Assembly (NCBI GenBank): GCA_046045965.1
Contig: JBJOKS010000039.1
Span: 1-36,068 of the forward strand
Length of the DNA: 36,068 nucleotides
Direction of reading: 5' to 3'
Source: Cyanobacteriota bacterium
GTDB lineage: Bacteria; Cyanobacteriota; Cyanobacteriia; Cyanobacteriales; Nostocaceae
Under the pieces are notes generated by a model. The model was not told where the DNA came from. It ran no database searches and worked only from the letters and a program-made list of their open reading frames with translations. Numbering within the stretch: position 1 is the stretch's first letter; each line of letters opens with the position of its first letter. This document shows positions 1 to 36,068 of the stretch, one piece after another. The position numbers and the translations under genes were made by a program.

Positions 1-1159
1 TAACTTTACCAGTCATGGTAATGACCGTTGGGCTGACTTTAATAACAGTGAGTTAAGTGGAGATACAATCATTATTTCTGCTTTCACCGGTGGTAGTAAT
101 GATTCCTTCAAGCTTAATAAGTTGGATCTTGTCGGTGCTGAAGAAACTACCATTGGAACTTATCAAAACGTAGCAACAGTGACTGCTGGTACTGTCAGCG
201 ATAGTGATACCAGTGGCTACACCAATCCCGCTTTTGTTGCCAATCCCGGTATTGACATTGAGAAATTTGTCAATGGTATAGATGTCACGGATCTGAATAA
301 TCTGCCAGCAATAGTTGCGGGTGCAGATGTCACCTTTACCTACGAAGTCACCAACACAGGTAATGTTGCTTTCACAGCTAATCAAGTGATAGTGACAGAT
401 GATAACGGTACTGCTGGTTATACAGGTGATGATTTTACTCCCACTTTGGTAGCATCTAGTGATGTTGACTCAGATGGTATCCTCAGTGCAGGTGAAACTT
501 GGTTGTTCACTTCTGCCACAGAAGCGGCTCAAAATTTGACCACCACCACCAGTTCTCAAGATACAACTTTTGTCTTTTCTGGTAACAGTTCCACAACCGG
601 TAGCCACGGCAATGTTCGTTCCTTCACTCAAAATGGTGTTTCCGTAGATGTCAGTGCCTTTAGTCAGAGTGGTAGTGATTGGAGAACAGCTTATGTTGGT
701 CTCTATGGTGGTGGTTTAGGTGTTACCAACCGCAATGAGTCTGGTTCTGATCACCGAGTAGACAATGGTGGTAGTATTGACTACCTGTTGTTTGAATTTG
801 ACCAAGATGTCACCGTAGACCAAGCACTACTTAAGTATGTTGAGTCTGATAGCGATATCTCGATCTGGATTGGCGATCGCAATGGTGCTAATATCTCTTC
901 TTTAAGTGACAGTCTTTTATCTAGCTTTGTCAAAGAAGATAACTTTACCAGTCATGGTAATGACCGTTGGGCTGACTTTAATAACAGTGAGTTAAGTGGA
1001 GATACAATCATTATTTCTGCTTTCACCGGTGGTAGTAATGATTCCTTCAAGCTTAATAAGTTGGATGTTTCATTTGGTGGTGAAGACATTTTTGGGGTTT
1101 ATCAAAACGTGGCTACAGTGAATGCTGGTAGTGTCAGCGATAGTGATACCAGTGGCTAC
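1..1159 (+). repeat. Intragenic tandem repeat with 939-bp (313-aa) period
   Basis: Bases 1-127 are identical to 940-1066, and 161-220 closely match 1100-1159 at the same 939 offset. Confidence 0.95.
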
Positions 1160-1174
1160 GTTAACTTTGTCTAA
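2..1174 (+). CDS. 3' part of a large repetitive extracellular/surface protein (DUF11/DUF7507-like Ig repeat carrying an inserted beta-rich domain); 5' end lies outside the window
   Basis: Frame is open from base 2 (NFTSHGNDRW...), so the TTG at 122 is not the real start. Motifs GIDIEK..VTFTYEVTNTGN..VTDD..GILSAGETW..YQNVATV are typical of conserved-repeat Ig domains. Rich in Ser/Thr/Gly/Asp. Confidence 0.85.
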   Translation, partial: NFTSHGNDRWADFNNSELSGDTIIISAFTGGSNDSFKLNKLDLVGAEETTIGTYQNVATVTAGTVSDSDTSGYTNPAFVANPGIDIEKFVNGIDVTDLNNLPAIVAGADVTFTYEVTNTGNVAFTANQVIVTDDNGTAGYTGDDFTPTLVASSDVDSDGILSAGETWLFTSATEAAQNLTTTTSSQDTTFVFSGNSSTTGSHGNVRSFTQNGVSVDVSAFSQSGSDWRTAYVGLYGGGLGVTNRNESGSDHRVDNGGSIDYLLFEFDQDVTVDQALLKYVESDSDISIWIGDRNGANISSLSDSLLSSFVKEDNFTSHGNDRWADFNNSELSGDTIIISAFTGGSNDSFKLNKLDVSFGGEDIFGVYQNVATVNAGSVSDSDTSGYVNFV

Positions 1175-1219
1175 TTGTGTAGGTCAAAGTTAATGATTTA
1201 TCTTACCTAAAGGAACAGT

Positions 1220-1259
1220 AAAAAGATTGAGGGATGTTAATATTTCCTCAATCTTTTTT
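1220..1259 (+). terminator. Intrinsic terminator, possibly bidirectional
   Basis: AAAAAGATTGAGG (1220-1232) pairs with CCTCAATCTTTTT (1246-1258), 45 bp after the stop codon. Confidence 0.75.
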
Positions 1260-1760
1260 ATCCCACATTCCTCACCCTGAACTGTCACAGATCAAAAAAA
1301 GCCTAGCAAGTAGTACATAATAACTAAAGCTAATTCAAAGGTTAAGAGGCTTAATGAGCATAAGTAGCATTAAAAGAGACATGGTGTGAGAAAGTGAAGC
1401 TTGGTAAGGGGTGAAATGAGCATCCATTCCGAAACTTACGCTAAGGACTTGATGACTTCTTTTTAACATCCTCTTTACCTACGAGAAACCTGTACCAATT
1501 GAACCCACATTCCGTACACTTCCCCTGTTCCTTCTCTACACAGATAATTTCAAAAATCAAATACCAGTCCTATATTAGCAATATAGTAACTGTAATATAT
1601 GCTGTAAATAACGATAGTTTTAATTAGTAAAAAAACAAAATTATTTAACAGTAAAAAATTACATTATCGCAGTAAAATTACCATTGGTATGGTGATTGAG
1701 ATGAGCAAGAAAAGTTGATTCGCAATTCTTGTTTTTAATTCACAACACCAATGGAGTATT

Positions 1761-2165
1761 ATGCAAGCTAATCTCCCGCTGACTGGCTTACGCATTCTTG
1801 TGGTTGATGATGATGATGATAGTTGCTTCTACATTAGTACACTATTAGAACTAGACGGAGCTAGTGTTGAAGCAGTTCCATCAGCAGCAATAGCATTAGA
1901 AATGCTACCCCAGTTCAAACCTGATGCTTTGATCTGTGATATTGCTATGCCTGGTGAAGATGGCTATACTTTTATTCGCAAAGTGCGATCGCTCAAAGCA
2001 AATGAAGGTGGAAGAGTACCGGCTGTTGCTTTAACTGCTTACGCAGATAGTGAGGATCGTGTTCGCGCTTTACAAGCTGGCTTTCAGAAACATATAGCTA
2101 AACCTGTTGAGCCTGATGAATTAGTGGAAATTATCGGCAATTTAGTCACCTTTTCTCAGTGTTAA
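1761..2165 (+). CDS. Stand-alone response regulator receiver (CheY-like) protein
   Basis: ILVVDDD acidic pocket, CDIAMP phosphoacceptor, ALTA and AKP motifs; GGAG RBS upstream. Confidence 0.92.
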   Translation: MQANLPLTGLRILVVDDDDDSCFYISTLLELDGASVEAVPSAAIALEMLPQFKPDALICDIAMPGEDGYTFIRKVRSLKANEGGRVPAVALTAYADSEDRVRALQAGFQKHIAKPVEPDELVEIIGNLVTFSQC

Positions 2166-2204
2166 TCTGGGAATTAGAGCAAATGAAAATATCGGAAAAA
2201 TATC

Positions 2205-3110
2205 CTATTTAGCTCCATTTCCAAAGCTAATACTTTCAGACTTGTATGCTGGTGGCTCAACGTGAATTACAACTCTAACAGGACTAAATTTTGCTTGTAG
2301 TTGACTTTCTACTTCTTCAGTAATGCGGTGAGCAGTTTCTACATCTGGTGCATCTACTATTAAGTGCATTTCCATAAAAACTTGGCGGCCGAGAACGCCA
2401 CGAGAAGCAATATCATGACAATTAAGCACACCGGGGACAGAAACTGCGATCGCATGAATAGCTTCAGGAGCGATCGCCATTTGATCTACCAACCAAGGTA
2501 AATTCTCTTTTAAAACTGACCAACCACTCCAAAATACTAACAAAGCCACCGGAAAAGCTAACACCACATCTAACCATTGAACATTTAGCCACCAAATTCC
2601 TATCAACCCCCCCAGTACAGAAATAGTCACCCACACATCACTCATGGTATGGGTAGCATCAGCAATTAAAATTGAACTCCCCACCCGTCTACCAACATTA
2701 CGTTCATAAAAGGCTACAAAAATATTTACACCTAACACAATTAGTAATAACCACAACTCAGAACCTGATATTTTCACAGGTGAACTACCTTTAATAATTC
2801 TCTCAATAGCTCCTTGGAGAATTTCAAAACAGGCTATCCCTAAAAAAGCGGCTATTCCTAAAGCACCCACAGCTTCAAATTTATGATGTCCGTAGGGATG
2901 CTCCCGATCAGGTAACGGTGAAGAAAACTTACTAGCAATTAACCCTAAAACGTTATTGGCGCTGTCTGTCACACTATGTAATGCGTCAGCCAACAAGCTA
3001 AGAGAACCTGTTGAGTACCCCACAAAGGCTTTTAACCCCATCACGAATAAATTGAGCAGTAGGGTAATAATTAAAACTTTTTGCACTTGGGCGCGGTTAT
3101 CGTAAGTCAT
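2205..3110 (-). CDS. Cation diffusion facilitator (FieF/CzcD family) metal transporter
   Basis: SLSLLADALHSVTD, PDREHPYGHHKFE and ADATHTMSD motifs; six TM segments; C-terminal IHVEP dimerisation domain. Confidence 0.95.
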   Translation of the reverse strand: MTYDNRAQVQKVLIITLLLNLFVMGLKAFVGYSTGSLSLLADALHSVTDSANNVLGLIASKFSSPLPDREHPYGHHKFEAVGALGIAAFLGIACFEILQGAIERIIKGSSPVKISGSELWLLLIVLGVNIFVAFYERNVGRRVGSSILIADATHTMSDVWVTISVLGGLIGIWWLNVQWLDVVLAFPVALLVFWSGWSVLKENLPWLVDQMAIAPEAIHAIAVSVPGVLNCHDIASRGVLGRQVFMEMHLIVDAPDVETAHRITEEVESQLQAKFSPVRVVIHVEPPAYKSESISFGNGAK

Positions 3111-3494
3111 AAAAAATTTATCACATCATCTTCTATGACTTCTACTTTAAAACCTTAAGAACAAATAAATACAAAATAAATGTATCAAAGTCTTACAGAG
3201 TAAGAAATAAGTCTCTCAAGAATCTCTAATTATCTACCAATTTGTTGAGATTTATTTTAACTAAGATCAGCTATAATCCCGATTTATTTAGCTAATATTA
3301 TTGCTGATAATAGACTATTATTCTCATCAATAACATTAGCTTTCTGTGAAAAAGAAAAGTCTGTGATCCCCGATCTCTTATAGAAGTCGTTGAGCTTGTT
3401 GTCCTCACAGGGAACTCTGAACAGGAATTATGAATTGATTTCTCCCTATCCGGTAATATAAATAATTACCAAGAAGTTGTAATCAAAAAGCTCT

Positions 3495-3848
3495 ATGTCT
3501 TCTACCCCTCTGACACTTAACCTGGGTGATGGTTCTATCTCCTTTAGTTTTTCAGCTCCAGCAGCACGAGAATTAAAAGCAGCAATCGATCAATTAATGC
3601 TAAGTCTCAAAGCTGTTGCTGCTAAACCCACTCCAGGTAGTGGTAAAGTCACTCCCCAACCTCCTTTGGAGTATCGCTACGCAGGGGATGTCTTTTTAGA
3701 AGTTTTCTGTAATCCCAATATTTGGCCTACCCCTTTTGCAGCCAAAGTGCTGCTGACTATCCGCAATGTTGGTATTCGCTTGACTACAGAAGCTGAACTT
3801 ACTCGCATTATTGAAGATATTAACCAGTATTTAGAACAAGTGGGATAG
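3495..3848 (+). CDS. Conserved cyanobacterial hypothetical protein
   Basis: 117-aa ORF with normal composition, alone in its interval (LEVFCNPNIWPTPFAAKVL core). Confidence 0.8.
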   Translation: MSSTPLTLNLGDGSISFSFSAPAARELKAAIDQLMLSLKAVAAKPTPGSGKVTPQPPLEYRYAGDVFLEVFCNPNIWPTPFAAKVLLTIRNVGIRLTTEAELTRIIEDINQYLEQVG

Positions 3849-4025
3849 GGGACTGGGGACTCTTTACTGGGGACTAGGGACTCTTTACTGGGGACTCTTT
3901 ACTGGGGACAGAGAAGAAGAAAAGGAGCAGGGAGCAGGGAGAAAAATTAATTCTTCCTCCTGCCTCCTGCCTCCTGCCTCCTGACTCCTGCCTCCTGACT
4001 CCTGACTCCTGACTCCTGATTCCTG
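3848..4025. repeat. STRR-type short tandem repeat arrays (ACTGGGGACTCTTT units, then (C/A)CTCCTG heptamers)
   Basis: Tandem units directly visible at 3848-3909 and about 3955-4025. Confidence 0.9.
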
Positions 4026-4034
4026 AGAAAAAAT

Positions 4035-4069
4035 ATACTTGTCCAAAGTTATGCACTCTGGACAAGTAT
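4035..4069. terminator. Hairpin between convergent genes, probable terminator
   Basis: ATACTTGTCCA (4035-4045) / TGGACAAGTAT (4059-4069), with A-runs on both sides. Confidence 0.6.
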
Positions 4070-4266
4070 CAATAAAATAATGACTACTTATTCAAAATCA
4101 CGATGCTCTGGCGTAGGCCATCGTCAATATCGCTTACTGGAAAAGTAGTATAAATTAAGACTGTAATTGTTCTGTGTTTATGGTCAATAAAAGATGATGG
4201 ACAGGGAAATATTTTTCTCGCATCCACACATCAAAAATCAACTCCCAATCCAAAACCAACCCTTGA

Positions 4267-4503
4267 TTAGTCGTTATCCCATTCTTCACGACCAATCAAG
4301 TCCCCAATGCGATCGCGCAATAAGAAATCACATTTCTCTAATTCACATTCAACACAAACCCACTCTCTCGCTGGGATATATTGGCACAATGTATATATTG
4401 GTTGTTGACGGCTCACCATTCCCTTCTGCACCAGTCGGCGTGCTTCGTCCTGGATTACGTCTAGAGAGTAGTAATTGATAGAAGGCACCGTATTCACACT
4501 CAT
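4267..4503 (-). CDS. DUF4327 family small protein
   Basis: YSLDVIQDEARRLV..SRQQPIY.LC.YIPAREW...ECELE..DFLLRDRIGDL...EEWDND family signature. Confidence 0.9.
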   Translation of the reverse strand: MSVNTVPSINYYSLDVIQDEARRLVQKGMVSRQQPIYTLCQYIPAREWVCVECELEKCDFLLRDRIGDLIGREEWDND

Positions 4504-4592
4504 TGTTTTTACTCACAAATTTACATTTAGATAGTATTCCCAATTTTAATCAGGAACAAAAATGGCAATAATTTAGACCTGTGGCTAGGTTT

Positions 4593-4608
4593 TGTAGTTT
4601 GCTATACG
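4593..4608. promoter_or_regulatory. Candidate NtcA-binding site
   Basis: TGTA-GTTTGCTA-TACG matches GTA-N8-TAC, about 90 bp upstream of the DUF4327 start. Confidence 0.4.
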
Positions 4609-5111
4609 GAACTATTATCATTTTGACGCTACAGACCTGTAAATTATCTAAAGAAATGTTAAGTTTGTCAAGGAAAGATAACATTAATTCTAACTCCGCT
4701 TCAAATTGTGAATCCAGAAATCCTGAGATGGGCTAACTGGTAATACCTTGCAGTTACTATTAACAGGTTTTACACTTTGATATCTATATACCTAAAGTCA
4801 CAAATCAATCTAGTATTTTCTGATGTTTCGTATAAAAAAAATTTTTATTTATATTCCCAATAATCACCATAAAGTCTTTCCTATCCTTATTGTGATTGAT
4901 TTTTCCAGAAAAAATAGACCAGCAATCTTGGACTTAAATTAAATATAGTGTATAAACTGTCGCAAGTTACAATGGCTAAGTTACACCACTAAGTTTTATA
5001 GGCATCATCTGTTAACAATTTTTTAACCTGTACTCCTATCAATCCGTTAATTTTGTCATAATTTATACGGTATATCAATTCTTCCACTATGATTTTTAAC
5101 ACTATGATCGA

Positions 5112-5141
5112 GCAGGGGTTTAGCATTGAGCTTTGCCCCTA
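5112..5141. repeat. REP/SDR-like small palindromic repeat downstream of rbfA
   Basis: GCAGGGGTTTAGCATTGAGCTTTGCCCCTAC is an imperfect palindrome reading GTAGGGGC... on the - strand. Confidence 0.5.
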
Positions 5142-5180
5142 CCAAAGTTCAGGTTGTAGAATAGGTTAACTTGAAGTTAA

Positions 5181-5579
5181 TTATTCGGGAAAATCTTCCT
5201 CATCATCTTCAATGTTTTCCGGTGGACGGTCTTGCTTGAGTTGGTTTAATAAACTCAGCACTTTAGTACCTCGTTCGAGGGAGCAATCTTCAACAAATAT
5301 CACTTCTGGAGTACGACGCAGCCTTACTCTAGCACCCAGTTCACTGCGGACATAACCAGTCGCTGACTTTAAACCCGCCATTGTTTCAGCCTTAGCTTCC
5401 TGGGTCCCATAAATACTGACGAAGATTTTAGCGTGTTGCAAGTCACCAGAAACATCTACATCAGTAACACTGACCATTCCTGTACCCACACGGTCATCTT
5501 TAATACCGTTGAGCAACATTTGGCTAATTTCCCGTTTAATTAATTCAGCAACGCGGGAAACGCGGCGATTTGTAGCCAT
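5181..5579 (-). CDS. rbfA: 30S ribosome-binding factor A
   Basis: [47 protein letters not shown] signature. Confidence 0.98.
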
Positions 5580-5692
5580 ATAGATTCCGCCTTCTCACAG
5601 AGGTTGTACGATTGAATAGATGCAAATTCAGGATCATAGCTGTAAGATCAACAGCAATAGTCCTGAAGCCTAAACCCTGATTCAGTCTTAGT

Positions 5693-5899
5693 TTAGATTG
5701 TACTCAAGCCCAGCATTGCTCGGAGAGTCAGAGTCAAAAAAAACAGACTACCTGCAAATAAGCCGACAATGGCTATTAAGGTAACTGGGCGTTTTAACAG
5801 TGGTCTTAATGGTTCAAAGGTATTCAGCAAAAGACCTAAGACGATAGTAATCAAGTAGCGGGGGTAGCGAAATACGTTATCCCAAAATCCGTCAAACAT
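5693..5899 (-). CDS. DUF751 family small membrane protein
   Basis: FWDNVFRYPRY...LTLRAMLG signature; usual neighbour of rbfA in cyanobacteria. Confidence 0.9.
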   Translation of the reverse strand: MFDGFWDNVFRYPRYLITIVLGLLLNTFEPLRPLLKRPVTLIAIVGLFAGSLFFLTLTLRAMLGLSTI

Positions 5900-6003
5900 T
5901 TGAATATAGACTTCCTTGTTATAAACTGTAGTTTGTTTTCAGGTGCTTATTTAACTTAATTGTAATATATAGGGTAAAAAAACGCTCAGTTCATATAAAA
6001 TAA

Positions 6004-6032
6004 GTGATTGGTGATTGGTGATTGGTGATTGG
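6004..6032. repeat. STRR array (GTGATTG)n
   Basis: About four tandem heptamers. Confidence 0.85.
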
Positions 6033-6092
6033 TAAGAGTTCCTTAGTTAGCAAATTATTTACTAAATTATTTTTAATGTAATCAATAAATAC

Positions 6093-6920
6093 ATGATCAG
6101 TCAAATCTCTAAAGAAATTTGTCCACGTCCCTTTTTAAAGTGGGCTGGTGGTAAAAGTAGGTTAATTCCGCAATATCAACAATATTTTCCCAAAAATTAC
6201 CAGACTTACTATGAACCCTTTTTAGGTGGAGGGGCGATTTTTTTTCATTTGCAACCACAAAAAGCATTTTTAACTGATATTAATGCTGATTTAATTACTA
6301 CTTATGGCTGTGTTAGAGATCATGTTGAAGAATTAATTACTCTACTAAAAGAACACAAAAAACAACATGATCAAGATTATTATTATGATGTACGTTCCTA
6401 TCATCAAGGTACGAATTTAGAAAAAGCAGCTCGTTTTATTTATCTGAACAAAACCTGTTTTAATGGTCTTTATCGGGTTAATTCTCAAGGTAAATTTAAT
6501 GTACCTTTGGGTAGATATAAAAATCCTGGTATTTGTCAGGAAGATATCTTAAGAGTTGCATCAAAATCACTTGCGAAAGCAAACATTCAAAACGCAGATT
6601 TTACAGAAGTTTTGAATTATGCAACAAATAATAATGATTTCGTATTTTTTGATCCCCCATATTATCCTCTGAGTGGAACAAGTAATTTTACAGCTTATAG
6701 CTCCTATTCCTTTGGGGAAATTCAGCAAGAGCAATTAAAAGATGTATTTGTGGAATTAGCAGAACGCGGAGTCAAAGTTATGCTTGCAAATTCAGATTGT
6801 GATTTTATTCGTAAGCTTTATAGTAGTTTCAAAATTCATACTATTTCAGCAGCAAGATCAATTAATTCTAATGCGAAGAAGCGGGGTAATATTAATGAGG
6901 TTTTAGTCACTTCTTATTAG
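6093..6920 (+). CDS. dam: Dam-family N6-adenine DNA methyltransferase (orphan, probably GATC-specific, DmtA-like)
   Basis: PFLKWAGGK, YYEPFLGGG (motif I), CFNGLYRVN..G.FNVP.G and FFDPPY (motif IV). No adjacent endonuclease. Confidence 0.95.
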   Translation: MISQISKEICPRPFLKWAGGKSRLIPQYQQYFPKNYQTYYEPFLGGGAIFFHLQPQKAFLTDINADLITTYGCVRDHVEELITLLKEHKKQHDQDYYYDVRSYHQGTNLEKAARFIYLNKTCFNGLYRVNSQGKFNVPLGRYKNPGICQEDILRVASKSLAKANIQNADFTEVLNYATNNNDFVFFDPPYYPLSGTSNFTAYSSYSFGEIQQEQLKDVFVELAERGVKVMLANSDCDFIRKLYSSFKIHTISAARSINSNAKKRGNINEVLVTSY

Positions 6921-7073
6921 AGGATGTGATGTTTTAAATATAGTCTTAGACGATGAAACTCTTGTTGTAGATTATTATAGATATTATAAAACCTCTTATT
7001 ATTTGATTATTTATATTTAGCAAAAAGTTAATTTATGATCATTGAAAATTCACAGATAATTGAGCAATTACCA

Positions 7074-7112
7074 TCCTGTAAATCCTTAAATCCTGTAAAT
7101 CCTGATTCTGAC
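7074..7112. repeat. Short dispersed repeat with ATCCTG(T)AA-type units
   Basis: ATCCTGTAAATCCTTAAATCCTGTAAATCCTGATTCTGAC. Confidence 0.6.
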
Positions 7113-7194
7113 AAAAAAAAGATTTGAAGAGGAAAAAATCGTAATTTAAATAATTTTTAATTTAAGTAATTTTAATTTTTAATTGCGATAACTA

Positions 7195-7234
7195 CTTCTC
7201 TAATTCTCCCGTTCTTGGGGGAGAAATAGAGGAG
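7195..7234 (-). terminator. Hairpin downstream of the hetZ-like gene
   Basis: CTTCTCTA-A-TTCTCCC pairs with GGGAGAA-A-TAGAGGAG. Confidence 0.5.
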
Positions 7235-7307
7235 ATTGTTATTGTGTAGGAACAGGTGTATGAGGTGATCAGATATGCAGATAAATTTAGGAATTTCACC
7301 CGGTTCT

Positions 7308-8528
7308 TCAGCAGGTCTTAACTTCAGCATGACCATTGCGGATAGCCCATGCTAATTCTAGCATTTGAGTCCAGCGTTTTTGTAGCTGTTTGGGGGTACA
7401 TTGTACAGCTTTAGCGATCGCCTGATCATTTTCCATCGCAGTTTTTAACTTAAAAATTTGTTGTTGCTGTTCAGTTAGTTGGTTCCAGAAAGTATCCCAC
7501 TGCTGAGAAGATAAACCCAACTTATGTTCTAAACCAGCACCCAACCATTGATGTACCAATTGCCAATGATGCTGTTTAGCAAACTTCTCGACGTGATATT
7601 TAAAGCGTTGTTGCAAATAATCGCGTTGACGACTGGTTAAACCGAGAATTTGGTCAATTTCCGGTGCTGAGAGGTCTTGAAGTTTCAAAGATAGATAATT
7701 CATGCAGTCAGACTGACCTTGAGACTCCAGATACTTCATCAACTCAGTAATTACGCGATCGCGTTCCGACTCCTCAGAAGGATCAAAACTAGGTTTAGCC
7801 ACCATCTGGGATCTAATTTGCTGCACCGCTAAATTACGTTGATAAGATTCAGCTTCTTCAGTTTTAGCAGAATCCACAGCCATTTCAATATCTACAGTCG
7901 TTTCCTGGGGTTGACGACGAGCAAAACCTTGAGCGCGTAACACGATCAACTGTTGATTAGCACCACCAGGTAAATTAATCCGACGTTTAGCATACTGTTC
8001 TGTAAACGCCATGTATTCAGCTAATTGTAGTTGAGTCCGGGGAGTATAATCTTCAGGTAATTCATTTTCCCGACGAAAAGCTTTAATCGCTTCGATATAA
8101 AAAGCTTGGAGAAAATCCTCAATCAGATTGTAACGAGCTTCAAAACCTAATTCTGAGCCAGCCACCGTCACATGACGATAAACAATAGCACCTAAACTGC
8201 TATGTAATTCAACCCGTCCTTGTCGTGAACCCAATAGATAGTAACGCAGGCACTTTTGTAACCGGTGTCTTGCTAAAGTAATCTGCCAAGACCTTACTTG
8301 CCCAGAAGTTTGGATGCGGGAACTTTTATCACATATCCGTTCTACTTCTTTGGTTATGCGATTAGCTACAGCCTCTACACACCCTGTTGAAGCTTTTACT
8401 TGGGTCTGCATTTCCTGACAAAGAAGTTGCAGTAAAGTATCAGAGTTAGTATCTGATAAATCTTCGATTGAAACATCACTATCAAAAGCAGGTGTAGAAT
8501 TTGGCAGATTGACGAAGTTAGCTTTCAT
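7308..8528 (-). CDS. HetZ-related protein (paralog of heterocyst regulator HetZ)
   Basis: EVERIC.KS.RIQ.SG, TLARHRLQKCLRYY.LGS..GRVELHS.L.AI.YR, IEDFLQ.FY, LAEYMAFTE.Y.KRRI.LPG blocks shared with HetZ; C-terminal HTH-like segments. No patU3 downstream, so a paralog is more likely than hetZ itself. Confidence 0.88.
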   Translation of the reverse strand: MKANFVNLPNSTPAFDSDVSIEDLSDTNSDTLLQLLCQEMQTQVKASTGCVEAVANRITKEVERICDKSSRIQTSGQVRSWQITLARHRLQKCLRYYLLGSRQGRVELHSSLGAIVYRHVTVAGSELGFEARYNLIEDFLQAFYIEAIKAFRRENELPEDYTPRTQLQLAEYMAFTEQYAKRRINLPGGANQQLIVLRAQGFARRQPQETTVDIEMAVDSAKTEEAESYQRNLAVQQIRSQMVAKPSFDPSEESERDRVITELMKYLESQGQSDCMNYLSLKLQDLSAPEIDQILGLTSRQRDYLQQRFKYHVEKFAKQHHWQLVHQWLGAGLEHKLGLSSQQWDTFWNQLTEQQQQIFKLKTAMENDQAIAKAVQCTPKQLQKRWTQMLELAWAIRNGHAEVKTC

Positions 8529-8623
8529 GACTTTTCCTGGAATTGGTATTGCACCTTAACTAAAACGCAGACACAGTGCTTAAGAACAAACATCACTGGA
8601 GAATCTTGCTGACAAACATCCAT
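8525..8623 (-). CDS. Putative 32-aa peptide translationally coupled (ATGA overlap) to the hetZ-related gene
   Basis: MDVCQQDSPVMFVLKHCVCVLVKVQYQFQEKS; its TGA (8527-8525) overlaps the downstream ATG (8528-8526). Confidence 0.35.
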   Translation of the reverse strand: MDVCQQDSPVMFVLKHCVCVLVKVQYQFQEKS

Positions 8624-8788
8624 CAAGACACGCCGCAGATACTGTTCACATATAAGACTGTAAGAAATTTCAGCAGTTAAGGGGCCTGTCAAGTGTGTCG
8701 CTTTTTTGATCAGCAACTAAATTATATAGCTGTGGACAGGGTAGTTAGGACATCAATTGATAATGAAACTCCCACTATAAGAGGGTTT

Positions 8789-8817
8789 TACTCCTGACTC
8801 CTGACTCCTGACTCCTG
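8789..8817. repeat. STRR array (ACTCCTG)4
   Basis: Tandem heptamers. Confidence 0.85.
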
Positions 8818-9008
8818 CTATAGATGAGATATTGGTGTCCAGAAGGCGATAAAAATAAACCAAACCCTAGCAATGCCAAGATTTGCCGCCATCCCTGTTC
8901 CCTTGATCCCAGCGTCTTTTGGTATGACAATTTCAAAATTGGAGTAAAAATTGGTGTATGTTTATCACAATTTGCGAAACAGAGGGTTGTATCTGTAAAG
9001 CTTAATTA

Positions 9009-9668
9009 TTATACCCAAGCTGCTGCTGCTTCCCAACCTAACCCCCTCCGTGTAATGACTGGTTCTTCATCCGTCAAGTCTAAAATGGTAGACACTTGAG
9101 CAGTAGGTTCTTCACCTGTGTCTATAATAATGTCAACCAAGTTATCTAAACGGTCAAATAGCTCTACCTGTGACAGAATAGATTGAGAATCCATTCCCAG
9201 TATTTCATCATCTGTGTCATTTGGTGGTAAATGTGCCGAAGTGGAAATAATCGGATTTCCTAACGCTTCCAGCAATGCCAAACATACCGTATGATCTGGC
9301 ACTCGAATTCCTGTTGTTTTTCGCTTGGGACTTTGCACCAGTCGCGGTACTAACTTGGTAGCAGGCAGCAAAAAAGTGTAGGGACCTGGTATCAAACGCT
9401 TCATAATCCGATAGGCTGTATCACTTACGAAGGCATAAGTTGCCACATTAGAAAGAGAAGGACATAAAAAGGTCAGTGGTTTATCATTTGCTAACTGCTT
9501 AATTTGCCTTACTCTTTCCACCGCCGACTTGGCATTCAAATCACAACCAATTGCATAGACTGTATCAGTAGGGTAGAGCATGATAGCGCCACTAGAAAGC
9601 GCCAACTTTATATCCTCTATACGGCGGTTTTGGGGATTATCAGGATGAATTGCAAAAATCTTGGCCAT
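9009..9668 (-). CDS. Sua5/YciO/YrdC family protein (L-threonylcarbamoyladenylate synthase-like, YciO type)
   Basis: IHPDNPQ, YPTDTVYAIGCD, PGPYTFLLPA, GIRVP and STSA motifs. Start placed at MAKIF (9668) because the longer N-terminus is translated STRR. Confidence 0.93.
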   Translation of the reverse strand: MAKIFAIHPDNPQNRRIEDIKLALSSGAIMLYPTDTVYAIGCDLNAKSAVERVRQIKQLANDKPLTFLCPSLSNVATYAFVSDTAYRIMKRLIPGPYTFLLPATKLVPRLVQSPKRKTTGIRVPDHTVCLALLEALGNPIISTSAHLPPNDTDDEILGMDSQSILSQVELFDRLDNLVDIIIDTGEEPTAQVSTILDLTDEEPVITRRGLGWEAAAAWV

Positions 9669-9785
9669 GACTGGGGATTGGGAACTGGGGATTGGGGACT
9701 GGTGATTGGGGACTGGTGATTGGGGACTGGTGACAGGTAATGTGAATAGTATTACCATTACCAATTACCCATTACCCATTACCCA
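9669..9785. repeat. STRR arrays filling the divergent yciO/larC intergenic region
   Basis: GGGGACT/GGTGATT heptamers at 9669-9735 and ATTACC(C/A) units at 9751-9785. Confidence 0.9.
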
Positions 9786-9793
9786 AATAATTT

Positions 9794-11092
9794 ATGAATA
9801 AAATTGCTTATTTTCAATGTCCCACGGGAATTTCCGGTGATATGTGTCTGGGTGCTTTGGTAAGTCTGGGTGTTCCCGTAGAGTATCTAGTAGAAAAACT
9901 CAATGGTTTAGGAATTGAGCAGGAATACCAATTACGGGTAGAACTTGTCCATCGGCAAACTCAGCAAGCAACGAAAATCCATGTTGACTTACATCACCAT
10001 CATCACCATCATCATCATGAACACTCTCACCATCATGGCCGTCACTTACCAGAAATAGAGGAGATGATTCTTAAAGCCAACTTGCCAACCAGGGCAACAG
10101 CTTGGAGTTTAGCTGTTTTCCGCCAGTTAGCAGTGGCAGAAGGGGCGGTACATGGCATTGAACCGGAAAAAGTTCATTTTCATGAGGTGGGTGCTGTAGA
10201 CGCGATTGTGGATATTGTGGGGACTTGCTTGGGTTTAGATTGGTTGGGTATCGACAGCAATCAGCAAGGATTACCATTGATATACTGCTCACCATTTCCC
10301 AGCGGTGGGGGAACTGTTCGCGCTGCACATGGACAGATGCCAGTACCAGTACCCGCAGTGTTGAAATTATGGGAAATGCGGAGTTGTCCAGTTTATAGCA
10401 ACGGCATTGAAAAAGAATTGGTGACACCGACAGGAGCAGCGATCGCCACTACTTTAGCCAGAAGTTTTGGTTCACCACCGCCAATTACTCTCAAACAAGT
10501 GGGACTAGGAGCAGGTTCTCTCGATTTACCCATCCCTAATATACTACGGTTGTGGATTGGTGAAAGTTCCAATCTTCCAACCACTGTTACAGATGTTGCT
10601 CATATTCATCACCATTCAGAACATCATGCAGAATCACATTTAGAACCTATTTCAGTTCTAGAAACCCAAATTGATGATTTAAATCCCCAAGCAGTCGGCT
10701 ATATTTTTGATGCTTTATTTACTGCTGGTGCGGTGGATGTCTTTACTCAAAGTATAGGGATGAAAAAATCACGTCCGGGAATTTTATTAACCGTGATTTG
10801 TCATCCAGAATATTTAGCCTGTTGTGAAGAAATTTTATTCCGTGAAACCACAACTTTAGGAATTCGTCGCACAACTCAACAACGCAATATTTTACAACGG
10901 GAAATTCAACAAGTGGAAACTCCCTATGGTAAAGTCGGGGTGAAAGTTGCTTGGAAAGGAAAAACAGCAGAAAAAGTTATTACCAATGTACAGCCAGAAT
11001 ATGAAGATTGTGCAGACTTAGCACGAAAACATAATATTCCCTGGCGGGAAATTCAACGGTTGGCTTTACAGAATTGGTATAATCAAAATTAA
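9794..11092 (+). CDS. larC: Nickel-pincer cofactor biosynthesis (nickel insertion) protein LarC
   Basis: GISGDM.LGAL, poly-His insert, VHFHEVGAVDAIVDIVG, AHG.MPVP.PA, ELVTPTGAA, ETQIDD, MKK.RPG, ETTTLGIR and PEYEDC motifs. Confidence 0.96.
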   Translation: MNKIAYFQCPTGISGDMCLGALVSLGVPVEYLVEKLNGLGIEQEYQLRVELVHRQTQQATKIHVDLHHHHHHHHHEHSHHHGRHLPEIEEMILKANLPTRATAWSLAVFRQLAVAEGAVHGIEPEKVHFHEVGAVDAIVDIVGTCLGLDWLGIDSNQQGLPLIYCSPFPSGGGTVRAAHGQMPVPVPAVLKLWEMRSCPVYSNGIEKELVTPTGAAIATTLARSFGSPPPITLKQVGLGAGSLDLPIPNILRLWIGESSNLPTTVTDVAHIHHHSEHHAESHLEPISVLETQIDDLNPQAVGYIFDALFTAGAVDVFTQSIGMKKSRPGILLTVICHPEYLACCEEILFRETTTLGIRRTTQQRNILQREIQQVETPYGKVGVKVAWKGKTAEKVITNVQPEYEDCADLARKHNIPWREIQRLALQNWYNQN

Positions 11093-11109
11093 CAACATCA
11101 ACAATAAAA

Positions 11110-11134
11110 TAGGGCAGGTGTTAAATCTGCCCTA
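11110..11134. terminator. Hairpin between convergent larC and lipoprotein genes
   Basis: TAGGGCAG (11110-11117) / CTGCCCTA (11127-11134). Confidence 0.6.
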
Positions 11135-11151
11135 CAATCATGAAATTAATT

Positions 11152-11754
11152 TCAATCAGCTTCTCTAAAAGTCCTGTTTATTGCTTCTCCTGTATCTTCG
11201 GCTCGTCGTTGAACATTTTTCCCTACATCTTCAGTTCCACGCTGTACACTTCTGGTTAAATCTTTGGCAGCATTTTCAACATTTTCCTGGAGATTTTCTA
11301 CTCCTCGTTTAGTCCCTTTAGTTACTCCTTCTCGCAATTCTTCCGCTGAACTTCCCACATCTTCACCTAAGTTTTTCACCCGTTCACCAAAAGGTGTACC
11401 TTCACGATAATTGCGGACATATTGATCGGTACTATCAATTCCCTTCCGTTCAATATTTCTTTGGGCATTTTCTATTAGCTCATCCGCTCTAATTCTAGCT
11501 GCTTTTTCAGCTTCTCTCGCTCTGGGATCTACATCACTAAAGTTATTCATTCCTCCTTGATATGGAGAAATAGGATAATCTTTTGTGGGATCATATCTTT
11601 TCACATTTGGCGGTTGTCCCGCAGGTTGTGGTGGTTGTCCTGCTATAGTAGGACGATTACAAGCTTGTGCTAAAAATAGTAAACTTGCTGCCAAAAATAC
11701 TGTTAAAATTTTCAATGGCCGCAGATTTTGTAACCAATTAATTACCTTTTTCAT
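11152..11754 (-). CDS. Hypothetical lipoprotein with hydrophilic, LEA-like C-terminus
   Basis: Basic N-region, hydrophobic stretch and LAQAC lipobox-like site; YQGGMNNFSDVDPR motif; AGGAG RBS. Confidence 0.85.
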   Translation of the reverse strand: MKKVINWLQNLRPLKILTVFLAASLLFLAQACNRPTIAGQPPQPAGQPPNVKRYDPTKDYPISPYQGGMNNFSDVDPRAREAEKAARIRADELIENAQRNIERKGIDSTDQYVRNYREGTPFGERVKNLGEDVGSSAEELREGVTKGTKRGVENLQENVENAAKDLTRSVQRGTEDVGKNVQRRAEDTGEAINRTFREAD

Positions 11755-11791
11755 ATTCTTCTCCTGCTATTTTTTCGACTGAATAAAAAAT

Positions 11792-12358
11792 CTATTTCCC
11801 TACAGCTGGATTTTTTTGTAATTCAGGTCTAGCACTGGCTTCATCTGCTTTGTCTTTTAAAAATTCGGAAGCTTTTCCCACGGACTCTGTGACGGTTTCT
11901 ATTCTTTCTTGAATACGAGTTTTTAAATCTGGTTCACGTTGAATTAAACCACCAGGTTCAGGATGCTGGAAATCTTCTTCTGTGATCATGGGTAATTCTG
12001 CTTCTTTTTTAACTCTACCTAATGGTGTTTCCGCACCAGGATAAAGAATTTCTGAGTCTTTAGTTGCGGCTATTAAAAGTTGTGAATTCAATGGTAAACT
12101 AGCTTGGTCATCTTTTTGATTTTGGGTTTCAGTAGTTACTTTTGGATCGGTTGACATTCGCAAGTTTGTATATTTGTCATTACCACTTTTATAAGGATTA
12201 TTTGCACCTCCCGCTTGCACAGGTGTATTTTTGGGATTTGCACCTTGAGCATTTACTCCACTACAAGCAGTGCTAACTATCAACAATATTCCTGCTAAAA
12301 AGATAGTAAAAATCTGACGTATTTGCAGGTTTTTTAGGAAAGTTATCAAGTTTTTCAC
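11792..12358 (-). CDS. Hypothetical lipoprotein (DUF6658-like)
   Basis: GTG start with AGGAG RBS; signal peptide ending VSTAC; GGANNPY motif. Confidence 0.85.
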   Translation of the reverse strand: MKNLITFLKNLQIRQIFTIFLAGILLIVSTACSGVNAQGANPKNTPVQAGGANNPYKSGNDKYTNLRMSTDPKVTTETQNQKDDQASLPLNSQLLIAATKDSEILYPGAETPLGRVKKEAELPMITEEDFQHPEPGGLIQREPDLKTRIQERIETVTESVGKASEFLKDKADEASARPELQKNPAVGK

Positions 12359-12575
12359 TTAGTTCTCCTGATCCGGGATCACAGTTAAAATCTTTGACAA
12401 TGGTTTGAGTTATTGATGTGAACAACCTTTTACAAGGTTAAAAGTTTTAATATAAAATCTACTTCTAGCTTAGGTGACATTTTAATGATGATTAATTGAG
12501 AATTTTATCTAGCTATAGAGAGAGATTATTTAATATAATTATCTTGACCATTTTCATGATTAAATTCTCCAAATA

Positions 12576-13493
12576 ATGAAAAAAGTTTTACGTTGGTTCA
12601 TTTTCGGGGGAACGCTGTTTTTTTTGGCGAACGCGTTAAAGGATAATTGGCTAGAGGTTACTTCCATCCGTATTGACGCAGCAGGATGGTCAATTTTAGC
12701 AATTGCTACAGGTGTAACTTTACTTGCACATATTTGGGCTGGTTGGATATGGACTTGGATATTAAAAGAGTTAAAGCAATCTGTATCAGCTTGGGAATTT
12801 ATTCAAGTTTATTTAAAGACGAATATTGCTAAGTATTTACCTGGTAATGTTTGGCATTATTACGGTCGAATTTTAGCGGCTAAAAATGCTAATATTTCTA
12901 CTGGAGCAGCAACTTTAAGCGTTTTACTAGAACCGTTACTTATGGCTACTGCGGCTTTAATGACTGTTGTTTTATTCGGTGGTCAATTGGCAGTTAATAA
13001 TACTAATATTTGGGTACAAATTCTGCAATTTATCAGTTTAGTTGTGCTGCTGGGTGCTGTTCACCCTTGGTTTTTAAACCCTGTAGTTCGTTTTTTATAT
13101 CGCTTGAAAAATAAAAGTTCCCAACCAGAAAATCAGTCTATTAGTAGTTTAAGTCTTGAACGCTATCCTCTGCGTCCTTTGTTGGGTGAATTGATTTTTT
13201 TAGGATTGCGGGGAACTGGGTTTATATTAACTATGTATGCTCTGACTTCTTTAAACTTGAGTCAAATTCCTTTATTATTCGGTGCTTTTAGTTTTGCTTG
13301 GGTTTTGGGTTTGGTTGTTCCCGGTGCGCCTGGTGGTTTGGGAGTGTTTGAAGCAACTGCGATCGCTCTTTTACAACATCGTTTCCCTGCTGCTTTGGTA
13401 ATTAGTGCGATCGCTCTCTATCGTCTCATTAGCATCTTCGCAGAAATCGCTGGTGCTGCTTTAGCTTCCCTCGATGAACGTTTTTCTGGTTAG
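12576..13493 (+). CDS. Lysylphosphatidylglycerol synthase TM-domain (UPF0104/YbhN, flippase-like) membrane protein
   Basis: Polytopic hydrophobic protein with KYLPGNVW, PGAPGGLGVFEA and ALYRLI motifs. Confidence 0.9.
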   Translation: MKKVLRWFIFGGTLFFLANALKDNWLEVTSIRIDAAGWSILAIATGVTLLAHIWAGWIWTWILKELKQSVSAWEFIQVYLKTNIAKYLPGNVWHYYGRILAAKNANISTGAATLSVLLEPLLMATAALMTVVLFGGQLAVNNTNIWVQILQFISLVVLLGAVHPWFLNPVVRFLYRLKNKSSQPENQSISSLSLERYPLRPLLGELIFLGLRGTGFILTMYALTSLNLSQIPLLFGAFSFAWVLGLVVPGAPGGLGVFEATAIALLQHRFPAALVISAIALYRLISIFAEIAGAALASLDERFSG

Positions 13494-13530
13494 GTGACTG
13501 GTGACTGGTGACTGGTGACTGGTGACTGGG
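13494..13530. repeat. STRR array (GGTGACT)5
   Basis: Begins directly at the stop codon of the upstream gene. Confidence 0.9.
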
Positions 13531-13974
13531 GAAGAATTATTTTCTTTTGAATCCTGTTACTGCATAAGTTGTATTATTTGTCAATACCCGGAACTCGAAC
13601 CCGCAAATAACAGTATTGATTTTTGGGAAAATTAGTTTTTCTGAACCCTGTTAAATTGGGTGGTTTTTTCTATGTTTGATTTTTTGAGTTTTGGGAAAGT
13701 CTTATATATCAATGATTTCTAGCTGATGCTAAAAAATTAATCTTTAAAATAAGCACTATTAGAGTAGTTTACAAATTCTCAATAATCATACCAGAAGGCT
13801 GAAAGTATTGCAATAGCGTAAATAAATAAAAATTATTCTCAATAAATTGTTAAGAAATAATAAGGGAAAAAAGTTGAATTATATAAATTATTAAACTGAT
13901 AAAGCTTTATAATCAGGTTTAGCTATATTTTCTAGTGACAGACGAGTAATTGATAAAAGTAATTGATAAAATGC

Positions 13975-14010
13975 AAAAAAGCCAGTGCAACTAAAATCAT
14001 CACACTGACT
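13975..14010 (-). terminator. Intrinsic terminator of the tRNA-Leu transcript
   Basis: On the - strand, AGTCAGTG...CACTGGCT followed by a T-run, about 20 nt after the tRNA 3' end. Confidence 0.7.
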
Positions 14011-14030
14011 AAATTTATCTTTATTAATAG

Positions 14031-14399
14031 TGGGAGTGGAGGGACTTGAACCCTCACGACCGTTTAAGGTCAACGGATTTTCATTCTCTTGCAGCTTTCA
14101 CTACTACCTTACAGGTTTTGAGAATTGGACTCTCCCTTTACCCTCGCCTTTACGTTAGGGTAGCTCCCGTCGAGTCTCTGCACCTTCCCGGAATTTTAAC
14201 TTTGGGATTTTGAATTCTTGAATTTTGCTTTTCAGTCAAAAATCAAACTTCAACTCTAAAGCTTCTGGGCTTGGCTCAGGATTGCCATATCTGTAAACAG
14301 AGTTAGGTTTCCCTGAATTTGAGAGCTTCCACTTGAAAGATTTCTCAATCAAGGCTCAGTTTTCTAAGTCCGTAGCGTCTACCATTCCGCCACACTCCC
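14031..14399 (-). tRNA. trnL: tRNA-Leu(UAA), split by a group I intron (exon 1: 14399-14366; exon 2: 14081-14031)
   Basis: Exon 1 GGGAGTGTGGCGGAATGGTAGACGCTACGGACTT joins exon 2 AAAATCCGTTGACCTTAAACGGTCGTGAGGGTTCAAGTCCCTCCACTCCCA to give an 85-nt cloverleaf with UAA anticodon and long variable arm. CCA is not encoded. Confidence 0.98.
14082..14365 (-). ncRNA. Group I self-splicing intron (IC3 type, 284 nt, no ORF) in trnL-UAA
   Basis: Inserted after U34 and ends in G (...GAGAATG). Conserved cores AATTCAGGGAAACCT (P), AATCCTGAGCCAA (Q), GTGCAGAGACTCGACGG (R) and AAGGGAGAGTCC (S). Confidence 0.97.
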
Positions 14400-14551
14400 A
14401 AGGGGTTTTAGATGTTGGAGGCAAAACCTCCTTGTCTATTTCACCATTAATGTTTATTTTGTGCAAGTAGTTTTGAAAATTTTTTTTAAGTTTTATTTTC
14501 AACCGCTACTTTTTTTATTTAGCACGCTATCGCATTTAATCGCGAAATTTG

Positions 14552-14582
14552 ATTATAACACAACCTTACCTGTTTTTTGCAA
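14552..14582 (-). promoter_or_regulatory. Candidate promoter for trnL (extended -10)
   Basis: On the - strand, TG-T-TATAAT (TATAAT at 14557-14552), with TTGCAA 19 bp upstream. Confidence 0.5.
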
Positions 14583-14641
14583 TTTTGCCAAGTATTTTGC
14601 AAATTTTTTTTTCTGGACTGGTAAAACCGTTAGTTAACCAT

Positions 14642-14673
14642 ATCCCAATCCCCAATCCCCAATCCCCAATCCC
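14642..14673. repeat. STRR array (CCCCAAT)n
   Basis: Tandem heptamers upstream of ndhL. Confidence 0.85.
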
Positions 14674-14756
14674 TAATACTTTCCTTAGTGGACGGGTTGG
14701 GCATATCATGGGGGGTAGATGCACCAAAATAGTCTTCTCAAATTCAACAAAGAATT

Positions 14757-14966
14757 ATGGTTGTAGCACTACTGTATTTAGCATTAGCAGGAGCTTATCT
14801 CCTAGTCATACCAATGATGGTGATGTTTTATCTCAAGCTGCGTTGGTATTCTGCCAGTTCTGTAGAACGTGGGTTCATGTACTTTTTGGTGTTCTTCTTC
14901 TTTCCGGGTCTGTTGCTGCTCTCCCCAATTGCGAATTTTCGACCACGGCGCAGACAAATTGTTTAA
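14757..14966 (+). CDS. ndhL: NAD(P)H-quinone oxidoreductase (NDH-1) subunit L
   Basis: [11 protein letters not shown]...[33 protein letters not shown] signature. Confidence 0.96.
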
Positions 14967-14993
14967 TTAGTATATTGGTAGGTCATAACTCTC

Positions 14994-15296
14994 ATGCGAC
15001 GCATTGACGCAATCGGCATTACTTTAGGCGTTTTTTTGGCTGGTGGACTGGCTTATGTAGGATTACAGCTAGTCGGTTTAGATGGTCAAAATGCGGGAAT
15101 TTGGAGCCAAGCTTTACTGGTTATTGGTTTGATGGGTTGGTTAGCCACATATCTTTTCCGTGCGGGGAGTAAAAAAATGACCTACCATCAACAACGGGAA
15201 GAGTATGAAAAGGCGTTCCTACAAAAGCGACTAGATGAACTCTCTCCTGAAGAATTAGCGAAAATTCAAGCTGAAATTGAATTAGGTGACAGGTGA
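14994..15296 (+). CDS. DUF3007 family membrane protein
   Basis: MRRIDAI..AGIWSQALLV..W.ATYLFR....MTY.QQ...YE...LQKRLDELSPEEL; conserved ndhL-DUF3007-trpA order. Confidence 0.92.
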   Translation: MRRIDAIGITLGVFLAGGLAYVGLQLVGLDGQNAGIWSQALLVIGLMGWLATYLFRAGSKKMTYHQQREEYEKAFLQKRLDELSPEELAKIQAEIELGDR

Positions 15297-15452
15297 TTGG
15301 TGATTGGTGATTGGTGACTGGTGACTGGGGACTGGTGACTGGTGACTGGTGACTGGTGACTGGTGACTGGGTAAGATGAATAACCCAATTACCAATTACC
15401 AATTACCAATTACCAATCACCTGATAACTGATAACTGATAACTGATAACTGA
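15285..15452. repeat. Compound STRR array: (GGTGA[T/C]T)n, (CCAATTA)n, (CTGATAA)n
   Basis: Three adjacent heptamer arrays at 15285-15370, 15384-15420 and 15421-15452. Confidence 0.92.
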
Positions 15453-15462
15453 CCACTAACAA

Positions 15463-16266
15463 ATGACTGCAATTTCTCGTTGTTTTGAAACTTTAAGACG
15501 GAATCACGAGTGCGCTCTGATTCCGTTTATTACTGCTGGTGATCCTGATTTAGAAACTACAGCAAAGGCTTTGCAAATTCTAGATCGCTCTGGAGCCGAT
15601 ATTATTGAGTTGGGTGTACCTTATTCTGACCCTCTGGCAGATGGACCTGTGATCCAAGCAGCAGCTACCCGCGCTTTGGCAAGAGGTACTACTTTGGATC
15701 AGGTGTTGGAAATGTTGCAAGCTACTACTCCGAGTTTGCAAGCACCAATTATTTTGTTTACTTACTACAACCCAATTCTGCACCGGGGAATTGATAAGTT
15801 TCTGGGACAAATTAAGGACGCTGGAGTAGCAGGTTTAGTAGTTCCTGATTTGCCTTTGGAAGAGGCAGCAGGGCTATTAAAACCAGCGAGTGAGATGGAT
15901 ATTGATTTAACCCTGTTGGTAGCTCCTACAAGTTCTGCTGATCGGATTGAAGCGATCGCTCGTGCTTCCCAAGGATTTATCTATTTGGTGAGTGTGACCG
16001 GGGTGACGGGAATGCGATCGCAAATGGAAAGTCGCGTTTCTGACTTACTCACACAAATTCGTAGAGTGACAGATAAACCCATCGGCGTAGGTTTCGGTAT
16101 TTCCGATGTTGAACAAGCGCGTCAAGTGCGGGAATGGGGAGCAGATGCAGCAATTGTGGGTAGTGCGGTGGTGAAGCGTTTAGCCGAAGGTACACCGGAA
16201 CAAGGACTAGATGCGATCGCTCAATTTTGCCAAAATCTCAAGACAGCAATCAAAACTCCCTCTTGA
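15463..16266 (+). CDS. trpA: Tryptophan synthase alpha chain
   Basis: [47 protein letters not shown] and VGFGIS motifs. Confidence 0.99.
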
Positions 16267-16508
16267 TGATTTGGGAAAATTAGATTAAAAAAGATAACAG
16301 CGTAGTTTTTTTATCATTCCCTGGTGGACAATTTGACTGATATAGTCTTGAATATTAACAGCACATACCAGGCTGAAAAAAAACTACCTGATATATTTGC
16401 TTATAGTTTGAGTCTTATGAGAATTGAAACTAGGCGATAAATTATGAGTGATAGAGTGAGTCAGTTAAAATCAAGTTACACTGCTGACGTAGTTGAGGGG
16501 TAAAAGCG

Positions 16509-17162
16509 ATGAGTGAAAGTATGGCATTTATCGGCGGAGTGGCTGTGGCTGGGCTGGCGGCTCTCCTCTTGCTAAAAGGAACCAATACCCCCATACAACA
16601 ACCTAACTTCGCTGTTGCACCACAAATGCCAGCTACGGTTGTAGCGCCCCAGGTAATGCAGCCATCAATGCAATACCCTCCTAACTATGGGCAACCAGTA
16701 TATCCATATCAACAACCTGTAGCGCCTAATTCCGACCAACGTCTGGAAATGGAAAAGCTAAACATGACAATGGAGAAGTTGAAAGGCGACAACGAACAAC
16801 TGCGGTTACAAAATCAACAACTTCAAGGTCAGGTTCAAAACTTCACCCAACAGCAGTGGCAGTTAGCCCAACAGCAACATCAACAAAAAGTAGCTGCACT
16901 GCCAGCTGAACAAAATCGCTGGTGGTCTTCACCCATAGTTTGGGCTGTAGGTGGTGCGACTTTGACTATTGGTGGCGGTGTTGTTGTGGCTGGAGTCTTA
17001 TCTTTGTTTTCTCCCAAGCAGCGTCCTACCCGCACTGTGCAGGTAATTCACCCTTACAATGGTCCGACACCACCTTTAGCTACAGTCCGGCGGGCTGAAT
17101 TTTTACCATCCTCCCGTCCAGAAACCAGACGAGTGGAAACAGCCCAATACGACGAACTATAG
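16509..17162 (+). CDS. patN: Heterocyst patterning membrane protein PatN
   Basis: MSESMAFIGGVAVAGLAALLLLKG N-terminal hydrophobic segment, Pro/Gln-rich region, Gln-rich coiled coil and a second TM. Position after trpA and opposite a Ser/Thr kinase matches my recollection of Nostoc synteny. Confidence 0.8.
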   Translation: MSESMAFIGGVAVAGLAALLLLKGTNTPIQQPNFAVAPQMPATVVAPQVMQPSMQYPPNYGQPVYPYQQPVAPNSDQRLEMEKLNMTMEKLKGDNEQLRLQNQQLQGQVQNFTQQQWQLAQQQHQQKVAALPAEQNRWWSSPIVWAVGGATLTIGGGVVVAGVLSLFSPKQRPTRTVQVIHPYNGPTPPLATVRRAEFLPSSRPETRRVETAQYDEL

Positions 17163-17228
17163 TAATCATTTGGTCATTGGTAATGGGTGATTGGTAATGG
17201 GAAAATGATGATTTCCATTACCATGAAT

Positions 17229-19136
17229 TTAAAGACCATTTACAGGCTTATCTGTATCACTGGGCGTTTCTGAAGTGATTGGTGTATTTTGATTAGTTGT
17301 CTTGTCTTCTGGAGGAAGAACCTGTTTAGCAGCGTTTTCTGCTGCTTGTTTAAACATGGGTTGGATTTTATCTTGCCAATATTTAATATTAGGTAATTTT
17401 TCGGGTTGGTCTCGATAAGCTAGCACTTTATCCCATTGTCCGTTATCAATAGCCTGATTAATCTCATTAGCTAGTGCTTCAGCCTTAGCCCAATCTTCCT
17501 GCCATTGATTCATGATTTCAACTGTTTCTTTGATACCAGAAGTGGCATTTTTGGGAACTGTTTTAAGTTGAGCGATCGCACCCGGTAAATCTCCTGATTC
17601 AAACTTCTGTCTGGCTGTTTCCACAATTTTCTGCTGATCCTGACTAGCCGGAGGTTTTTCAGCATCCGTAGTTGGTTGATCAGAGGTTTCTGGGTTAGCA
17701 GTAACTACAGAAGTAATTGGTTTTGCTTGGGGTTTAGGAACAGGTCGAGATGCAATTAAAGGAATATCATCTACAGTTTGAATAGAAATTCCTTGATCCC
17801 GCAAACAAGAAGTCCATTCTTCTTTATTGGTGATCACATCTGAGTGCGCCCAAGCCAAACGACCAGATTTAAGTTTCAATTCTATCCAGCCGCGTTTTGT
17901 GCGTTTACCAGTGACATCAAACTCACTGGCATCACCAAGAGTCTTTAAGATATTATCAGAATTAATCGCACTGGGTTCAGAACGGATATTAGAATTAGGT
18001 GCTACTATAGCCAAGCAGTTGTTTGATGATGTGCTATTTTTCCCTGTCCAATTAGCAGCGACATTTTTGACATTTGGATATAAATTTGTTACCAAAGCTG
18101 CTGCACCACCGGCTAATAATAAGCCGATGATCAAGGGTAAAGGATCAGCTTTGCTATCATCTTGAGGAACAGGTTTAGTAACGACAGGATTAGCAGGTGA
18201 AACAGCGACAGTAGGCTGTGAAAAGACTTGAGATCGCTTAGGAGATGGGGGTTTGGGGGTTGGGTAGCTAATTTGTTTAGGAGACTCGGAAGGGATAGAA
18301 AATGTAGAGGTCATATTCACAAACTCTCTACAGGCTTGTAATGCTTCCGTAGCTGTTTGATAACGGTCTTTGAAGTGATAACGTACCATCTTGGTTAAAA
18401 TTTCTGCCAAGTGGTAATTTACAGGCAGAAAATGCTGCCAGAGAATTTCACCTGTATTGGGATCTTCTTGAAATTGGTTAGCGGGAACTCCTGTTAAAGC
18501 TTGAATAGCGATAATACCAAGGGAATAAATATCACTATTGGGACGGGGTTTACCTTGTCCTTGTTCTGTAGGCATATAACCTGGAGTGCCAATAGCTACA
18601 GTAGCGGTAAGTTGTGCGCCTACGGAGACTAAAGGCGATCTCAATTGTTTAACTGCCCCAAAATCCACCAAAACTAACTTATAATCAGCAGCGCGACGAA
18701 TGATATTATCTGGCTTGATATCGCGGTGAATTACACCTTGTTGATGAACAAATTCTAAAATCTCCAGAACTTCCAGCAACAACTGCATAACTTGGTTTTG
18801 ACTCCAAGGTTGGCCGGGTATCAGTTCTTCACTCAGGGTATGTCCGTCAATGTATTCTTGGACTAGAAAAAATTCTTGATTTTCGTCAAAATAAGCGAGT
18901 AGGCGGGGTATTTGGTCATGGTTCCCCAATTTCTCTAAAGTTTCGGCTTCGCTGTTAAATAGCCTTTTAGCAGTTTCAAAGATTTTTTGGTCAGTATTGA
19001 CAGGTTTAAGGTGTTTGACAACACAGATGGGATTACCAGGCCGCCTGGTATCTTCGGCAATATAGGTTTGACCAAATCCTCCCGTTGCCAAAATGCGTAT
19101 GACTTGGTAGCGATGGTCTAGTAGTTTGCCTATCAT
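17229..19136 (-). CDS. Membrane Hanks-type Ser/Thr protein kinase with an extracytoplasmic SH3b-like domain
   Basis: GGFGQTY, VVK, HRDIKPDN, DFG and GTPGYMPTE motifs; TM LPLIIGLLLAGGAAALV; NIRSEPS...GWIEL....GRLAWAH SH3b-like segment. Confidence 0.95.
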   Translation of the reverse strand: MIGKLLDHRYQVIRILATGGFGQTYIAEDTRRPGNPICVVKHLKPVNTDQKIFETAKRLFNSEAETLEKLGNHDQIPRLLAYFDENQEFFLVQEYIDGHTLSEELIPGQPWSQNQVMQLLLEVLEILEFVHQQGVIHRDIKPDNIIRRAADYKLVLVDFGAVKQLRSPLVSVGAQLTATVAIGTPGYMPTEQGQGKPRPNSDIYSLGIIAIQALTGVPANQFQEDPNTGEILWQHFLPVNYHLAEILTKMVRYHFKDRYQTATEALQACREFVNMTSTFSIPSESPKQISYPTPKPPSPKRSQVFSQPTVAVSPANPVVTKPVPQDDSKADPLPLIIGLLLAGGAAALVTNLYPNVKNVAANWTGKNSTSSNNCLAIVAPNSNIRSEPSAINSDNILKTLGDASEFDVTGKRTKRGWIELKLKSGRLAWAHSDVITNKEEWTSCLRDQGISIQTVDDIPLIASRPVPKPQAKPITSVVTANPETSDQPTTDAEKPPASQDQQKIVETARQKFESGDLPGAIAQLKTVPKNATSGIKETVEIMNQWQEDWAKAEALANEINQAIDNGQWDKVLAYRDQPEKLPNIKYWQDKIQPMFKQAAENAAKQVLPPEDKTTNQNTPITSETPSDTDKPVNGL

Positions 19137-19301
19137 GTTCCCTCCCCAGTTTTAACACCTAATTTTGCAAACGGTAGTCAATATCTCCAAATTTTCTGCT
19201 AGGAAATCCGCTATCTTGAGAAAAGATTTAGACTAAAAATGCAGTTTTTTAATAAAAACAACAAATTGTTACTTTTTGTTTAGTATTTCTGTTAACTAAC
19301 A

Positions 19302-19790
19302 ATGCCACCTAAGATAACAAATTCTACTACATGGCAGCAAGCTGAACTCCTGATGCAACCAGCTTTTATTCGCGTTGTCGATAATATTCGTAAGCATCTG
19401 GATACATCCGCTTGGAAAGGAACTTACCATGATGTACTGATTTGGCCACCTGGTACAACTGATGAAACCAAAGCTATGGTGACACAGTTCTTGCAAGATA
19501 TGGAAGCTGCTACACCGGAACAGGTGGTAGATATCAGAGAAAATCTTGCCAGTTTGCCTATTCCCCATCCAGGATACCATCTGCGCTTGCAACGTCAAGA
19601 GCAGCAAGTGAATGTGGATTTGTGGGATCTGTGTTATCAAGTGTGTTTTTTGAATTACAGTCCAGAAAATACAGATGTTGATATTGATACTAATTTATTC
19701 GATGAATCCGGGGAAGTGGATTGGCAACATTTGGAAGATAAGACTAAGCAGTTAGTTAAACAGGTATTTGATAGTTTACCAGAGGTTTGA
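19302..19790 (+). CDS. Conserved cyanobacterial hypothetical protein
   Basis: WQQAELLMQPAFIRVVDNIRK...W.GTY, DLWDLCYQVCF and GEVDW blocks; normal composition. Confidence 0.85.
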   Translation: MPPKITNSTTWQQAELLMQPAFIRVVDNIRKHLDTSAWKGTYHDVLIWPPGTTDETKAMVTQFLQDMEAATPEQVVDIRENLASLPIPHPGYHLRLQRQEQQVNVDLWDLCYQVCFLNYSPENTDVDIDTNLFDESGEVDWQHLEDKTKQLVKQVFDSLPEV

Positions 19791-19844
19791 AGCGTGGGGG
19801 GTGTGGTGTGTGGGGTATTGTGTGGGATGATACGAAAATGCCCT

Positions 19845-19893
19845 CAGAATAGAATTCTGGGGCTACACAGACAAAACCCACCTGCGTGGGTTG
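19845..19893. repeat. Small dispersed palindromic repeat (SDR/REP-like)
   Basis: CAGAAT-AGA-ATTCTG followed by GGGCTACAC and the AACCCAC-CTGC-GTGGGTT hairpin. Confidence 0.6.
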
Positions 19894-19910
19894 AGAAATG
19901 GTATTTTTCT

Positions 19911-20150
19911 TTAAGCAGCACAATCTTTAAATATGCGCTCATCTGTTGTGATTGAGTTGCTATATTTGCTTAAATCTTTTGGTTTTGACTGTGCATTTGG
20001 TTTAACTAAAAATTCTTCCATTCCTGGAATTTCTAATTGGTGGAATGTGTTTTGATTTTCTTGACTCAGAACCGATATATTTTCAACGGCTTTTAGATTA
20101 ATCGGGGTGGTTTCTGTGGTTGTTGAAGATTCAGCAATAAATTTTTCCAT
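19911..20150 (-). CDS. Small hypothetical protein, possibly 5'-truncated
   Basis: 79-aa hydrophilic ORF with an internal QLEIPGMEEF motif that is echoed around its start. Confidence 0.45.
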   Translation of the reverse strand: MEKFIAESSTTTETTPINLKAVENISVLSQENQNTFHQLEIPGMEEFLVKPNAQSKPKDLSKYSNSITTDERIFKDCAA

Positions 20151-20445
20151 CCCTGGTAAAGTTTAGTATTCAAAGTGCATTCCCAGAACATAAAAATCAA
20201 ACATATAAGTTAAAGGCTTTATTATTAAACATCTGATAATGATGAGATTAATTTCTAAATAATCCAAATAAAAGCATTGACAGCATTTAGTAAGATAAAA
20301 AAATTGTTTAATAACTAACTTTTTTGAGCTTTTGTATTCAAATTGCCATATTTTTACAGATAAAACCCAAGTAATAAGAAAAACTACTTTTTGTAATGCC
20401 AATATTTTGATTTGGTAAAGTTTCTCAGTAAGTAGGTTGATAGAC

Positions 20446-20473
20446 TTGACACAGGTTCTAACAGTAGTAAAAT
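20446..20473 (+). promoter_or_regulatory. Sigma70-type promoter for mgtE
   Basis: TTGACA (20446-20451), 16-nt spacer, TAAAAT (20468-20473); implies a 5' UTR of about 270 nt. Confidence 0.6.
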
Positions 20474-20489
20474 TTCGACATCAAAGAAA

Positions 20490-20750
20490 AATCAAGGCAG
20501 CAGATACAGACCAGTGTACAATACCACCAACATGACACATTGTTGCTAGGTGGCTATCCGATAACGCAGTGTGGCTTGAGCCATTCAACCCATTCCGGGT
20601 TAGGATGATAAATTAACGATGACTTGATTAAATATCAATATAGAGTTCTTGAAATTTTATGGACAAAAGTCCACCAGATGGCAGTAGTATCCTCCCCTAA
20701 GCTGGCGAAATAGTCTCCCAGCGAGGGGGAGACATTAGGAGGAATTTATT
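20490..20750 (+). promoter_or_regulatory. Structured mgtE 5' leader, candidate riboswitch/attenuator
   Basis: Closing helix 20490-20499/20620-20629, internal hairpins, a 13-codon uORF, and alternative helices involving the SD AGGAGGA (20737-20743). Confidence 0.5.
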
Positions 20751-22100
20751 ATGCTCACGCAAGATGTTCGGAATTCTTTGGATATTGCCGACTTAAATAA
20801 GTTAAAATGTGATTTAAATCGCCTGCAACCAGTGGATGTGGGTGAATACATCTCAGAATTGCCTGAAAAACAAAGGGCGATCGCATTTCGTTTACTTAAC
20901 AAAGATCAAGCTATTGATGTCTTTGAATATTTACCTACAGAAGTACAAGAAGAACTGATCAATTCTCTCCATGATGTGCAAGTAGTACATCTTGTAGAAG
21001 AAATGAGTCCTGATGAAAGGGCATACTTATTTGATGAACTACCAGCGGGAGTAGTCAAAAGACTATTACAACAACTTAGTCCTGAACAAAGACAAGCTAC
21101 CGCGACAATTCTCGGTTATCCTGAAGGAACAGCGGGAAGGGTCATGACAACGGAATATGTGCGCTTGCGTCAAGGTTTGACTGTGGGTGAAGCCTTAAGT
21201 AAAATTCGTCTGCAAGACGAAGATAAAGAGACAATTTACTATGCCTACGTCACCGATGATAATCGTAAATTAGTTAGTGTTGTTTCCCTGCGTCAGTTGT
21301 TATTTACTTTTCCCGAAGTCTTAATTAAAGATATTGCCAGTTCCCACGTCGTTAAAGTCAGAACTGAAACTTCCCAAGAAGAAGTAGCTCGCATTATGCA
21401 GCGTTACGACTTAATTGCTATGCCTGTGGTGGACAGAGAAGATCGATTAGTTGGTATTATTACCATTGATGATGTCGTCGATATTTTAGAAGAAGAAGCC
21501 ACAGAAGACATTCAAAAATTGGCGGGGGTAAGTGGTGATGAAGAAGCTTTGTCTCCTCCCCATGTCACAATTCGTAAACGGTTGCCTTGGTTATTGGGTA
21601 TTATGGGATTGTATATAGGTGCGGCTAGTGCGATCGCTCCCTTTCAACAAGTCATTGCTGCTGTACCAGTCCTCGCTGTAATTATGCCGATATTTTCTAA
21701 CACTGGGGGGACTGTAGGTATTCAAGCTTTAACCGTAACAATTCGCGGTTTAGGTGTAGGGGAAGTTACAGCAGAAGATACTGGTAAAATTCTTCGCAAA
21801 GAACTTTTAGCAGGTTTAGGAACAGCCATTGCATTAGCTGTGACAATGATCGCCCTTTCCCTTATTTGGGCGAAACCGCAAGAAAGATGGGTAGCTTTAA
21901 TTGCCGGAACGGTGATGGCAACGAATACAATGGTGGCGGTAAGCTTGGGAACTTTGCTACCAATGGGATTACAAAGACTAAAATTAGATCCAGCTTTAAT
22001 GAGTGGTCCATTAGTAACCACAATGCTAGATACCATTGGTTTTGTCACCTTCCTGAGCATGGTTTCTATCGCTTTGAAAGTATTTAATTTACCAACGTAA
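20751..22100 (+). CDS. mgtE: Magnesium transporter MgtE
   Basis: MgtE N-domain, YPEGTAGRVMT, CBS pair (PVVD...RLVGIITIDD), RLPWL, GGTVGIQA and DPALMSGPLVTT.LD motifs. Confidence 0.97.
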   Translation: MLTQDVRNSLDIADLNKLKCDLNRLQPVDVGEYISELPEKQRAIAFRLLNKDQAIDVFEYLPTEVQEELINSLHDVQVVHLVEEMSPDERAYLFDELPAGVVKRLLQQLSPEQRQATATILGYPEGTAGRVMTTEYVRLRQGLTVGEALSKIRLQDEDKETIYYAYVTDDNRKLVSVVSLRQLLFTFPEVLIKDIASSHVVKVRTETSQEEVARIMQRYDLIAMPVVDREDRLVGIITIDDVVDILEEEATEDIQKLAGVSGDEEALSPPHVTIRKRLPWLLGIMGLYIGAASAIAPFQQVIAAVPVLAVIMPIFSNTGGTVGIQALTVTIRGLGVGEVTAEDTGKILRKELLAGLGTAIALAVTMIALSLIWAKPQERWVALIAGTVMATNTMVAVSLGTLLPMGLQRLKLDPALMSGPLVTTMLDTIGFVTFLSMVSIALKVFNLPT

Positions 22101-22102
22101 AA

Positions 22103-22219
22103 TTTGGTAATTGGTGATTGGTGATTGGTAGTGGATGATGATTCATGATTACTGATGAACAATTACCTAAACAATCCCAAATCCAAAATCTAAAATTTAA
22201 AATCTAAAATCTAAAATCT
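22103..22219. repeat. STRR arrays (TTGGT[A/G]A)n and (AAAATCT)n between mgtE and pyrB
   Basis: Tandem heptamers at 22103-22130 and about 22173-22219. Confidence 0.8.
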
Positions 22220-22221
22220 CA

Positions 22222-23217
22222 ATGCCTACAACTACTTGGACTCGTCATCATATTCTTTCTCTCGCTGACTTCACAACGGCTGAATATAACGCGGTTCTGC
22301 AAACTGCGGCTTCATTTAAAGAGGTACTATCACGTAGAACTAAAAAAGTACCCACTTTACAGGGACAAGTGGTGGCAAATTTATTTTTTGAACCTTCTAC
22401 CCGCACCCGGAGTAGTTTTGAAATAGCTGCAAAAAGGTTAAGTGCAGATACTTTGAATTTTGCTGCGGCTACATCTTCCATGACTAAAGGAGAGACAATT
22501 TTAGATACTGCCAAAACCTATTTAGCGATGGGTACTGATATTATGGTGATCCGCCATAAAGAAGCAGGAGTACCCCAGGCGATCGCCCAAGAAATGGATC
22601 GTTTAGGTGAAAAAGTCAGCGTTTTAAATGCAGGTGATGGACAACATGAACACCCATCTCAAGGATTACTAGATTTATCTACAATTTGTAGTTTAATTAA
22701 TCCCGAAAAACCGAGAATTGAACTATTAGAAGGTAAAAAAATCGCCATTGTTGGTGATATTTTACATTCTCGTGTAGCCCGTTCTAATATTTGGAGTTTA
22801 ACCGCCAGTGGTGCAGAAGTCCATCTCGCTGCACCTCCTACATTATTACCTAAATTCTTTGCTGAATATTTACAAGGTACAGCAAATGCAGAACGTTTAT
22901 TTATCCATTGGCAACTAGAACCAGCTTTAGAAAATGCTGATTTTGTGATGACATTGCGTTTGCAAAAAGAACGGATGACAGCCCATTTATTACCCAGTTT
23001 AAGGGAATATCATCAACTATTTGGAATTACTAGAAGTAAGTTAAAACTCTGTAAACCCAACGTTAAAGTTTTGCATCCAGGTCCAGTAAATCGAGGTGTA
23101 GAAATTAGTTCAGATTTAATGGATGATCCTGAATTTAGTTTAATTCAAGATCAGGTAACTAGCGGTGTAGCTGTGAGAATGGCTTTGTTATATTTTATTG
23201 GTGGTGGTAAGGGATAA
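22222..23217 (+). CDS. pyrB: Aspartate carbamoyltransferase catalytic subunit
   Basis: [42 protein letters not shown] and [11 protein letters not shown] motifs. Confidence 0.99.
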
Positions 23218-23278
23218 TTTATATTATTTGAGTCAGGATATCCAGGATAATATATATCCTTATATCCTTCTTTTTATT

Positions 23279-23308
23279 TCACGCAGAGGCGCAGAGTCGC
23301 AGAGAGAG
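23279..23308. repeat. Short dispersed repeat (CGCAGAG-type 9-mer units)
   Basis: CACGCAGAGGCGCAGAGTCGCAGAGAGAG. Confidence 0.6.
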
Positions 23309-23396
23309 ACATTTTTTATATCCTGCTCATAGATGGTATGTATTTTTTGGATTAAAATATAAATATCATGGTCGGTTCTATCATCCCATATTGACA

Positions 23397-23972
23397 ATGA
23401 CATCTATAACCATTAACCTAAACCCTATCGTCAGATTTACCGATGATCAATTTTATCAACTCTGTCGGGAAAATCCTGATGTCAAATTTGAACGCAACGC
23501 AAAAGGAGAACTATTAGTCATGTCACCCACAGGAGGGGAAACAGGAAGAATTAATTCAGAAATTAATGCTGATTTTGGTGTTTGGAATCGTCACAATAAA
23601 CTAGGAGTGTGTTTTGATTCTTCCACCTGTTTTAAACTTCCGAATGGTGCAAATCGTTCTCCAGATGTTGCATGGATTAAAAAAGAAAGATGGGATAATT
23701 TAACCCTAGAAGAAAAAACTAAATTCCCTCCCATTGCTCCAGATTTTGTTTTAGAATTAATGTCACCTACAGACAACTTGCAAGAAACACAAAAGAAAAT
23801 GCAAGAATATATAGATAATGGTGTAAAATTAGGTTGGTTGATAAATCCCAAAACTCAGCAAGTTGAAATTTATCGTTTAGGTAAACCAGTGGAAATATTA
23901 ACCGCACCCTCAGAATTATCCGGTGAAGATATTTTACCAGGATTTCTTTTAAATATGGCAATAGTTTGGTAA
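23397..23972 (+). CDS. Uma2 (DUF820) family PD-(D/E)XK endonuclease-like protein
   Basis: FERNAKGEL..MSPTGGETG, FDSST.F.LPNGA.RSPDVAW, PDFVLELMSPTD, KMQEY..NG.KLGWLINP motifs; ATG at 23397. Confidence 0.95.
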   Translation: MTSITINLNPIVRFTDDQFYQLCRENPDVKFERNAKGELLVMSPTGGETGRINSEINADFGVWNRHNKLGVCFDSSTCFKLPNGANRSPDVAWIKKERWDNLTLEEKTKFPPIAPDFVLELMSPTDNLQETQKKMQEYIDNGVKLGWLINPKTQQVEIYRLGKPVEILTAPSELSGEDILPGFLLNMAIVW

Positions 23973-24002
23973 GTGAAATATTAGAGTAGATAAATATACA
24001 AT

Positions 24003-24215
24003 ATGATAACAAATTTAGAAATAGACGAAAACTTAATCAAAGAAGCACTTGAACTGAGTGGTTATAATGATCAAAGTGCTGTAATTGCAGAAGCTTTAAA
24101 ACAGTATATACAACGACGAAAACAACAGGAAATTATAGAACTATTTGGTACAATTGAATATGAAGATGATTATGACTATAAACAACAAAGATACAAAAAA
24201 TCAAGTTGTAGTTAA
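24003..24215 (+). CDS. Type II toxin-antitoxin antitoxin (VapB/DUF2191-like), no intact toxin partner
   Basis: TNLEIDENLIKEAL.L.G....SAVI.EALKQYIQRRKQ..I.ELFGTIEY..DYDYK.QR ribbon-helix-helix antitoxin pattern. Confidence 0.85.
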   Translation: MITNLEIDENLIKEALELSGYNDQSAVIAEALKQYIQRRKQQEIIELFGTIEYEDDYDYKQQRYKKSSCS

Positions 24216-24270
24216 TACACCACTCTTCCAAAACAACTTTTATTGACAAAATCCCATAATTTATCTTTCT

Positions 24271-24301
24271 TTATCTGCGTTCATCTGTGTTCATCTGCGT
24301 T
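24271..24301. repeat. 10-bp tandem repeat (ATCTG[C/T]GTTC)3
   Basis: TTATCTGCGTTCATCTGTGTTCATCTGCGTT. Confidence 0.7.
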
Positions 24302-24394
24302 AAATTATTCTAGAAATATTATTCTATACAGCATCATTTGAATTTGGTATAACATATAAAAACAAAACACAAATCCAAACACAACGACAACTAA

Positions 24395-26830
24395 ATGCGT
24401 ATCTCTTTCAATTGGTTACGGGAACTCGTAGAAATTAACCAAACTCCAGAAGAACTAGCCCACACCTTGACAATGGCAGGGTTTGAGGTTGAAGATATAG
24501 AAGATCGACGCACTTGGGCGGATGGCGTTGTGATCGGTAAAGTGCTGCAACGAGAACAGCACCCCAACGCGGATAAACTGAGTGTCTGTACAGTAGATGT
24601 CGGTGCAGAGGAAACATTAAACATCGTTTGTGGTGCGTCCAATGTCCGCGCAGATATTTATGTACCAGTTGCAACCAAAGGTACTTACTTACCCAACATT
24701 GACTTAAAAATTAAACCCACAAAACTCAGAGGTGTACCCTCAAACGGAATGATCTGTTCTTTAAAAGAACTGGGTTTACCGACTGATGTAGACGGGATTC
24801 ATATTTTCACAGAAGAAAACCTCACTTTGGGTAGTGATGTACGTCCTTTTTTGGGTTTAGATGATGTCATTTTAGATGTCACCGCAACCGCTAACCGTGC
24901 AGATGCTTTATCTATGGTGGGTATTGCGCGAGAAGTTGCAGCTTTAACCAGTGGAAAATTATCTATTCCTCAACCTCCAGCAATAACAGTTAACCAAGAA
25001 ACAGGAAATTTAAGCTTGAAGATTTCGGAAAATAAAGCTTGTCCTGCATACATTGGAACTGTTGTTGAAAATATCAAAATTGCCCCTTCTCCTGAATGGT
25101 TAAAACAAAAATTACTTGCTGCGGGAGTCCGTCCCATTAATAATGTGGTAGATATCACAAATTATGTGTTATTAGAATGGGGACAACCGTTACACGCTTT
25201 TGATCAACAACGTTTAAAATCTGTAGCTGGTGGTGAAAATTTAACCATTGGTGTCCGCTTTGCTGAAGTTGGGGAAACTCTGAAAACTTTAGATGGACAA
25301 ACCCGCAATTTATCTACCCAAAATTTATTAATTACTGCTAATAATAAAGCTGTTGCTTTAGCAGGAGTTATGGGTGGTGAAGAAACTGAAGTTTATGAAG
25401 CTACAACCAGTTTAGTTTTAGAAGCTGCGTTATTTGATTCTGTTGCTATTCGTCGTTCTTCTCGCGGTGTGGGTTTAAGAAGTGAAGCTTCGGGAAGATA
25501 TGAAAGGGGTGTAAATCGTGCGGAATTAGAAACAGCTTGTAACCGCGCTTTATCCCTAATTCAAGAATTAGCAAATGGTGTGATTAGTCAACAAGAAATT
25601 GTTGATCATCGTCCTGATGCTGCTACCTGGTCACATTCTATTGTTTTGCGGTTAGATAGAATTAATCAAGTGCTAGGTCCAATTGATTTGGGATTAGAAA
25701 CTGGAGAATTAGAAGCAGCAGATGTAGAAAGAATTTTGACTGCTTTGGGATGTGAATTAACTGATAACAATGACCGCACTTGGAAGGTGACAGTACCACC
25801 TTATCGTTACCGAGATTTAGAACGGGAAATTGATTTAATTGAAGAAATAGCCCGTCTTTATGGTTATGATAATTTCGTTGATACTTTACCAGAAAAAACC
25901 GAACCTGGTTATTTATCTTTAGATCAAGAATTATTGCGGAAAATTCGCGCTTATTTGCGGGCTGAAGGTTTAACAGAATTAATGCACTATTCTTTAGTTA
26001 AACCAGGGGAAGATAAACAAATTGTTTTGAGTAACCCTTTATTTGCGGAATATTCAGCTTTAAGAACTGATTTAATTTCTGGATTAATTGATGCTTTTCA
26101 ATACAATTTAGACCAGGGAAATGGGGCGCTTAATGGTTTTGAAATCGGTCGCATTTTCTGGCAAGAAGAAGAAGGTTTACAAGAAGCGGAAATGTTAGCT
26201 GGGATCATGGGTGGTGATACTAGCATTGGTAAATGGTCACGGGGTGGACGTGAACAACAAATGACTTGGTTTGAAGCGAAAGGTATTTTAGAAAATGTCT
26301 TTCAACAATTTGGTTTACAGGTAGAATTTCAACCAGAAAATCGAGATTCTCGGTTACATCCAGGACGCACTGCTTCTTTATGGTTGGGAGGTAATAGACT
26401 GGGAACTTTTGGACAAGTTCACCCCCAACTAAGAAGAGATAAGGGTTTACCAGATGCGGTTTATGTGTTCCAAATTAGTTTGGATACTCTGTTAAATGCA
26501 CTGGATAATGATGATTTACTAATTCCCAAGTTTAAATCCTATTCTACCTATCCCCCAAGTGATAGAGATTTGGCATTTTTCGCACCTGTGAAAGTCACAG
26601 TTTCTGAACTGGAAAAAGTGATTAACAAAGCGGGTAAAGGGTTGTTAGAATCGGTGGAAGTGTTTGATGAGTACCGGGGTGAAAATGTTCCTGCTGGTCA
26701 AAGAAGTTTAGCTTTTCGTTTAGTTTATCGTGCTGGCGATCGCACTCTCACTGATAATGAAGTTGAACCAGTTCATGATAAAGTACGTACAGCCTTAGTG
26801 GAAAAATTCGGCGTTAGTCTGAGAAGTTAA
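24395..26830 (+). CDS. pheT: Phenylalanine--tRNA ligase beta subunit
   Basis: [64 protein letters not shown] and C-terminal RDLAF/SLAFRL FDX-ACB domain. Confidence 0.99.
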
Positions 26831-26895
26831 TTCTTAGGTAATTGGTAATTGGTAATAGTTTTCTATTTACTAATTGCCAATTTCCATTATCAAAA

Positions 26896-27435
26896 CTACT
26901 CAAAAACAGGAGGCCAAATTTCAGAGATTACCACCTCAAAACCAGGTAATAAATCAGGAAGTGTTAAAATATCACCATCTTTTAAAATTTCTGTTTCACC
27001 ATTTCGAGAAACTTCTAATGTTCTAGTTTTAGGATTAATTAAAATTCCCACTTGTGAACCTAATTTAATAAATTCTTGAATCTTTTCTCTCAGTTTATCT
27101 ATAGAATCAGTTTTAGATTTTACTTCCACCACCAAATCAGGAACTAATTCCGCATAATCTTCTGTTGATATTTTCAATCTCTCAGCACGAACAAAAGAAA
27201 CATCGGGCGCACGTAAATCAGAGTTAGGTAATTTAAAACCCGCACTAGAACCCACTACACGGCCTAGTTTACGAGGTCTAACCCAGTTTCCTAAAATTCG
27301 CGCAAACTCAGTACCTACTTCTTCTGGTTCATAACCCGAAGGACTCATAATAATGATACTCCCATCTACTAATTCCATGCGATAGTCTGGATATGCTATC
27401 TGTATTTCTTCTAGTTCTTTCACGGTTAAAGACAT
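26896..27435 (-). CDS. Uma2 (DUF820) family protein
   Basis: ELVDG....MSPSG, GSSAGF.LPN.D.RAPDVSFV, PDLVVEVKS and LPDLLPGF motifs; AGGAG RBS. Confidence 0.95.
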   Translation of the reverse strand: MSLTVKELEEIQIAYPDYRMELVDGSIIIMSPSGYEPEEVGTEFARILGNWVRPRKLGRVVGSSAGFKLPNSDLRAPDVSFVRAERLKISTEDYAELVPDLVVEVKSKTDSIDKLREKIQEFIKLGSQVGILINPKTRTLEVSRNGETEILKDGDILTLPDLLPGFEVVISEIWPPVFE

Positions 27436-27565
27436 GATGGTTTTCTCCTGAAATACTACGGAAATACTCTATTAATTGTGATTAATTGTGGCATTTTATT
27501 ATATCTTATATGATCACAGTGCTTTTGAATCATGACCTTCAGCTTAACACAGGAGTAATAAAATC

Positions 27566-27835
27566 ATGGCCAAATATGTAATGTGGGGAAGCTACTGCGA
27601 AGACGTTTTAACCAAACGTGAACCCTATCGTCAAGCACATTTAGAAGGACTAGCAAAACAAAAAGAAGCAGGAATTTTAATTACCCTTGGTCCTACTAAA
27701 GATGTAACTCAGGTTTTTGGTATTTACGAAGCTGAAGACGAAAACATTGTCCGTCAGTTGGTAGAAGCTGATCCCTATTGGGAAAATGGTATTTGGACAG
27801 AGTATTCTATTAAAGAATGGATTCAAGTGTTTTAA
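27566..27835 (+). CDS. YciI family protein
   Basis: KREPYRQAHL, LGPT and DPYW.NGIW motifs; AGGAG RBS. Confidence 0.92.
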   Translation: MAKYVMWGSYCEDVLTKREPYRQAHLEGLAKQKEAGILITLGPTKDVTQVFGIYEAEDENIVRQLVEADPYWENGIWTEYSIKEWIQVF

Positions 27836-27950
27836 TTCATAATTCATAATTACAGGAGGAGTCAGGAGTCAGGAGTCAGGAGAAAGAAAAAAGAATTTAT
27901 TTCCCCCCTATTCCCTGTTCCCTGTTCCCTGTTCCCTGTTCCCTGTTCCC
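27833..27950. repeat. STRR arrays (AATTCAT, CAGGAGT, TTCCCTG) between convergent genes
   Basis: Tandem units at 27833-27850, 27853-27882 and 27911-27950. Confidence 0.85.
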
Positions 27951-27968
27951 TTGTTTACGAATTATGAA

Positions 27969-28163
27969 TTACCCTCTCAATGCTCTTCTAAAATTGCGAC
28001 GATAGGATGGATTAGCAATAAACAGAACTGGCCATAATAAACTAAAACCAATGCGATTAGGCAAAGTTTGTGTAAAATGAGTCTTGTTAAACCCATTCCA
28101 AAACTTCCAAGCACCAACTACATAACCCACCAACAAACCAATAACAATTAATTTTGTCATCAT
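27969..28163 (-). CDS. Small conserved membrane protein of unknown function
   Basis: Two hydrophobic segments; YVVGAWKFW.GF..T.F....R...SLLWP......SYR.NF.RAL pattern; GGAG RBS (start may be 28160). Confidence 0.82.
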   Translation of the reverse strand: MMTKLIVIGLLVGYVVGAWKFWNGFNKTHFTQTLPNRIGFSLLWPVLFIANPSYRRNFRRALRG

Positions 28164-28668
28164 TAACTCCTTTAGAAAAGTCAGAAGATTTTAGTTAAAA
28201 AATACACCGATTACAGAGACTTCATAGTCAAAATACAGAATTTATAAGTCAGCCTCTTAATTCTAGTTTAGATCAGTATCACAAATTGCTGCTACTAATC
28301 AGAAATAGTGCTGTGTTCATAAAAATATAGAAGTATCTTAAATTTATCCTATTTTTCTTTTATATATCAAGTCCCGCTGATTACTGAGGATAAGTTAGGT
28401 TTAGTTGATAATTGCTTTTTCTTAATTATCAGCACTTTGTGGGGAATATGTTGCACGAATATAGATATGATAATTTTGCAACCTGGTGATAATAATACGT
28501 GATTTGATAAAAACCAGCAGCATAGCTTATTGAGTAAATTTGCTTAATTTTAATGATATGTTTCCTGTGGAAGTTCCTCAAAGTTCAACATTCATAGGAA
28601 ACTAAAGAAAGAAGAAGCAAATTTTATAACGAATCTCGATGCAGCCAAGGCTGCAATTAGGAGGATTT

Positions 28669-31194
28669 ATGCGTGCAGTGCTAATGGCAGGTGGTTCAGG
28701 GACTCGCTTACGTCCTTTGACTTGTGATCTACCCAAACCGATGGTACCGATATTAAACCGACCCATTGCTGAACATATTATCAATCTTTTGAAACGGCAT
28801 AATATTACGGAAGTAATTGCTACGTTACACTATTTACCTGATGTCCTGCGTGATTACTTCCAAGATGGCAGTGATTTTGGGGTACAGATGACATACTCTA
28901 TTGAAGAAGATCAACCTTTAGGAACAGCAGGGTGTGTAAAAAATATTGCCGAACTTTTGGATGAAACCTTTTTAGTCATCAGCGGTGATAGTATCACAGA
29001 TTTTGACCTGAGTGCAGCGATCGCATTTCACAAACAAAAACAGTCAAAAGCTACTTTAATATTAACCCGTGTTCCTAACCCGATTGAATTTGGGGTAGTC
29101 ATCACCGATGAAGAAGGACACATCAATCGATTCTTGGAAAAGCCTTCTACTAGCGAGATTTTTTCTGATACGGTGAACACTGGTACGTATATTTTAGAAC
29201 CAGAAGTTTTGTCATATTTACCTGAAAATACTGAATGTGATTTTTCTAAAGATTTATTTCCTTTACTATTGGCAAAAAATGAACCTATTTATGGTTATAT
29301 TGCTCAAGGTTACTGGTGTGATGTAGGTCATTTAGACGCTTATCGACAAGCCCAATATGATGCTTTAGCGAGGAAGGTAAAACTAGAGTTTGCATATCCA
29401 GAAACTTCTTCTGGTGTATGGGTGGGACAAAACACTTATATTGATCCTAGCGCGAGAATTGAAAGTCCAGCCATAATTGGTGATAATTGCCGTATTGGCG
29501 CGAGAGTACAAATTGAAGATGGAACTGTAATTGGTGATAATGTAACTATTGGGGCGGATGCGAATTTAAAACGTCCCATAGTTTGGAATGGCGCAATTGT
29601 AGGAGATGAAGCCCAATTATCAGCTTGTGTAATCTCCCGTGGGACTCGTGTTGATCGCCGCGCTCATGTATTAGAAGCTGCTGTAGTAGGTTCGCTTTCT
29701 ACGGTGGGAGAAGAGGCACAAATTAGCCCTGGCGTGCGAGTTTGGCCAAGTAAGAAAATTGAATCAGGTGCTGTTTTAAACATTAACCTGATTTGGGGTA
29801 ACACTGCTCAAAGGAATTTATTTGGTCAACGGGGAGTACAAGGTTTAGCGAATATTGACATTAGCCCAGAATTTGCGGTCAAATTGGGTGCTGCTTATGG
29901 TTCAACTTTAAAACCCGGTTCTCAGGTCAGTGTTTCCCGTGATCAGCGCAATGTATCGCGGATGGTAACTCGTTCTTTAATAGCTGGGTTGATGTCCGTC
30001 GGTGTGGATATTCAAAATCTTGATTCGACAGCAATTCCCATCACCAGAACAGTGATTCCCAAAATGGGGTTAGTGGGGGGTATTCATGTGCGGGTACATC
30101 CAGACCGTCCTGATTATATTTTAATTGAATTCATGGATGGGAAGGGAATTAATATCACTAAAGCCCAGGAAAAGAAGATTGAGGGGGCTTATTTTAAGGA
30201 AGATATGCGGAGAGCGCAAAGTCATGAAATTGGTGATGTCGCCTATCCTAGCCAGGTAATTGATCGTTACTGTACTGCTTTTGAAAAGCTTTTGAATGTA
30301 GAAACTTTGCGTAATAGTCGGGCAAAGGTGGTTATAGATTATGTTTATGCGGTATCTGGGGCGGTGTTACCGCAGATGTTAGATAAATTTGGTGCTGATG
30401 CGGTAGTGTTAAATGCGAGTGTGAATAAAAGCGCAATGACCACTACTAGCCGGGAAGGTTTGCTGACTCAATTAGGCCATGTGGTAGAAGCACTCAAGGC
30501 TAATTTTGGGGTGCAGGTATCAGCAAACGGAGAACAGTTGATTTTAGTAGATGAGTCTGGTTATCCTGTGCGGGGGGAAATACTGACGGCATTGATGGTG
30601 GAAATGATGTTAACTGCTAACCCTAGAGGTGCGGTTGTGGTGCCGGTTCATGCTTCTAGCGCGGTGGAACAAGTAGCACGTCGTCATGATGGGAGAGTAA
30701 TTAGAACTAAGGCTAATCCTACGGCTTTGATGGAGGCTTGTCAAAAAAATCCCAATGTGGTTTTAGGTGGAAGTGGGGAAACTGGTTTTATTTTCCCACA
30801 ACTGCATCCGGGTTTTGATTCCATGTTCTGCATTGCGAAGTTGATTGAAATGTTGACAATTCAAGAGCGATCGCTTGCTGCTGTGCGTTCGGAATTACCC
30901 CGTGTCATTTACAGAAGTTATACTGTTCGTTGTCCTTGGACTGCTAAGGGAGCGTTGATGCGTTATTTGGTGGAAACTCATCCAGCGCAAAATTTAGAAT
31001 TAATTGATGGGGTGAAAATTTGTCAACCTTATGATGATAGTTGGGTGTTGGTTTTACCGGATGCTAGTGAACCAATGGTACATTTATTTGTGAACAGCAG
31101 CGATCGCGATTGGGTAGATGATAGTTTGAGAAGCTATCGTAACCGTGTCCAGAGTTTTGTGGAACGAGAACAGGAACATTACGCGGAAGTGTAA
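28669..31194 (+). CDS. Mannose-1-phosphate guanylyltransferase fused to hexapeptide repeats and a degenerate phosphomannomutase-like domain
   Basis: [37 protein letters not shown] and YWCDVG motifs; left-handed beta-helix repeats; PGM/PMM-fold C-terminal half; AGGAGG RBS before ATG 28669. Confidence 0.95.
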
Positions 31195-31228
31195 ATATCT
31201 GTCTTTGGATTCAGGGAATGGGGAGAAT

Positions 31229-31315
31229 CAAGTCAAAAGTCAAAAGTCAAAAACTCTGTTCCCTGTTCCCTGTTCCCTGTTCCCTGTTCCCTTCTTTCCC
31301 AATTACCAATTACCA
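31229..31315. repeat. STRR arrays (AAAAGTC, CCCTGTT, CCAATTA)
   Basis: Three short heptamer arrays after the stop codon. Confidence 0.85.
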
Positions 31316-31390
31316 AACTCAGTGTAAGATTCTGCCATAATGGCAAATATACACCCGTAAAATCCTATAAATTATAAATAACAACATAAA

Positions 31391-31793
31391 TAGCTGTTAG
31401 CCTACCTTTAGGCTTCATCCTGACAGCTAAATCCTTACCTTTGATACCAAGACAGATGAACCTTAACTACTGGTGGTTCTGTTTCCCAGAAAGTTTGAAC
31501 AATTACAATTCGGGTAGTGGCTAACCCAAAATTTAAGATTGTCATCAAAATGCTTTTACTACTTTTAGGTGTTAGTTTTTGATGATAAAATCAAGCACCG
31601 GAATTGGTCTGGGAAATTGAAAAGTTACGGTGAAATCTTCCTGATGGCTGGTAGCATCTTGAACTATTACACTTCTATTTCAATTATGTTAATCCTATTA
31701 CTCCCAAACAGGATTAACTCTACTGTATAAATTGGCAATTTATATAGCATATACTTACTGGAGGCTGAAAAATTTTACAGCTTCCTTTTTTTT
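31391..31793 (+). ncRNA. Candidate large structured non-coding RNA, family not recognised
   Basis: At least eight helices of 8-12 bp including a nested domain; four G-U wobbles favour the + strand; ends in an intrinsic terminator; no ORF of 60 aa or more. Confidence 0.5.
31760..31793 (+). terminator. Intrinsic terminator
   Basis: GGAGGCTG (31760-31767) / CAGCTTCC (31778-31785) followed by 8 T. Confidence 0.85.
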
Positions 31794-31842
31794 ATCGGTT
31801 AATTACTAACTTGACAATTATTCTGACTCCTAACTCCTGATC

Positions 31843-32001
31843 CAATACTTGTCGGTTCAGCTCAAAACTATGAAATTCTGTAGGTTGGGTTGTTCGCGTT
31901 AGCGTTGCGAAGCAATGGAACAAAACCCAACATTTGCAAGGGTTTGTTGGGTTTCACTTTGTTCAACCCAACCTACGAAAATCCTTAACCGAGCAGTATT
32001 G
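31843..32001. mobile_element. 159-bp MITE (Nezha-like) with 18-bp imperfect TIRs and a 10-bp target-site duplication
   Basis: Left end CAATACTTGTCGGTTCAG versus reverse complement of right end CAATACTGCTCGGTTAAG. ACTCCTGATC flanks both sides (31833-31842 and 32002-32011). Confidence 0.88.
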
Positions 32002-32457
32002 ACTCCTGATCGCTTACACTAAATTTATTATTTCATTATTCATCTAGGGTTAGATTTATCAATTAAATTTACCTATTGCCAAGTAGTTAGATAACTAACT
32101 CAAAAGTCTCATACTCTAGATAGATAAAAAATGAGTAGATATCCGATGGTAATAGAATATATGTTTATTTCGCGAGGTAGAGGCTGATCTAATTTTTTTG
32201 GTGGATCATATTTGTTTTTATACTCTTGTTTAACAAGAGAATTGAATTTTAAATAAATTCACTATAATTGATTAATAATTTTAAATGATCCAATTTTATC
32301 AAACTAAAGTATTGGAGCAAAAAATATAAATGTGATGTAAGATTATTATGAAGATTCAATCAAGGAATTCAGCCCTTGCATAAACTTTAAGTAAAGATGT
32401 AGGAAAAGTTGGTAGACCATGAATAATAGTGACTAAACAGAGAGAGGAACTAACTCT

Positions 32458-32581
32458 GAATACTTGTCAGGTTTTGCGGGGAAAGGGAAATAAAAACCTA
32501 GAAAAAACATTGAACCCAAACCCATTAAGCTTTTCCCAAACCAAATGAAAATTACCATCTGCAAAACACTGAACAGTATGG
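32458..32581. mobile_element. Degenerate MITE with related termini
   Basis: Left GAATACTTGTCAGGTTTTGC versus reverse complement of right CCATACTGTTCAGTGTTTTGC; flanks AACTAACTCT / TACTAATTTT match at 7/10. Confidence 0.55.
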
Positions 32582-33148
32582 TACTAATTTTGTACTTTTC
32601 TTTTCCTTTTTCTTGCCGAAAATTTAAAATTTCTGAAAATCTGCTGATGAGAAAATACTAGTATTAGGCTAGTGTTGATAAATAGATTGCTGATTGTCCA
32701 GAAATTAAAAATTTTTAGGCTTCAATTGGAACAGGTTTTACCTCATTGATTATTGTTGGGTAATCAAAAACCAACTAATTTAAATAGTTGAAAGTTGCTG
32801 TATCAAGTTGCATCGCCTGGGTCAAAATCATGAGTAATTTATAATTCATCATTCATAATTTAAAGACTGCTGAGAATTCCTGATTCTAGAGGCAGCCTCG
32901 TTTTGGTTGGGGTCTAAATCTCTACTCAAAACTAAATATGAATGAGCAATTATGAATTGCTACTAATTATAGGTGTTTTACCAGAAACTGCTGTTTAAAC
33001 TAGCGTGAATTGCATATCACCTCATAAATATTTAGTTGGCTTGAAGTGGTTTGTAAATTTTGCACCTGGATTTTAGCAACAGATGTCAGGGATAAATTTA
33101 CCCAAGTTTTTGCTCAAATTTTACAGTATTCAGCAACTGGTAAGAATT

Positions 33149-33748
33149 ATGTCATCTTCTTCTCAACAAAACAAAGTTTGTGATCTTTACGATGCACATG
33201 AGAGTAAGTTTTTAACAACTTTTCAGCGTAAGGCACTGTTGAAAAACTTGCAAGCTGATTTACAACCAGAATATCGACGACGGATTGAAATTATGTTGTT
33301 AGCAGATATGGGTAAATCTCAATCTCATATCTGTGAAATTATTGGTTGTTCTCAGGAGATGGCAAGGTATTGGATCGGTATAGCTGAAGCTGGTATGGCT
33401 CATAAATGGAAAGAAAGAAGGATAGGTAGACCCAAAACAGTTAATAATCAATATATTGAAAGATTGAAAGAATTGGTGAGTCATAGTCCCCGTGAATATG
33501 GCTATGCTTTTGGATATTGGACTGCTCAATGGTTGAGTAAACATTTAGCGAATGAATTAGGGATTGAAATTAGCGATCGCCATATTAATCGTCTTCTTAA
33601 ACAAATGGGACTATCTACCAAACGTAAAAGTTCCTCCCCACCCCAAAATTTGCAAAATCAGGATGCTAATATCACTATTTGCGATTTGCAATCTAACTCC
33701 GAACCTAGTTTCAATTGGTCATTTAATTTGATTCAGACCAATAACTAA
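33149..33748 (+). CDS. Helix-turn-helix protein related to the IS630/Tc1 transposase DNA-binding region, without a DDE domain; probable regulator
   Basis: RRRIEIMLLAD.G.SQ..IC...GCS....RYW, GRPK, SPREYGY....WTAQWLS.HL..ELGI.IS..HINRLLKQMGLS. Alternative upstream ATG at 33083. Confidence 0.85.
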   Translation: MSSSSQQNKVCDLYDAHESKFLTTFQRKALLKNLQADLQPEYRRRIEIMLLADMGKSQSHICEIIGCSQEMARYWIGIAEAGMAHKWKERRIGRPKTVNNQYIERLKELVSHSPREYGYAFGYWTAQWLSKHLANELGIEISDRHINRLLKQMGLSTKRKSSSPPQNLQNQDANITICDLQSNSEPSFNWSFNLIQTNN

Positions 33749-33765
33749 TATTTGGAGGTAAGAAA

Positions 33766-36068
33766 ATGACAACAGCGTTTTCCCCAGAACATTTAGCAGC
33801 ACAAATTACCCAAGCCTTGGGTGAATCTCTGTCAAAGCCTGACCTAGAAAGTTGTATCCAAGCCTTAGAAATTATTCAACCACCAATAGCCAAACAATTT
33901 TGGCAATCTGCAACCGCAGCACCAGGAATTTATCTAGTTTTGGCTGGTAAAGTCAGACTGTTAGATGGTGAAAATAATTTAATTACAACTTTGTCATCTG
34001 GTTCATCCTTTGGGGAGTTGACATTGTTTCCCGAACAGAAGTTTAGTGATTATGTAGCGAGAGCTTCTGTGAATTTAAAAATAGGTTATCTGCCTCAAGA
34101 GGTAATTAATAAATTTTCCACTGTATGCAATCACCTACTCCTGAAGGCAGAACTTTGGGATACATTGCTGTTATTGTGCCAGAACTCTGCTATTCCTCGT
34201 CATGAATCAATAGAGGAAATGTTAACAGCATTATCCCTATTTACCAAACAAAATTTAGACATTGGTCCAATCAATTCCCAACTCACCAAAAATAGTAAAC
34301 TCTTGCTAGTGCGTGAGGGAGAACTACAAAATTCTCAAGGGACAAAATTAACACCAGGTAATATTTTTGTAAATCCCCAGCAGGGAAATTGGCAAGCAAA
34401 CCAAGCAACCATAGCCTATATTTTACCTGATGCGGATTGGCAAACAGCAATACAACACTGGCCGCAACTAAGCACCTTCATTGAAGTAGAAAATAGACCA
34501 AATCTGGAAGCAATTAAGCACGAAGTAAAACCCAAAAGCCGGAATGTCATTCAATTTCCCCAACCTATAATACAGCCTCAACCACAACCGAAACAACGCC
34601 AAAAATACTTTCCTAGTCCCACAGTTACCGCTGGCAATTGGTGGCGCAAAATTAGCAAACGCTACCCATTTTTTGAACAACAAAGTGCTTCAGACTGTGG
34701 TGCAGCTTGCTTAGTGATGATTAGTCGTTATTGGGGGAAAAATTTTAGTATTAATCGCTTGCGGGATCTTGCTAATGTTAACCGTGCTGGTTCATCAATG
34801 CAAAGTTTAAGTGCTGCGGCTGAAAGTATTGGTTTTTCTACTCGTCCAGTGAAAGCCAGTTTAGATAAATTGGCACAACAACCCCTACCAGCGATCGCTC
34901 ACTGGGAAGGTAAACATTACATTGTTGTCTATGAAATCACCAAAAAACGAGTAATTGTTGCTGATCCCGCTATCGGTCAACGCAACCTCACCATCGGGGA
35001 ATTTAAAGCCGGTTGGACTGGTTATGCGTTGTTATTACAACCGACAAATTCACTCAAAGAAACACCAGAAGCTAATACACCATTTTGGCAGTTATTTGAG
35101 TTAATTAAACCTCATTACCAGGTACTGCTAGAAGTATTTGCAGCTTCAGTGTTAATTCAAATCTTTGGACTGGTGACACCTTTATTTACTCAACTATTAT
35201 TAGACAGAGTAATTGTTCAAGGTAGCACCATCACCTTAAATACTGTTGGGTTTGGGTTACTAATTTTTAGCTTATTTCGTGTCGTTATTAATGGACTCAG
35301 ACAATATTTATTAGACCACACAGCTAACCGAATTGGTGTAGCCTTGATGGTAGGTTTTATCAAGCATACATTTCGTTTACCTCTGTCATTTTTTGAATCT
35401 CGTTACGTTGGTGATATTGTTTCTCGCGTTCAAGAAAATCAAAAAATCCAGCGGTTTCTCACTGGTGAAGCATTATCTATTATTTTAGATTTGCTGACAG
35501 TGTTTATCTATGTAGGTTTGATGTTTTGGTACAGTCCACCACTGGCTTTATTGGTTTTAGCAATTGTCCCACCTTTTGTATTATTAGCCCTGTTGGCCAC
35601 ACCTTTTTTAATACGCATTAGCCGTGAGGTATTTAGTGCAGTAACTCAAGAAAATAGTTACTTAATCCAAAGCCTTACAGGTATTTCTTCAATTCGCTCA
35701 ATGGCTATTGAACAAACAGTACGCTGGCGTTGGGAAGAATTGCTTAATAAGTTGACCAAGAAAAATTTTAGCGGTCAGGTAATTAGTAACCAACTGCAAA
35801 TTATTAGTGCCACAATTCAATCTGTAGCTAGTACAGGATTGTTGTGGTTTGGTGCTTGGTTAGTCATTCAAAACCAATTGACTATTGGACAATTAGTTGC
35901 TTTTAATATGTTATTAGGCAACGTTATCCAACCTTTTCAGAGGTTAATTGTGTTATGGAATCAATTGCAGGAAGTGATTGTTTCCACAGAGCGAATTAAT
36001 GATGTCTTGGAAGCTGAAGTAGAAGAAGATTTAGCAGCCCAACCCCGGCAAATTTTACCGAGATTGCG
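33766..36068 (+). CDS. Peptidase-containing ABC transporter (HlyB/HetC-like: cNMP-binding-like domain(s), C39 peptidase, ABC membrane domain); runs off the window
   Basis: Absent from the ORF track because it has no stop in the window. GGAGG RBS and ATG at 33766. GIYLVLAGKVRL..SFGE (cNMP-like); QQSASDCGAACL, HWEGKHYIVVY and VADPA (C39); LVTPLFTQLLLDRV, FFESRYVGDIVSR and LTIGQLVAFNML (ABC TM). Confidence 0.95.
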   Translation, partial: MTTAFSPEHLAAQITQALGESLSKPDLESCIQALEIIQPPIAKQFWQSATAAPGIYLVLAGKVRLLDGENNLITTLSSGSSFGELTLFPEQKFSDYVARASVNLKIGYLPQEVINKFSTVCNHLLLKAELWDTLLLLCQNSAIPRHESIEEMLTALSLFTKQNLDIGPINSQLTKNSKLLLVREGELQNSQGTKLTPGNIFVNPQQGNWQANQATIAYILPDADWQTAIQHWPQLSTFIEVENRPNLEAIKHEVKPKSRNVIQFPQPIIQPQPQPKQRQKYFPSPTVTAGNWWRKISKRYPFFEQQSASDCGAACLVMISRYWGKNFSINRLRDLANVNRAGSSMQSLSAAAESIGFSTRPVKASLDKLAQQPLPAIAHWEGKHYIVVYEITKKRVIVADPAIGQRNLTIGEFKAGWTGYALLLQPTNSLKETPEANTPFWQLFELIKPHYQVLLEVFAASVLIQIFGLVTPLFTQLLLDRVIVQGSTITLNTVGFGLLIFSLFRVVINGLRQYLLDHTANRIGVALMVGFIKHTFRLPLSFFESRYVGDIVSRVQENQKIQRFLTGEALSIILDLLTVFIYVGLMFWYSPPLALLVLAIVPPFVLLALLATPFLIRISREVFSAVTQENSYLIQSLTGISSIRSMAIEQTVRWRWEELLNKLTKKNFSGQVISNQLQIISATIQSVASTGLLWFGAWLVIQNQLTIGQLVAFNMLLGNVIQPFQRLIVLWNQLQEVIVSTERINDVLEAEVEEDLAAQPRQILPRL

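What the first reader, a model, noticed from the sequence alone, without database searches (positions are those of the whole stretch)
20490..20750. Riboswitch-like architecture in the long mgtE 5' leader that is not a recognisable M-box
Seen: a near-consensus promoter (TTGACA-N16-TAAAAT) lies about 280 nt before mgtE. AATCAAGGCA (20490-20499) pairs at 9 of 10 positions with TGACTTGATT (20620-20629), closing a ~140-nt domain with internal hairpins (20524-20553, 20572-20583, 20587-20601). Downstream are two mutually exclusive folds. Fold A: CTCCCC 20692-20697 with GGGGAG 20726-20731 plus GCTGG/CCAGC, leaving the SD free. Fold B: GTCTCCC 20713-20719 with GGGAGAC 20727-20733, freeing TCCTCC(CC)TAA 20690-20700 to pair with TTAGGAGGA 20735-20743 and bury the SD. 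Established: Mg2+ transporter genes are often controlled by leader RNAs (M-box/ykoK, Salmonella mgtA leader). Inference: a possibly undescribed cyanobacterial Mg2+/metal-responsive translational switch.
Basis: partly seen in the sequence, partly recalled or inferred. Interest (0 to 1): 0.72.

Follow-up and report, generated by a model that had tools for sequence, protein, structure and literature searches.

The report
Leader-peptide switch before cyanobacterial mgtE
In front of a magnesium-channel gene, many cyanobacteria keep a tiny 13-codon reading frame built into two competing RNA folds, so a ribosome reading the tiny frame, rather than a metal-binding riboswitch, probably decides whether the channel is made.

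Summary
The promoter and the two competing 3' folds are real. The riboswitch reading is not supported. No Rfam riboswitch matches. The 5' 'aptamer' hairpins are poorly conserved, and the closing helix is chance-level in the window alone and limited to Nostocales. In 146 distinct homologues the first in-frame stop lies at codons 10-18 in 143, against 29 and 25 in the other frames; all three stop codons are used. The element travels with one mgtE clade: 35 of 35 genomes in a 150-genome sample. ON and OFF folds are nearly equal in energy, and the OFF fold buries the mgtE start region more in 126 of 134 homologues. Best model: an untranslated or early-aborted uORF leaves the ON fold; a ribosome reaching codons 9-13 flips it, and on release the OFF fold forms. 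This resembles enterobacterial MgtL/CorL/MgtQ but has no Rho and no shared sequence. Translation, Mg2+ sensing, polarity and start sites are inferred, not shown. Not found in my literature searches.

The parts
20446..20473 (+). Distal sigma-70-type promoter-like site, TTGACA-16-TAAAAT; would give a leader of about 270 nt. Nostocales-type leaders only
   Evidence: 11/12; the same pattern found upstream in 51 of 97 elements; start site not mapped
20490..20499 (+).
   Evidence: at least 9 of 10 pairs in 16 of 48 long leaders vs about 6.5% in shuffles; chance-level in the window alone
20601..20606 (+). Proximal -10-like hexamer TAGGAT; would give a leader of about 135-140 nt holding the whole core
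   Evidence: T, A, A, T of the hexamer kept in at least 90% of 74 sequences; a TA-NN-(A/C)T hexamer 40-85 nt before the uORF in 129 of 146, peaking at 50-53 nt; in non-Nostocales often preceded by TTGTGN at 17 nt (read by eye); start site not mapped
20617..20637 (+). Hairpin H0, near the 5' end of the short transcript; covaries in the family but is degenerate (4 of 7 pairs) in the window
   Evidence: 43 compensatory cells, 0 of 500 shuffles as high; 76.9% of cells paired
20659..20700 (+). 13-codon uORF (leader peptide MDKSPPDGSSILP); family consensus M-D-x-S-P-x-x-x-S-x-x-L-L/P
20660..20673 (+). Hairpin H1 over uORF codons 1-5 (UGGAC-N4-GUCCA)
   Evidence: five core pairs kept in 72-74 of 74 sequences, one-sided changes only, no compensatory change
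20680..20698 (+). uORF codons 8-13 = anti-AUG plus anti-SD strand (OFF fold); its 3' part is also the 5' arm of the ON outer helix
   Evidence: in the hairpin-B ensemble U20693-A20740 pairs with P 0.97 and U20752 of the mgtE AUG is paired with P 0.95; AGUA/UGCU 98.6% paired in the alignment
20692..20731 (+). ON fold (fold A): 20692-20698 with 20725-20731, and 20701-20705 with 20718-20722; SD free
   Evidence: 11 of 21 pairs with compensatory changes, H1 included in the 21; 0 of 500 shuffles
20713..20733 (+). Hairpin B (GUCUCCC/GGGAGAC); forms when the uORF end is covered, frees the anti-SD; no U tract, so not an intrinsic terminator
   Evidence: 96.5% of cells paired, 4 of 7 pairs with compensatory changes; not among the terminator-like sites; ribosome scan
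20737..20743 (+). Shine-Dalgarno sequence of mgtE (AGGAGGA)
   Evidence: sequence; conserved
20751..22100 (+). mgtE, 449-aa Mg2+ channel; second codon CTN completes the anti-AUG pairing
   Evidence: codon 2 is CTN in 146 of 151 loci (not deduplicated) vs 43% of other Leu codons in these mgtE genes

Best explanation
A uORF-operated translational attenuator of mgtE. (1) Shown by comparison: a 13-codon uORF is kept as a reading frame, and its codons 8-13 are the strand that can pair with the mgtE SD and AUG. (2) Computed: with no ribosome, the RNA folds during transcription into the ON fold, which ties up the anti-SD; ON and OFF are close in energy but separated by a barrier of about 18 kcal/mol. 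(3) Computed under an assumed footprint: a ribosome at codons 1-7 leaves ON intact, while one at codons 9-13 melts it and lets hairpin B form; on release the freed strand reaches OFF over a far lower barrier than ON. (4) Inferred: completing the uORF switches mgtE off, and failing to start or aborting in the first codons (Asp2, Pro5, hairpin H1) leaves it on. (5) Inferred from the regulated gene and from MgtL/CorL/MgtQ: low Mg2+ weakens ribosomes, fewer finish the uORF, and more MgtE is made. My odds: uORF actuates the switch 0.8; Mg2+ or ribosome stability is the signal 0.65; completed translation means OFF 0.6.
For: First stop at codons 10-18 in 143 of 146 elements, vs 29 and 25 in the other two frames; stops TAA 68, TAG 41, TGA 37; starts ATG 141, GTG 2, TTG 2, CTG 1. 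The A of the AUG faces a non-pairing base in 81 of 146 and is still kept. Only 1 of 146 has a stop before codon 10, though column frequencies of the 113 13-codon members would give about 5 stops at codon 3 and 11 at codon 6. AUG-to-anti-SD spacing: 12 of 18 deviations are multiples of 3, vs 2 of 54 in the non-coding spacer just downstream. Where the usual stop is lost, another in-frame stop lies within a few codons. Two of the three length outliers (L196, L201) precede fragmented mgtE genes. ON-fold covariation. Median G(B)-G(A) 1.6 kcal/mol; opening SD plus AUG costs 4.1 vs 8.4 kcal/mol, more in B in 126 of 134. After release: 3.3 kcal/mol to OFF vs 13.7 to ON in the window, lower to OFF in 121 of 134. 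Hairpin-B probability at most 0.02 with the P site at codons 1-7, 0.32 at 8, at least 0.95 at 9-13. Strict link to one mgtE clade. No Rho in the genome. Precedents: PMC8092293, PMC11552253, bioRxiv 10.1101/2021.02.02.429294.
Against: No translation, expression or Mg2+ data. The peptide is only loosely MgtL-like: 4 of residues 2-7 are D/E/P in the window but in only 17 of 146 elements (3 in 84), and Asp2 is Gly in 15. Almost every change in codons 2-5 keeps hairpin H1, so RNA structure alone could explain them. L189 and L190 (read by eye) have a frameshifted peptide without Ser-Pro. The uORF start sits in a hairpin and has an SD-like triplet in only 42 of 79 Nostocales and 14 of 67 other elements. 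OFF-fold covariation is weak (6 of 17 pairs, 27 of 500 shuffles) and the anti-AUG helix never covaries. At equilibrium the free window leader is 98-99% ON, so OFF needs a kinetic trap. A ribosome sitting on the uORF end also frees the SD, which would give the opposite polarity. My element finder required an NTG start, so start-less copies would be under-counted. Homologues are kin, so counts overstate independent events.
Confidence: 0.6

Rival explanations
1. Same parts, opposite polarity (MgtQ-like): the resting mature mRNA is OFF, and a ribosome dwelling on codons 9-13 or the stop holds the anti-SD/anti-AUG open so that mgtE is translated. Low Mg2+ lengthens the dwell.
For: With a ribosome at the stop the SD is cheap to open (0.8 kcal/mol in the window). 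The stop always falls on or next to the anti-SD. In Salmonella a start-codon mutation of mgtQ lowers mgtB translation (PMC8092293 section 10). B is the more stable ensemble in at least a quarter of homologues (lower quartile -2.25 kcal/mol).
Against: It leaves the covarying ON fold without a clear job. ON forms first in a growing transcript and dominates the free ensemble in the window. No conserved C-terminal arrest residues beyond codons fixed by pairing.
Confidence: 0.17
2. A ligand-binding riboswitch (Mg2+ or another cation) whose aptamer is the 5' domain or H0/H1; the uORF is incidental.
For: Long leader with a conserved promoter; closing helix enriched in Nostocales with some compensatory variants; covarying H0 and invariant H1; an unexplained conserved single-stranded motif about 21 nt before the uORF.
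Against: No Rfam match at E up to 10. The 5' domain is absent outside Nostocales and its interior is variable. None of these helices overlaps the ON/OFF strands, so there is no switching path. Frame, stop and indel patterns need translation to explain them.
Confidence: 0.08
3. The uORF switch is real but senses something other than Mg2+ (general translation capacity, Ser- or Pro-tRNA, EF-P, temperature, nucleotide pools), or a trans-acting protein or sRNA gates uORF initiation at H1 or the -21 motif.
For: Ser4, Pro5 and Ser9 are nearly invariant, with AGT codons. H1 shows no compensatory change across cyanobacteria, as expected of a sequence-specific site. pyrB follows mgtE in 26 of 52 loci with enough flank.
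Against: The Ser and Pro codons are accounted for by H1 and the anti-AUG pairing. The element was found only before mgtE, never before amino-acid or pyrimidine genes directly, and is single-copy in the own genome.
Confidence: 0.12
4. No switching: the folds and uORF only set a fixed low level of MgtE synthesis.
For: No condition-dependent data exist here. A hairpin next to an SD lowers initiation in any case (general knowledge).
Against: Two exclusive folds of near-equal energy are both conserved over many families, which a fixed damper would not need.
Confidence: 0.03

Closest known systems
MgtL leader peptide of mgtA, and CorL of corA (E. coli, Salmonella)
   Same: Short uORF in the leader of a Mg2+ importer, set in two exclusive folds; efficient uORF translation represses the gene (PMC11552253 abstract and part 1 of 2 of the discussion). 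MgtL begins MEPDPT (bioRxiv 10.1101/2021.02.02.429294 passages), so acidic residue 2 and Pro5 match M-D-x-S-P.
   Different: Those leaders act on transcription elongation, through Rho for corA and Salmonella mgtA; here Rho is absent, there is no terminator, and the output is pairing to the SD and AUG. No Rfam match to the mgtA leader model. The D/E/P density of MgtL is reached in only 17 of 146 elements. The target is an MgtE channel.
MgtQ uORF controlling mgtB translation (Salmonella mgtCBRU)
   Same: uORF with Asp2 overlapping competing stems that hide or free the RBS of a Mg2+ transporter; translation-level output; better uORF translation lowers downstream translation (PMC8092293 introduction, section 10 and discussion).
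   Different: MgtQ is 8 codons, intergenic in an operon, and works through a relay of four stem regions; its start codon is needed for mgtB expression. Here the uORF is 13 codons in a 5' leader and is itself the anti-SD and anti-AUG; Glu5 is replaced by Pro5. No sequence similarity seen.
M-box / ykoK riboswitch (RF00380), which controls mgtE in Bacillus (recalled)
   Same: Sits before mgtE and is presumed to serve Mg2+ homeostasis.
   Different: No match in the window or the genome, with positive controls ringing in B. subtilis and L. lactis. No conserved aptamer and no terminator.

Membership tests
M-box/ykoK riboswitch (RF00380) | Match to the covariance model at the gathering score | tested here: not met
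mgtA Mg sensor, NiCo and yybP-ykoY riboswitch families in Rfam | Match to the covariance model | tested here: not met
   scan of 20200-20900 against all 4227 families at E up to 10 gave 7 weak, unrelated hits, none a riboswitch
Metal-ion riboswitch of a new class | Conserved aptamer present in all members and overlapping the expression platform | tested here: not met
   5' domain limited to Nostocales and variable inside; H0 and H1 do not overlap the ON/OFF strands
Metal-ion riboswitch of a new class | Direct ion-dependent refolding of the naked RNA | not testable with these tools
   needs in-line probing or SHAPE
MgtL/CorL-type leader-peptide attenuator | Conserved short uORF in the 5' leader of a Mg2+ importer | tested here: met
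MgtL/CorL-type leader-peptide attenuator | uORF overlaps mutually exclusive RNA folds | tested here: met
MgtL/CorL-type leader-peptide attenuator | N-terminal D/E/P-rich ribosome-destabilising motif (4 of 6 residues, criterion) | tested here: inconclusive
   met in the window and in 17 of 146 elements; 3 of 6 in 84; Asp2 in 128 and Pro5 in 142, but confounded with hairpin H1
MgtL/CorL-type leader-peptide attenuator | Output by control of transcription elongation, Rho-dependent in corA and Salmonella mgtA | tested here: not met
   no Rho above cut-off in the 92%-complete genome; no intrinsic terminator in the leader
MgtL/CorL-type leader-peptide attenuator | Sequence homology to a curated leader-peptide family | tested here: inconclusive
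MgtL/CorL-type leader-peptide attenuator | uORF translation rises with Mg2+ and is inversely related to transporter expression | not testable with these tools
   needs reporters or ribosome profiling
MgtQ-type translational switch | uORF-overlapping stems hide or free the RBS of the downstream Mg2+ transporter | tested here: met
   computed only:
MgtQ-type translational switch | Asp2 and Glu5; intergenic position in an operon | tested here: not met
   residue 5 is Pro in 142 of 146; the element lies directly after promoter-like sites

The most novel reading that the evidence does not exclude
This is a ribosome-operated attenuator in cyanobacteria, a phylum without Rho and for which a 2016 survey found no reliable data on attenuation (PMC4833913). 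It works as a kinetic ratchet: one completed round of uORF translation locks the mRNA off by pairing the uORF's own codons with the mgtE SD and AUG. Its Met-Asp-x-x-Pro start, shared with MgtL, would be a minimal Mg2+-sensing nascent-peptide motif that arose or persisted across phyla.
Probability: 0.35. Interest if true: 0.75.

Novelty: new variant of a known kind. Interest (0 to 1): 0.62.

Why it matters
Mg2+ is central to chlorophyll, Rubisco activation and ribosomes (general knowledge), yet I found no description of how cyanobacteria regulate mgtE expression. This element gives a compact, mutable 100-nt candidate in many cyanobacterial families. It would extend 'the ribosome as Mg2+ sensor' beyond enterobacteria and supply an attenuation mechanism in a Rho-less phylum. 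One start-codon mutation separates the main models, and the part could serve as a translational control element for cyanobacterial engineering.

Tried and rejected
Rfam at gathering and E-value thresholds: no riboswitch. Intrinsic terminator in the leader: none. A strict Nostocales-type DNA pattern matched 17 of 17 family genomes but only 6 of 283 others, five of them not beside mgtE and one (L031) without an mgtE hit in its locus; it was too narrow, and the covariance model replaced it. First energy survey with automatically picked hairpins showed a gain of more than 2 kcal/mol in only 38 of 97 elements, with some hairpins mis-assigned; redone with alignment-mapped pairs. One search had off-by-one probes for the ON inner pair and the anti-SD pair, so its barrier and those probabilities were discarded and redone; its ON-outer, hairpin-B and ribosome-scan values are correctly indexed. 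RNAalifold did not predict H0; H0 rests on the named-structure count. A longer 20-codon uORF from an AUG 21 nt upstream: open with a start in 32 of 67 non-Nostocales but in 2 of 79 Nostocales, so rejected as the general start. Start-site evidence: the PCC 7120 dRNA-seq paper was not held under the id I recalled; supplements of the Nodularia and Fischerella papers had no mgtE or magnesium entry. Sequencing runs: one metatranscriptome held one 134-nt piece over the element of L052, a single contig that shows neither start nor level. pyrB as the true target: follows mgtE in only 26 of 52 loci. Korolev 2016 does not mention magnesium or mgt genes. The main text of the 202-genome cyanobacterial RNA-structure screen has no mgt, magnesium, uORF or K06213; its supplement could not be read and may list this region.

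Full report
Observation. The window holds mgtE at 20751-22100 (Pfam MgtE_N, CBS and MgtE; TIGR00400 at 396 bits against a cut-off of 233). It aligns with solved MgtE 2yvx and keeps the Asp that I recall as the Mg2+-binding D432. It is the only mgtE found in the genome at E 1e-50; a CorA is also present. The promoter-like site is the best of 13 in the region. Fold A is the MFE of the 3' 76 nt (z -2.66), and fold B lies 0.8 kcal/mol above it. The 5' domain is weaker: z -1.0, its closing helix is matched by 39 of 150 shuffles, and the whole leader has z -1.6. Rfam has no riboswitch here, and the M-box model finds nothing in the genome while ringing in two controls.

What is conserved. The leader matched 30 of 36 other genomes of the family, mostly over window 20592-20758. 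Of 130 loci with a located mgtE start, 109 had the motif (97 distinct). The 21 without it were 17 distant MgtE proteins (46% identity or less) and 4 at 67-72%. One of these four, L107, appears by eye to have lost everything between H0 and the SD when set against L204. A covariance model of 74 sequences hit 38 of 150 genomes of the order, 30 of 150 of the class and one place in the own genome. In the same 150 genomes MgtE splits into a group at 70% identity or more (35 genomes, own included) and a group at 47% or less. The model hit 34 of the 35; the 35th, G097, has a 13-codon copy read by eye. The four extra hits precede fragmented genes of the same clade. Five family genomes without the element have only distant paralogues, or in one case a copy lacking its 5' third. 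Every hit inspected lay before an mgtE of this clade, except one orphan copy 1.3 kb upstream of an intact one in G049. L193 and L194 (weak model hits, upstream of mgtE) and L190 were left out of the counts because my scripts did not locate their start.

The uORF is under selection as a frame. Among 146 distinct elements the first stop is at codons 10-18 in 143, against 29 and 25 in the other frames; 113 have exactly 13 codons; stops are TAA 68, TAG 41, TGA 37; starts are ATG 141, GTG 2, TTG 2, CTG 1. The A of the AUG has no pairing partner in 81 elements and is kept. Codons 3 and 6 vary freely: their column frequencies among the 113 would give about 5 and 11 stops. Those 113 have none by selection, so the fair count is 1 stop before codon 10 in all 146. 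Of 128 elements where the anti-SD could be anchored, 110 have it 33 nt from the AUG and 12 of the 18 deviations are multiples of three; in the adjoining non-coding spacer only 2 of 54 deviations are. When the usual stop is lost, another lies nearby in frame. The outliers are L201 (5 codons) and L196 (25), both before broken mgtE genes, and L192 (18). Limits: kin are not independent, and my finder required an NTG.

The peptide matters less than the frame. Asp2 (128 of 146), Ser4 (140) and Pro5 (142) are conserved, but these codons also form hairpin H1, and substitutions such as Asp to Gly keep it through G-U pairs. H1 shows no compensatory change, unlike the other helices, so its sequence is constrained beyond pairing; that fits a peptide, a start context or a binding site. 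The criterion for ribosome-destabilising sequences (4 D/E/P in 6 residues) is met in the window but in only 17 of 146. L189 has a frameshifted peptide.

The switch. The ON fold has compensatory changes at 11 of 21 pairs (H1 included), above all 500 shuffles and all slid controls. The OFF set is 93.5% paired with weaker covariation (6 of 17 pairs, 27 of 500 shuffles). OFF also buries the mgtE AUG (P 0.95 in the window). This would explain the near-invariant AGUA in the uORF and why mgtE codon 2 is CTN in 146 of 151 loci against 43% of other Leu codons, although that helix never covaries. For 134 of the 146 elements (8 had no located start, 4 too few mapped pairs) the median G(B)-G(A) is 1.6 kcal/mol, and opening SD plus AUG costs 4.1 in A and 8.4 in B, more in B in 126. 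In a growing transcript the ON helices appear first. With an assumed footprint of -12 to +15 nt, hairpin B is absent at codons 1-7 and dominant from codon 9. The ON-OFF barrier is about 18 kcal/mol; from the post-release state it is 3.3 to OFF and 13.7 to ON in the window, and lower to OFF in 121 of 134. These are nearest-neighbour estimates at 37 C, not measurements. There is no terminator and no Rho, so the output should be translational.

Transcripts. A -10-like hexamer about 50 nt before the uORF is present in 129 of 146 elements (window 20601-20606), followed by the covarying hairpin H0. Outside Nostocales nothing upstream of it looked conserved. Nostocales add the distal promoter (51 of 97 elements by a strict pattern) and a 5' extension whose arm can pair with the H0 strand: at least 9 of 10 pairs in 16 of 48 against about 6.5% in shuffles (3 of 51 not scored). 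No start site could be checked.

Mechanism. Most likely, a ribosome that completes the uORF flips the RNA from ON to a trapped OFF state, and failure to initiate or early abortion leaves it ON. Mg2+ limitation as the cause of failure is inferred from the regulated gene and from MgtL, CorL and MgtQ. The main rival has the opposite polarity, with a ribosome dwelling on the anti-SD keeping mgtE open; one start-codon mutant decides between them.

Comparison and novelty. It works like MgtL/CorL in logic and like MgtQ in output, but fails membership of either as defined (no Rho-type output, no Rfam match, different position and residues). What I saw of each paper: PMC8092293, outline, introduction, section 10 and discussion; bioRxiv 10.1101/2021.02.02.429294, 12 passages; PMC11552253, abstract and part 1 of 2 of the discussion; PMC4833913, part 1 of 4 and passages; PMC12873609, term searches of the main text, supplement unreadable; PMC4734099 and PMC10710835, passages; PMC3610870 and PMC5580265, supplement term searches only. 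Ten library searches listed no paper describing a cyanobacterial mgtE uORF; I judged most listings by title and abstract start. Subscription papers and the unread supplement could hold it. Earlier notes of this scan describe similar leader switches before mgtE in Clostridia and Dehalococcoidia, some starting Met-Asp/Glu-x-x-Pro. They are unchecked AI notes, I did not test them, and none matched this sequence.

Verdict. A real, widely conserved, apparently undescribed cis-element; a new variant of uORF-based control of Mg2+ importers, not a riboswitch. Interest 0.62.

Noticed in passing
window 14109-14375 (-): Group I intron (RF00028, 86 bits); by recall the usual cyanobacterial tRNA-Leu(UAA) intron.
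   Followed up: no
window 20638-20648; L094, L097, L098, L100, L103, L150 and others, 21 nt before the uORF AUG: Conserved single-stranded motif like ATGTTGAATT at a nearly fixed distance (offset -21 in 49 of 79 Nostocales and 39 of 67 other elements). It opens an in-frame 20-codon uORF in 32 of 67 non-Nostocales, but the frame is closed in 63 of 79 Nostocales. Degenerate in the window; role unexplained.
   Followed up: partly
L006, L011, L015, L025 and others, just upstream of the proximal -10 (window about 20575-20600): Nostocales-specific inverted repeat like ACCGGA-N7-9-TCCGGGT where a -35 box would lie; could be an RNA hairpin of the long leader or a regulator site. Only the 3' arm is kept in the window.
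   Followed up: no
window 22222-23217; L059-L120: pyrB-like gene (OTCace domains) follows mgtE, and does so in 26 of 52 loci with enough flank. Short AAATCT-type repeats lie between the two genes in the window (22180-22220).
   Followed up: partly
L162, L167, L196, L201, L158: mgtE of this clade is fragmented or interrupted in G135, G054, G112, G171 and G154 while the leader persists; the uORF has decayed in L196 and L201.
   Followed up: partly
L200:733 and L200:2079 (G049): Two copies of the element 1.3 kb apart; the first is not followed by an mgtE match, the second precedes an intact mgtE.
   Followed up: partly
L055 and L056 (G023): Two mgtE genes of this clade in one genome, each with its own element; the second has a divergent 17-codon uORF.
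   Followed up: partly
L107 upstream of mgtE, compared with L204:200-435: Apparent natural deletion of the whole uORF switch that leaves the promoter-like site, H0 and SD; would predict unregulated mgtE (by eye).
   Followed up: partly
window about 19910-20151 (-): Short open frame of about 80 codons diverging from the mgtE promoter; single-copy in the genome and not conserved in the fetched loci beyond a 45-nt piece in L002.
   Followed up: partly
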